The notes: generated from the letters alone by a model not told the origin. A stretch of DNA of 49,455 nucleotides from Candidatus Levybacteria bacterium RBG_16_35_11 (GCA_001781995.1 MFNH01000063.1:1-49455), one strand, 5' to 3'; shown: positions 1-49,455, numbered from the stretch's first letter. Translations and numbers: made by a program.

Positions 1-324
1 CCCAGCCTCAATAAAACCCTGAGCCAATAACCCAGTTACAATTTCTCTCTTGCTCTGTCGCTCAGGATCAGGAGATCTCCTTAAGCCTAATTCATTAAGA
101 AACTCTTCTATCGTCCCGGGAAGATCTTCAATAGGAATCAATAGTCCAGCCGTATCGCGCAGGTTCTTTTCTCCTTGCCTAAGTGAATCCAATAAATCAT
201 CCTTGCTAACTCCAGTCGAAGAGCAATAACCAGCGTATGCATCTTTTATGCCACGTAGAGCTCTCTTTCTCAGCGCAAATTGGTGCACTTCATCTTCAAA
301 AGATTCCCGTTCCCACTCACTCAT
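1..324 (-). CDS. hypothetical protein (N-terminal 108 codons; 3' end lies outside the window)
   Basis: Minus-strand frame open from ATG at 322-324 (MSEWERESFEDEVHQFALRKRAL...) to the window edge. TTGACC-16 nt-TATAAT ends 6 nt before the ATG. Missing from the ORF track because it is truncated. Confidence 0.5.
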   Translation of the reverse strand, partial: MSEWERESFEDEVHQFALRKRALRGIKDAYAGYCSSTGVSKDDLLDSLRQGEKNLRDTAGLLIPIEDLPGTIEEFLNELGLRRSPDPERQSKREIVTGLLAQGFIEAG

Positions 325-354
325 CCGGTGATTATACAAAATTTTTACAAAAGG

Positions 355-756
355 TCAAGTAGGATTTTGCATCAGGGGATTTTCTACCATTTGCATGATC
401 CCGAATTTGTTACCCTCAGTATCATTGCAATGATACATTGAGCCTACATTTGGAACGTCCATTTTGTCCGTAACTAGCTTTCCACCAGCTTCCAAAACCT
501 TTTTTGCACAAGTTTGGACATTTTCCACATCCATCGTGCAAATATATCCAGAATCTCCTTCGGAAGAAACGGGTTTTTCTCTTTTCATGAGTCCGCCGTC
601 AATCCCCGGCTCTTCTTTTGAGCCTGTGTTTATGAGCCAATACTCCTGTTCCCCTCCTCCCCACTTTTCAATTTTCCAGCCAAAAACTTTTTCGTAAAAT
701 GCTTTTGCCCTAGAAGTATCGTCTGTTGGTATTTCAAAGTGAACTGGTCTATTCAT
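355..756 (-). CDS. VOC family (glyoxalase/bleomycin-resistance fold) protein
   Basis: 133 aa. The VHFEIPTDD...AKAFYEKVFGW start is typical of the VOC fold. GGAGGTG Shine-Dalgarno lies just upstream. Confidence 0.7.
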   Translation of the reverse strand: MNRPVHFEIPTDDTSRAKAFYEKVFGWKIEKWGGGEQEYWLINTGSKEEPGIDGGLMKREKPVSSEGDSGYICTMDVENVQTCAKKVLEAGGKLVTDKMDVPNVGSMYHCNDTEGNKFGIMQMVENPLMQNPT

Positions 757-783
757 TTGTCACCTCCTTTGTCCGCCGAAGCT

Positions 784-1176
784 TTATGTGAAGGCGGATC
801 TTTCTAAGTATTCTTTTAAAGGATTGAAATAATAGTCATCCCAACCTTGATTTATGCTTTCGAAGTCATTGTCCGGAATATCATCGTGAATTAATTCAAC
901 TTCTGACTTGCCGTCCTTGTTGTTTATAAGTAATGTAACTATTGAGGGCTTATCCCAATTACCAGAATACCATTCTTGAACAATTTTTTTATTCTTAATC
1001 ATTTCTTTATTTTTGCCAAAAATATCTCCATCCCAAAGTTTAAAATTAGTTCCTTCTCTTTCATCCATAACCGCCGGGGATCCTGTCCACTTTTCTATTT
1101 CTTTTGGAATAGTTAACCCTTTCCAGATTTTAAAAGGTGAAGTATTTATAAGATATGATTTCTTTAAGCTTTTCAC
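784..1176 (-). CDS. SRPBCC/AHSA1 (START-like) family protein
   Basis: 130 aa. IWKGLT.P.EIEKW...NFKLWDG pattern resembles the Activator-of-Hsp90-ATPase-homolog/SRPBCC family. Confidence 0.55.
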   Translation of the reverse strand: MKSLKKSYLINTSPFKIWKGLTIPKEIEKWTGSPAVMDEREGTNFKLWDGDIFGKNKEMIKNKKIVQEWYSGNWDKPSIVTLLINNKDGKSEVELIHDDIPDNDFESINQGWDDYYFNPLKEYLERSAFT

Positions 1177-1233
1177 AAATTAACTATCTGATTACTAAAT
1201 AATGAACTGTTATTAATTAATGTAAGAAAAAGG

Positions 1234-1518
1234 TTAGACAATTTCCTCAACAACTGGAAGGAGTTTGCCTTCTGCTTCTTTTTCCATCTGATCAAGCCTT
1301 GTGTAGTAATCGCCGAATTCATTTAAATGAGCAAGGGCAATTTTCCCAGTCATTAGCGGATCATCATTTGTGACATTTGTGTTTGGATCAACTGTTCCAT
1401 GCTCAAGCTCTACATCCATTCCCATTCTAAATTGCTCAACATCCCATTTTGTCCAGTCAACCCTAAGCTTTTCCCCTATTTCTTTTGCTTCTTCAGCTGT
1501 AAAATGCTGCTTTGCCAT
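1234..1518 (-). CDS. conserved hypothetical protein (DUF5661-like, from memory)
   Basis: 94 aa. GMDVELEHG and NEFGDYY motifs. AGGAGG SD upstream. Confidence 0.5.
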   Translation of the reverse strand: MAKQHFTAEEAKEIGEKLRVDWTKWDVEQFRMGMDVELEHGTVDPNTNVTNDDPLMTGKIALAHLNEFGDYYTRLDQMEKEAEGKLLPVVEEIV

Positions 1519-1548
1519 AAACCTCCTTTCAGTTAAAAGTCTTTAAGA

Positions 1549-2100
1549 TTACTTGATGCTTAAAAGCTCAACGTCAAAGATTAAATTTGAATTTGGCGGA
1601 ATTACTCCGTTTCCGGCTCCTTTTTCACCGTAAGCAAGGGCAGATGGGATAAAAATTCTTCTTTTTCCTCCTTCTTTCATTCCAATTATTCCTATATCCC
1701 ATCCTGGTATAACCTGACCCACTCCAATTTGGACAATAAAAGGTTTATTGCGATCGTAAGAACTGTCGAATTTTTGCCCACTTTCCAAATAACCAACATA
1801 ATTAACTGCAATGGTATCCTCGCTTTTCACCTCTTTTCCGGTTCCAACTGTAAAATCTTGGATTTTTACCCCTCCTTCAAGTTCTAAAACTCCCGATTGC
1901 GTAGAGCTTTGGTTCACAGTGGGGTTTACCGGGTTTTGCGGGGCTTGAGAAACAGAAGGGCTAATTCCAAACGACAACGTAGGAGTTACATTTAATTTAT
2001 CGCGTGGAGATGACGATTTTTTCGTTGAATCTTGCCATGCTAAGATAATAAGAAGAACAATTACAATTGCTAAAATCAAATATAGAAATCTCTTTTCCAT
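1549..2100 (-). CDS. FKBP-type peptidyl-prolyl cis-trans isomerase, membrane-anchored
   Basis: N-terminal TM helix. C-terminal VNYVGYL.SG.KFDSSYDRNKPF...GVGQVIPGWD.G..GMK.GGKR...IP..LAYG is a classic FKBP signature. Confidence 0.85.
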   Translation of the reverse strand: MEKRFLYLILAIVIVLLIILAWQDSTKKSSSPRDKLNVTPTLSFGISPSVSQAPQNPVNPTVNQSSTQSGVLELEGGVKIQDFTVGTGKEVKSEDTIAVNYVGYLESGQKFDSSYDRNKPFIVQIGVGQVIPGWDIGIIGMKEGGKRRIFIPSALAYGEKGAGNGVIPPNSNLIFDVELLSIK

Positions 2101-2177
2101 TGATCGTTATTATACAATAAATTTGCAAATGTAGGATAATCTTTTTGTTGACTAACCAGTATATAATATAGCCAAGG

Positions 2178-3335
2178 ATGAAAAAGATTTTTCTTATTCC
2201 TCTTTTTTTAATTTTGGTTTTTTGTTTTAGTGCCCCTGTCTTTGCCGCAAATTTCTCACAAAAAAACGTTACCTTACCCAAAGATGAGATAGTTAATGGC
2301 GATTTTTTTGCTGGCGCTGGCAATGTTAGTGTTCATGGCACAGTTGAAGGAGATGTTTATGTTGCAGGAGGAAATGTTCTTGTTGATGGGACAATTAATG
2401 GAGACTTACTCGCTGCTGGAGGAACAATAATTATAAAGGGAAACATTGCTCACAACGTTAGAGCCGTAGGGGGAAATGTTGTTATTGATAATGCAAAAAT
2501 TGGTGGAAATGTAACCTTGGGCTCTGGCAATGTAACTTTGGCAGATACAAGTGAAGTTTTGGGTAGTCTTGTTGCCGGAGCAGGACAAGTTCAACTCCTA
2601 GGCCCAATTGGTAAGGAAATAAACGTTGCGGCAGGTAAGATTGTTGTGTCCAATAGTGTAAATGGAAATGCAAGAGTTGCAACCGGCAATTTGTCTCTTT
2701 CTAAATCGGCAAAAATAGAAGGCGATTTAACATATTGGAGTAATCAAAAATTAAATCTTTCAGAAGGCGCAACAGTTTCCGGAGAAATTCTGCAAAAAGC
2801 CCTTCCAAAATACGATATACAAGAATTTCAAAAAGGAACTGCTGTGGCTTTTTCCGGTTTTAAAATATTTTTTGGAATTGTTGGTTTTATTGCCGCATAT
2901 ATAATCGGGCTTTTGCTTATTTATCTTCTTCCCGTTTTCACAAAAAGCGTCTCCAATGTTTTAAAAAAGAGATTTTGGCTTAGTTTTGGTATTGGAGTTT
3001 TGGGAGCAATCTTAACTCCAATTATTTTTGTAGTACTTTTAATTAGTCTTATTGGAATCCCAATTGCATTTATTTTTGTTTTTATAATGATCTTGCTTTT
3101 CTACTTTAGCAAGATTTATGTTTCTTACGTTTTGGGAGAGAAAATTTTCTCCGAAAATCAAAAAGTATCAAAGGCATTAATCTTATTTGTAGGACTTTTA
3201 GCTTTCAGTATAATTGCCTTAATCCCCTTTATTGGAGCAATATTTAAAACAGTTGCGGTTTTGTTTGGTTTTGGAGCCTTACTTATTTCTGAAAGAGATT
3301 ACCTGCTTCTTCTTCGCTCCAAAAAATTAGTCTAA
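2178..3335 (+). CDS. exported beta-helical (bactofilin/polymer-forming-like repeat) domain fused to a polytopic membrane domain
   Basis: Sec-type signal peptide (..SAPVFA/AN). Then ~10 degenerate G(D/N)V.V.G.V.GDL repeats. The C-terminal ~150 aa form 4-5 hydrophobic helices. Confidence 0.6.
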   Translation: MKKIFLIPLFLILVFCFSAPVFAANFSQKNVTLPKDEIVNGDFFAGAGNVSVHGTVEGDVYVAGGNVLVDGTINGDLLAAGGTIIIKGNIAHNVRAVGGNVVIDNAKIGGNVTLGSGNVTLADTSEVLGSLVAGAGQVQLLGPIGKEINVAAGKIVVSNSVNGNARVATGNLSLSKSAKIEGDLTYWSNQKLNLSEGATVSGEILQKALPKYDIQEFQKGTAVAFSGFKIFFGIVGFIAAYIIGLLLIYLLPVFTKSVSNVLKKRFWLSFGIGVLGAILTPIIFVVLLISLIGIPIAFIFVFIMILLFYFSKIYVSYVLGEKIFSENQKVSKALILFVGLLAFSIIALIPFIGAIFKTVAVLFGFGALLISERDYLLLLRSKKLV

Positions 3336-3367
3336 GTGGGTTTTGAATTTGTGCTACAATTTTATTA

Positions 3368-4213
3368 ATGACTTCCTCTTTAAGCAAGGAAAAATTAGCT
3401 GATCTTTTGAAAAAAGCAAACCAATTAAGAGTGTTTGTAATTGAAATGCTTAGTGAGGCGAGATCCGGGCATACTGCCGGATCTTTAGGGATGGCGGATA
3501 TTTTTACCGCTTTTTATTTCCACATTTTAAAACATGATCCTAAAAATCCAACTTTTGAAGATAGAGACAGGCTGGTTTTGTCTAATGGCCATATTTGTCC
3601 TGTGCAATATGCGGCAATGGCCCTATCGGGATACTTCCCCGTTGATGAATTAAAGACATTGCGAAAAATTGGGTCAAGATTGCAAGGACATCCCCATCGC
3701 ACCTCACCTCCCGGAATTGAAACCACATCCGGACCCTTAGGCGAAGGTTTGTCTCAGGCAATTGGAATGGCGCTTGCCAAAAAACTAGATAGTAAGGATT
3801 TTCATATTTATTGCTTAACCTCGGATGGCGAGCATGATGAAGGAAACCACTGGGAGGCTGTTATGTTTGCGGGGAAAAATAAGTTATCAAGTATAACTCA
3901 AGTCGTCGACAGAAATAATATTCAGATATGTGGTAAAACCGAAGATGTAATGCCGCTTGAACCCCTTTCGGAAAAGTATAAAGCATTTAACTGGGCTGTT
4001 TTTGAAATTGACGGAAATAACATTAAGGAATTTATAGAAGCTGTAGGAAAAGCAAGAGAAATTCTAGAGAAACCGGTTGTAATAATCGCAAAAACCATTC
4101 CGGGAAAAGGTGTTTCTTTTATGGAAAACGATTATTTATGGCATGGAAAAGCGCCGACAAAAGAAGAAGCGGAACGAGCTCTAAAAGAATTGAATAGTTA
4201 TATGGCTGAATAG
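3368..4213 (+). CDS. transketolase, N-terminal (TPP-binding) subunit
   Basis: 281 aa. GH.GGSLG, DRLVLS.GH and SDGE..EG motifs. Split-gene arrangement with the next ORF. Confidence 0.9.
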   Translation: MTSSLSKEKLADLLKKANQLRVFVIEMLSEARSGHTAGSLGMADIFTAFYFHILKHDPKNPTFEDRDRLVLSNGHICPVQYAAMALSGYFPVDELKTLRKIGSRLQGHPHRTSPPGIETTSGPLGEGLSQAIGMALAKKLDSKDFHIYCLTSDGEHDEGNHWEAVMFAGKNKLSSITQVVDRNNIQICGKTEDVMPLEPLSEKYKAFNWAVFEIDGNNIKEFIEAVGKAREILEKPVVIIAKTIPGKGVSFMENDYLWHGKAPTKEEAERALKELNSYMAE

Positions 4214-4261
4214 TTAGATAGCTATGCAACAATCATCTATTTAGCTATTGAATTTAATAAA

Positions 4262-5236
4262 ATGTTAAATTCCGATTTGAAATTAAACGAAAACTTATTT
4301 AGCGCTAATGTTGAACAAAAAGCAACCCGTGAGGGTTTTGGAGAGGGTTTATCTGAACTAGGAGAAAGAAATCAAAATGTTGTTGTCTTATCTGCCGACC
4401 TTTCCGAATCTACAAAAGCAGAGGATTTTGCCAAAAAATATCCCAATCGCTATTTTGAATGCGGAGTTGCAGAGCAAAATATGGTAGCAATTGCAGCCGG
4501 ACTTGGAGTATCGGGAAAAATTCCTTTTGTTTGCTCTTATTCAGTTTTTTCCCCTGGCAAAGCCTGGGAAACCGTCCGAACAACAATTATATATAACAAT
4601 TCCAATGTCAAAATTGCCGGACACCATGCTGGGATTATGACAGGTCCGGATGGCGCAACTCACCAAGCAACCGAGGATATTGCATCTGTAAGAGCTTGGC
4701 CGGGAATTCAAATATTTTCCCCATGTGATGCAATTGAGGCAAAAAAAGCAACTTTGAAATCTGCTGAAATAGTTGGACCTGTTTATTTAAGGCTAAGTAG
4801 AGAAAAAATTCCGACAATTACTACCGATCAAACACCGTTTGAGGATATTCAACTTTTTTGGATAAGTAAGCAACCAAAAACAGTAATTTTTGCAACCGGT
4901 CATGTTTTATACCAAGCCCTTTTAGCTGCAAGGGAACTGGAAGAAGAAGGGATAAATGTGTTAGTTGCAAACGTTGCCGTTATTAAACCGTTGAATGAGC
5001 AAAAAATAGTTGAATTTGCAAAGCAAGCAGGAAAAGTTGTAACGGTTGAAGACCATCAGATTAAAGGTGGAATGGGAAGTGCAATTGCCGAAGTTTTAGC
5101 AAAAGAATATCCCACAAAAATGGAATTTGTGGGACTTAAGGATACCTTCGCTGAATCTGGGAAATGGCCGGAACTGATGTTAAAATATGGATTGGACTCA
5201 AAAACTATAAAACAGGCAGTTAAGAAATTGGTTTAA
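4262..5236 (+). CDS. transketolase, C-terminal (pyrimidine-binding) subunit
   Basis: 324 aa. R..FG..L.ELG, ECGVAEQNMV and GPDG.THQ..EDIA motifs. Confidence 0.9.
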   Translation: MLNSDLKLNENLFSANVEQKATREGFGEGLSELGERNQNVVVLSADLSESTKAEDFAKKYPNRYFECGVAEQNMVAIAAGLGVSGKIPFVCSYSVFSPGKAWETVRTTIIYNNSNVKIAGHHAGIMTGPDGATHQATEDIASVRAWPGIQIFSPCDAIEAKKATLKSAEIVGPVYLRLSREKIPTITTDQTPFEDIQLFWISKQPKTVIFATGHVLYQALLAARELEEEGINVLVANVAVIKPLNEQKIVEFAKQAGKVVTVEDHQIKGGMGSAIAEVLAKEYPTKMEFVGLKDTFAESGKWPELMLKYGLDSKTIKQAVKKLV

Positions 5237-6587
5237 GCTTAGTTTCTCCGTCTCTATCTTCTACGTCAAAACCGAATTTTCTTATCTTATGCCTTATTTG
5301 ATCTGCTAAATGGTATCTTTTTTCTTTTCTTAAACCTTCTCTTTTTTTAACAAGTTCAAAAACTTCCTTTGGAATAATAACTTCCCTCTCTTTCTTTTTC
5401 TCACCTGGAATTACCTTATCAAGTCTAAGTCCTAAAACCTTATCAAATTTTAGTAAGGCTCCCGCTTTTAGTGCCGGGTCATCTTTTGAATTAACCAAAT
5501 CCCAAACAACTGCCAGCGCTTTTGGCATGTTTAAGTCATCATTTATTGCATCGTAAAAATCCCTCTCTGTTTCCAAGTATTCATATTTTGACTCACCCAT
5601 TAAAGATAGTTCCTCTTTTAATCTATTAAGTGTTTTTTGCGCACCATCCAATGCCCCAAAAGTAAAATTCATTTCCTGCCTAAAGTGGGTTTGCAGATAT
5701 AAATAGCGAAGCGCAAGCGGATCAAATTTCCTTTTTTCAATATCTTCAATTGTATAAAAATTATTCAACGATTTACTCATTTTTTTACCGTCAACAAGCA
5801 TATGAGCTCCATGAACCCAATATTTTACAAAGGGTGATTCCCCTGTTTTTACCTCGGCTTGAGCAATTTCGTTCTCATGATGAGGAAAAATTAAATCAAC
5901 TCCACCTAAATGAATATCGAATTTGTTCCCTAAAAATTCCTGACTCATTACCGCACACTCAATGTGCCAGCCAGGTCTTCCTTTCCCCCACGGTGAATCA
6001 AAACCTACTTCGTCTTCTCCGACAGATTTCCAAAGAGCAAAATCCCGAACATTATCTTTTTCATAATTATCCGCCAAGACCTTACTTCCTGTTTTTAATT
6101 CTCTTTTTTCAAGTTGCGATAATTTTCCGTAATTTGGGAATTTTGATATGTCAAAGTAAATAGAACCCTTTTCTTCATAGGCAAATCCTTTTTTGACCAA
6201 ATCCGCAACGTAAGCAACCATTTTTTTTATGTATTCCGTTGCCTTTGGGGTTGCTGCTAGTTTTTCTGTCTTTATATTTAACTTTTTAACATCCTCTAAG
6301 AAAATTTTCGTGAATTTATCGGCAATTTCTTCAATAGTATTATTTTCATCTTTGGCTTTATTTATGATTTTGTCATCTATGTCGGTGATATTTTCAACAG
6401 CCTTAACGTTAAATCCATTATATTCCAAAACCCTCTGGAGAGTATCTGAAAGAACAAAGGTTCTTAAATTCCCAATATGCATGTAGTCGTAAACTGTAGG
6501 CCCACAGGTATACATTTTTACATCCGGAGGATTTATGGGCTGGAACTTCTCAATTTTTCGAGTTAGCGTGTTATAAATTCTTAGCAT
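5220..6587 (-). CDS. cysS: cysteine--tRNA ligase
   Basis: 455 aa. MYTCGPTVYDYMHIGN (HIGH region), WHIECAVM and KMSKSLNN (KMSKS) motifs. Confidence 0.95.
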   Translation of the reverse strand: MLRIYNTLTRKIEKFQPINPPDVKMYTCGPTVYDYMHIGNLRTFVLSDTLQRVLEYNGFNVKAVENITDIDDKIINKAKDENNTIEEIADKFTKIFLEDVKKLNIKTEKLAATPKATEYIKKMVAYVADLVKKGFAYEEKGSIYFDISKFPNYGKLSQLEKRELKTGSKVLADNYEKDNVRDFALWKSVGEDEVGFDSPWGKGRPGWHIECAVMSQEFLGNKFDIHLGGVDLIFPHHENEIAQAEVKTGESPFVKYWVHGAHMLVDGKKMSKSLNNFYTIEDIEKRKFDPLALRYLYLQTHFRQEMNFTFGALDGAQKTLNRLKEELSLMGESKYEYLETERDFYDAINDDLNMPKALAVVWDLVNSKDDPALKAGALLKFDKVLGLRLDKVIPGEKKKEREVIIPKEVFELVKKREGLRKEKRYHLADQIRHKIRKFGFDVEDRDGETKLKPIS

Positions 6588-6593
6588 ATTAAA

Positions 6594-7115
6594 CTAGCCG
6601 CTTGCGCCGGGGAATTTTTCCACCCGCTGTTGTGCTTTTTGAACTATTGGCGGCGGTTTTTTCTTCTCTTTCTCATGAAGTTCGATCTTTTCTTCTTTTT
6701 TTTCCTGTTCAACTTTTTCGGCAGGTCTTTCTTCCGGTTTTTGTTTTGGAGGATTAAATGTTGGCTCAAAGTAGGTTTTCATATGCAGTTCTTGTCTTAA
6801 TTTTGCTAGCTTTTGCTTATCTTCTGCCTTTTTTACCTCCTGAGCCTGGCTAGGGCTTGCCGGTTGATTTTGATTGGTTACTTGTGGTTGATTTTTTTGT
6901 CCAGTAGCTATTGGTTTATCTTTTATTCCGTAAAGGTCTTTCACAAAATTTTCATCAACTTTTCCAACTTGAGTAGGAGACGCTTGATCTATTGTAGAAT
7001 CCCCAGCAACCTGCGAAACTGCTGCTTTTGCGGTATCTGTAACCTGCTTTTTTACCGTTTTTACAGCAGATTGGCCTTTTTCTAAAATTTCCCCCATCAT
7101 TCCTGCTTTATCCAT
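6594..7115 (-). CDS. hypothetical K/E/Q-rich low-complexity protein
   Basis: 173 aa. Overlaps the recR stop by 8 nt. No recognisable domain. Confidence 0.45.
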   Translation of the reverse strand: MDKAGMMGEILEKGQSAVKTVKKQVTDTAKAAVSQVAGDSTIDQASPTQVGKVDENFVKDLYGIKDKPIATGQKNQPQVTNQNQPASPSQAQEVKKAEDKQKLAKLRQELHMKTYFEPTFNPPKQKPEERPAEKVEQEKKEEKIELHEKEKKKPPPIVQKAQQRVEKFPGASG

Positions 7116-7728
7116 AATCAGATCTTCCTTCCATTGCCCTTTGCAGGGTTATTTCGTCAGCATACTCTAAATCCGCACCTACTGGCAACCCTCTTCCAAT
7201 CCTAGTTAGTTTTATGTGTGAGTGGCTGTTTTTTATTTGTTTACCTATATACATTGCCGTTGCTTCCCCTTCCATGGTGGGATTAGTAGCTAGGATAACT
7301 TCCGATATTTTTTTCCCATTCCCCTCGTAAATTTTAATTCTTCTTAATAATTGCTTAATATATATTTCATCTGGGCCAATACTGTTAAGAGGATCTATCT
7401 TGCCATGTAAAATATGATAAACCCCTTTATATTTGCCATTTTTTTCTAAGGCATAAACATCCAATGGTTGCTCTACAACGCAAATTGTTTCTTGGTCTCG
7501 TTCTTTATTTTGGCAGATATCGCATGGATCGGATTCTCCAATCATAAGACAGCTTGAGCATAAAATTGTTCCTTTTTTTAAATCCTGGACTGAATTTGCA
7601 AACTTATCTAATTCACCCTGTGGAACGTGTAGTAGGTAAAAAGTTAATCTTTGAGCCGATTTAGGCCCGATTCCCGGAAGTCTTTCAAAAGACTCAATTA
7701 AATTTTGAATTGCTTTTGGAACCTTCAT
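7108..7728 (-). CDS. recR: recombination protein RecR
   Basis: LPGIGPKSAQRL HhH motif, C4 zinc finger (CSSC...CDIC) and Toprim region. I chose the ATG at 7728 (MKVPKAIQNLIESF) rather than the upstream TTG at 7737. Confidence 0.9.
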   Translation of the reverse strand: MKVPKAIQNLIESFERLPGIGPKSAQRLTFYLLHVPQGELDKFANSVQDLKKGTILCSSCLMIGESDPCDICQNKERDQETICVVEQPLDVYALEKNGKYKGVYHILHGKIDPLNSIGPDEIYIKQLLRRIKIYEGNGKKISEVILATNPTMEGEATAMYIGKQIKNSHSHIKLTRIGRGLPVGADLEYADEITLQRAMEGRSDYG

Positions 7729-7759
7729 AGTCGGCAACTAGAGGCTAAGTAGCTAGCAA

Positions 7760-8668
7760 CTAGTTTCTAAGTGATTTTTCTATTATATCAACAACCGAAA
7801 GAACTTCGAGATTTTCAAATTGTTTTTCCTTTGGAATATAGACTGTGTCTGTAACAAAAATTTTTCCTGTTCTTACTTTTTCAAGTATTTGCTTGGCATT
7901 TCCGGAAAAAATAGGATGGGTTACAAAAACATAAACCTCTCTTGCTCCCCTTTCCAGTAAAAGATTTACTGCAGTTTTAATTGTTTGTCCTGTTGAAATC
8001 ATGTCATCAACAATTATTGCCCTTTTTCCTTTTACGTCCCCCTCTATTTTTTTTGCCAGGACCGAACCAGTTTTCAAATTTCTATCTTTTTCAATTGTCG
8101 CATAGGGCATTTTTTCAAGCTCTTCGGATAATATTTTTATTCTTCTTATCCCGCCCATGTCCGGAGAAACCAAAACAGAGTCGGATTTATGATTTACCAA
8201 TTCAAGTTCCTTTATTTTTTTTGCAAACAAGGAAAGGGCAGATAAATGAACTATCGGGATTTTAAAAAGCTCTGGTGTTTTTATGGAATGAAGGTCAATT
8301 GTTATAATTTTTGAGACTCCAACAGCTTGAAGCGTTTCTACAATTACTTCCAAAGAGACTGCTTCGCCATCTCTAAAAACATGATCTTGTCTTTGATAGC
8401 CAAAATAGGGAATAACTGCCGTAATTGAACATGCGCCGCTTCGTTTTAGGGCATCGGCTATGAAAAATAGCTCCATATAATTATTGTCTGCAGGTGTTGA
8501 TGTTGGCTGGATAATTACAGCATCTTCATCTACAACCTTATCCAAGACTCTAATTCTTTTTTCTAAGTCAGGAAAGACAAAAATTTCCAAAGGTGAAAGT
8601 TTTAAATTCAATTTTTCGGCAATTTTTTGAGCCAATGGTTTATTTGAAGTTCCACTAAAAATTTTCAT
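7760..8668 (-). CDS. prs: ribose-phosphate pyrophosphokinase
   Basis: 302 aa. FSG.SN..LA..IA, DLHS and the VDDMISTGQT PRPP-binding loop. Leaderless-type promoter (TTGCTT-17-TAAAAT-6-ATG). Confidence 0.92.
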   Translation of the reverse strand: MKIFSGTSNKPLAQKIAEKLNLKLSPLEIFVFPDLEKRIRVLDKVVDEDAVIIQPTSTPADNNYMELFFIADALKRSGACSITAVIPYFGYQRQDHVFRDGEAVSLEVIVETLQAVGVSKIITIDLHSIKTPELFKIPIVHLSALSLFAKKIKELELVNHKSDSVLVSPDMGGIRRIKILSEELEKMPYATIEKDRNLKTGSVLAKKIEGDVKGKRAIIVDDMISTGQTIKTAVNLLLERGAREVYVFVTHPIFSGNAKQILEKVRTGKIFVTDTVYIPKEKQFENLEVLSVVDIIEKSLRN

Positions 8669-8705
8669 TCATTTATTTTACTATGCTTTTTTTTGCGAAG
8701 CAATT

Positions 8706-8984
8706 TTACTTTCCCAAGAGTCCCCCTAAGCCCCCTTCCATTTGCGAAAGCTTTCTAGCAGCAATTTCCTGGGACTTTTTAACAGCTTCATTTATTGCTT
8801 CTTTTATATCGTCATCTCCCCTTCCGTTTGTTTTTATTTCTTTGATTTTTTGATCCCCGGCGATTAAAATTTCGACTCCGTTTTTTTCAACCCATATTTC
8901 CTCTGCTTGAAGCTCTTTTTGGATTTTCATTGCAGAATCTCGCATTTTTTTTAGTTCTCCAAGTTGTCCGAAAGGATTAAACAT
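8706..8984 (-). CDS. ybaB: YbaB/EbfC family nucleoid-associated protein
   Basis: Small protein between dnaX and recR, the classic dnaX-ybaB-recR order. The ATG at 8984 is preceded by GGAGGTGA. The track start at 8993 is a GTG inside the SD. Confidence 0.85.
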   Translation of the reverse strand: MFNPFGQLGELKKMRDSAMKIQKELQAEEIWVEKNGVEILIAGDQKIKEIKTNGRGDDDIKEAINEAVKKSQEIAARKLSQMEGGLGGLLGK

Positions 8985-8989
8985 AAAAA

Positions 8990-10420
8990 TCACCTCCCTT
9001 TTTGTTTTAGAATAATTGAAACCGCCATTTTTTTACCGGCAATTTGTGAACAAACCTCCTCTAAGGCTTGTAAAGTTTTTAATTCGCTTAATTTTTCTTT
9101 ATGAAATTTATAACCTGTTTCAATTGTAACCATTTTCTTTTCCATATCGTGTAAGTTAGCTCCTCTCAAAACCCCGGCAATTGTATGGTTATGGCCTTTC
9201 ATTCTTTCAATCACTTCGCCCCAAAATGCTTCATTTTTTCCAAGCAATCTTGGTTGTTGATGTTCGATTGCCTTTTTGGGTTCCGTCTTTTTACCAACAG
9301 TCTGTTCTGGCTTGATTCTATCTTCCGTTTCTTGTTTGTCATTGGACATTTCTCTTTCACCCCAGTTAATAATCGCCATTTCAAAGGGAAGTTGGACAAT
9401 AACCGAATACCTTGTTTCCAAATAAGCACGGTTAAATAATTCCATCAACTCCTTAAGTTCTGACATTGATAAAGAAGTTTCTTCTTTTTCATCATTTATC
9501 CCAACCTTACCAAGGAGAAGTTTATGCAGTTTCTCTATAAATGCTTGGGCAAAAAATTTAAGATCTACTCCTGAATCTGCAATTTTTCCTATTAAATTCA
9601 ATCCTGATTTTATATCCTGAGTCTCAAAAGCATTAATAAACTCTAAAATTTGTAGATTTATATTTGTAATGCTGTGTTTTTTCTCAACTGTTTCTTTTGT
9701 TATCTTTTTCCCCAAAGAGAGCGATAAAATTTCCTCAAGAATTTTTACCCCATCTCGAAAACTTCCGTCTGAAAGGCCGGCAATTGCCTCGAGTGCTTCT
9801 TTGTCGATTTTTATTTTCTCCACCTTGGCTATTCTTTCAAAAGCACGGATTAGCTCTTCTCTTGTCGCCTTTTTAAAATTAATTTGAAAACAACGAGATG
9901 TTATTGTTTGTAAAATTTTGTGTGGTTCGGTTGTGCACAAAACAAAAAGAGCATGATTAGGTGGTTCTTCTAATGTTTTAAGAAGAGCGTTGAAAGCCTC
10001 TGTTGTAAGCATGTGAACCTCATCGATTATGTAAACTTTTTTGCGAGCCGAGGCTGGAGATAGTTTTATTTTTTCCCGTAAATCTCTTATTTCGTCTATT
10101 CCCCTGTTTGAGGCTGCGTCAATTTCCAAAACATCAATATTTGTTCCATTTGCAATAGACACACATTGATTGCATTTACTGCATGGCTCCACCTGATTTT
10201 TGGACAATTTACTTTTTGTGGTTCTTTTTGCTTTTCGTTCACAATTTACAACTTTTGCAATAATTCTTGCTGCAGAGGTTTTTCCTAAACCCTTTGGGCC
10301 CGAGAAAAGAAAGGCATGGGGATAATTTTCATTTGCAAAAATCCTATAAAACGTTTCCCTTATCTTTTCATTGTCCAGTTCCTCAATTTTTTGAGGTCTG
10401 TATTTTCTGTAAAAAACCAT
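8990..10420 (-). CDS. dnaX: DNA polymerase III subunit gamma/tau
   Basis: 476 aa. YRP..F.E, GPKGLGKTS Walker A, a zinc module (C..C..C) and DEVHML. Confidence 0.92.
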   Translation of the reverse strand: MVFYRKYRPQKIEELDNEKIRETFYRIFANENYPHAFLFSGPKGLGKTSAARIIAKVVNCERKAKRTTKSKLSKNQVEPCSKCNQCVSIANGTNIDVLEIDAASNRGIDEIRDLREKIKLSPASARKKVYIIDEVHMLTTEAFNALLKTLEEPPNHALFVLCTTEPHKILQTITSRCFQINFKKATREELIRAFERIAKVEKIKIDKEALEAIAGLSDGSFRDGVKILEEILSLSLGKKITKETVEKKHSITNINLQILEFINAFETQDIKSGLNLIGKIADSGVDLKFFAQAFIEKLHKLLLGKVGINDEKEETSLSMSELKELMELFNRAYLETRYSVIVQLPFEMAIINWGEREMSNDKQETEDRIKPEQTVGKKTEPKKAIEHQQPRLLGKNEAFWGEVIERMKGHNHTIAGVLRGANLHDMEKKMVTIETGYKFHKEKLSELKTLQALEEVCSQIAGKKMAVSIILKQKGR

Positions 10421-10431
10421 ATTTTTCTACC

Positions 10432-10818
10432 TTAATCATGATGGATGCCAAGTAGGTGCAAAAGTCCATGAACAACAAGCTCGTTAATTTTATCATCAAC
10501 TAAAACTTCTTCTTTTGACGCTTCTTTTATGACTTCTGGATATGAAATTACAATATCTCCCAGTCTTAAAACGCTGGAGGGAGATTTTAAAGGGTCTCCT
10601 TCCTCTTGGGAAAAAGATAAAACGTTGCGGGTTTTATCTTCGTCCTTATATTTCCGCGAAAGTGTCCGCATTTTTCTATCTCCAACTATTGCAATCGATA
10701 CCTCAATAGGACTATTTATCTCCTGCTTATGCAATAAATTTTCTATTGCCTGCTTGATTTTTTTTCGGTTAACCTTATATCTGCTTTCAACAAAAATTAA
10801 AACATTGATTAAGTTCAT
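10432..10818 (-). CDS. ybeY: rRNA maturation RNase YbeY
   Basis: 128 aa. C-terminal HGLLHLLGIHH metal-binding motif. Confidence 0.9.
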   Translation of the reverse strand: MNLINVLIFVESRYKVNRKKIKQAIENLLHKQEINSPIEVSIAIVGDRKMRTLSRKYKDEDKTRNVLSFSQEEGDPLKSPSSVLRLGDIVISYPEVIKEASKEEVLVDDKINELVVHGLLHLLGIHHD

Positions 10819-10820
10819 AT

Positions 10821-11018
10821 TTACTTAGAGATACCTGAAAGCCATCTTTTCTTTGCCTCTTCTGTATCTCTCTTTTTTTGCTTTCGAGCAAGTGATGGCT
10901 TAAGATAAAATTCTCGTCTTTTCGCTTCACTAAGAATTCCCTCAGACATTACTTTTCGGGAGAATTTTCTAATTAACACATCGTCAGAATCTCCCGGCAT
11001 TTTTTTAACTACTACCAT
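10821..11018 (-). CDS. rpsU: 30S ribosomal protein S21
   Basis: MVVVKK..GDSDDVLIRKFSRKV...RREFY.KPS..RK.K. AGGAGGTG SD lies 7 nt before the ATG at 11018. The track start at 11054 is probably too long. Confidence 0.85.
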   Translation of the reverse strand: MVVVKKMPGDSDDVLIRKFSRKVMSEGILSEAKRREFYLKPSLARKQKKRDTEEAKKRWLSGISK

Positions 11019-11112
11019 AAAAAACACCTCCTTAAGCCCGCCAAAAAGCCTCACAATATATTCAGGCGGGAAACTCTATCTATTCTACTGCAAAGGAGAA
11101 AAACTGTAAAGA

Positions 11113-11439
11113 TTACATTTTTGCCTGCGAGCTCAATGGGGCTAAAAGATGGAGGTGAAGATGGTGGATTATTTGTGCTCCTCCGCCATTTATTACTAAG
11201 CGATAGCCCTTATTTTCCAGTTTTTTTTCTCTAACTAATTTTTTTGCAGTATTGAATATTTTCAAAAGCACTAAGTCAGGAGCATCCAAAAAATCGGGGA
11301 TATGAACTTTCGGAACAATTAAAAGATGAATTGGTCTTAAAGGATGAAGGTCGGGAAAAACCATAATATCCTCATTCTCATAGTCAAATTCTTTTGCAAT
11401 TTCTCCTTTTGCGATTTTACAAAAAACACAATTCTCCAT
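11113..11439 (-). CDS. HIT family (histidine triad) protein
   Basis: 108 aa. C.FC.I and the HHLHLHLL histidine-triad motif. Confidence 0.85.
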   Translation of the reverse strand: MENCVFCKIAKGEIAKEFDYENEDIMVFPDLHPLRPIHLLIVPKVHIPDFLDAPDLVLLKIFNTAKKLVREKKLENKGYRLVINGGGAQIIHHLHLHLLAPLSSQAKM

Positions 11440-11441
11440 AG

Positions 11442-12326
11442 TCAGATTGATTTCAATACTTCAATTATCTCATTTAGTTTTAATTTTGATGCTTTCATTT
11501 TTTTATTTTTCGGTGTCCCGTTTAATAACATTTTTTTATTTATATGTAAAAACCAGGTTGCATCCGGATCCATTTTTTTAAGCTTTTCATAAGCAGGAGT
11601 CAAATCAACATCCTTTCCATTATCTGATGGTCTGGCTTTTATCCTAACATAGCCTTTTCTCGGGTCTTTGCGAACGGCAAGAGCATAACCCATTTTTTGG
11701 GAAAGCTTAATAACGGTGTCATTTATTGACTCTATCGCAATCCCTTTTCCAAATCTTGTCTCAAAGATAATTCCCTTTTCTTTAATTTCTTTTTCCGCCC
11801 AAACTTTATTTTCAAACTCATGGAGAACTGCATCCAAAGAAATTATGCCAAACTCTATGTAAAATCTGTCATCGTTTGGTTTTTCTAATTTTATTCCATC
11901 TATAATTCCCACAAAAGAAAAGTCATAATAATCATTTGTAGGATCTTTCCAAAACACCTCTCTAAAGTGGTCAATCTCAACAACAATTTGGACAATCCTA
12001 TCTAAGGCTTGCTTTCGATTTTCCCACTTTTCACCTGTTAGATTTATTTGTTTTTGGATAAATTTCCAGGTTAAGCTTGAAGCGCTTTCCTCTTCGGTTG
12101 GAAGTTGGTGATGGTCTAAACAGCCAAGTCCTGTATCCACATGAATTACCTCGTTTCCATCTATATTCTCTATTACATCAACGCATTGGAATTTTTCGTG
12201 CAATCTATCTCCTGCTTGAACAAATTCAAATTTTGCATCCTGCCAACCTGGCAAAAACTTCTTCAGTAACCAAGCTGCAACTATTGCATCTAAGTCAGGC
12301 GAGGTATGGGTTACGATAATTTTCAT
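11442..12326 (-). CDS. DHH family phosphoesterase-like protein
   Basis: N-terminal HTSPDLDA (DxD), VDTG and LDHH motifs. Extended -10 (TGaTATAAT) lies 7 nt before the ATG. Confidence 0.6.
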   Translation of the reverse strand: MKIIVTHTSPDLDAIVAAWLLKKFLPGWQDAKFEFVQAGDRLHEKFQCVDVIENIDGNEVIHVDTGLGCLDHHQLPTEEESASSLTWKFIQKQINLTGEKWENRKQALDRIVQIVVEIDHFREVFWKDPTNDYYDFSFVGIIDGIKLEKPNDDRFYIEFGIISLDAVLHEFENKVWAEKEIKEKGIIFETRFGKGIAIESINDTVIKLSQKMGYALAVRKDPRKGYVRIKARPSDNGKDVDLTPAYEKLKKMDPDATWFLHINKKMLLNGTPKNKKMKASKLKLNEIIEVLKSI

Positions 12327-12393
12327 GTTAACAATTATATCATTAAATTCTCCTTGACAGATATTTCTTTATTTCGTAAAATCCTTTTTTATT

Positions 12394-12606
12394 ATGGCTG
12401 AGAAATTAAGACAAAGAGAAATTCCGAAAAAAAAGGCAATAAAGGAGGGAATAAGAGATTATTTAGCTTTGCAAGAAGAATCTGATTTATTGAGACAAGA
12501 ACAAGCGAGACAAGAACGAGAAATTCGTTTTTATAAACCCCCTCCTGATCCTCTTACTGGACTTATAGAATGGGAGGCAAGAGGTGGTGGATGGACATTA
12601 TATTAG
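12394..12606 (+). CDS. hypothetical small charged protein
   Basis: 70 aa. TTGACA-17-TAAAAT promoter 11 nt upstream. No domain recognised. Confidence 0.4.
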   Translation: MAEKLRQREIPKKKAIKEGIRDYLALQEESDLLRQEQARQEREIRFYKPPPDPLTGLIEWEARGGGWTLY

Positions 12607-12658
12607 TAATAAGAACTTGACAAAATTCTATAAATAAACCACTATATAAATACTGTCT

Positions 12659-13048
12659 ATGGATAAAGCTGTCCCACAACTAGATCCAAAACTTAAGGAA
12701 GCATATGACCGAGTTATGGGAACGGTTGTAACTCCTTCAAAACCGGCTGAACCTCAACCACAAGTATCTCCTCCGCCTCCTCCGGCTCATTCGGAACCTA
12801 TTCAACCTGTTTCTCCACCTCCTGCACAACCTACTCTCGAACATTTATCACAACATCCTTCCTCCTCAGCAACAATGGTACCATCCCCTACTGCGGAAAA
12901 AGCGGCTGTTGTTAAGACGAAAAGAAAAGTTTCCCCTTTAATTATTGGGCTAGGTGTCATTGTATTTCTTGCAATTTACGCGGTTGTCTGGATAAAATAT
13001 TTTGGGCTAACGATTCCTTTTTTAAACCCCGGCGCTGCTCCACAATAG
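12659..13048 (+). CDS. hypothetical Pro-rich protein with C-terminal TM helix
   Basis: 129 aa. PQPQVSPPPPPAHSEP low-complexity stretch, then the LIIGLGVIVFLAIYAVVWI helix. Confidence 0.45.
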   Translation: MDKAVPQLDPKLKEAYDRVMGTVVTPSKPAEPQPQVSPPPPPAHSEPIQPVSPPPAQPTLEHLSQHPSSSATMVPSPTAEKAAVVKTKRKVSPLIIGLGVIVFLAIYAVVWIKYFGLTIPFLNPGAAPQ

Positions 13049-13050
13049 CA

Positions 13051-14265
13051 CTAGTGAAGTCGGGTTAAAACCTCGTCTATTGTTAATAGCTCTGTTTTTT
13101 CGCCAATTCTTTCTTTCCATTCAATTTTGTCCTGAGTATTATCGCTAACAATCAAGCGAATCGGAATTCCAATTAAATCACAATCCGCAAACTTTTCTCC
13201 GGCTGAAATATCTCTGTCGTCAAAAAGTACATCAACCTTATTACCTTTTAACTTTTCGTAAACTCCCTCTGCTTTATGATTTAAACCAACTAAGTGAACC
13301 TCATAGGGCGAAACTTCTTTGGGCCAGACAATCCCTTTTTCATCGCTAAGTACTTCAACCAGCGCACCAATTACCCTTGTTGTTCCGATTCCATAACAGG
13401 CAAACCAGGCCAATTTTTTTTCTCCCTTTTTGTCCGCGAAATAAATTCCCATTTTTTCCGAATATATTGTTCCTAAAGGGAAAATATTCCCAACTTCTAT
13501 TGACCTTCCCTCTTTTATTAGCCCACCACATTTGGGACATTTGTCTCCTTTCTTCACTTTGGCAATTTCTTTATTTTGGCCAAAATCACATTTTTCGCAA
13601 TAAAAAATTGAATCTTCTCCGTTTTCTGCTAAAACTTGGAATTCGTGTGTTATATTTTCGGTAAATACCCCGCCGGGTGCCTCTACCATTCTTGCCTTAA
13701 GTCCTAATCTTTCAAAAATCTTTATATAAACTTCTGCTACCTTGAAGTAGTATTTATCTAAATCTTCTTTTGACGCATGAAGACTGTATAGATCTTTCAT
13801 TAAAAATTCTCTTGCTCTTAAAATTCCTGATTTTGCTCGAAGCTCATTTCTAAATTTGGTTGAAAAATGATAGAGTTTTATCGGCAGATCTTTGTAGCTT
13901 GATAATCGTTTTCTGACAATATCTAAAACTACTTCTTCGTGGGTAAAAGATAAAGCATATTCTTTATCATCTTTTTTGAATTGATACATAACGTCCTTGG
14001 CGTATTCCCAGCGTTTTGTTTCATTCCAAATCTGCTTAGGATGCATCAGAGGCATTAAAATTTCCTCAGCGCCGGTTTTATCCATCTCCTCGCGGATAAT
14101 GTTTTCGATTTTTTCTTTTACTCTAAACCCAAGGGGTAAAAGGGTATATGATCCAGCCATTAATTTATCAATGAAACCCGCTCTAAGCAGTAATTTTGCG
14201 TTTTTCGCAACTTCTTCTTTTGGAAAGTCGCGAGAAGTTTTACCGAAAAGTTCTGAATACCTCAT
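13051..14265 (-). CDS. proS: proline--tRNA ligase (bacterial type, INS editing domain replaced by a short CxxC..CxxC ribbon)
   Basis: Collinear with E. coli ProRS as I recall it (LLLRAGFI, THEEV, REFLMKD.YS, HEFQVLA..GED, IEVGNIFPLGT.YS) plus an anticodon-binding domain. Only 404 aa. Confidence 0.9.
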   Translation of the reverse strand: MRYSELFGKTSRDFPKEEVAKNAKLLLRAGFIDKLMAGSYTLLPLGFRVKEKIENIIREEMDKTGAEEILMPLMHPKQIWNETKRWEYAKDVMYQFKKDDKEYALSFTHEEVVLDIVRKRLSSYKDLPIKLYHFSTKFRNELRAKSGILRAREFLMKDLYSLHASKEDLDKYYFKVAEVYIKIFERLGLKARMVEAPGGVFTENITHEFQVLAENGEDSIFYCEKCDFGQNKEIAKVKKGDKCPKCGGLIKEGRSIEVGNIFPLGTIYSEKMGIYFADKKGEKKLAWFACYGIGTTRVIGALVEVLSDEKGIVWPKEVSPYEVHLVGLNHKAEGVYEKLKGNKVDVLFDDRDISAGEKFADCDLIGIPIRLIVSDNTQDKIEWKERIGEKTELLTIDEVLTRLH

Positions 14266-14340
14266 TCATTTTTAGTTTAACACTTTTATATTTTTTTTCA
14301 ATTGTGGACTTTGCCACGTTATTAAATTAAAATATAAGCT

Positions 14341-15009
14341 ATGCAAATTAATGAGATTATTGAGAAAATAAAAAATGATCCGCGTTTTTTAAAGCTAAAA
14401 AATGTCATAGAAAACAATACTCATCATAACCACCAACCAGTATACGAACATACCATGTTAGTTCTTAATATTGCGAAAGAAAAAATAACAGGTGATTTTA
14501 TTGAAAATAAAAAAGCAAAAGAACTATTTATTAAGTTCGTCAATGAAAAAGTTGATGGAGATTTACTGAGAAAAGATTGCATGGTTTTGGTGGCGCTTTT
14601 ACACGATATAGGAAAAGCCGTCCTTTACAAAGATGGTGAAATCGAAAGAAAGGTTTTGCATACAAAAGATGGAATTACAAGCTGCCCGGGGCATGAATAT
14701 ATAAGCTCATTATTTATCCCGGAGCTTCTTAAAGATTTGGTTTCCGAAAAAGTAATTTCATATATTTCTAAAATAGCAAGTCTACACGATACAATTTGCG
14801 ACTTTTACTTTAGCAAAATGAAAGATTGGAAATTAGAAGATGTTTTGGATGATATAAAATCCAAATCAGAAGGACTCTATATTGAAAGCCTTTTTAATAT
14901 TTACTGCGACGTTTATTATGCCAAGCCATCTGAAAATCTTAGGGAGATGGCAGTTAAAATCTTTAACTCTCCCGATTTTTACACAAAAAGAGTTTATTAT
15001 CTAAAATGA
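14341..15009 (+). CDS. HD domain-containing protein
   Basis: H...EHT and LLHDIGK motifs. 222 aa. Confidence 0.7.
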   Translation: MQINEIIEKIKNDPRFLKLKNVIENNTHHNHQPVYEHTMLVLNIAKEKITGDFIENKKAKELFIKFVNEKVDGDLLRKDCMVLVALLHDIGKAVLYKDGEIERKVLHTKDGITSCPGHEYISSLFIPELLKDLVSEKVISYISKIASLHDTICDFYFSKMKDWKLEDVLDDIKSKSEGLYIESLFNIYCDVYYAKPSENLREMAVKIFNSPDFYTKRVYYLK

Positions 15010-15716
15010 AAATCCCTTTATTTGACATAGACGGAACTCTCTTGGAAGCTAGGGATCCATTACATAGAAAAGCTTTTAATTATTCTTTTGAAAAAATCTA
15101 CAATCAGCCCCCAAGACAGAATGAACTAAATACCAATGGAATGACAGATAGGCAGATAATTGTAGAGGTATTAAAAATTCGAGGAATTTCTCCTCAGCAA
15201 GCAAGAAAAAAAATAGAAACAGCAATGCGGGTTATGGTCGAATTTTTCAATGCCCATAAACAAGATTTACGGCCAATAGTTCTTCCTGGTGTTTTTGATT
15301 TACTTTCCGATTTGAAAAACATGAAGACACCTCTTGGACTTTTAACGGGAAACGTAGAAGGGATCGGCTGGACAAGATTGGGAAAAGCAGGGCTTAGAGA
15401 TTTTTTTGGTTTTGGCGCTTTTGGTGATAAAACTGAAATAAGAGCAGAGCTAGTAGAAATAGCCAGGAAAAATGCGGAAATGGCGTTGAATAAAAAGTTT
15501 CAAGTTCAGGATTTTGTAATTATCGGTGACAGTCCAAAAGACATTTTCTGCGCAAAAGAGGCAAAAGTTCAAATAATTGCAGTTTCTTCCTGTATTTCTA
15601 GTTTTGAAGAACTTGAAAAAGAATCTCCTGATTTACTTGTCCATTCCCTAGAGGAAAAAGACAAGATATTGGACTTTCTTACTACTTCTGTGGAGCGAGA
15701 TGAAAACCCTCTTTAG
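15006..15716 (+). CDS. HAD family hydrolase
   Basis: FDIDGTLL motif I, LLTGN, GDSPKD. 4-nt start/stop overlap with the HD gene. Confidence 0.8.
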   Translation: MKIPLFDIDGTLLEARDPLHRKAFNYSFEKIYNQPPRQNELNTNGMTDRQIIVEVLKIRGISPQQARKKIETAMRVMVEFFNAHKQDLRPIVLPGVFDLLSDLKNMKTPLGLLTGNVEGIGWTRLGKAGLRDFFGFGAFGDKTEIRAELVEIARKNAEMALNKKFQVQDFVIIGDSPKDIFCAKEAKVQIIAVSSCISSFEELEKESPDLLVHSLEEKDKILDFLTTSVERDENPL

Positions 15717-16098
15717 TGTACCAATTATCAAAGGAAAAGACATATTCTGCTTCCAATTCCACTACAGTTTCAGCAACTATTGCATCAAAAATCGTATTTT
15801 TCTTGGAAACTGTTTTTTCAAACCTTTGACTTGCTCTGTTTTGAATTGTTTCATTGATAAATTCAACTAAGAAGGCTCCTGCCTGATACTGTCTATTAAT
15901 CAAGTGGGCTTTACGAGGAAGATTTTTTGCCCTTTTTAAAGCGGTAATTGCTTCTAAAATTGCTGTGTTGGGAAATATTACTTCGTATCCGTTACTCAAT
16001 AGCCATTTGCTTATCTTTTGAGCCTTATCGTGGTTTGCATCTTTTTCATCCGCTAAAGCCACTAATCCGTCAGCATCCCCAATTGCTATTCTTTTCAT
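15682..16098 (-). CDS. vapC: PIN-domain toxin (VapC-like)
   Basis: 138 aa. Acidic residues in a PIN-like arrangement (GDADG..., FDAIVAE). Abuts the upstream RHH antitoxin gene, sharing 1 nt. Confidence 0.6.
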   Translation of the reverse strand: MKRIAIGDADGLVALADEKDANHDKAQKISKWLLSNGYEVIFPNTAILEAITALKRAKNLPRKAHLINRQYQAGAFLVEFINETIQNRASQRFEKTVSKKNTIFDAIVAETVVELEAEYVFSFDNWYTKEGFHLAPQK

Positions 16099-16352
16099 TA
16101 TTTATTTCCAAAAGCATATTTTGCAGTATCTTCGGAAACATCTGTAGGTTCTTTGTCGTCAGAGGGTAGTTTTTTTGCCATTCTTGCCAGCTCTAGTAAA
16201 GCCTTAGCGGAGTTGAGCTTGGGATAAATAACTTTTAAACCAGCATCTATTGCTTCCCGAATTAGCTCGGCCTCAATTTTATTTTTAGCCTTAGCTGCTA
16301 GATCAATTTTTTGTTTTGTTTCATTAGAAATGTGTACGCTTATTCGTTGCAT
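16098..16352 (-). CDS. ribbon-helix-helix (CopG/VapB-like) antitoxin
   Basis: MQRISVHISNETKQKIDLAAKA.. is an RHH N-terminus. I chose the start at 16352 because the TTGACA/-10 promoter and a perfect palindrome occupy the longer track ORF's N-terminus. Confidence 0.65.
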   Translation of the reverse strand: MQRISVHISNETKQKIDLAAKAKNKIEAELIREAIDAGLKVIYPKLNSAKALLELARMAKKLPSDDKEPTDVSEDTAKYAFGNK

Positions 16353-16360
16353 AAAGACAA

Positions 16361-16388
16361 TATATATCATACGTAATACGTATGTCAA
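16361..16388 (-). promoter_or_regulatory. PIN/RHH operon promoter with perfect palindrome CATACGTA-A-TACGTATG (16368-16384) in the spacer
   Basis: TTGACA (16383-16388), TATATA (16361-16366), 8 nt to ATG 16352. The dyad is a candidate RHH operator. Confidence 0.55.
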
Positions 16389-16401
16389 GTGGTAATTTGT
16401 C

Positions 16402-17517
16402 TTACTGGATCTTCGGTAAAAGAGGCTGCCCTGTAAAAAGTCTTACAAAATCATGAACAGTTATTAATGCGATTAGGGAAAGTAAAATCGCCATTCCAAC
16501 TGCATGAGCGTAACTTTCAAATTTTCGGTTAACTTTCCTACCTGTTACTGCCTCTATGACAATAAATAAAAGTCTTCCTCCATCCAGCGCTGGGAAAGGG
16601 AGAATATTCAAAATTGCCAAATTTAAAGATAAAAGAGATACAAATGATAAAACGGCATAGGGTCCAATCTGAACAAACTGTCCTGTAAGTTCGGCAATCC
16701 CCACAGGACCAGCAACCCCTTGGGGAGAAATCCCAAAGAACACAAGTTGGTATAAAACCGTTGCAATTCCTGAAGCAATCAACCAGGACTCATACAATGC
16801 TTCCCTAGTTCCTAAAAAGGGAGCCTGATACCAGGGATACTTAACTGTTTTTATATCCTGGGAAATCGTAACTCCCATAGGTCCCTCATTGGATGGGTAT
16901 TTTTTTCGCGGAGTTATTTGTAAAGCTCTTGTTTGACCATCTCTTTTAATTTCCAAATTTAACTTTTCCCCTAAGTGTTTTTTAGTTTTTGAGATTAATT
17001 GGTTTGGGTTTTCTACTTTTTCCCTGTCAATTGATACAATTACATCCCCATTTCTTAATCCGGCAGCCGCAGCTGGTGAATTTTTAACAATATTTGAAAT
17101 AACAACCTTATCTCCTAATACAGGGACACCTACCGCAGAAAAAAGATAAGAAATAATCAAAACTGCCAAAAGAAAATTCATTACCACACCGGCAATTGAT
17201 ACTGCTGCCCTCTGCCAGACGGGTCTTGCAAAAAAAGCTCTGCTTTGATCCTTGATAATTGTCTTTTCTTTCTTGACTCTTACTGATCCTGACCCCGCTT
17301 CGTCTTCTCCGTAAAGTTTTACAAACCCGCCAATTGGAAGATAGTTAATTGAATAAACGGTTTCTCCCCTTTTTATTGATAATGCTTTTGGGGGAAGACC
17401 AAATCCAAATTCTTCTACTTTAATTTTTAATTTTTTTGCAACCAAAAAATGCCCAAATTCATGAACCAGAACTAATACCGAAAGAATTGCTATGAAAACA
17501 ACAACTGTAATTAACAT
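16402..17517 (-). CDS. rseP: site-2 protease (RseP/M50 family zinc metalloprotease)
   Basis: HEFGHF at the N-terminus, a PDZ region (GLRNGDVIVSID), LN..PFPALDGG. Confidence 0.9.
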   Translation of the reverse strand: MLITVVVFIAILSVLVLVHEFGHFLVAKKLKIKVEEFGFGLPPKALSIKRGETVYSINYLPIGGFVKLYGEDEAGSGSVRVKKEKTIIKDQSRAFFARPVWQRAAVSIAGVVMNFLLAVLIISYLFSAVGVPVLGDKVVISNIVKNSPAAAAGLRNGDVIVSIDREKVENPNQLISKTKKHLGEKLNLEIKRDGQTRALQITPRKKYPSNEGPMGVTISQDIKTVKYPWYQAPFLGTREALYESWLIASGIATVLYQLVFFGISPQGVAGPVGIAELTGQFVQIGPYAVLSFVSLLSLNLAILNILPFPALDGGRLLFIVIEAVTGRKVNRKFESYAHAVGMAILLSLIALITVHDFVRLFTGQPLLPKIQ

Positions 17518-17639
17518 ATGGCTTATCGCTTATAACAAATTATCTAGTCAGTATAGCTAATAATAATAAATTTCTCAACTAAGATAATTAAATTAAAAAC
17601 GAGGCTCCGAGCAATAGATGATGCTCAAATCTATTTCTT

Positions 17640-17903
17640 TCAATAAACCTGGTTATGAGAACCAACATCAAATAGCCAGATATTATTATCAACAATTACA
17701 TAGACTACTCTAATATCTCCAGTAACTGAAAATGAACGAAAGTTTTTCCTCTTACCGATAAGTTTATGATCTCTTAATGACGGGTCATTGGAATCTTTAA
17801 GAAGTTTTCCTAGTTGTGTTTTAAATTGTTTTTCAAGTTTTGGGTATGGAGCAATTCTTTTTTTGTAGCTTTTTAGAAATTCTCTATGATATTGAATCTT
17901 CAT
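17640..17903 (-). CDS. RelE/YafQ family mRNA-interferase toxin
   Basis: 87 aa. L.D..L.GK....RSF.V.GDIR..Y......I.LF.VGSH..VY pattern. Confidence 0.7.
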   Translation of the reverse strand: MKIQYHREFLKSYKKRIAPYPKLEKQFKTQLGKLLKDSNDPSLRDHKLIGKRKNFRSFSVTGDIRVVYVIVDNNIWLFDVGSHNQVY

Positions 17904-18174
17904 GTAGTTTATTTACTAAATCACTTGCTGAATTTGAAGAATAAATATTCTTACCCGACTCAAAATCTTTTGTCATATCAAGGTATCTTTTTTCATTCTT
18001 TCCGGAAAGCATAGTTGATTCTTGTAGTGTGACTTCTATTTTACGTGTTGCAATCTTAGATAAAAATACTCTAACCAGTTCCTGAAGTGAAGAAAATCCT
18101 TGAGAAATAGCTTCCTTTTCAGCACTAATTTTTAAATCTTGATTGATTGGAATTTGTAAAACTGTCTTATTCAT
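17884..18174 (-). CDS. antitoxin (RelB/DinJ-like) of the adjacent toxin
   Basis: 96 aa. Overlaps the toxin start by 20 nt. Has its own TTGATT-16-TATAAT promoter 8 nt upstream of the ATG. Confidence 0.55.
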   Translation of the reverse strand: MNKTVLQIPINQDLKISAEKEAISQGFSSLQELVRVFLSKIATRKIEVTLQESTMLSGKNEKRYLDMTKDFESGKNIYSSNSASDLVNKLHEDSIS

Positions 18175-18257
18175 GTATTATAATTATACTACTTTGATAA
18201 TATAAATCAATATGAATTTTGAGGCTAATTTACTTCGCAGGATGCATATGAGGAAAA

Positions 18258-18821
18258 TCACACCTGCATTAACTCTTCTTTTTTTCTCTCTCCTAGGCTG
18301 TCGATTATGCCAATTGTTTCATCCGTTATTTTCTGGACTTCTTTCTCCAAAGCGATTCTTTCGTCTTCGGAGATATTTTTCTCCGTTTCCGCTTTTTTAA
18401 TCTCCTGCATTGCCTCATGGCGAATTTGTCTAACCTGAATCCTTCCTCCTTCAAGCTTTTGATTAAGTAAATGCACTAATTCTTCTCTTCTTTCCTGGGA
18501 AAGTGGAGGGATAGAAACTCTAATAACCGAACCGTCTATAACAGGAGTTAATCCGACATTTGCGACCTCTATTCCTTTTCTAATCTCTCCAACTATTGAT
18601 ACATCAAAGGGGGTAATTAAAATGGTTTGCGGATCCGATGTAGCTATGCTTGCGAGCTCTATTACCTTTAACTTTGCAGTTCCTCCGTATGCGGTAACCA
18701 CAATATTTTCAACCAAAGAGGGAGCTGCCCTACCGGTCCTTATTGTTGAAAGATCCGATTTTAAAATTTCCGGCACTTTTTGCATTTTTTGCCTGATATT
18801 ATTTATTAAGTTTGGGTCCAT
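18258..18821 (-). CDS. frr: ribosome recycling factor
   Basis: LS.IRTGRA.PSL...I.V.AYG, then a coiled C-terminus. The ATG at 18821 lies 1 nt after the tsf stop. The track start is an upstream TTG. Confidence 0.9.
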   Translation of the reverse strand: MDPNLINNIRQKMQKVPEILKSDLSTIRTGRAAPSLVENIVVTAYGGTAKLKVIELASIATSDPQTILITPFDVSIVGEIRKGIEVANVGLTPVIDGSVIRVSIPPLSQERREELVHLLNQKLEGGRIQVRQIRHEAMQEIKKAETEKNISEDERIALEKEVQKITDETIGIIDSLGERKKEELMQV

Positions 18822-18822
18822 A

Positions 18823-19278
18823 TTAAATTTCAAATCTTACTATTTTTCTAACTATAATGTTCTCCCCTAATTTTCCGATAGTCCCCTTTACCAACTCATT
18901 AATTGTCACAGAGTTATCTCTAATATACTCCTGTTTTAAAAGTGTTGGGATATCTTTAGGGTTCATTGCACAAACTTGCATTGCAATTTCATGGGCAAGG
19001 TTTTTAAATTCGTCTGTCCTTGCGACAAAGTCGGTCTCAGATAAAATCTCTATCATGGACCCGACCTTTCCGTTTTGGTGGATATAGCATTCGACAAGTC
19101 CAAGGGATGTTTTTCGATCCTGCTTTTTTTCCGCTTTTTCTATTCCCCTTTTCTTAAGCCACAAAAGAGCCTTCTTATAATCGCCTTTTGATTCCTCTAA
19201 GGCAACCCTACAATCGGCTATACTTGCCGATGTCTCATTTCGTAGTTTTTTTAGATCTTCCAGATTTACTTTTAGCAT
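18823..19278 (-). CDS. tsf: elongation factor Ts (short form, 151 aa)
   Basis: N-terminal UBA-like LKKLRNETSASIADCR.AL.E. rpsB-tsf-frr synteny. Confidence 0.85.
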   Translation of the reverse strand: MLKVNLEDLKKLRNETSASIADCRVALEESKGDYKKALLWLKKRGIEKAEKKQDRKTSLGLVECYIHQNGKVGSMIEILSETDFVARTDEFKNLAHEIAMQVCAMNPKDIPTLLKQEYIRDNSVTINELVKGTIGKLGENIIVRKIVRFEI

Positions 19279-20092
19279 TTTCCTCCTTTTTTTCGGTTTT
19301 TTTGACCTTTGTTTCTTTTTTTACTTTTTCGGTTGTCTCTTTTTTTATTTCTTTTTCTGATTTTGCATACTCAACCCTTCCTTCTATCCATGCATCTATT
19401 ATATAGGAAGTTATAAGTTTTATGGAACCAACCGCGTCGTCGTTTGCGGGGATTGGGTAATCAATTAATTGCGGATCTGCATTTGTATCGACAATTGCTA
19501 CTGTTAAAACACCCATCCTATTTGCTTCTCTAACAGCCAAGTCTTCTAAGTGGGAATCAATAATAAACAAGGCATCCGGCGTTTTTTCCATATTTAAAAT
19601 TCCTCCATAAAGAGATTCTAGTCTTTGTCTTTCCCTGTCCCACAGACCTACTTCTTTTTTAGTATAACCTTCCTGAAGTTTTTCGTTTGTAACTTTTTCG
19701 CTAAGGTCTTTTAGCTTTTTTAGGTTTTTCGAAATCTCCGAAAAATTTGTTAGAACTCCCCCGACCCATCTATTTGCAACGTAAAATAGACTGTTGGCTT
19801 GACCTATTCCTTCTTTTTTGAATACTTGTTTTACCCTATCAGCTTCTTCTTTTACTATTCCTTGCGCTTGTCTTTTTGTTCCAACAACCAACAAATTGCC
19901 TCCTTTGGAAGCTAATGATTTGATAAAGGCGGCGGCTTCTTCTAGTCCCTGTTTTGTTTTTACCAAGTCTATAATTTGAATATTGTCGCGTGCCTCAAAA
20001 ACAAAATCACGTGCCTTGGGGTTTGACCTTATAATCTGGTGTCCAAAGTGGCAACCTGCCTCAAGAAGTTCTTCAAGTGAAATTTCTCTCAT
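19235..20092 (-). CDS. rpsB: 30S ribosomal protein S2 with Lys-rich C-terminal tail
   Basis: LLEAG.HFGHQ..R.NP, VGTK.QA and VDTN.DP motifs. The ~45-aa K/E-rich extension overlaps the tsf start by 44 nt. Confidence 0.92.
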   Translation of the reverse strand: MREISLEELLEAGCHFGHQIIRSNPKARDFVFEARDNIQIIDLVKTKQGLEEAAAFIKSLASKGGNLLVVGTKRQAQGIVKEEADRVKQVFKKEGIGQANSLFYVANRWVGGVLTNFSEISKNLKKLKDLSEKVTNEKLQEGYTKKEVGLWDRERQRLESLYGGILNMEKTPDALFIIDSHLEDLAVREANRMGVLTVAIVDTNADPQLIDYPIPANDDAVGSIKLITSYIIDAWIEGRVEYAKSEKEIKKETTEKVKKETKVKKTEKKEENAKSKSGRSKKTTK

Positions 20093-20190
20093 AATTACGT
20101 CCTTCGTTTGCAGTTTGATGCAAACCCTCCATCCGAACCAATGATTAGTTTTGTCTATTCATCAGGACAAATCCTTCGGATGTGTAAGAT
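20093..20190 (-). promoter_or_regulatory. structured rpsB 5' leader (candidate S2 autoregulatory element)
   Basis: Long-range stem CATCCGAA(20130-20137)/TTCGGATG(20175-20182) encloses TTGTC/GACAA. Hairpin TTTGCA-6-TGCAAA (20107-20124) lies next to the AAGGA SD. Confidence 0.4.
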
Positions 20191-20196
20191 TAAGCT

Positions 20197-20225
20197 ATTA
20201 TATACTGAAAGTATCATAAGATCAA
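20197..20225 (-). promoter_or_regulatory. rpsB promoter TTGATC-17-TATAAT
   Basis: Read directly on the minus strand. Predicts a ~95-nt 5' UTR. Confidence 0.6.
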
Positions 20226-20240
20226 GAGCTTTATTTGCTA

Positions 20241-20269
20241 TTGACTAATTACTATTGACTATTTAAACT
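20241..20269 (+). promoter_or_regulatory. sigma70-type promoter, leaderless geometry (TTGACT-17-TAAACT, 7 nt to ATG 20277)
   Basis: Read directly. Same box sequence upstream of the next two genes. Confidence 0.6.
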
Positions 20270-20276
20270 AAACTTG

Positions 20277-20906
20277 ATGGCTAAGTCAAAAGGTAGATCC
20301 CGGGGTAGTCTACGAAGAAAGCTTTCTATAATTGCTTTTGTTGCAATAATAATTGCTATTCCCCTAACCGTTGTCATATCCCAACAGCAACAAGAAACTC
20401 GACAACAAGCGGCAGGAACAGAATGTATTTATGCCTTTAGAACCCTTTCCATTTGTAACTCTTACTGCTCCAGTCAGTCGGGTAAAACATGCCTGCAAAG
20501 TTTAAGTAGAAGATGGGGATGTTGTTCTCGCACAATATCGCCAACGCCTGCACCCACTATCGGGACTCCTCTTAATTGGTGTTCCCTTTGTAGTGATACA
20601 TACAAATTTTGTCGGATTTCATGGCAAGGTAATCAGACTTGCACTGACAACCAAAATGCGAAATATACGTTAGACTGCAGCTGCACACAAGGAACAATTA
20701 ACTGCGGAGTAAAAGGAATAAATACTTCAAGTTGCAAAAGTAGTCCTACTCCATATATCCCTAAAGCCACACCAACTCCCATAATGAAAGTTAGCTGTGC
20801 TCCCGCTGAAAACCAAGCTCAAGCTGCAAGTTGGGCAAAATTATGCGTGGGGGGAACTACAAGATATACGGGCAAAGCTTGGGAAGTATGTTGTCCTACT
20901 CGGTAG
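20277..20906 (+). CDS. secreted/anchored cysteine-rich protein with conserved IPLTV-QQQQETRQQA N-terminal motif
   Basis: Basic N-terminus, TM helix and Q-motif, then three Cys-rich modules split by P/T linkers. ATG at 20277; the track start is the preceding TTG. Confidence 0.7.
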   Translation: MAKSKGRSRGSLRRKLSIIAFVAIIIAIPLTVVISQQQQETRQQAAGTECIYAFRTLSICNSYCSSQSGKTCLQSLSRRWGCCSRTISPTPAPTIGTPLNWCSLCSDTYKFCRISWQGNQTCTDNQNAKYTLDCSCTQGTINCGVKGINTSSCKSSPTPYIPKATPTPIMKVSCAPAENQAQAASWAKLCVGGTTRYTGKAWEVCCPTR

Positions 20907-20955
20907 CTCCCTCTCGTTAATGTTAACAAATTGAACCAAGCTCCAAATAAGAGTT

Positions 20956-21050
20956 ATCAAACCTCGCAGGTTGGAACAAATTATGTAAGCAATCAAACCT
21001 CCGTGGTTAGAATATTTGACGTTAGACTACCTCCTGCGGGTAGGAGTTAG
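20956..21050. repeat. three degenerate ~32-36-nt intergenic units, each with a short GC-cored hairpin followed by (G/A)GAA(C/T)A(A/T)(A/T)T
   Basis: AACCT-cgc-AGGTT (20960-20972), AACC-tccgt-GGTT (20996-21008), CTACC-tcctgcg-GGTAG (21027-21043). Confidence 0.4.
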
Positions 21051-21087
21051 AATTTCTTGAACTTGAATTTCTACTGACTGAAATTGC

Positions 21088-21330
21088 CCTTGACTAATTA
21101 CTATTTACTAATCTAAACTAAACTTAATGGACGAGAATCCTGTTGTGGGACCAGTTAATCCGGAATCTACAGCGCCAGTTGAAGAAAAAAGATCTCTTTG
21201 GCAGGTTATTTTATCCTCCCGCTCCAAAACCTTCGGAATCCTTGCAATAATAGTTGTAATTGCCGCAATCCCCTTAACCGTAATTATTTCTCAGCAACAA
21301 CAGGAAACAAGACAACAAGCCGCGGATTGC
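21088..21330 (+). repeat. 5' module (promoter + first ~66 codons), near-identical copy at 22749-22992
   Basis: Direct comparison shows only scattered substitutions. The encoded peptides differ at a handful of positions. Confidence 0.85.
21090..21119 (+). promoter_or_regulatory. promoter TTGACT-18-TAAACT, 7 nt to ATG 21127
   Basis: Read directly. Near-identical to 22751-22780. Confidence 0.6.
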
Positions 21331-22728
21331 TGGCCTGATGGAGCTCTTTGTGGCGGCGATGCAAGTCCTTGCTGTGGCAGTTGTATTAATCTCCATTGTA
21401 GTGGGGGATCAACAGCAACAACAACCACTAAAGGAGTGATAGAAACAGGTCCAAATACTAAAACAACAACTACAACTGCACCCGGAACGGGTGGTCCTCC
21501 CGGCACGATTAGCCCGGGGGAAGGACATTTTGCATGCAACACTAGTAATTTCACGTGTTACCCTGTTTCTAATAATATAGGATACGAAAGTTTATTGGAT
21601 TGTCTAGGTTCCTGTTCTAAATTGGGTACATCAACTACTACTAAGCCAAGGGAAAGCCCAATTAGCACAACAACTACCACAACTGCTACTAAGACACATT
21701 TTGCTTGCAACAGTAGCAAAAAGTGTGTACTTGTTTCCGGCGGCGGAGTGGATCTGTGCACAAACGATTATTCATGCACTCAGACAACAACCACCATATC
21801 TGGATCAACACATACCATTTGTTCTAACGAACTATGCATAGCTGTTGCCGGCGCAGGAACAAGTCAGTGTGCGAACAAAAGTGAATGCCCATGCTTATCC
21901 GGAAGTAGAGTTTGGTATCAGATGGTAAATGGGGTCTGCGTACGAGGAGATGATCGATGCTTATATAGCACCTGTACGCCAATTTCAACAACCACATCCA
22001 CTACGAGTACAACAACCACATCCACCATTCCAAGTTCAACAACCACAACCATTGCTGCTACCACAACCACAAGGGCTGGAACAACCACCTCAACAACCGG
22101 AGGAGGAACTACGACCACAACCGGCGGAGGTTCAACTACTACTACCCAACCACCCGGCAATATGATACTTGCCTTTAATGTTGGACTTGATGGAATAGGA
22201 GCTGCTGGAGATCACAAACTCCCTTGTACATCTTTAGCAACATGCGCTTCTAACAAAAATCCAAGAATAACTGCGCGAGATCTTAATATTACAGTCTTAG
22301 ACCAAAGCAAGGTAGATAAGACTCCGAATCTAAAAATAACCGTAAATTACGATAGCACAACAGGCACCTTTAAGGGAAATGCCTCTGCTAACCTGACTCC
22401 CGGAAGCTACACCATAAAAGTTAAATCTCCGGGTCTTTTAAGAAAAACCTTGGTCAGTATCCAAAATCTTGTTGTCGGAACTAATCAAATTCCCTCTGCT
22501 AACTTAACAGTTGGAGATATTAACACTCAAGGAGATTCAAATAATGCCTTAGATATTCTTGACTATAATGTTTTGATAAGCTGTTCAATCTATAGTAACG
22601 ACAACAAAGTACTTTGCAATAGTGTTGCCGATTACAAGACCTTATCGGATCTTAATGATAATGGGGCAGTTGACGAAATCGATTACAACCTGTTCTTAAG
22701 AGAATATTCTGTCCAAAACGGAGACTAG
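21127..22728 (+). CDS. modular surface protein: Q-motif signal anchor, knottin-like module, three 4-Cys modules, Thr-rich linkers, beta-sandwich domain, C-terminal dockerin
   Basis: 533 aa. C-6-C-6-CC-2-C-4-C module at 21328-21399. The C-terminus GDINTQGDSNNALDILDYNVLIS...SDLNDNGAVDEIDYNLFLREY is a dockerin-type duplicated Ca-loop/helix. Confidence 0.75.
   Translation: MDENPVVGPVNPESTAPVEEKRSLWQVILSSRSKTFGILAIIVVIAAIPLTVIISQQQQETRQQAADCWPDGALCGGDASPCCGSCINLHCSGGSTATTTTKGVIETGPNTKTTTTTAPGTGGPPGTISPGEGHFACNTSNFTCYPVSNNIGYESLLDCLGSCSKLGTSTTTKPRESPISTTTTTTATKTHFACNSSKKCVLVSGGGVDLCTNDYSCTQTTTTISGSTHTICSNELCIAVAGAGTSQCANKSECPCLSGSRVWYQMVNGVCVRGDDRCLYSTCTPISTTTSTTSTTTTSTIPSSTTTTIAATTTTRAGTTTSTTGGGTTTTTGGGSTTTTQPPGNMILAFNVGLDGIGAAGDHKLPCTSLATCASNKNPRITARDLNITVLDQSKVDKTPNLKITVNYDSTTGTFKGNASANLTPGSYTIKVKSPGLLRKTLVSIQNLVVGTNQIPSANLTVGDINTQGDSNNALDILDYNVLISCSIYSNDNKVLCNSVADYKTLSDLNDNGAVDEIDYNLFLREYSVQNGD
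22156..22728 (+). repeat. 3' module (beta-sandwich + dockerin, ~190 codons), paralogous copy at 24267-24836
   Basis: Includes an identical 38-nt run atgatacttgcctttaatgttggacttgatggaatagg in both copies. Confidence 0.85.
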
Positions 22729-22750
22729 CAAAAAATAAGATTGGGCCCTC

Positions 22751-22780
22751 TTGACTATTATCTAAAAACTAATCTAAACT
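22751..22780 (+). promoter_or_regulatory. promoter TTGACT-18-TAAACT, 7 nt to ATG 22788
   Basis: Read directly. Confidence 0.6.
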
Positions 22781-22787
22781 AAACTTA

Positions 22788-24836
22788 ATGGATGAGAATC
22801 CTGTTGTGGGACCAGTTAATCCGGAATCTACAGCGCCAGTTAGAGAAAAAAGATCTCTTTGGCAGGTTATTTTGTCCTCCCGCTCCAAAACTTTCGGAAT
22901 CCTTGCCATCATTGTTGTAATTGCCGCAATCCCCTTAACGGTTATTGTTTCCCAACAACAGCAAGAAATACGGCAAAGGGCGGAAGGACCTTCTTGTCTA
23001 ATTGGCGGTGAAAGATGTGAGCAAAATGCGGCTTGTTGTTCAGGTATTTGTGATTCCAACACCAGAAGGTGTGCTGTATCCGTTCCACCGACACCGGGAC
23101 CGGGAGAATATGTTTTTTGCAGTAATACGCCGCTTAATATCCCAGATTACTCTTCTGCCTATCAGGATCTTGTTGTAACGGAAGGAGGGGCAGTAAGAGA
23201 CCTTAATCTCTTAGTTGATGCAGCCCACACTTATGTCGGAAACCTGCGTTTTACCTTACAAAGACAAACTTCGGGAGTTCCTTATCGGATGATAAATTAC
23301 AACAGAAACGGTGATGGAACTTGCTCAGGAAATAACATTAACGTATTGTTAGATGATCAGGCATCATCAACTGTTGACAATGTGTGTAATGAATCAACTC
23401 CCGCAATAAGCGGAACTCGTAGACCTAACCAACCGCTCTCAAATTTTAACAGTCAAGATCTTGCGGCAACCTGGAGATTAACGGTTTACGATAATAGGAG
23501 GGATCATGATGATAGGATTGATACAGGAATCGTTAATCGATGGTGTCTTATATTTACAAAATCGCCGGTTACCCCAACTCCAACCCCTACCCCTACTAGT
23601 GCACCAACCCCTACCCCTACTCCTACTCCATTTTGCGTTGCATTAGGAGGATCTTGTGCCATAAATACGCTTTGTTGCCAAGGACAATGTAATCCAATAA
23701 ATCAAACCTGCATGTATATTAATACAACTCCAACTCCAACCCCAACTTCAACCTATACAATCTCAGGCTATGTTTTTATAGACAGTAATGGAAATGGAAC
23801 TAAAGACAGCAGTGAGCCTTATTACACTACTGGTAAAACCGTAGCATTATTTTCGTACGCTAAGGGTAATCCAGCAGACTATTTATGGGTAGATAATGTA
23901 AGCAGCAGCTATACATTTAGTAATCAGCCTCCTGGTCAATATTCCCTAACTTTATCAAGCGTTCCATCTGACTATACAATACCAGACAATCCCCATGTAT
24001 TTACTCTCAATGGTAATTATACCCACAACTTTAGAATTGTTCCAACCACCCCTACGCCAGCTCCAGTAAACGGAGCTTGTGGAGGTTCCGCGAAAGCCTA
24101 TTCTGAATCTGAAACAACATGGCCTGATTCGACATGGCCGAATGGCTTGTGTTTGGTTGGAGATTCAAATCCAGTAAGCCCTGCTTTCCCCGCTATCGGA
24201 AGTACAACCAGTTGGACGTGCCAAGGGACAAACGGAGGAACCAATGCAAATTGTTCTGCCAGCAGAGGTAACATGATACTTGCCTTTAATGTTGGACTTG
24301 ATGGAATAGGGGCTGCTGGAGATCATCCACTCCCATGTACTTCTTTACAGACTTGTACTTCTAATAAGAACCCAAGAAGGACTGCAAGAGACCTTAATAT
24401 AACATTCCTGCAAAATAAAGATTATCAATATCCGGATCAAAAGATAACCATTACCTATGACGCAGCAACAGGAACCTTTAAGGGTAATGCCTCCGCTAAT
24501 CTCGCTCCCGGAAACTACACCATAAAGGTAAAAAGTCCAGGTTTGCTTAGGAAAACATTAATAAATATTCAGGCCCTTGTTGCGGGGACAAATCAAATTC
24601 CTTCTGGCAACCTTACAAACGGAGATATCAATACGCAAGAAGATTCAAATAATGCCTTGGATGTTCTAGACTACAATGTTCTAATAAGCTGCTGGGTTTA
24701 CAGCAACGATCACGGCACATTATGTAATAGCGTTGCCGAATACAGGACTTTATCGGATCTTAATGATAATGGAACAATTGACGAAATAGACTATAATCTA
24801 TTCTTAAGGGAATTCTCGGTTCAAAACGGAGACTAA
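22788..24836 (+). CDS. modular surface protein: Q-motif signal anchor, two knottin-like modules, proprotein-convertase P-domain-like, SdrD B-like, 4-Cys CG..LC..WTC..NGG..C module, beta-sandwich domain, dockerin
   Basis: 682 aa. P-domain-like DLNLLVDAAHTYVGNLRFTLQ...WRLTVYD. SGYVFIDSNGNGTKD (SdrD-B/Cna-like). The C-terminal ~190 aa are paralogous to the previous gene. Confidence 0.75.
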   Translation: MDENPVVGPVNPESTAPVREKRSLWQVILSSRSKTFGILAIIVVIAAIPLTVIVSQQQQEIRQRAEGPSCLIGGERCEQNAACCSGICDSNTRRCAVSVPPTPGPGEYVFCSNTPLNIPDYSSAYQDLVVTEGGAVRDLNLLVDAAHTYVGNLRFTLQRQTSGVPYRMINYNRNGDGTCSGNNINVLLDDQASSTVDNVCNESTPAISGTRRPNQPLSNFNSQDLAATWRLTVYDNRRDHDDRIDTGIVNRWCLIFTKSPVTPTPTPTPTSAPTPTPTPTPFCVALGGSCAINTLCCQGQCNPINQTCMYINTTPTPTPTSTYTISGYVFIDSNGNGTKDSSEPYYTTGKTVALFSYAKGNPADYLWVDNVSSSYTFSNQPPGQYSLTLSSVPSDYTIPDNPHVFTLNGNYTHNFRIVPTTPTPAPVNGACGGSAKAYSESETTWPDSTWPNGLCLVGDSNPVSPAFPAIGSTTSWTCQGTNGGTNANCSASRGNMILAFNVGLDGIGAAGDHPLPCTSLQTCTSNKNPRRTARDLNITFLQNKDYQYPDQKITITYDAATGTFKGNASANLAPGNYTIKVKSPGLLRKTLINIQALVAGTNQIPSGNLTNGDINTQEDSNNALDVLDYNVLISCWVYSNDHGTLCNSVAEYRTLSDLNDNGTIDEIDYNLFLREFSVQNGD

Positions 24837-24840
24837 GCTA

Positions 24841-24869
24841 TTGACTAAATGCTCTTGACTATTTACTAT
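24841..24869 (+). promoter_or_regulatory. promoter TTGACT-17-TACTAT, 6 nt to ATG 24876 (cohesin-like gene)
   Basis: Read directly. A second TTGACT at 24855-24860. Confidence 0.5.
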
Positions 24870-24875
24870 TGATAT

Positions 24876-25487
24876 ATGCCTAAAAGAACTTTGCTTTTAA
24901 TATTAGCTTTAATTATAGTTACTGTTGGACTGGTTTGGCTTTCGGTTTATACGGTTCCCCAAGAAAAAGCACCGACCGTTACAAAAAAACCCGCTGTTGT
25001 GCCTTTTGCCAAAACAACAATCACTCTTTCCTCCTCTCCAAGCGCAGTCACAAATGAATTAAATTTGTATTCTTTGGACACTCAAATATCGACGGGTGAC
25101 AACAAAATTACGGCTGTCCAGCTGGAAATATCGTACGATCCAAAAGCATTAACAAATGTAGACATTCTTCCCGGAGATTTCCTTAATGATCCTATTGTCC
25201 TTTTAAAAAATGTAGATGAAAAAAACGGTAGGATTTCTTATGCCATTGCAATTAAAATGGGACAAGCTGCGGTTTCTGGCAACGGGAGCATTGCCAAAAT
25301 TGAATTTTCTCCCCTTGAGGGATCTAATCTTACAACAACGTCTATAAATTTTCTGCCAAAAACTAAAGTTTCTGCAGAAGGGCAATCAAAATCAGTACTA
25401 AAGTCGGCTCTGGGGACTATTATAGATTTAGTTAAACTATCTCCACAAACCATCTCTTCGCCATCTTCCTTAAATACAACAGAGTAA
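24876..25487 (+). CDS. membrane-anchored cohesin-like domain protein
   Basis: 203 aa. N-terminal TM helix, then ITAVQLEISYDPKALTNVDILPGDFL...GRISYAIAI...GSIAKIEF, resembling the cohesin (PF00963-type) signature. Confidence 0.6.
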   Translation: MPKRTLLLILALIIVTVGLVWLSVYTVPQEKAPTVTKKPAVVPFAKTTITLSSSPSAVTNELNLYSLDTQISTGDNKITAVQLEISYDPKALTNVDILPGDFLNDPIVLLKNVDEKNGRISYAIAIKMGQAAVSGNGSIAKIEFSPLEGSNLTTTSINFLPKTKVSAEGQSKSVLKSALGTIIDLVKLSPQTISSPSSLNTTE

Positions 25488-25529
25488 TGTTGAAACAAAA
25501 AGAAATTACTGTATAATTCAACTAATGCT

Positions 25530-25922
25530 ATGAGTCGTCGTGTTGAACAACTTTTGAAAAACTTCGGGTATGAGGGAAATGGCGGTTATAATCAAAGGAG
25601 ATTAAAAGCAATGCGTGAATCCGCCAAGAGACTTGAGGCAAATCAAGGGCAAAAAGAGAAGAAAAAGCCTGATCAGACTATTGTGTCAAATGTTTTACCG
25701 GCAAGTGATGACGAACTTCAGGAAAGGCATAGATTGCAAGTTTTAAAATGTTTAAGTCATCTGCAAGACAGAATCTTTATTACCAGAGAGCTCAGGTATC
25801 TAGATAAACATAGGGATTTCATTCCCCCTCAGCTTTCACATATTGAAATTCCAGAAATTAGACCTATTAGGCGACGACTTTCCAATGCGGTTTTGCAAAG
25901 ACTAGGTCTAAGGCATTACTAA
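25530..25922 (+). CDS. hypothetical basic protein
   Basis: 130 aa. TTGAAA-16-TATAAT promoter 12 nt upstream. No domain recognised. Confidence 0.4.
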   Translation: MSRRVEQLLKNFGYEGNGGYNQRRLKAMRESAKRLEANQGQKEKKKPDQTIVSNVLPASDDELQERHRLQVLKCLSHLQDRIFITRELRYLDKHRDFIPPQLSHIEIPEIRPIRRRLSNAVLQRLGLRHY

Positions 25923-25943
25923 TCTTTCCAGGAATTCGAGACA

Positions 25944-26012
25944 CTATGGTGCTATTTCCTGCCAGGTAGTTACTATAGCGAACAAGTGTTGGAAGATTAA
26001 ATCGCATTAGAA
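25944..26012 (-). pseudogene. frameshifted relic of the 3' end of a paralog of the 26624-27724 gene
   Basis: The minus strand reads F.NLPTLVRYSNY, then a 2-nt deletion, then WQEIAP-stop. The intact gene ends ..FLLNLPTLMRYSNYTWQEIAP-stop. Most differences are synonymous third-position changes. Confidence 0.65.
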
Positions 26013-26014
26013 AT

Positions 26015-26299
26015 TTATTTCGTACATTTGAGCTCCTGGTTTATTCTTTCACTTATAAAAATTTTCATTAAAGACTGATATGGAACATCCCTTTTATTTG
26101 CAAGTTCTTTAATACGTGCTAGCAAATAAGACGGTAAACGTAACGAAATAGACTCCGTAGACGGTTTAAGGTCTGATAAATCTAATTTTACTGGCTTACT
26201 ATAATCAAAATACTTTGATGTATCCGCCTTAGCCCAAAAATCCCTTTCCTCGTCTTCGTTTTTAAATTTAGGAATTTGCTTAAGTTTTTTCATATTCAC
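26015..26299 (-). CDS. brnA: BrnA-type antitoxin (CopG/RHH C-terminus)
   Basis: IPKFKNEDEERDFW...ISLRLPSYLLARIKELANKRDVPYQSLMKIFI. Paralogous to 46449-46709. Confidence 0.8.
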   Translation of the reverse strand: MNMKKLKQIPKFKNEDEERDFWAKADTSKYFDYSKPVKLDLSDLKPSTESISLRLPSYLLARIKELANKRDVPYQSLMKIFISERINQELKCTK

Positions 26300-26573
26300 C
26301 TCTTTCCTTTTTATGCATATCTCTTGCTGAAATTACTCTGATTTTTTGATTTCTTAAGGTAAAAACGATTATTAATCTTCTATTTCTATTTGTGATTCCA
26401 TAGGCTAAGAATCTTTTTTCCAGTAAAGAATGCTTAGCATCTTCAAATATTTTTAAAGGTCTGTTGCCGAAAACTTCTTCGCATTCCGTATTAAAAACCT
26501 TATGTTTCATGAGGTTTTTATTTATATTACCTTTATCCCAATCAAACCCGGCTGGCCTAGGAAATTTAATCAC
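26280..26573 (-). CDS. brnT: BrnT-type toxin (DUF497 ribonuclease)
   Basis: GFDWDKGN...RVISARDM.KKER.YE. I chose the GTG at 26573 because TTGACA-17-TATACT ends 6 nt upstream of it. The track's TTG start lies inside the promoter spacer. Confidence 0.75.
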   Translation of the reverse strand: MIKFPRPAGFDWDKGNINKNLMKHKVFNTECEEVFGNRPLKIFEDAKHSLLEKRFLAYGITNRNRRLIIVFTLRNQKIRVISARDMHKKERGEYEKT

Positions 26574-26579
26574 AAATGT

Positions 26580-26608
26580 AGTATATTGCAAAAATATACA
26601 TTTGTCAA
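26580..26608 (-). promoter_or_regulatory. brnTA promoter TTGACA-17-TATACT, 6 nt to GTG 26573
   Basis: Read directly. Confidence 0.55.
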
Positions 26609-26623
26609 ATGACTGAAGAAGGT

Positions 26624-27724
26624 TTAAGGGGCAATCTCCTGCCAGGTGTAGTTGCTATAACGCATTAACGTAGGAAGATTTAAGAGAAAATCAGGTCTTG
26701 CGGAAACAAAGAAAACAGGACATATTAAATTTCCATCGCATAAATCCCTGTTGTTTACAAGTGAACCAGATGAACCGCCGGCTCCGGTTACAACATTTCC
26801 GGCTAAATTCAGCCTTAAATCAGAACCATGGGCAGAGCAATCATGATATCCATCGATTATAAAGTCATTATCTGCCGAATACATTCCTTCAAGATTGGTA
26901 TTTGTAGATGTAATATCACTTTCGCCAATGCTCTTATCAACTGTAATATCCCCTTTTACGACAAAAACTGCAGTAGAACCCGGATTAACCTTAATTTCAG
27001 TTGATATTAAAAGGTCTCCATCTACCAAAATAACAAAATTCTGGTTTTGCGAAAATGTAACTTCCCCTCCTGTTAATTTTAAATTACCACTTGCATTATA
27101 CAGACCATGTGTAAACGTACCATTTGTTATTGCCACTGCCAAATCGCAATTTCCAAGATCGGAACAAATTGTTTCAAGAGCAATCGGAGTTAATCCTCCT
27201 TGACGTGCTTTTGAATAAATATAGCTGTAAGAAGTTTTTCTGCTTAATTGAGTATTAAGTGGCGCAGGAAAGCTTCCACCCACTACCCAGCCAAAATTAT
27301 CCGGTGGAGATTGTCTTGAAGCCAACCCCGCTCCAAAATCATAATCGTTGTTTCCTGTAAATACTATTCCCGGAGTACCACTCTCTTCGCCTTGTAAGGA
27401 GGTATATGAATTATAATAACCGTTAGGAATGTTAGGGTTGGTATTGCAATATTGTGCTGGTGAGTCCGAAGGACTTCCCGGAAGAGGATTTGTAAAGGTA
27501 CCCCCAGAAACAAATGATCCGTCTCCTTCTACTCGTACATCCGAATCTTTTGTTTGCACCCAAGGTTGTGAATTGTTTATTCCAAAGTTCACTTCCACAT
27601 CGGCGCTGACAACATTCAGGTTATAAAAAAGCGCAAGAAATAAAAATAAAATTATTAAAATTCTGGAAAATGCTAATATTAACTTTTTCTTAAATATTTT
27701 CATAATTTTATTCATTGCAAACAT
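26624..27724 (-). CDS. secreted protein of unknown family (beta-helix-like C-terminal half)
   Basis: 366 aa. Signal peptide/anchor (..LALFYNLNVVSA/DV). Last gene of a three-gene overlapping operon. ATG 27703 is an alternative start. Confidence 0.6.
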   Translation of the reverse strand: MFAMNKIMKIFKKKLILAFSRILIILFLFLALFYNLNVVSADVEVNFGINNSQPWVQTKDSDVRVEGDGSFVSGGTFTNPLPGSPSDSPAQYCNTNPNIPNGYYNSYTSLQGEESGTPGIVFTGNNDYDFGAGLASRQSPPDNFGWVVGGSFPAPLNTQLSRKTSYSYIYSKARQGGLTPIALETICSDLGNCDLAVAITNGTFTHGLYNASGNLKLTGGEVTFSQNQNFVILVDGDLLISTEIKVNPGSTAVFVVKGDITVDKSIGESDITSTNTNLEGMYSADNDFIIDGYHDCSAHGSDLRLNLAGNVVTGAGGSSGSLVNNRDLCDGNLICPVFFVSARPDFLLNLPTLMRYSNYTWQEIAP

Positions 27725-29432
27725 AGGCCGATGCTCCTGTCATGCCTGAGATATTTTGCCTTGTTGCGTCCGAGCCATTCCAGCCTGTTGTAAAATACCC
27801 CGTCGGCAAGCTCTGAATTATAACAGTTTCGCATGAATTCCCACTTGAACAACTGTAAGAATATATTTTGCATCCCGATGAAGGATCTGTAGCCCAATTG
27901 GAATCGGCAGGATCAAATACGTGTGCAACACCGCAGAAATTAATTGTAACCGGAATATCAAGGCACTTTTCGGGAATTGTCGCGTTTTTATTGAAAGTCT
28001 GATTTGAGTTGTAATCATAAAACACAAATCCACTTGCATTATAAGAAACTGTTGTTGGAGTTGGGGTAGCAGCGGCTATAATTCCAAAATTAATATCGGA
28101 GAGGTTGCTAGCAACGTTTAATGTCCTTTGGGTAATTCCGTCTGATGACTCATAGCCATTTGGGACATTAAGGGTTACCGTCCAGCTTCCGGCAGTTGCT
28201 GTAAAAATGTACAAACCGGTTGCTCCTGTTGGAGGGTTGTTTGTCGGATTTCCCCCTGCTTTCTGATAGATAATGATTGCCCCCTGAAAACCGCCCTCTC
28301 CCGCTTCTTTCACACCGTCTCTGTCTGAATCAATATAAACATATCCTGAAACAGTATAGTTAGGAATACCTGTTGGTGTCGGTGTTGGAATTCCTGTGGG
28401 AGTTGGGGTTGGAGTTCTTGTCGGAGTTGGAGTTGGAGTCGATGCGATATCACAGGCATTATTACAGCTGGTTTGGTTGGTATATGAACCACTGGCATTT
28501 ACAGAACAATTGCCTGTGCTTGTATTGCAGGAGTAGTGAATATCGCAGGCGTTATTACAGGTTGTCTGGTTAGTGTAACCCGTATCGTAGGAAACCGCAG
28601 AACAATTACCGGTGCCGTTATTACATTCATAATAAGTTGTCGATGTAATGTCACAGTTATTATTACAGGTTGTTTGATTTGTATATGAGCCATTGGAATC
28701 AACTACGCAGTTACCGGTGCCGGTATTGCAGGAGTAGTGAATATCGCAGGCGTTATTACAGGTTGTCTGGTTGGTATATGAACCATTGGAATCCGAGTAA
28801 CAATTACCGGTGCCTGTATTGCAGGAATAATGATTTACTGTGGTTGTGGTTGTTGAAGGAGGCTGTGTGGTGGTAGTTGTGGTGGCGGTAGTTGTAGTGG
28901 TTGTGGTATCACAACGGGGATCTGGACAATTATAGACCTCTCCACCATAACAACCGGATCTATTGCACTGACTATTTGGTTCGTACCATGATACCCAACA
29001 ACCTATTTGAGTAGTACTGCATCTTCCAGGACAAAATGTATCGTTTGCTGAACATATGCATGTTCCGGCAGTACTACCGCTATATGAACACTGATATTCA
29101 TCTGCTGGTTGACATGTTCCACAATTTAAATTGTTAGTTCCACCACAAGCTGACCATGTCCCGCAAGACCTCCCGTAATAGGAGCAACTCATAGGGCAGG
29201 CCGTGGTCGTTGTCCCCCCGCCACAAGTATAACTATCAAGACAAGTTGGGCTTGTGTAACATATACCACCATAACACCCGGTATACCAACTACAACCAAG
29301 CTCCGAGCAAGAGTATCCTTGATTTAAATTACATTCATACCAACATGTGGCTGCTAAAGCAGGTTTAGGCTTGCTTAAAAATAAGCTTAATGCTATAAAT
29401 AAAAACAACCCTAATATAATTATTTTTCTCAT
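27708..29432 (-). CDS. secreted cysteine-rich modular protein (N-terminal Cys-rich region, four tandem 4-Cys modules, PT linker, SdrD B-like domains)
   Basis: 574 aa. Sec signal ..KPALA/AT. Repeats HYSCNTGTGNC...SYTNQTTCNNACDI x4. SGYVYIDSDRDGVKE. Confidence 0.7.
   Translation of the reverse strand: MRKIIILGLFLFIALSLFLSKPKPALAATCWYECNLNQGYSCSELGCSWYTGCYGGICYTSPTCLDSYTCGGGTTTTACPMSCSYYGRSCGTWSACGGTNNLNCGTCQPADEYQCSYSGSTAGTCICSANDTFCPGRCSTTQIGCWVSWYEPNSQCNRSGCYGGEVYNCPDPRCDTTTTTTTATTTTTTQPPSTTTTTVNHYSCNTGTGNCYSDSNGSYTNQTTCNNACDIHYSCNTGTGNCVVDSNGSYTNQTTCNNNCDITSTTYYECNNGTGNCSAVSYDTGYTNQTTCNNACDIHYSCNTSTGNCSVNASGSYTNQTSCNNACDIASTPTPTPTRTPTPTPTGIPTPTPTGIPNYTVSGYVYIDSDRDGVKEAGEGGFQGAIIIYQKAGGNPTNNPPTGATGLYIFTATAGSWTVTLNVPNGYESSDGITQRTLNVASNLSDINFGIIAAATPTPTTVSYNASGFVFYDYNSNQTFNKNATIPEKCLDIPVTINFCGVAHVFDPADSNWATDPSSGCKIYSYSCSSGNSCETVIIQSLPTGYFTTGWNGSDATRQNISGMTGASAYVCNE
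28446..28832 (-). repeat. four tandem ~93-105-nt coding repeats (4-Cys modules)
   Basis: attgcaggagtagtgaatatcgcaggcgttattacaggttgtctggtt recurs about 204 nt apart. Peptide repeats HYSCNTGTGNC..SYTNQTTCNNACDI. Confidence 0.85.
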
Positions 29433-30238
29433 AGCGCAAGCTCTTTATCTATTTGTTCTTTACCTCCAAAACGCCTCAATATTATGCTGTCTGCATAGAT
29501 AAGCCCATTTTTGTCCCTGGTTATATTTGCATTTTTGATTTCACCATTATCCCCTATTAATACTGCATGTAGGCCTGCATATATTATATCTCCTTGTTTT
29601 ACTATTTTTTCTATTTTTTGCAAATCCGACTTCGATCCTGTAAAATCGAAAATTTTTTCATATGCTTTATTTCTAACATTAATGAAGTCAAGATTATCTA
29701 CCAAAAAAATAACTGTTGATGTATCTGGCGAATGGACCTCAGCAGAAAGTCTAACTTTTATCTGCCCTTTTTTAATTGGATCTTCTAAAACCATATAATA
29801 GTCATCGCTGGAAGGTATTTTTTCAAAACTTTTAAATGTTCCTATTGCTGCCGTTTGGTAATTTAGGTAGCCAAATTGATCAGGGAATCCTTTATTTTTT
29901 GCCCTTTCTTTTGAAGCTAAGATAGTTCGGCCGGTAGTATCATTTTTGTCTCCTTGCCAGATTATCTTATATCCTGCTATTTCTGCTTTTGCTTCAAGAA
30001 CCGGGGTTATTTTTTGGCTTCCAGGAAGAATTTCCGACGGACTTTTGGTGGTAATTGTTTGAACCTGCCGTTGTATCTGCTGATGAGGTAAATTAAATGG
30101 AAGTTTTACTATGTTAAAGTAGTTTAGAATTAATATAATTACTGTTACAAAGATTATACCGATCAATATACCTCCGAAACCAAACTCGGCTTGTTTAACA
30201 GGACTTTCAGGAGTGCTTATCGCTTGCTCCTCGGGCAT
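29429..30238 (-). CDS. membrane-tethered protein, unknown family (paralog 1 of 3)
   Basis: 269 aa. One TM helix followed by a Q-rich stretch (HQQIQRQVQ). Shares AGYKI..NDTTGR, VDNLD, GDII and RRFGG.E motifs with 32940-33692. Confidence 0.6.
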   Translation of the reverse strand: MPEEQAISTPESPVKQAEFGFGGILIGIIFVTVIILILNYFNIVKLPFNLPHQQIQRQVQTITTKSPSEILPGSQKITPVLEAKAEIAGYKIIWQGDKNDTTGRTILASKERAKNKGFPDQFGYLNYQTAAIGTFKSFEKIPSSDDYYMVLEDPIKKGQIKVRLSAEVHSPDTSTVIFLVDNLDFINVRNKAYEKIFDFTGSKSDLQKIEKIVKQGDIIYAGLHAVLIGDNGEIKNANITRDKNGLIYADSIILRRFGGKEQIDKELAL

Positions 30239-30244
30239 ATATTC

Positions 30245-30273
30245 AGAATAGAAGATTTAAAAAGTTATGTCAA
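30245..30273 (-). promoter_or_regulatory. promoter TTGACA-17-TATTCT, 6 nt to ATG 30238 (three-gene surface operon)
   Basis: Read directly. Confidence 0.6.
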
Positions 30274-30298
30274 GCAAAGAACATGAAGGTTAATAAAT

Positions 30299-31483
30299 TT
30301 ATTCAAAAAGCTTTTCGTACTTTGCTTTATCTGCCTCGTTGAAAACGGAAAATAATACCCTGCCCGCATATTGAACACCCCTCTCGTCTACGACAACATC
30401 CCACTTAATACTACCGGGATCCTGAAGACTACCACCTTTACCAAATGCAACAAAACTTATATACAATATATCTCCGGGTTGAATTATATCTCCTATTTTA
30501 TGAGAGGCCAAAAAGTGGTTCCAGGTACGGTTTTTTCCGACTACTACTTGCGGATCAATGCCTAAATCAAAATAGAAAGTGGAGGGGTAGTCTAGTGTTT
30601 TTTCGTTACCCAAAGTCATCCTTACATACATCTCGCTTCCTGTGAGCGGATTTTGTCCTCTCATATAGAAATCCTCCGAGTCTGGAATAAGAATTACATC
30701 CAAAAATTCCATTACTGCCCTTTGTGGATAGTCTCCCCATGCACTTTCCGGATTACCTCCAAAAAAATTAAATTCTTGTCCGTGCATTGTTTTAAATTTC
30801 CAAAGTTTATCTGTTACGACTGCATTCATTTTGTCTCCTTCATTTGCCTTGCCTACGTAAAGAATTTTATTTTGGGGATTTTTGCTTTGAAATAATTTCT
30901 GCAGATCTGCCGGTATTTCTCCAACCGGTTTCGTTAAAATTTTACCTATCTCAATTTTTCCGGTTACATCTGCTAGCGTTCTTTCTTTGGAAACAAGATT
31001 GGCATCTATTCCCGTTTTTTGCTCGGTTGTCGTAGTTGTAACCTCAGTGGTGGTTGTAGTAGCTTCAGTTGTGGTGGTTGTTTCCCCAGCTGTTGTAGTA
31101 GTAGGCAAGGTTGTTGTAGATTCGGTAGTTATGGGTTGGGTGATTCCTGTAGTTGATACAGAGGGGACAGTTGTAGTTTCATTTTTTCCGCATCCAGCAA
31201 GAACAAGACCGCCTAGCGTACCGGCAACAATCAGAGGCGCTAACGTTTTAAAAACCTTGCTTTGTCCTGCTTCTTTAAGGCCGGAAACAAAACTGCCAAT
31301 TCCCCTTAAAATAGAAAACCCCTCAAGCTCTTCCGAAGAAAAAACTTCTTGCCCGGGAAGTGCTTTTTGGAATTCTATATAGCTTTGATAGTCTATTCCA
31401 TCTTTTCCTCTACTAAAAGCATCAGGAGTCGGGTTTGGTAACGCGCCTCTCCCTATAAGAATGGTTTCTTTTCTCATAGACAT
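30299..31483 (-). CDS. membrane-tethered/lipobox protein with Thr-rich stalk (distant paralog 2 of 3)
   Basis: 394 aa. ~85-aa N-terminal region, TM helix ending in LAGC (lipobox-like), T/E-rich linker. The C-terminal domain shares DFYM, PGDILY and D.RG..YAG features with the neighbours. Confidence 0.55.
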   Translation of the reverse strand: MSMRKETILIGRGALPNPTPDAFSRGKDGIDYQSYIEFQKALPGQEVFSSEELEGFSILRGIGSFVSGLKEAGQSKVFKTLAPLIVAGTLGGLVLAGCGKNETTTVPSVSTTGITQPITTESTTTLPTTTTAGETTTTTEATTTTTEVTTTTTEQKTGIDANLVSKERTLADVTGKIEIGKILTKPVGEIPADLQKLFQSKNPQNKILYVGKANEGDKMNAVVTDKLWKFKTMHGQEFNFFGGNPESAWGDYPQRAVMEFLDVILIPDSEDFYMRGQNPLTGSEMYVRMTLGNEKTLDYPSTFYFDLGIDPQVVVGKNRTWNHFLASHKIGDIIQPGDILYISFVAFGKGGSLQDPGSIKWDVVVDERGVQYAGRVLFSVFNEADKAKYEKLFE

Positions 31484-31490
31484 ATCCTAG

Positions 31491-31519
31491 AGTATACGAC
31501 ATGGGTCGCCAGTTGTCAA
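31491..31519 (-). promoter_or_regulatory. promoter TTGACA-17-TATACT, 7 nt to ATG 31483
   Basis: Read directly. Confidence 0.6.
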
Positions 31520-31538
31520 TATTTGAGGCTATAAGCGT

Positions 31539-32891
31539 TTATAAAGCATCGACAACTTCATCTATGGCTGCCCCTTGTCCCAAACCTCGATTGTAAGTTA
31601 TTCCTGTTGAATCCGGATTATTTGGATCTGAAACTTCTAGCTTTATTGCTTGATTTAAAACATCTTTTATTTCATTTACTCTGATTACCCCATTTGTAGC
31701 ATGATTTTGCATAATTTCAGTCATGAATGCAAGTGCTCTTCCTTCGTATTGTCCTACTGTTTCATTACCTTCTTTTGGTAATAATTGAAACGTTAATAAT
31801 TTATCTATTCCGCCAGTATCTGAGGAATAATTGAAGAAAAGAGTTGTCGAGAAAATTCTAGGATCCATTTGCATTGCGACGGCAAGTTTTTTATTTATAT
31901 ATGTTGCACTTCCTTTTGGATTCTCCCAAGAAAATGAAGTTTCATTTGAGCTATGTACCAAATAAAAATCGATTTCCCGGCTGGCATTAACAGGATGGTA
32001 AGCATCAATTTTTTCAACATCAACTACATTGGGAGGAAGAGTGGGTTTTAAAAATTCAGGGATGTTTTGCAGATTATATTGCTCAATATTAAGTAATCCC
32101 GCACCTGTTTTTTGCTGTCTTTCGTAAGTTTTTAAATTCCAAAGCATTTGCGCAACTTCACCTCTTGTTGCCGACTCAAAAGGATTCCAAAATCGGTTGT
32201 AGGCAATTAAGTTTATTAATAATCCATTATAATCGGCTACCCTCAAAGGACCACCATGAGTCTCTCCGGCATCGACCATGGTTTGATATCCTTCGGGTGG
32301 AGTAGCCAAGCGTCCGGGCTGAAGGTTTTGGGCAGCTCTTATCATCATGGTATCAACTTGCGCCCTGGTAATATTATCCAAAGGTGCAAATTTTTTCGGG
32401 CTTTTTCCTAAAGTAATTCCGTATTTGGCAACTACTGCAACGTAATTATCGGGATAAAAGTCATTCGGGCCGCCATTCATGACATCATCGAATGGACAAA
32501 TATCTTGCTCTGAAACCGGTAAGTCAATTGCTCCAACGATTATTTTGGCAAATTGCTGCCTGGTTATTAGTTTGTCCGGACCAAAAGTCCCATCATTAAA
32601 TCCGCTAATTATTCCCTCCTGAGCCATACCGTTTATTGCTTCGTAATATGGGTGAGTTACTGGAACATCTGAAAAACCTATGAATTCTGCTTTTGTTAAT
32701 TTAGCTTTTTGTTCTTGGGTTGTTGAAGTTGACTCTGCTAACGCAGTAGCTGCCCTACCCAGAGGAGTAGCAAGCGCCAAGCCCCCAAATGCAATTCCTG
32801 ATATCTTTAGAAAATCTCTCCTTGAAAAAGACCTTCCGTTAACAAAGTTTTCTTGTTGACCGGTATTTTTTGGCTCTCGATCTTTTCTCAT
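31539..32891 (-). CDS. S-layer homology (SLH) domain protein with twin-arginine signal
   Basis: 450 aa. SRRDFLK...ATALA signal. Probably three SLH-like repeats (FSDVP..HPYYEAINGMAQEGIISGF.DGTFGPD..ITRQQFA; FDDV...; ..ATRGEVAQML). C-terminal ~190 aa unknown. Confidence 0.65.
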   Translation of the reverse strand: MRKDREPKNTGQQENFVNGRSFSRRDFLKISGIAFGGLALATPLGRAATALAESTSTTQEQKAKLTKAEFIGFSDVPVTHPYYEAINGMAQEGIISGFNDGTFGPDKLITRQQFAKIIVGAIDLPVSEQDICPFDDVMNGGPNDFYPDNYVAVVAKYGITLGKSPKKFAPLDNITRAQVDTMMIRAAQNLQPGRLATPPEGYQTMVDAGETHGGPLRVADYNGLLINLIAYNRFWNPFESATRGEVAQMLWNLKTYERQQKTGAGLLNIEQYNLQNIPEFLKPTLPPNVVDVEKIDAYHPVNASREIDFYLVHSSNETSFSWENPKGSATYINKKLAVAMQMDPRIFSTTLFFNYSSDTGGIDKLLTFQLLPKEGNETVGQYEGRALAFMTEIMQNHATNGVIRVNEIKDVLNQAIKLEVSDPNNPDSTGITYNRGLGQGAAIDEVVDAL

Positions 32892-32899
32892 TATCCTGG

Positions 32900-32929
32900 A
32901 GTATAATATGATACCTAGACTATTGTCAA
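32900..32929 (-). promoter_or_regulatory. promoter TTGACA-18-TATACT, 8 nt to ATG 32891 (SLH gene)
   Basis: Read directly. Confidence 0.6.
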
Positions 32930-32939
32930 GGCCGTGAAA

Positions 32940-33692
32940 CTATTTAAGTTCCTTCTTCAACTCTTCTAGTCCCCCGAAGCGTCTTACTACGATTGAGAAA
33001 GCATAGGGAGTGTGGTTTTCATCTGTCAAAATCAAGCGCTTGCTTGCTTTTGCGTCCTTTTCGTTAAGGGGAATTGTAAAAACCTGAATTATATCCCCCG
33101 GTTTAATAATTTTATCCAAGGTTTTTTTATCTATACTTACTAAAGGATTAAATTGAGACGAAGGGTTAACTTGTTTGTTTTTATAACCATAGTCAAGATT
33201 GTCAACTAGAAGAAGGGTTGGTTTTATTGTAGCTGAATATGTTCCGATTTTGGCTGTACTTGTTGAAATTCTTGCTTCAAGTTTTTTGTCCTCAGTTGAT
33301 TTTGAAATGGGGTTACTTAGAATAATATAGAAATCATTTGATCCATCTATTTGTTTCCATTCTTTAAAAACGCCAAATCCGGTTGGAAAATCGGTCAAGT
33401 TTAAGGTAGAGTTTGTTTCAACCTTCCACCAGAAGTTTTCCGGGAACAATTCCTCCGATCTCTTCCCTTCCGCAATAATTCCTCTTCCTGTTGTATCGTT
33501 TGAAATACTGCTGTAGGCAATTTTGTAACCTGCCTTAGAGGCTTTCTCAGATAAGGATTGGCTCACTAATTGTCCCTGTGGTTTTGGAAAAAGTGAACCT
33601 GTTCGTGAATATTGGTAAACCAAAATAGCCAAGACAACTAATCCAATTACCCAAAAAATCCGTTTTGCAGAAAACCTTGAACTTACTGGCAT
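32940..33692 (-). CDS. membrane-tethered protein, unknown family (paralog 3 of 3)
   Basis: I chose the start at 33692 (MPVSSRFSAKR..) because TTGACA-18-TATGCT ends 7 nt upstream. The track start at 33722 lies in the promoter spacer, next to the -35 box. Confidence 0.6.
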   Translation of the reverse strand: MPVSSRFSAKRIFWVIGLVVLAILVYQYSRTGSLFPKPQGQLVSQSLSEKASKAGYKIAYSSISNDTTGRGIIAEGKRSEELFPENFWWKVETNSTLNLTDFPTGFGVFKEWKQIDGSNDFYIILSNPISKSTEDKKLEARISTSTAKIGTYSATIKPTLLLVDNLDYGYKNKQVNPSSQFNPLVSIDKKTLDKIIKPGDIIQVFTIPLNEKDAKASKRLILTDENHTPYAFSIVVRRFGGLEELKKELK

Positions 33693-33699
33693 CAAACAT

Positions 33700-33729
33700 A
33701 GCATAAAAGAAGAAGTATGCATTTGTCAA
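33700..33729 (-). promoter_or_regulatory. promoter TTGACA-18-TATGCT, 7 nt to ATG 33692
   Basis: Read directly. Confidence 0.55.
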
Positions 33730-33758
33730 GAAAAAAGAAAAGTTGAAGATCCGAATAA

Positions 33759-34889
33759 CTATGCAATGAAATCTAAGTAGTTATGGGGGTTGATAACGGA
33801 AAACTTTTCCGATTGCGGATATGTAAGGAACCAGTTTCTTGGAGGAGAAACCATATTTTTTGCCGACCATTTAAACTCATAAGGGAAGAGTTTGCCATCT
33901 CTTTCTTCGATTAAGTCAATTTCCCTCTGCTCATACGTTCGCCAGAAATACATGTAGCCATGAATATTTTCATAGGCTTTTTTTTTCATTCTTTCAATCA
34001 AAATGAAGTTTTCCCATAAAGCACCAGCATCATTTCTTGAATCCAATCCATTAAACTGAGATATAACGGCATTTCTTGCCCCATTGTCAAAGAAAAAATA
34101 TTTTGATTTATTGACCAACTCAGAGCGCAAATTTCTGCTAAAAGAACCAAGTCTAAAAATAATAAATGCTTTTTCCAGAAGATCCAAATATCTTCCAACT
34201 GTTTTTATGTCTATAGCAAGATTTGTTGCCAGTTCATTAAGAGAAACTTCATTTCCCACCTGAAAAGCTAAAAACTTTAAAAGATCTAGTAAAATCTTAG
34301 ATCCTTTTAACTGTTGGAGAGCAAGAATATCCTTAAAGATATATGAATTGACTAATTCTTCAAGAATTTGTATCTTCTCCTCTCTTGATTGAGAAGTAAT
34401 TACCTGGGGATATCCCCCAAAAATAAGATAATCTTCAAGCTTTTCCTTTAAATCATGTTTATTATCCATTTGTAAAAGTTCTAGTTGTGAAATCGGATAG
34501 AGGGTAAGGGTTGTTTTCCTTCCAGTTAGAGGCTCTCCTATTTGATTTGCCAGATCAAAAGAAGATGATCCCGTTGCGATAACCTTAAGTCCTGGAACCT
34601 GATCCACAAGTATTTTAATCCCCATCCCTATATTTGGAATATACTGAGCCTCATCAAGCACTATTAATTCATAGCCTTTTGCATATTCAAGAATGCGCGG
34701 AAAATCCTGTGATCCTAACAGATCCTGAATTCTAATATTATCACCTGAATCTTGCCTGTATTTTAAAGTTGTCTTTTTTATGAAATTTTGAAGGAGCGTT
34801 GTTTTTCCCACTCTTCGTGGTCCATAGATGATTAAAGCACGATTTTCTTTAATAAACGGCGTCAAATCATCATAATAACGTTTAATCAT
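33759..34889 (-). CDS. AAA-type ATPase (AAA_14 + DUF4143 architecture)
   Basis: IYGPRRVGKTT Walker A, VLDEAQ Walker B, C-terminal DUF4143-like region. The ATG at 34889 lies 8 nt after TAAGTT (-10). Confidence 0.75.
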   Translation of the reverse strand: MIKRYYDDLTPFIKENRALIIYGPRRVGKTTLLQNFIKKTTLKYRQDSGDNIRIQDLLGSQDFPRILEYAKGYELIVLDEAQYIPNIGMGIKILVDQVPGLKVIATGSSSFDLANQIGEPLTGRKTTLTLYPISQLELLQMDNKHDLKEKLEDYLIFGGYPQVITSQSREEKIQILEELVNSYIFKDILALQQLKGSKILLDLLKFLAFQVGNEVSLNELATNLAIDIKTVGRYLDLLEKAFIIFRLGSFSRNLRSELVNKSKYFFFDNGARNAVISQFNGLDSRNDAGALWENFILIERMKKKAYENIHGYMYFWRTYEQREIDLIEERDGKLFPYEFKWSAKNMVSPPRNWFLTYPQSEKFSVINPHNYLDFIA

Positions 34890-34897
34890 ATGCTTAC

Positions 34898-34951
34898 AAC
34901 TTATCACAATTCCATATATTTGTCAAATTTTATGGACTCACACTCCATAAA
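34898..34951 (-). promoter_or_regulatory. ATPase promoter (TTGACA-17-TAAGTT) with adjacent inverted repeat TTTATGGA-8-TCCATAAA (34928-34951)
   Basis: Read directly. A third half-site TTTATGGAA at 34962-34970. Confidence 0.45.
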
Positions 34952-35072
34952 TTATGCTGAATTTATGGAATTTGAACCTATGTAAATATCACTTTGCAAT
35001 AAGTATAACTTTTTGTCAAGCGCCCAAGGTAACTCCGATGCCAAGCATCGGGGCGTGACGCACGGCTGTCAA

Positions 35073-36059
35073 TCAACTTTCCAACCTGTTTTTAATTTCT
35101 TCAATGGTTAACCTCTCTTCCCTCTGCAATCTTCGTATCTCTTTTACTTTCTCGATCATAGAGCGATCAAACAACTGATATCCGGCTCGTGTATGCTCTG
35201 CCACTTCAAGCAGTCCTTTTTCCAGCCAGTGCCGTATGGAATGCAATGTTTCCCCGGTCTCCTCTGCCAGCTCTCCTATTCTTAGTAATCTTTTTTGCAC
35301 AACAGAGGTAGGCGTTTTTCCCTCCACTGCGTCAAGATAAATGTCAAGAGAACGATCAATAGCTTTATAAATAACTTTGTAGTAATCTTTAAAATTATTA
35401 TTAAGCTGTGCTTTCTGAATACTATCTATATATGCTTCCCTGTCTTCTTTCCTAACAAGAGCAGGCGGATAACCTTTTTGCATTAAAAGCAGGTTCATAA
35501 GAAGCCGTGCGGTCCTGCCGTTTCCATCCAAAAAAGGATGTATTGAAACAAGCTTTATGTGAGCATCTGCCGCTATTTTTACCGGATGATCATTATTTTT
35601 GCCATGCAGCCATTCAAAGAAAGAGTCCATAAGTTCCGGCACTTTTAGAGGATTAGGTAATATGACGTCCGTCCCTTTTATTCTTACCGCTACGTTTCTG
35701 TATTTTCCCGCATCGTCATCATCGATTTTTTTAAGGATTAATCCATGCATGCCTAAAAGCTCGCGTTTTGTTAAATCCTCCCGTTTTTTGCCGACAAAAT
35801 CTTTTATAAAATCAAGAGCTTGGGCATGATTTATTGCTTCCAAATGTTCTTTTAGCGTTTTTCCTCTTACTGTTATGCCTTCCTCGACCACGAGCGCAGT
35901 TTCTTTTCTTGTTAAGGTGTTGCCTTCTATAGCGTTTGAAGTGTAAGTTAGCTCTACCTTAAACCATTCATCAAGGTTGTTAACTAACGCCAAAGACAAC
36001 GGTCTAAAGCTGTCTAGCTTTTGTTTCTTTTGAGTAAGCTTACTTAATAAATCATTCAT
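35073..36059 (-). CDS. Fic family AMPylase-type protein fused to a C-terminal MerR-type HTH domain
   Basis: SNAIEGN matches the inhibitory (S/T)xxxE(G/N) motif. HPFLDGNGRTAR is the Fic core. The C-terminal LLRIGELAEETGETLHSIRHWLEKGLL...YQLFD is MerR-like. Start may instead be 36101. Confidence 0.75.
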   Translation of the reverse strand: MNDLLSKLTQKKQKLDSFRPLSLALVNNLDEWFKVELTYTSNAIEGNTLTRKETALVVEEGITVRGKTLKEHLEAINHAQALDFIKDFVGKKREDLTKRELLGMHGLILKKIDDDDAGKYRNVAVRIKGTDVILPNPLKVPELMDSFFEWLHGKNNDHPVKIAADAHIKLVSIHPFLDGNGRTARLLMNLLLMQKGYPPALVRKEDREAYIDSIQKAQLNNNFKDYYKVIYKAIDRSLDIYLDAVEGKTPTSVVQKRLLRIGELAEETGETLHSIRHWLEKGLLEVAEHTRAGYQLFDRSMIEKVKEIRRLQREERLTIEEIKNRLES

Positions 36060-36089
36060 TTTTATAACCCTATGGTTTTTATTAAAATA

Positions 36090-36118
36090 AGTATAGGGCA
36101 TCGCCCTATGGTTGTCAA
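36090..36118 (-). promoter_or_regulatory. Fic-MerR gene promoter TTGACA-17-TATACT with dyad ATAGGGC-3-GCCCTAT (36093-36109) in the spacer
   Basis: Read directly. CCCTATGGTT is repeated at 36068-36077 and 36104-36113. Confidence 0.5.
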
Positions 36119-36204
36119 ACTGTCTGTAATGACATCTTACCTCGATAAGACTTTAAAGAAGTTTTCCTGAGTATGTTCTTGCTTCTGCCTTAAGCTTAAA
36201 GCGA

Positions 36205-36233
36205 TTGTTATAAAGCTTAAACTATGCTAATGT
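36205..36233 (+). promoter_or_regulatory. promoter TTGTTA-17-TAATGT, 6 nt to ATG 36240 (GT2 gene)
   Basis: Read directly. AAGCTTAAA is repeated twice across the region. Confidence 0.45.
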
Positions 36234-36239
36234 TTTATT

Positions 36240-37187
36240 ATGAAAAAGCTTTTATCGGTTGTTATACCAGTGTATAACGAAGAGAAAAATGTAACTCTTT
36301 TATATCAAGGGCTCTTAAAAATAACAAACAGTCTAAGAAGATATCGCTACGAAATAATATTTGTTGATGACGGCAGTACGGATAGGACTTGGAATGAGAT
36401 TAAGGATATTAATCAAAAAGATGCAAATGTTAAGGGAATAAGCTTAACCAGGAATTTCGGACACGCAACCGCACTTCAGGCAGGTTTAGAATCTGCGCTT
36501 GGAGATCTGGTGGTTATGATGGACGGTGACCTGCAGCATCCTCCGGAGCTTATTCCCAAGCTTATTAAAGAGTGGGGAAAGGGAAATAAGATCGTAAATA
36601 CCCTGCGGATTAATACTGAAAATATAGGATTTTTTAAAAAAATAACCTCGCAGGTTTTCTACAAAATTTTAAGCTATTTTTCTTCTGTAAGAATAAATGC
36701 CGGAGAAGCAGATTTTCGGCTAATAGACAAAGAGGTGCTAACTAAAATAAATAATTTACCTGAAACACCTAAGTTTTACAGAGGCATAATGCATTGGATA
36801 GGTTATGAGATTACCTATGTGAAATATACGGCCAGAGAAAGAAGATACGGAAAATCTTCTTACAATTTGCAAAAGATGACTGAATTGGCCCGGGCAGGAC
36901 TTACCTCATTTAGCGTTAGACCTTTAAAGGCAATTATAGCAATTGGATTTTTGATATTTGTTGTTTTTTCCGCAGGCCTTTTGTATACCCTTTTTTACAA
37001 ATTTCTTATATATTACGATGCGTTTAGTAATAGTTTTATACTGGTTATGCTGATTATGGTAGTTACTGGACTAATGATTTCTTTTCAGGGAATTATTGCA
37101 ATTTATTTAGTTGATATTTTTAATACTTCTATGAATAGACCTGCATATGTTATAAGGTCAACTTTGGGGCAAAAAAACAATGCTTAA
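36240..37187 (+). CDS. family 2 glycosyltransferase (polyprenol-phosphate sugar synthase, DPM1/GtrB/ArnC-like)
   Basis: SVVIPVYNEE, FVDDGS.D, DGDLQHPP, then two C-terminal TM helices. Confidence 0.85.
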   Translation: MKKLLSVVIPVYNEEKNVTLLYQGLLKITNSLRRYRYEIIFVDDGSTDRTWNEIKDINQKDANVKGISLTRNFGHATALQAGLESALGDLVVMMDGDLQHPPELIPKLIKEWGKGNKIVNTLRINTENIGFFKKITSQVFYKILSYFSSVRINAGEADFRLIDKEVLTKINNLPETPKFYRGIMHWIGYEITYVKYTARERRYGKSSYNLQKMTELARAGLTSFSVRPLKAIIAIGFLIFVVFSAGLLYTLFYKFLIYYDAFSNSFILVMLIMVVTGLMISFQGIIAIYLVDIFNTSMNRPAYVIRSTLGQKNNA

Positions 37188-39246
37188 ATTTTTAATTAGA
37201 TTAAAAAACTGGAGACTAAAGGTTTCCGAAGCAAAAATCGAACTTTTTTTTACGGTTTTAGCATTTTTACTATCCTTTGGTTTTATTGCTAAATATTTGG
37301 ATCTCTCCTTGTTACTAACAAATACTACCGTTACTGGTGGAGATACTGGATCTCAAATTTACAGATTGTTTTACATGCAAAAGATTTTTCCACTTCTTAG
37401 ATGGTGGTCTCCTGATTGGTATAGCGGTTATCCTATTATGTATTTTTATCCGCCTTTAATGTTTTGGGTATCCACTCTTTTGGGGTACCTTATCCCAGCT
37501 AATATTGCTTTTAAAATGGTAATTTTTTCCGGCGTGTTAATATATCCGGTAGCTGCCTATTTATCCCTTAAGCTTCTCGGGTTAAAGTATCCGATACCAC
37601 AGTTAGCAGCTGTTTTTTCTTTATCTTTAATGTTTTTTGAAAAATTTACTATTTACGGCGGCAATTTGGCAAGCTTACTTTCCGGTCAGTTTTCTCACAC
37701 TGTAAGTATTGGGCTTATTTTTATATTTATAGGCTTAATCTACAAAAACGTTTTGGAAAACAAATATCTTGTTTGGACAGTTTTAACAGGTGCTGCAATT
37801 ATTCTTACGCATCCAGTATCGGGAATTTTACTTATTCTTATCTCCCCTGCCTTTATTTTTCAGGGTGAAAAAATCAGAAAATCCATACTTAGGGTTTTTA
37901 AGATTTATTTAGGAATATTTTTAATAACTGCTTTTTGGACCTTTGGACTGGTTTTTTATAAAGAATATAGCGGCTATATGGAATGGGGAAAAGAAATAAA
38001 ATGGGATGAGCTTTTCCCCATCCATCTTAGATATTTAATTTATGCGGCGGCTTTAAGCGTTCCGCTTGCAATTATAAAAAAAGAAAAAAGATTAATAGGG
38101 CTTTTTGTGCTGCTAATTTTAACCAGTCTTGGCTATTTTTTTGTCGATAAATCTAACATTTGGAATAACAGATTTTTGCCTTATGTATTATTTTGTATGT
38201 TGATTTTTGCGGCATATTTTTACGGAAATGTTATTAGAGCCATTCGGAAAAAAACAATTATAATTGCGGGGATTGCAACTATCTTTTTAATGCTTTTTTC
38301 ACTTGTAACAGTAAAGCAGAATATGTCTTTTACCGCATTTTGGTTTAAGTGGAATTTTGAAGGCTACGAGGTAAAACCGGCTTGGCCAGAGGTGAATAGT
38401 CTTTTTAAATATCTTAATAGCCTTCCGCAGGGACGAGTAATGTGGGAATTTCAACCAGATTTTAGTAAATATGGTACAACACGGGTACTGGAGGCAATCC
38501 CGTTTTTTACCGATAAACCAACTTTTGAGGGACTTGCTGTAGATTCGGCGCTTTATGCTCCTTTTCATTTTATTGTTCAAGCGGAAACTACCGATAAGCC
38601 AACTTCTGCCATTGCCGGATTTGAATATCCTCCTTTTGATTTTGCCAAAGGAGTACGCCATATGCAGCTTACAGGAGCTCAGTATTTTATTGCCTACACC
38701 GATAAAATAAAGAGTGATGCCGATTACTCCAGTAGTTTAATAAAGCTTAAGAATACAGGTCAGTTTTCGGTTTATAAGGTTACTAATAGCTCAATGGTTG
38801 AAATAAGTCCAACTTTTATTATTGAGAAAAAAGATAAAGATTGGTTAAAAAAATCAATAGAATGGTTTAAAAGTGATGATTTTAAAAGTCCAATCGTGTT
38901 TGCTTTTAATAATGGAGAAATAAGGTATCTTTCCGGTTTAGCGAATAAATCTACTCCCGTAACAGAGAGCTCTGTGTCAAATATTAAGTCTGGCAGGGAC
39001 TATTTGGAGTTTGACACAAATAATATTGGCGTCCCTCATATTATAAAAATTACCTATTTTCCAACTTGGCGCGTTAGTGGTGCAAAAGGACCGTTTTTGG
39101 TTTCTCCCTCGTATATGATGGTTGTTCCAACACAAAACCATGTGAGGTTATATTTCTCTTACGGAATTATAGATTGGTCAGGATTTGCCCTAACTGGCTT
39201 GGGAATTGGATATCTAATTTATTTTAGAAGACGTAGACAACAATAA
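37180..39246 (+). CDS. large polytopic membrane protein, GT-C-like (COG5617/PTPS-related type, from memory), putative extracytoplasmic glycosyltransferase
   Basis: 688 aa. About 13 predicted TM helices. GGDTGSQ...WWSPDWYSGYP..YFYPPL in the first loop. ~300-aa C-terminal soluble domain. 8-nt overlap with the GT2 gene. Confidence 0.5.
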   Translation: MLKFLIRLKNWRLKVSEAKIELFFTVLAFLLSFGFIAKYLDLSLLLTNTTVTGGDTGSQIYRLFYMQKIFPLLRWWSPDWYSGYPIMYFYPPLMFWVSTLLGYLIPANIAFKMVIFSGVLIYPVAAYLSLKLLGLKYPIPQLAAVFSLSLMFFEKFTIYGGNLASLLSGQFSHTVSIGLIFIFIGLIYKNVLENKYLVWTVLTGAAIILTHPVSGILLILISPAFIFQGEKIRKSILRVFKIYLGIFLITAFWTFGLVFYKEYSGYMEWGKEIKWDELFPIHLRYLIYAAALSVPLAIIKKEKRLIGLFVLLILTSLGYFFVDKSNIWNNRFLPYVLFCMLIFAAYFYGNVIRAIRKKTIIIAGIATIFLMLFSLVTVKQNMSFTAFWFKWNFEGYEVKPAWPEVNSLFKYLNSLPQGRVMWEFQPDFSKYGTTRVLEAIPFFTDKPTFEGLAVDSALYAPFHFIVQAETTDKPTSAIAGFEYPPFDFAKGVRHMQLTGAQYFIAYTDKIKSDADYSSSLIKLKNTGQFSVYKVTNSSMVEISPTFIIEKKDKDWLKKSIEWFKSDDFKSPIVFAFNNGEIRYLSGLANKSTPVTESSVSNIKSGRDYLEFDTNNIGVPHIIKITYFPTWRVSGAKGPFLVSPSYMMVVPTQNHVRLYFSYGIIDWSGFALTGLGIGYLIYFRRRRQQ

Positions 39247-39268
39247 GTATAGTAACTATACTAGCTTT

Positions 39269-40045
39269 ATGCGGAGAAAAAGACGAGGCTTGGGGATTAA
39301 TCTTATTATTATTGGCGCCGTTATTTTCCTAGGCTACATAATGGTAGGAGGTTTTGCCCCAAGTTTTACCCTTACCCCAGCAAATAAAGGTGTTGAATAC
39401 GAAATTATTACTCCCGGACCCGCAGGACAAAAAAGTTCTCTTCAACTGGAAACCATAAAGTTTAAAGAATGCGGAAAAACAGTAGCAGTTGACCTTGTTT
39501 TAGATAGATCTGGATCAATGTCCGAAAGGCAAGATGGCGGAAGCAAGCAAAAAATTCAATACCTTAAAGATGCTACGAAGACATTTGTCAGCCTAATGCC
39601 GGATGATAGTCCGCTTGGAATGCAGTCCTTTGGTTCTGATGCGTCACTTGATTTTAAAATTGATAAATTAGGAGGAAGAAGAGATTTGGTTAACTCTAAA
39701 ATAAACTCACTAAGGCCAAGCGGGAGTACAAACATGAATGAAGGTTTAAAATACGCAAGAGATGAGCTTAAAGAGGCAATTCCAAAATTTAGCAACTATT
39801 CTTTTTCTTTAATTCTTCTTTCGGATGGACAATGGAACACGGGAGGAGACCCAACCTCTATTGCAAATGAAATAAAAGAGATGAAAGTAAAAATCTTTAC
39901 TATCTCTTTTGGCGATAATACTGGAGCTGCTTTTATGAAAAAAGCTGCCTCTGATCTTTCTTATTGGTTTTATTCCCCCGGAAACCAAGAATTAGAGAAT
40001 GTATTTAAGCAAATCGCTGTTAGGCTCTGCAATGAAAACAAGTAG
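39269..40045 (+). CDS. membrane-anchored von Willebrand factor A (VWA) domain protein
   Basis: N-terminal TM helix. DLVLDRSGSM MIDAS motif, GSTNM, LLSDG. Confidence 0.8.
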   Translation: MRRKRRGLGINLIIIGAVIFLGYIMVGGFAPSFTLTPANKGVEYEIITPGPAGQKSSLQLETIKFKECGKTVAVDLVLDRSGSMSERQDGGSKQKIQYLKDATKTFVSLMPDDSPLGMQSFGSDASLDFKIDKLGGRRDLVNSKINSLRPSGSTNMNEGLKYARDELKEAIPKFSNYSFSLILLSDGQWNTGGDPTSIANEIKEMKVKIFTISFGDNTGAAFMKKAASDLSYWFYSPGNQELENVFKQIAVRLCNENK

Positions 40046-40055
40046 CTTTTTGTAA

Positions 40056-40964
40056 TTAAGCTTGTCTAAAATCTCTTAATGCCAATTTGACAAGAAGACT
40101 AACAAAATCTTTAAAATTTATTCCTTTCGCTTTTGCCATTTTGGGCAAAAGACTTTCCTTTGTAAGACCGGGGATTGTATTAACTTCTAAAACATAGGGG
40201 TTTTCGTTTTCTAAAATAAAATCTATTCTTGAATACGAACCAAGCTTAAATTTCCGGTGAATGTCCAGAGCAATTTTTTGTAGCTTATGTTTTGTAGGCT
40301 GATTTATGTCATGCGGATTAACAATTTCCTTTGTTTCACTTGAATATTTATTTTTATATGAAAACCACTCCCCTTTGGGTGGAACGATTTTTATTACAGG
40401 CAGTGCCCTATTATTTAAAATTCCAACCGTAACTTCAGTCCCATGTATAAGTCTTTCCGCAAATACGGGAATATTTGGCTTTAACAATCTTTTTAAAAGA
40501 TTCACTTTAAAATCTTCCTTTGATTTGACAATTATTACCTCTCTTGATGAACCTCCGCTTGAACTCTTTAAAACGACCGGAAACCCAAATTTCATAACCT
40601 GAATCTGGTTTTTAATAATTTTCCACTTTGGAGTAAGAATATTATTTTTATCACAGAATTTTTTAAATAGGACCTTAAACCAAGAATTACGAAAACCCGC
40701 AAAATTAGAGCTTCCGACAATCGGTTTATTAAATTTAACAAGGTACTTATGAAGTTTTCCGCCCTCCCCTTCTTCTCCATGCAAAATGGGAAAAATTACG
40801 TCAAAATCTTTAATAAGTGAAGGTATTTTTGCATATCCTTGTTTTAAATCATATAACTTTACTTTATAACCGTTTTGTTTAAGTCCCAAAGTTACATTTC
40901 TTGCAGACATAAAGGAGATTTTTCTTTCCGAAGACAATCCTCCTGTAATAACTAAGATATTCAT
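40056..40964 (-). CDS. ddl: D-alanine--D-alanine ligase
   Basis: ILVITGG.S.ER.IS..S, HG..GEGG, ATP-grasp region, E.NT.PG.T. The track start at 40973 is an alternative. Confidence 0.85.
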   Translation of the reverse strand: MNILVITGGLSSERKISFMSARNVTLGLKQNGYKVKLYDLKQGYAKIPSLIKDFDVIFPILHGEEGEGGKLHKYLVKFNKPIVGSSNFAGFRNSWFKVLFKKFCDKNNILTPKWKIIKNQIQVMKFGFPVVLKSSSGGSSREVIIVKSKEDFKVNLLKRLLKPNIPVFAERLIHGTEVTVGILNNRALPVIKIVPPKGEWFSYKNKYSSETKEIVNPHDINQPTKHKLQKIALDIHRKFKLGSYSRIDFILENENPYVLEVNTIPGLTKESLLPKMAKAKGINFKDFVSLLVKLALRDFRQA

Positions 40965-41004
40965 CGAACACAAAAAAACTATTATAAACTATTTGGATAA
41001 TTAC

Positions 41005-41274
41005 TTAACGTTTAATTTGATAAAGACCGTGGGAGTTAAATATTGCGTTTGCTTCTGATTGTAGATCTTCTGGTCCCAATCCATCCGGCAATTGATTTAT
41101 TTCTCTCATAACCTCACCAACTTTTACCAATGAACCCTCAGTCCCAGCTAGGTTTACTCTTTTAAGAAAAGCCCCATCTCCCGTTTTGCAACGAGTCGCT
41201 AGTAATACTCCGACAGGACCTTCAGTTAATTTTGGCATATCTCCCATTTTTTGTTCTATAGCTTCGCTGTTCAT
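41005..41274 (-). CDS. hypothetical protein
   Basis: About 89 aa. GGTGGTGA SD lies 8 nt before the ATG at 41274. No domain recognised. Confidence 0.45.
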   Translation of the reverse strand: MNSEAIEQKMGDMPKLTEGPVGVLLATRCKTGDGAFLKRVNLAGTEGSLVKVGEVMREINQLPDGLGPEDLQSEANAIFNSHGLYQIKR

Positions 41275-41322
41275 TTTTCTTGTCACCACCTTTTTTTGAA
41301 AAATCTATTTTTTCATTTAAAA

Positions 41323-42639
41323 TTAAGGAAGCGGAAATCTTGCACAGAAAAATTTTACCTCCTTGGCAATTTTTAGAAGTTTTTCCGCTTTAGCAATATC
41401 TTTTTTAAATTTATCCCAAATAATTTTTCTTTCTCCTTTGGTTTTGGGAAGTAAAATTTGCGGACATTCGTTAATTACCTCATTTATCCATTTTGCAATT
41501 TTTACCATTTCCCGCTCTTTCATGCCCTGCGTGGTCAATGCAGCAGTCCCCAACCTTAGTCCTGCCGGGTAAAAAGGTGGGTTTTGATCATTAGGAACGG
41601 CATTTTTGTTTAAGATTATTCCTGCAGTCTCCAAAGCAAGGGCGGCAATTGCGCCGTTAACAGCTTTGTTTCTTAAATCAATCAATATGAGGTGATTGTC
41701 TGTTCCGCCGCTGACAAGATTAAATCCATGTTTTTTAAGCTCTGCTGCCAGAACTTTTGAATTCCTAACAACTTGCTCCCCATACTTTTTAAAAGATCTT
41801 CCCGAAGCTTCCTTGAGCGCTACCGCAATTGCGGCAGTTTGATTTTGATGAGGTCCTCCCTGCAGTCCCGGAAAAACAGCTTTATCGATTTTGGAAGAAA
41901 GATTGGGATCTTTTTTAATCCCTTTGTTAGTCACCATTATCAACGCTCCCCTTGGTCCTCTTAAGGTCTTGTGCGTTGTTGTTGTAATAATATGAGCATA
42001 TCTAGCCGGACTTGGATGAACCCCAGCAACAATTAAGCCTGCAATGTGGGAAATGTCCGCCAAAAGATAAGCACCCACTTTATCTGCGATTTCCGCAAAT
42101 TTCTTAAAATCAATAATTCGAGGATAAGCTGTTGCTCCACAGATAATTAAATCGGGTTTTTCCTTGATTGCAATTTTTTTAATCTTTCCGTAATCCAATA
42201 ATCCTTCTTTATTGAGCTCGTATGAGATAGTCTTAAAGAGTTTGCCTGAAAAAGAAACAGAAGCACCGTGAGTTAAGTGCCCGCCATAGGCAAGAGACAA
42301 TCCCATAATTTTTGACTTAAGGGGTTTTAAAAGCGCAAGTTGAACTGCCGCATTTGCCGGAGAACCTGAATATGGCTGGACATTTACGAACGGGACTTTA
42401 AAAAGATTTCTTGCCCTTTCCTCTGCCGCTACTTCAACCTCGTCGGTATTAACTGTTCCCTGATAGTATCTTTGATAAGGGTATCCTTCGGAATATTTAA
42501 AGTTAAAAACCGAACCAAGTGCCTCCAATACTTCTTTGGATGGAGAGTTTTCCGAGGCAATCATTTGCAGAGTGTTTTTTAACCTTAGCTCTTCTTTCTT
42601 TATGAGATTATAGATTTTAGGGTCCTTCGTTTTTAGCAT
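41323..42639 (-). CDS. glyA: serine hydroxymethyltransferase
   Basis: 438 aa. ASEN..S, GGHLTHG and TTTTHKTLRGPRG (PLP lysine) motifs. Confidence 0.95.
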   Translation of the reverse strand: MLKTKDPKIYNLIKKEELRLKNTLQMIASENSPSKEVLEALGSVFNFKYSEGYPYQRYYQGTVNTDEVEVAAEERARNLFKVPFVNVQPYSGSPANAAVQLALLKPLKSKIMGLSLAYGGHLTHGASVSFSGKLFKTISYELNKEGLLDYGKIKKIAIKEKPDLIICGATAYPRIIDFKKFAEIADKVGAYLLADISHIAGLIVAGVHPSPARYAHIITTTTHKTLRGPRGALIMVTNKGIKKDPNLSSKIDKAVFPGLQGGPHQNQTAAIAVALKEASGRSFKKYGEQVVRNSKVLAAELKKHGFNLVSGGTDNHLILIDLRNKAVNGAIAALALETAGIILNKNAVPNDQNPPFYPAGLRLGTAALTTQGMKEREMVKIAKWINEVINECPQILLPKTKGERKIIWDKFKKDIAKAEKLLKIAKEVKFFCARFPLP

Positions 42640-42689
42640 GGTTATTGACTATTTTATAGTCTTACCATTTTTTGTCAATAGTTAAAACA

Positions 42690-43172
42690 TTATCTTTCCA
42701 GCTCTAAAAACGTAAACTTGAAGCCGTTTGATTCCCCCTCTTTCTCAAAAACCTTCTTTTTAAACTTTGAATAATTTGGAAAAACAGTATCTGCCTTAAA
42801 CACTCCTTTAACTTTTGTTAGATAAAGCTTATCTGCTATATCTATTGCCTCTTGGTAAACTTGTCCTCCGCCAATAATAAAGCATTCGTCATTGCCCGGA
42901 GCCTGCAAAGCGAAATTAAGGGCATCCTTTAGGGAATTTGCAACCATTCCTCCTTTAACTGAAAAAGAACTATTGCGAGTAATAATTATATTTGATCTAT
43001 TCGGAAGACATCGGCCAATATCTTTTTCAAAAGTCCTTCGCCCCATAATTACAGGATGCCCGGTTGTAAGTTTCTTGAACCTTTTATGATCCTCTGGTAT
43101 CTTAAAAAGTAATTCCCCTCCCCTACCGATTCCATTTTTTTCATCCACCGCAACAATAATTGATATCTTCAT
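42690..43172 (-). CDS. folA: dihydrofolate reductase
   Basis: 160 aa. ISIIVA.D..NGIG..G.L.. and VIMGR.TF motifs. GGG.VY. Confidence 0.9.
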   Translation of the reverse strand: MKISIIVAVDEKNGIGRGGELLFKIPEDHKRFKKLTTGHPVIMGRRTFEKDIGRCLPNRSNIIITRNSSFSVKGGMVANSLKDALNFALQAPGNDECFIIGGGQVYQEAIDIADKLYLTKVKGVFKADTVFPNYSKFKKKVFEKEGESNGFKFTFLELER

Positions 43173-43591
43173 TTAATAAGGCTTTTAACTAATTCTTCGG
43201 CGAAATGTTCCAAGATCCATGGGCCAAACAAGGGATCTTTTCTGTCTGTTATTTGCTCTGCGTTAGTAAAAAAATCCCGGCGTTCCCCAGGACTGCTTTC
43301 GTTAGGGTGTTTTCCGTCAACCCCAACTAGATACCAATCAGTCGTTGATCCTTTTTTGCAAATAATTACCGGATGTCCATTTTCAGATAAACTGTTCTCT
43401 CTAACCACTCTTTTCGCTACGAAAAAAGCGATTTCGGTTTTTTCCAAAGCACCTCCATTGCCAATAAATCTTCGCATGGAATATGTAGGCTCCCCAGATA
43501 AACCAAGCTCTTTAAGTAGCTTTCCGTCTATATAGCGAGATATCGGTGTCCAGCCGTTTTGTTCTGGTATTGGCGTTCTTTCCTGTATCAT
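43169..43591 (-). CDS. hypothetical protein translationally coupled between the NUDIX gene and folA
   Basis: 140 aa. 4-nt start/stop overlaps on both sides. No recognisable motif. Confidence 0.5.
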   Translation of the reverse strand: MIQERTPIPEQNGWTPISRYIDGKLLKELGLSGEPTYSMRRFIGNGGALEKTEIAFFVAKRVVRENSLSENGHPVIICKKGSTTDWYLVGVDGKHPNESSPGERRDFFTNAEQITDRKDPLFGPWILEHFAEELVKSLIK

Positions 43592-44013
43592 AAAACCTCT
43601 TTTGCTAATTTAACCGCTTTTAAAACGCTTGGTAAAAGCCAGTAATTTTCTAATTTTGAAATTTCCACCCATTCAGGTGTAGTTTCATCTCCTTCTCCTC
43701 TAACTTCTCCTCTATATGACTTGCAAATGAAAACTTCCCAGGTGCAAAGCATTGTTCCATTTTTTCTTTTTAATTCCGTTACTCCAAAATCAAAAGAAAG
43801 AGGGATCAGTTCTTCCTCTGTTGTCTCTAAACCTGTTTCTTCTTTTAACTCTCTTGCTGCTGCTTGCTTTGGATTTTCATTTTCTTCGATTCTTCCCGAA
43901 GGTGTTCCGTAAGAACCAGTTAAGTGTCCAGCTTCTTCACCATGTCTTACCAAAAGAACCTCACTTTTATCGTTTCTAAAAACAATGACTCCGATGGTTG
44001 GAATTGGCTTCAT
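43588..44013 (-). CDS. NUDIX hydrolase
   Basis: Nudix box G.PSGRIEENENPKQAAARELKEETGL. ATG at 44013 (MKPIPTIGVIVF) lies 1 nt after the thyA stop. The track start at 44061 overlaps thyA by 47 nt. Confidence 0.8.
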   Translation of the reverse strand: MKPIPTIGVIVFRNDKSEVLLVRHGEEAGHLTGSYGTPSGRIEENENPKQAAARELKEETGLETTEEELIPLSFDFGVTELKRKNGTMLCTWEVFICKSYRGEVRGEGDETTPEWVEISKLENYWLLPSVLKAVKLAKEVL

Positions 44014-44014
44014 T

Positions 44015-44995
44015 TCATAAGGCCATTTTGCCTGTTTTTTTATCAAAAAGACCTCCGGCAACTGTTAGATCCGCTTTAATTATTGGGTATGGGTCGTAAC
44101 CTTCTAAAGTTACGTGTTCGGGTTTAAAATCGTCCAATTTTTTAACCCTTTTGTCGATTATAATCCTTGGCAATGGCTTTGGTTTCCTTTTTAACTGTTC
44201 TTTAAATTGAGGAATATGATTTTCGTAAATGTGAACATCTCCGAAAGTGTGGATAAATTCTCCCGGTTCCAAACCGGAAACCCGTGCTAAAATCACTGTT
44301 AGTAAAGAATAGCTGGCTATATTAAACGGAACTCCTAAGAACAGGTCTGCGCTTCTATGATAAAGCTGAAGTGATAGTTTTCCGTTGCGATTACTGATTT
44401 GATACATGTTGTGGCAAATCGGAAACCTTGAAGCATCCTCTAAAGTTGCCATAGTATAAAGATATTCAGGGTTCCAGGAGTTAACAATTAAGTTTTTAGC
44501 ATCAGGGTCTTCTTTTAACTCCCTTAAAACCCATTTTAGCTGATCTATTGTTTTCCCTTTTGTTCTAGTTGGCCAATGCCGCCACATTTCCCCGTAAATT
44601 CGAAGTAAATTCCCATGTTCTTTTGCAAATTTTTTATCATCATATATTTTTTGAATAAAGTCATCTTTTGCTAAAGGTTTTACCAATTTTTGCTTTGCTT
44701 TCCTTTGATAAATTTTGTAGGGATAGTCATCCCAAATATGAACATTGTTTTCGACTAAATATTTTATATTAGTCTGGCCAGACATAAACCAGTAAAGCTC
44801 GTGTAAAACTCCGCTCCAATAAACTTTTTTGGTGGTTAAAAGAGGAAATCCAAGTGATAGATCAAATCTAATTTGACGGCCGAATAAGCTAATAAGTGCA
44901 ATGTTTGTTCCCCTGTCTACCTTCCTAATTCCTTTGTCTAAAATTTCTTGGGCAAGATCAAGATATTGATATTCAGGATGGTTGTGGTTTTTCAT
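44015..44995 (-). CDS. thyA: thymidylate synthase (ThyA type, with small-domain insertion)
   Basis: EYQYLDL, FG.Q.RFDL..GFPLLTTKK, catalytic PICH, RS.D.FLGVPFNIASY (Asn retained, so dUMP-specific), GD.H.Y.NH. Confidence 0.9.
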   Translation of the reverse strand: MKNHNHPEYQYLDLAQEILDKGIRKVDRGTNIALISLFGRQIRFDLSLGFPLLTTKKVYWSGVLHELYWFMSGQTNIKYLVENNVHIWDDYPYKIYQRKAKQKLVKPLAKDDFIQKIYDDKKFAKEHGNLLRIYGEMWRHWPTRTKGKTIDQLKWVLRELKEDPDAKNLIVNSWNPEYLYTMATLEDASRFPICHNMYQISNRNGKLSLQLYHRSADLFLGVPFNIASYSLLTVILARVSGLEPGEFIHTFGDVHIYENHIPQFKEQLKRKPKPLPRIIIDKRVKKLDDFKPEHVTLEGYDPYPIIKADLTVAGGLFDKKTGKMAL

Positions 44996-45070
44996 AAATA
45001 ATTTTTAGAGGATTGGTAGGAATTTTACAATAGGTCAAACTATGTCATTTATTTTTGGTATAATACGGCT

Positions 45071-46057
45071 ATGGTCGAAGGCATTAAGGATCAACAAGCT
45101 ACTTCAACCGAACCTAAAAAAGAGAAAGAAGACTCTTTTAGATGGACTAGGGATCCCAAAAAACCTATATTGAGAATAGAAAATGGCGTGTGTGTTGAAG
45201 AAATCATGGCCGTCCGGATCGCCCCATATGGAACGCCGGGCAAATTTGAATATCCAGAAGGCCCAATATTAATAGATTTTGGCCAAGACGTAAAAAAATT
45301 ACTGAAGAAGCAGCCAACAAAATTAAGCGGATGGGTTGTAAGAACCGTTCATGAAGCAGACAAACATTTTGAAGATAAAGACGATGAATATCACTACTGT
45401 ACTATCTTTACCGACGATTTGGGAAAAGAAACGGGGGAGAAAAAAAGGCAGGCAAAACAAGAGCAAAAAGCAAGAAAAGAGGCTGGAAAAGGTTGGAAAA
45501 TGGAACAAGCAGGACAGCAAAGATTAGCAAAACAGCGAAATATCGCCCGGAGAAGACCCAGATGGGTTCCCGGTTATTCCGATATCCCTCCCGAATTCGG
45601 AGAACCAGAGAATGAATTAGCAGGAAATGTTGAATCAAAACATCATGAACAACTGGTAGAAACCGGATCAAAACATGAACTAGTGAGATCTAAGCACAAA
45701 AGCATAGCTGATATTAAAACTGAACGGCTCAAGAAAGGAAAAGAAGGACCTTTCATAGTTCTAACAATTTTCACGTCTGTTCAGTTATATTCTAAACATC
45801 CAATGCAAAAAGAAGAGCGACTGAGGACAGGGAAGGATAATCGCCCTGAATTAGAATCAGATCAGACACATGATAAGACCGATCTTATAATCGAAGGCAC
45901 ATCTAAGCATTTTTGGCGTGAATGGGAAGATCACTATGCCGAAGTAGAGGCAGTAAACGCTGAAAATCCGGACGACGAAGGGCTTAGCGGTTTTGTCAGT
46001 AAGGCTGTTGTAAAGAAAGCCTTACAAAATCCAGAAGTAGACCAGACTTCCTTTTAG
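45071..46057 (+). CDS. hypothetical charged protein with repeated SKH motifs
   Basis: 328 aa. TGgTATAAT lies 6 nt before the ATG. K/E-rich centre. SKH occurs five times. Confidence 0.45.
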   Translation: MVEGIKDQQATSTEPKKEKEDSFRWTRDPKKPILRIENGVCVEEIMAVRIAPYGTPGKFEYPEGPILIDFGQDVKKLLKKQPTKLSGWVVRTVHEADKHFEDKDDEYHYCTIFTDDLGKETGEKKRQAKQEQKARKEAGKGWKMEQAGQQRLAKQRNIARRRPRWVPGYSDIPPEFGEPENELAGNVESKHHEQLVETGSKHELVRSKHKSIADIKTERLKKGKEGPFIVLTIFTSVQLYSKHPMQKEERLRTGKDNRPELESDQTHDKTDLIIEGTSKHFWREWEDHYAEVEAVNAENPDDEGLSGFVSKAVVKKALQNPEVDQTSF

Positions 46058-46171
46058 GCTATCTTTGATCCACAAATCCGCCGATAACTTTTGCGCTATA
46101 AATTTCTTTCCCCTGTTTTTATATCCCGTTATTGACTAAGGCACAATTTCAGTGTATAATTTAGTATATAC

Positions 46172-46465
46172 ATGAGGGTTGTTAAAGAGACTTTTGGGTT
46201 TGATTGGGATGAAGGAAATAGAGAGAAGCCTAGGAGTCATGGGTTAACTCCCGAAGAAACCGAGGAAGCTTTTTTTGATGAGAATAAAGTCGCATTTGCA
46301 GATTGGAAGCACTCGGCAAAAGAACAAAGAATCACCCTTTTGGGTAAGACTAAGAAAGGACGACTGTTAAACATTACTTATATGATTCGGGCAAAAAAAA
46401 TTAGAATTATTACGGCAAGACCTATTAATAGAAAGGAGGTGGCACTTTATGAAAAAGCAGCTTAA
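46172..46465 (+). CDS. brnT: BrnT-type toxin (DUF497)
   Basis: FGFDWDEGN...IRIITARP..RKE..LYE. TTGACT-17-TATAAT promoter 11 nt upstream. Confidence 0.8.
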   Translation: MRVVKETFGFDWDEGNREKPRSHGLTPEETEEAFFDENKVAFADWKHSAKEQRITLLGKTKKGRLLNITYMIRAKKIRIITARPINRKEVALYEKAA

Positions 46466-46709
46466 AATTCCAAAATTCAAAAGCGAGGATGAGGAAGCAA
46501 AGTTCTGGGCCAATTTGGACCTTTCAGAATACTTAGAGCCTTCGGACTTAGAAAGAGTGAGTTTTCCAAATTTAAAACCTACTACCAGACCTATCTCCAT
46601 CCGTATTCCTGAATATCTTTTAAATCGGCTCAAAGAAAAAGCCAATGAGATCAATATTCCTTACCAATCACTGATTAAGGAGTATATTAAAAGAGGTGTA
46701 TTTTCCTAG
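46449..46709 (+). CDS. brnA: BrnA-type antitoxin
   Basis: IPKFKSEDEEAKFW...ISIRIPEYLLNRLKEKANEINIPYQSLIKEYI. Overlaps brnT by 17 nt. Confidence 0.8.
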   Translation: MKKQLKIPKFKSEDEEAKFWANLDLSEYLEPSDLERVSFPNLKPTTRPISIRIPEYLLNRLKEKANEINIPYQSLIKEYIKRGVFS

Positions 46710-46715
46710 TTTACG

Positions 46716-47255
46716 CTAAACCTGCTTCTCTTTTCTTTTAGTTGTAACTCTTCCGCCCTGCCATTGACCACGGTATTTACTTCCCCCACCTCTTACTTCT
46801 TGAAAGATAATGTGAACAAACCTTGCCCCCATTTCTATTTCTACAGTTACTGATCCTTCGTTTTTAAGGCCAAAAACCAATTCTCCCTGGTATCCAGGTT
46901 GAACAGGTCCTGTTCGAATGAACAAGCCCGATCTAAAAGTGGTAGTTCTTGGGATAATTACTGCTGAAAGATTTATTGGAAGATTGATTTTTTCAATTGT
47001 TTTAACCAGGAAAAAATCTCCCGGTTTTATTTTAATTGACCTCTTCTTTCCTTCTTTAAAGGCAATTATAGTCTTTACATCAGCCGTTTTTCTATGGGTT
47101 TCCCCTAAAAAGGCCGAACCTGATATCCTAAAGACTTCTCCTAGTCTTAAGTCAAAACCAGCCCCTTCGGGATTAGTCAACTCTCTTTCCGAAAGCCCTT
47201 CGACCAGTTTTTTTGTTTTTACTAGCTTCAATAATTGCTTGGGCCCAACTATCAT
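46716..47255 (-). CDS. dCTP deaminase-fold protein, possibly archaeal-type dUTPase
   Basis: 179 aa. GFDLRLG, PR.T..R.GL....G.V.PGY.G.L.F.L.N. dUTPase-superfamily pattern, distinct from the dcd paralog. Confidence 0.6.
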   Translation of the reverse strand: MIVGPKQLLKLVKTKKLVEGLSERELTNPEGAGFDLRLGEVFRISGSAFLGETHRKTADVKTIIAFKEGKKRSIKIKPGDFFLVKTIEKINLPINLSAVIIPRTTTFRSGLFIRTGPVQPGYQGELVFGLKNEGSVTVEIEMGARFVHIIFQEVRGGGSKYRGQWQGGRVTTKRKEKQV

Positions 47256-47305
47256 AAAGTTATCTTATTATATATTAAGTGATAGAAAGTTATAATTAGA
47301 TATGT

Positions 47306-47983
47306 TTAATCAGTGTTGTTTAGTATCTTAGCAATCTCCTCAGTAACTTCTTCCTCATCCCTCTCTCCATTAATAACTATAATTTCGTCCTTAAATTCTC
47401 CAATAAGGAAATCATAGCCCTGTTTTACCCTTTCGAACAATTCTTTTTCTTCATAAATTTCCTTAATTTTATGCATTTCAGACAGTCTTTTTACGGCTTC
47501 ATTTACACTAACTTCTAAGTAAAATGTATAATCTGGAATAATAAAACCATGATAGTGAGACAAAATAGACTGGGCTACTAAGATTATTTTAGCTGCATCC
47601 TCAACCGATGCGTCTTTTAAATCTGCTAATCCATATGGAACAGCAGACCAAAAGTATCTGTCGGTTATTACGGTTTCGCCTTTTTTTAACCTTTCTACAA
47701 TTTCAATTTGCTGAACTTCCCTATCTGCCGAATAAAGATACTGGATTGCAACAGAGGGAACTTTTACCTGCTTTTGTAAGATTTTGTGTATTAAAACTCC
47801 AATTTCTCCTTCTCTGGTTGGATTTTTGGTTAAGAAAACTTTTTCCCCTTTTTCTGTTAAATAGTTTGCAAGTCTTTTTGCTTGCGTTGTTTTACCGCTT
47901 GCATCCATCCCCTCAAAGGCAATTAATTTTCCTGGGTAAGTATTCTTTTTAAATTCTAGTTCAAATTGAATCTTATGCTTCAT
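47306..47983 (-). CDS. tmk: thymidylate kinase
   Basis: IAFEGMDASGKTTQ P-loop and DRY motif. 4-nt overlap with dcd. Confidence 0.88.
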   Translation of the reverse strand: MKHKIQFELEFKKNTYPGKLIAFEGMDASGKTTQAKRLANYLTEKGEKVFLTKNPTREGEIGVLIHKILQKQVKVPSVAIQYLYSADREVQQIEIVERLKKGETVITDRYFWSAVPYGLADLKDASVEDAAKIILVAQSILSHYHGFIIPDYTFYLEVSVNEAVKRLSEMHKIKEIYEEKELFERVKQGYDFLIGEFKDEIIVINGERDEEEVTEEIAKILNNTD

Positions 47984-48555
47984 TTTTTCTCCATCCTTAT
48001 TTTTGATTCATCAGGTTTTTGCTGATTTTTATACTTTGCGTCTTTTTTCTTTCCGTATGGAACTTCCGCGTTTGAAGATAATTGTTCAAAAGTCATAGCG
48101 CATATCCGCATCCCGGGATATAAGGCAACCGGTAATCTTCCTAAATTCCCAAGTTCCAAAACTGCTTGACCATCCCACCCAGGATCAAAAACAGAAGCTG
48201 TTGAATGAACAACTATTCCAAGTCTCCCTAATGAAGAACGTCCTTCCAGTCTCCCCAGTAAGCTTGGGTTAATTGTTATTCTTTCTTTTGTTACTGCTAA
48301 TACAAAATCCCCAGGCTGCATGATAAATGGTTCTTTATCTTTAACTTTTATTTCTCTGGTAAATTCTTTTTCTTTAGATTTTTTTGAAAATGGATCAATT
48401 AGTGAATGCTTACTGTATTCAAAAACTCTAAAAACATTCCCAAGCCTAAGATCAATTGAGCAGGAACCAAGTTGAGTTCTAAAATCTGGGAAAGGGGAAA
48501 TCTTAATGTCTTTATTTTTTAATGCAGATTTTATGTCTTTATCTGATAAAACCAT
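47980..48555 (-). CDS. dcd: dCTP deaminase
   Basis: MVLSDKDI...S.DLRLGN.F...GR.EGRSSLGRLG...H.TA...DPGW.G...LE. The ATG at 48555 lies 6 nt after TATAAT. The longer track start covers the promoter. Confidence 0.85.
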   Translation of the reverse strand: MVLSDKDIKSALKNKDIKISPFPDFRTQLGSCSIDLRLGNVFRVFEYSKHSLIDPFSKKSKEKEFTREIKVKDKEPFIMQPGDFVLAVTKERITINPSLLGRLEGRSSLGRLGIVVHSTASVFDPGWDGQAVLELGNLGRLPVALYPGMRICAMTFEQLSSNAEVPYGKKKDAKYKNQQKPDESKIRMEKK

Positions 48556-48609
48556 GTTGTGATTATAAAATAGTAAAGAGTAAATAGTAAATAGCGAATA
48601 ATTGGGGGC

Positions 48610-48640
48610 TTGACAAAAGGCGGTCAAATCAGTCTAAATT
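48610..48640 (+). promoter_or_regulatory. promoter TTGACA-19-TAAATT, 6 nt to GTG 48647
   Basis: Read directly. The spacer is 19 nt, which is rather long. Confidence 0.4.
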
Positions 48641-48646
48641 AGATCA

Positions 48647-49087
48647 GTGGCGAAAAAGAAAAATACAGGCAGCATAAACCTACTTAAAGGAATCCAAGGC
48701 TCCAAACTGGCTGCATTAGTAGTTGTTCTTGTCATTCTTTTCGCAATTCCTCTGACGGTAGTCATGAATCGCCAACAGCAACAAATTCAACAAGAAGCTT
48801 CTACCGAAGCCACCGCATTATGTAAATTAAATGGTGGAACATGTATGGCAACTAAATCATGTAAAACCGGTTATACCTGGACAGGTTACCTTGGTAAATC
48901 TTACAAATATTGCAATAGCTACAATTCTCCGGGTATTTATTGCTGTATTCCTAAACCATCTTGCAGTTCCGTAGGAGGAGTTTGTAAAATAAATACCTCA
49001 AGTTATTATTGCTCTATTACGATTAATTCCGGGAGATGTTCGGCTGGATATGTTTGCTGTCAGTCCGGAAGCTATATCCACAGATAA
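48647..49087 (+). CDS. small secreted cysteine-rich protein with IPLTV-QQQQ N-terminal motif
   Basis: 146 aa. GTG start 6 nt after TAAATT. K-rich N-terminus, TM, AIPLTVVMNRQQQQIQQEAS, then two 6-Cys modules each ending in CC. Confidence 0.6.
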   Translation: MAKKKNTGSINLLKGIQGSKLAALVVVLVILFAIPLTVVMNRQQQQIQQEASTEATALCKLNGGTCMATKSCKTGYTWTGYLGKSYKYCNSYNSPGIYCCIPKPSCSSVGGVCKINTSSYYCSITINSGRCSAGYVCCQSGSYIHR

Positions 49088-49091
49088 TTAT

Positions 49092-49451
49092 TTATAGTTC
49101 TTCTACTTTCCAGTTTTCGCCGTCTCTGACCACAAAAACCGGCATCACTTCGATATCACCAAGGACAAAATTTCTGATTTCCCGCGCTGTATTTATTGTT
49201 TGCTCGCGGTGCAAAGTTTCGTCAACCGGATTTCCGGCGCAATCCTGGTGTCCATGAACAATTATTCCTTTTGAATGATGTTTTTTAATTGATATCAAAA
49301 CCTTATTTTTAATTGACTCAAGTATTTTCTTATCAACGTCTTCATTTCCTATTAAACCAGCCAGCCCCGCTTCGGTAATTGTGTCCGCATATCTGGCGCC
49401 GTATCTTTTTTGGCCATACTCCAAAATTGGCGCTTGCACTCGCCCATCCAT
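49092..49451 (-). CDS. hypothetical protein (HGHQDCAG motif); N-terminus may extend beyond the window
   Basis: 119 aa ORF reaching within 4 nt of the window end. The H..C.G motif loosely resembles beta-carbonic-anhydrase-like metal sites, but no firm assignment. Confidence 0.4.
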   Translation of the reverse strand: MDGRVQAPILEYGQKRYGARYADTITEAGLAGLIGNEDVDKKILESIKNKVLISIKKHHSKGIIVHGHQDCAGNPVDETLHREQTINTAREIRNFVLGDIEVMPVFVVRDGENWKVEEL

Positions 49452-49455
49452 GCAA

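Follow-up and report, generated by a model that had tools for sequence, protein, structure and literature searches.

The dyad of X-module and dockerin (XDoc) at the C-terminus of the scaffoldin CipA from C. (Acetivibrio) thermocellum pairs with the cohesins of SdbA, OlpB and Orf2p (2B59, 3KCP, 5G5D), by which a secreted modular protein is attached to a cell-bound cohesin. In R. flavefaciens, the XMod-Doc:Coh pair of CttA and ScaE anchors an adhesin to the cell and withstands ~600 pN. There, the adhesin is non-enzymatic and is held through its XDoc by a monovalent cohesin bound to the cell, with the adhesive modules placed N-terminally and the XDoc C-terminally (PMC4266597).

We analysed a 49,455-bp stretch of DNA (the window) from a tiny, probably symbiotic CPR (Levybacteria-like, Microgenomates) bacterium, in which two neighbouring genes, A and B, carry the same C-terminal dyad as CipA, as indicated by a profile match (E = 6e-8) and by fold, and are arranged from N- to C-terminus like CttA. 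The next gene, C, encodes a small protein with one cohesin. We read the locus, with a probability of about 0.62, as a non-cellulosomal cohesin-XDoc surface-tethering cassette, in which C would hold A or B as ScaE holds CttA.

Gene layout and a four-copy promoter-like motif

Three ORFs, all on the plus strand like every feature given here, were confirmed at 21127-22728 (gene A, 533 aa), 22788-24836 (gene B, 682 aa) and 24876-25487 (gene C, 203 aa), and the peptides quoted for them in the initial annotation are all present. The products of A and B each consist of a leader, cargo (Cys-rich in A), an X-module and a dockerin, and C encodes a membrane-anchored single-cohesin protein. The spacer between B and C is 39 nt in length; the two genes are in frame, with three stop codons across the junction. 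A further gene, U (20274..20906, with its start at the ATG at 20277 in the gene call of the public contig), is an associated member of the cluster and encodes a Cys-rich exported protein of 209/210 aa that possesses the leader without an XDoc; a Pfam scan assigned no family to it.

The same promoter type had been proposed for the three genes, and this proved to extend to gene U as the fourth. The motif TTGACT-N17/18-TAMWMT-N5-9-DTG occurs in exactly four copies in the window, with 0.02 expected, each directly 5' of the start of U, A, B or C and none elsewhere. The copies of A (21090..21119, ending 8 nt before the ATG) and B (22751..22780) both read TTGACT-N18-TAAACT, that of U (20241..20269) reads TTGACT-N17-TAAACT with a gap of about 8 nt from the end of its −10 hexamer to the ATG at 20277, and that of C (24841..24869, TTGACT-N17-TACTAT) lies within the B-C spacer and ends 7 nt before the ATG. 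The start of gene A is without a Shine-Dalgarno sequence. Promoter-like sites overall were not in excess in the window (12 versus 12.9 in shuffles), and it is the specific four-copy motif alone, not the general promoter-like count, that is significant.

No sortase, signal peptidase or secretion gene was detected among the 12 other neighbouring genes scanned, nor was an LPXTG motif or sortase seen in A, B, C, U and these neighbours. A separate SLH protein is encoded in the window. Gene A showed no significant similarity to a neighbouring secreted protein of 574 aa (E = 0.21).

The dockerin dyad of A and B and the cohesin of C

The C-terminal module had been put at about 70 aa. The module common to A and B is instead about 190 aa in length with 75% identity, and includes an Ig-like X-module preceding the dockerin in both proteins that had been overlooked, as had the common leader. 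In gene A, the X-module (aa 344-457, 22156..22500) is an Ig-like beta-sandwich delimited by HMM boundaries, with AlphaFold strands at model residues 2-116, and is followed by a dockerin (aa 459-533 plus stop, 22501..22728) of two Ca-loop/helix segments and a two-Cys linker. The corresponding features of gene B are an X-module at aa 494-606 (24267..24608), placed by HMM boundaries and alignment to A, and a dockerin at aa 608-682 plus stop (24609..24836). The C-terminus of A consists of GDINTQGDSNNALDILDYNVLIS, a 21-aa spacer with two Cys (CSIYSNDNKVLCNSVADYKTL) and SDLNDNGAVDEIDYNLFLREY, from which that of B differs by a few substitutions; the Cys pair of the linker is conserved. In dockerins, a 12-residue EF-hand-like Ca loop plus helix is duplicated. 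Loop 2 is canonical (DLNDNGAVDEID in A), reading D-L-N-D-N-G-A-V-D-E-I-D, whereas loop 1 of A and B contains a 4-residue insertion (NTQG/NTQE) that results in a D1-to-D12 spacing of 15 versus the canonical 11, its best register being Q1-x-D3-x-N5-...-D9-x-x-D12 with Gln, not Asp, at position 1. Such an insertion is rare (2/134 family dockerins); loop 1 spacing is canonical in 109 of the 134 and in the closest relatives L035 and L036. AlphaFold confidence is lower around loop 1 of A's tail.

Pfam and NCBIfam returned no dockerin match for full-length A and B, and Pfam Dockerin_1 (PF00404) was silent on the tail of A and scored 13.6 bits (E = 0.081) on that of B, against a cutoff of 22.9. A search of the PDB with A's tail as a single sequence gave nothing meaningful. 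Within the family, Dockerin_1 matched 7 of 23 members at E < 0.01 (best 2.2e-8), leaving the module undetected by Pfam in the other 16. By contrast, a family profile searched against the PDB matched scaffoldin XDocs, those of CipA and of A. cellulolyticus, at E = 6e-8 to 1e-6, and the match to 2B59_B, 3KCP_A, 4WI0_B and 4U3S_B covers the end of the X-module and both Ca loops. For the tail of A, AlphaFold gave a model (pLDDT 88.8, pTM 0.84) with helices at 133-142, 151-155, 159-163 and 173-186, and Foldseek with this model gave just four PDB matches at E ≤ 0.001, all of them XDoc dyads aligned over 185-188 columns, the full-length matches including 5G5D_B, 4U3S_B and 2B59_B. Judged from the profile and the predicted fold, the C-terminal module of A and B is an X-module plus type II dockerin dyad as in cellulosomal scaffoldins. 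The dockerin call thus stands by family profile and fold and not by the Pfam model on A and B themselves; because that model fails on both, the HMM test proposed in the initial annotation was half passed.

The other half concerns gene C, whose product contains ITAVQLEISYDPKALTNVDILPGDFL and GSIAKIEF and comprises a predicted transmembrane (TM) helix (aa 3-24, 24882-24947), a Pro/Lys/Thr stalk (aa 25-46, within 24876-25487) and a cohesin (aa 47-184, 25014-25427) assigned by Pfam Cohesin and by an AlphaFold beta-sandwich. Pfam Cohesin (PF00963) scored 44.6 bits at residues 74-174 (cutoff 24.1, E = 2.2e-11) and was also found in nearly all of the 70 homologues of C. The AlphaFold model (pLDDT 92.4) shows strands across residues 47-184, in agreement with the nine-stranded jelly-roll sandwich of solved cohesins, and Foldseek listed nothing but cohesins among its best 50 PDB matches, the highest target-normalised TM being 0.78; 2XDH, 2JH2, 2VO8 and 2W1N are among the matches. 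Together with the N-terminal helix, these results bear out a membrane-anchored cohesin, and we infer that the helix stays uncleaved in the cytoplasmic membrane. Type II cohesins possess an extra alpha-helix between strands 6 and 7 as well as beta-flaps, as seen in the SdbA and ScaB structures. DSSP on the model of C detected no helix within residues 47-184, and the model superposed on the type II cohesins 5M0Y and 2BM3 with TM of 0.51-0.52, versus 0.72-0.78 on type I cohesins. The fold of C is therefore not of the type II subtype, although the profile of the C family, which matched cohesins only in the PDB, ranks ScaB type II cohesins first (1e-5). With one cohesin and no CBM, C is also not a multi-cohesin scaffoldin.

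The insertion in loop 1 and the sub-threshold Pfam score of the dockerin raise the possibility that these modules no longer bind each other. The tail of A and B would then be an end domain stabilised by Ca, with a structural or glycan-binding role, and C an unrelated Ig-like protein of the membrane. Cohesin- and dockerin-like modules outside cellulosomes, with partners not yet known, have reportedly been found before. However, conservation is complete in loop 2, helix 3 and the X-module, and one of the two symmetric dockerin faces can suffice, a dual binding mode being named in the PDB title of 2VN5. Moreover, the tight conserved synteny of both modules would be hard to explain without interaction, and it counts against loss of binding, which we regard as very unlikely.

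Cargo, and proposed export and tethering

The cargo of gene A (21325..22155) consists of Cys-rich modules with Thr-rich linkers between them and matched no Pfam family, and that of gene B (22983..24266) comprises a Cys-rich knot, a possible P-domain-like module, Pro/Thr linkers, an SdrD-B domain and a Cys/Trp-rich module. Among the folds proposed for this cargo in the initial annotation, SdrD-B was confirmed (aa 324-398 of B, 23757-23981; SdrD_B 33.6 bits, cutoff 29.7), whereas the P-domain in B was not accepted because P_proprotein scored 14.8 bits, under its cutoff of 21. As for the disulfide-rich knots, the Cys-rich modules of A, U and B matched no Pfam family. A census of 115 family members found SdrD-B, vWA and SpaA-type folds, lectins and CBMs among the 25 commonest cargo families, and family-wide the cargo is adhesin-like.

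The use of cohesin and XDoc modules, together with CBM_4_9 cargo in 5 of the 115 members and lectin domains in a few, might suggest a minimal cellulosome for polysaccharide breakdown. However, a scan of A, B, C, U and 12 further genes of the neighbourhood detected no glycoside hydrolase, esterase or lyase (GH/CE/PL), the 25 most frequent cargo families do not include a glycoside hydrolase family, and the window contains a single cohesin with neither a scaffoldin nor a CBM. That the locus is not a cellulosome, as already claimed in the initial annotation, was borne out; a cellulosome here is extremely improbable and, for this locus, effectively refuted.

A and B also begin alike, with a leader of 65 aa (77% identity) that includes a TM helix. 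In A (aa 1-66, 21127..21324), a cytoplasmic N-tail is followed by a hydrophobic helix of ~20 residues ending IPLTVIIS and then by QQQQETRQQAA; the leader of B (aa 1-65, 22788..22982) ends with QQQQEIRQRA, and U possesses the same helix and motif (IIAIPLTVVISQQQQETRQQAA). The consensus in XDoc proteins is ..IPLTV..SQQQQETRQQA (also ..RQRA), and 52 of 119 XDoc proteins have the strict motif, versus 1 of 78 cohesin anchors. We infer that the leader represents a lineage-specific export signal of XDoc proteins, via which A, B and the tether-less U would be exported by the Sec pathway, probably with removal of the leader at or near the conserved ..RQQA site.

If the helix of A and B were not cleaved, both proteins would be anchored N-terminally with the XDoc plugged into a C protein of their own membrane or of an adjacent cell, leading to loops, lateral lattices or cell-cell junctions instead of outward-pointing adhesins. 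The hydrophobic segment of ~20 residues resembles a TM helix and not a short Sec h-region, it is preceded by a cytoplasmic tail of 35 aa, and the sites following it in A and B (QQA-A and QRA-E) are not textbook AXA sites. By contrast, clear AXA sites appear right behind the leader motif in many family members (e.g., RSRASA and HASAST), the polar motif after the helix, found in XDoc proteins and not in anchors, resembles a processing or sorting signal, and a second anchor would be redundant. We consider retention of the helix unlikely.

In the tether that we propose, the X-module and dockerin dyad of A or B would bind the single cohesin of C with Ca2+, a step suggested by homology and conserved gene order, and C would be retained in the cytoplasmic membrane by its uncleaved N-terminal helix and short stalk. 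The N-terminal Cys-rich and SdrD-B modules, borne on Thr- and Pro-rich linkers, would reach outward and form adhesin-like tips. The result would be a non-covalent, mechanically strong plug-and-socket joint in place of a sortase/LPXTG or SLH anchor, with A and B competing for one socket type.

Conserved adjacency in related genomes, for which the initial annotation had proposed a survey, was observed at many related loci as a recurrent order of one or more XDoc genes followed by a TM-cohesin gene. Among 126 XDoc genes of related loci with enough downstream DNA (same strand, ≤400 bp), the commonest arrangement, in 53, is a small TM-cohesin gene directly 3', with spacers of 30-100 bp, and in 41 a further XDoc-bearing gene of the same run lies directly 3'. 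Viewed from the anchor, an XDoc gene immediately precedes 15 of the 32 TM-cohesin genes found in species-representative genomes, and about half are without such a neighbour. The XDoc family amounts to 1,172 clusters at 50% identity (E ≤ 1e-30), and almost all of the best 150 representatives carry the module at the C-terminus. Outside subscription journals, the literature covered did not describe this operon type for CPR, Patescibacteria, Microgenomates, Levybacteria or Saccharibacteria.

These surveys also bear on the identity of the partner. Proteins of ~400 aa combining a cohesin and an XDoc are numerous in related genomes (48 ORFs in the related loci, >605 in the database), and there are at least two classes of dockerin linker, which makes the choice of partner non-trivial; the window shows no more than 49 kb of one genome, too little to establish the cassette as self-contained, as the initial annotation had it. 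Genes A, B and C might then be merely co-regulated, with the XDoc of A and B docking on another cohesin, such as a cohesin+XDoc adaptor encoded elsewhere in the genome, in a sister cell or in the host, and with C taking other dockerin proteins. However, the direct same-strand order of XDoc and TM-cohesin genes is the commonest one, the dockerin class adjoining the anchor is consistent (of the 39 XDoc genes that immediately precede an anchor gene, 37 have short or mid-length linkers, as in B, long-linker dockerins being located elsewhere), and an HMM search across all frames of the window gave no further cohesin or dockerin. A different partner for A and B is, in our judgement, improbable.

A wider reading, which we put forward with low confidence, is that, in this CPR lineage, cohesin-XDoc docking builds a surface fibre that resembles a pilus but is non-covalent. 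The base may be formed by a TM-cohesin like C, the ~400-aa cohesin+XDoc proteins may be stacked head to tail, and XDoc proteins with vWA, SdrD-B or Cys-rich modules may serve as tip adhesins for host attachment. At least two dockerin specificity classes may set the order, and the leader (..IPLTV..SQQQQETRQRA) may mark subunits for export and release; the window may then be a minimal version with a base and two alternative tips. Operon orders such as [COH+XDOC][vWA-XDOC][COH+XDOC][TM-COH] recur, and the linker classes split by position, both of which are consistent with such a fibre.

Little is known of how ultra-small CPR/Patescibacteria attach to their hosts, and annotation is lacking for the majority of their surface proteins. 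The locus type represents a concrete, testable attachment architecture made from two well-understood modules, and the XDoc family carries adhesin domains that Gram-positive bacteria attach by sortase. Because the XDoc is mostly invisible to Pfam, databases show just "cohesin domain-containing protein" or "hypothetical protein". If C does bind A and B, cohesin-dockerin pairing would serve, beyond the assembly of enzymes, as a general means of surface display in a major radiation of bacteria, new orthogonal pairs would become available for protein engineering, and candidate host-adhesion proteins would be marked in hundreds of uncultured genomes.

Comparison with known tethering systems

Despite the shared dyad, several features set this locus apart from the CipA system. 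Here, the anchor consists of 203 aa, with a single cohesin and an N-terminal membrane helix, whereas there it is a wall protein with SLH domains. The XDoc is found here on adhesin-like proteins and there on an enzyme-loaded scaffoldin, and a conserved Cys pair is present in the dockerin linker here. Compared with the type II cohesins that bind CipA, the model of C lacks the type II helix and superposes better on type I cohesins.

CttA/ScaE is the closest functional analogue, although similarity in sequence is remote, and chains of that pair were not among the Foldseek matches listed for the XDoc model. CttA possesses cellulose-binding modules, whereas those of A and B are Cys-rich, SdrD-B or of unknown type. 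ScaE is attached to peptidoglycan by a C-terminal sortase motif and C would sit in the membrane by its N-terminal helix; fixed at the N-terminus, C would be pulled in a geometry opposite to that of the force-resistant ScaE, and a high strength cannot simply be assumed.

The A. fulgidus cohesin (2XDH) and the toxin-complex cohesins of C. perfringens (2JH2, 2VO8, 2W1N) are, like C, cohesin folds outside plant cell-wall degradation. Unlike the present case, these examples show neither the gene order from XDoc cargo to TM-cohesin nor the CPR leader motif, nor do they form a lineage-wide family of >1,000 clusters. Finally, as a functional analogy only, the sortase/LPXTG proteins and pili of Gram-positive bacteria draw on the same vocabulary of SdrD-B, SpaA prealbumin and vWA tip-adhesin modules, and are attached at the C-terminus with the N-terminal modules pointing outward, as proposed for A and B; in the cassette proposed here, non-covalent docking would replace their attachment.

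X-module and dockerin tails of A and B and the cohesin of C

Genes A (21127-22728, 533 aa), B (22788-24836, 682 aa) and C (24876-25487, 203 aa), all on the + strand, lie exactly where the initial annotation had placed them, and all of the peptides it quoted were found in the window. The window is a public contig, and this locus is also present on ENA ERZ505139 NODE_1598; the homologues found point to a Levybacteria-like bacterium of the Microgenomates. A and B are paralogous at their two ends only, with 77% identity over the first 65 aa and 75% over the last ~190 aa, while their middle parts are unrelated.

The tails of A and B had been called dockerins, with the Pfam dockerin model proposed as a check. 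That check failed, as the model matched neither full-length protein nor the A tail alone, and the B tail alone reached 13.6 bits, below the cutoff of 22.9. By contrast, the family profile and the fold both support a dockerin. The tail family has 21 close homologues, from Levybacteria wherever the source names an organism, and 7 of its 23 aligned members matched Dockerin_1 (best 2e-8). Its profile matched dyads of an Ig-like X-module and a type II dockerin (XDoc) from C. thermocellum CipA (2B59_B at 6e-8, and 3KCP_A) and from A. cellulolyticus (4WI0_B and 4U3S_B), with alignments to known XDocs that run from the last part of the Ig-like module through both Ca loops. The AlphaFold model of the last 189 aa of A (pLDDT 88.8, pTM 0.84) comprises a beta-sandwich followed by four helices. 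Only four chains reached E <= 0.001 in a Foldseek search of this model against PDB; each is an XDoc dyad, with 185-188 aligned columns, and E then jumps to 5e-3 with unrelated Ig folds. These profile and model matches indicate that the conserved tail is an XDoc and not a dockerin alone, the X-module having been overlooked in the initial annotation. Ca-loop 2 is canonical in A and B, and Ca-loop 1 is longer by four inserted residues, an unusual feature for the family: its D1-to-D12 spacing, 11 in 109 of 134 family dockerins, is 15 in A and B only, loop 1 being canonical in their nearest relatives (L035 and L036). The Cys pair in the linker between the two Ca-loop/helix segments is conserved in about half of the family.

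The cohesin call for C was confirmed by Pfam (44.6 bits, curated threshold 24.1) and by a profile from 36 C homologues, which matched only cohesins in PDB. In the AlphaFold model of C (pLDDT 92.4), an N-terminal helix (residues 3-24) is followed by a stalk of ~22 residues and a beta-sandwich (residues 47-184). The best 50 PDB matches of this model were cohesins throughout, among them non-cellulosomal cohesins of Archaeoglobus and C. perfringens; in superposition it fits type I cohesins better than type II, and it contains no internal helix.

Promoter-like motif, putative export leader and cargo

Exactly four copies of a promoter-like motif, TTGACT-N17/18-TA(A/C)(A/T)(C/A)T, are present in the 49,455-bp window (0.02 expected), immediately 5' of U (20274-20906, encoding a Cys-rich protein, upstream of A), A, B and C (20241-20279, 21090-21129, 22751-22790 and 24841-24878, respectively). 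The promoter type previously proposed to be common to A, B and C is thus borne out and extends to U. The −10-like hexamer ends 7-8 nt upstream of the start codon in all four copies and no Shine-Dalgarno sequence is visible at the four starts, suggesting leaderless or almost leaderless transcripts. The B-C spacer is just 39 nt, yet each of the two genes would have a promoter of its own.

U shares with A and B a hydrophobic helix and the motif after it, IPLTVVISQQQQETRQQAA, and nothing else. This leader (20313-20414 in U, 21229-21324 in A and 22890-22982 in B) recurs in the wider family, where 120 of 126 full-length XDoc proteins have an N-terminal hydrophobic helix that typically ends in IPLTV and reads on as ..IPLTV..SQ(Q/K)QQE(T/I)R(Q/S)(Q/R)A. 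It occurs on XDoc and cohesin+XDoc proteins alike, and its strict form is found in 52/119 XDoc proteins versus 1/78 cohesin-only anchors, in which a helix at the very N-terminus leads into a Pro/Thr/Lys stalk. No NCBIfam or Pfam signal-domain model matched the leader, which may act as a signal for sorting or processing specific to this lineage.

The initial annotation had read the cargo modules of A and B as non-enzymatic. Among 115 cargo regions of XDoc proteins, Pfam matched 49 families, including SdrD_B (26 regions), Cohesin (22), VWA (19), CarboxypepD_reg (17), SpaA (14), CBM_4_9 and fn3 (5 each) and Peptidase_S8 (2), together with a few lectin domains; no glycoside hydrolase family was among the 25 commonest. 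As for the cargo modules named in the window, the SdrD_B of B held as the sole one above its curated threshold, and the P-domain of B stayed below.

Directly downstream of the cassette lies a BrnT-like toxin and CopG-like antitoxin pair (26015-26591, − strand; Pfam and public contig gene calls). Two overlapping − strand genes (26624-27724 and 27708-29432) encode large secreted proteins lacking XDoc, one with a DUF7305-like region and the other with Thr/Pro linkers, an SdrD_B domain and Cys-rich repeats ('HYSCNTGTGNC...') that look like the A modules by eye, a similarity that is not significant (E = 0.21). Elsewhere in the window are a 342-aa protein combining a Fic/DOC domain with a C-terminal MerR-type HTH (35073-36101, − strand) and an EF-Ts homologue of only 151 aa (18823-19278, − strand), roughly half as long as is usual in bacteria and in keeping with a reduced CPR genome.

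Gene order and adaptor-like proteins in related loci

Related loci were searched in six frames with HMMs built for this analysis, using a cohesin-seeded set of 34 loci from species-representative genomes, mostly Levyibacteriota or Patescibacteria, and an XDoc-seeded set of 76 loci from metagenomes. Downstream sequence of at least 900 bp was available for 126 XDoc genes. The next gene was a small cohesin-only gene on the same strand in 53 of them, another XDoc gene in 29, a cohesin+XDoc gene in 12 and neither in 32. In the genome set, 15 of 32 genes for membrane-helix cohesin anchors (TM-COH) had an XDoc gene directly upstream. Against 1.84 billion cluster representatives, the XDoc profile matched 3,345 at E <= 1e-3, 2,048 at E <= 1e-10 and 1,172 at E <= 1e-30, with XDoc at the extreme C-terminus in nearly all of the best 150 matches. 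Some loci (L008, L012-L014, L019, L021, L022 and L032, also L024 and L028) carry this Patescibacteria-type cohesin/XDoc operon in public MAG records labelled 'uncultured Gammaproteobacteria', 'Methylomirabilota' or 'Limnocylindrales'; the taxonomic assignments are probably erroneous, or the contigs mis-binned.

Many related loci encode proteins of ~400 aa that join a leader, a cohesin and an XDoc in a single chain (48 ORFs; for example L025:6749-7948, L094:117-1346 and 3068-4267, L093:2247-6035 and L017:6862-9904), resembling adaptor scaffoldins. More than 605 such cohesin+XDoc chains are in the database, annotated at most as "cohesin domain-containing protein"; the six-frame search with our HMMs found none in the window. 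A frequent operon order is of the type [COH+XDOC][vWA-XDOC][COH+XDOC][TM-COH]. At least two dockerin classes occur in L002-L110, one with a short or mid linker bearing a Cys pair and one with a long 'DCGYGE..PLP' linker. Of the 39 XDoc genes that immediately precede a TM-cohesin anchor, 37 have short or mid linkers. By contrast, long-linker dockerins were followed by the anchor in only 2/19 cases and by a vWA-XDoc gene in 13/19. This tracking of linker class with gene position, combined with the operon orders, would fit a hierarchical, perhaps chain-like, assembly. Some XDoc proteins have an extra canonical dockerin near the N-terminus (L039:8798-10000, L052:8762-10003 and L055:9101-10003; Dockerin_1, best E = 2e-24), and would therefore have two plugs each.

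Proposed scheme and comparison with known systems

Set beside the domains identified, the observed order of the genes and the asymmetry of the leader, the most economical reading is a four-step scheme in which A and B would be exported and freed from the leader by cleavage, C would remain in the membrane, and its cohesin would recapture A and B via their C-terminal XDoc, presumably in a Ca-dependent manner.

In line with the initial annotation, the locus is not a cellulosome: its dockerins carry no enzymes, it encodes a single cohesin, and it lacks a CBM. Cohesins and dockerins outside cellulosomes are already known, reportedly from Peer et al. in 2009, and the non-cellulosomal cohesin structures 2XDH and 2JH2 are among the matches of the C model. 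In the non-subscription literature searched, we found no description of this XDoc and TM-cohesin operon type in CPR bacteria.

The predicted A/B-C arrangement can be likened to the anchoring end of a cellulosome, where a type II XDoc sits on a cell-bound cohesin. By analogy, the best functional precedent for such a tether would be the XMod-Doc:ScaE cohesin pair of R. flavefaciens CttA, which attaches an adhesin to the cell and bears ~600 pN (PMC4266597). Compared with both systems, the cohesin here is compact and type I-like, the cargo is adhesin-type, the leader is lineage-specific, and the anchor is a membrane helix instead of SLH or sortase. A 450-aa protein with two SLH domains (E = 1.4e-20; 31539-32891, − strand) is encoded in the window; the organism thus has a classical wall-anchoring module, yet the cohesin is anchored by a membrane helix. 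Finally, the cohesin of C is anchored by its N-terminus and ScaE by its C-terminus, so that the load path differs from that of CttA/ScaE.
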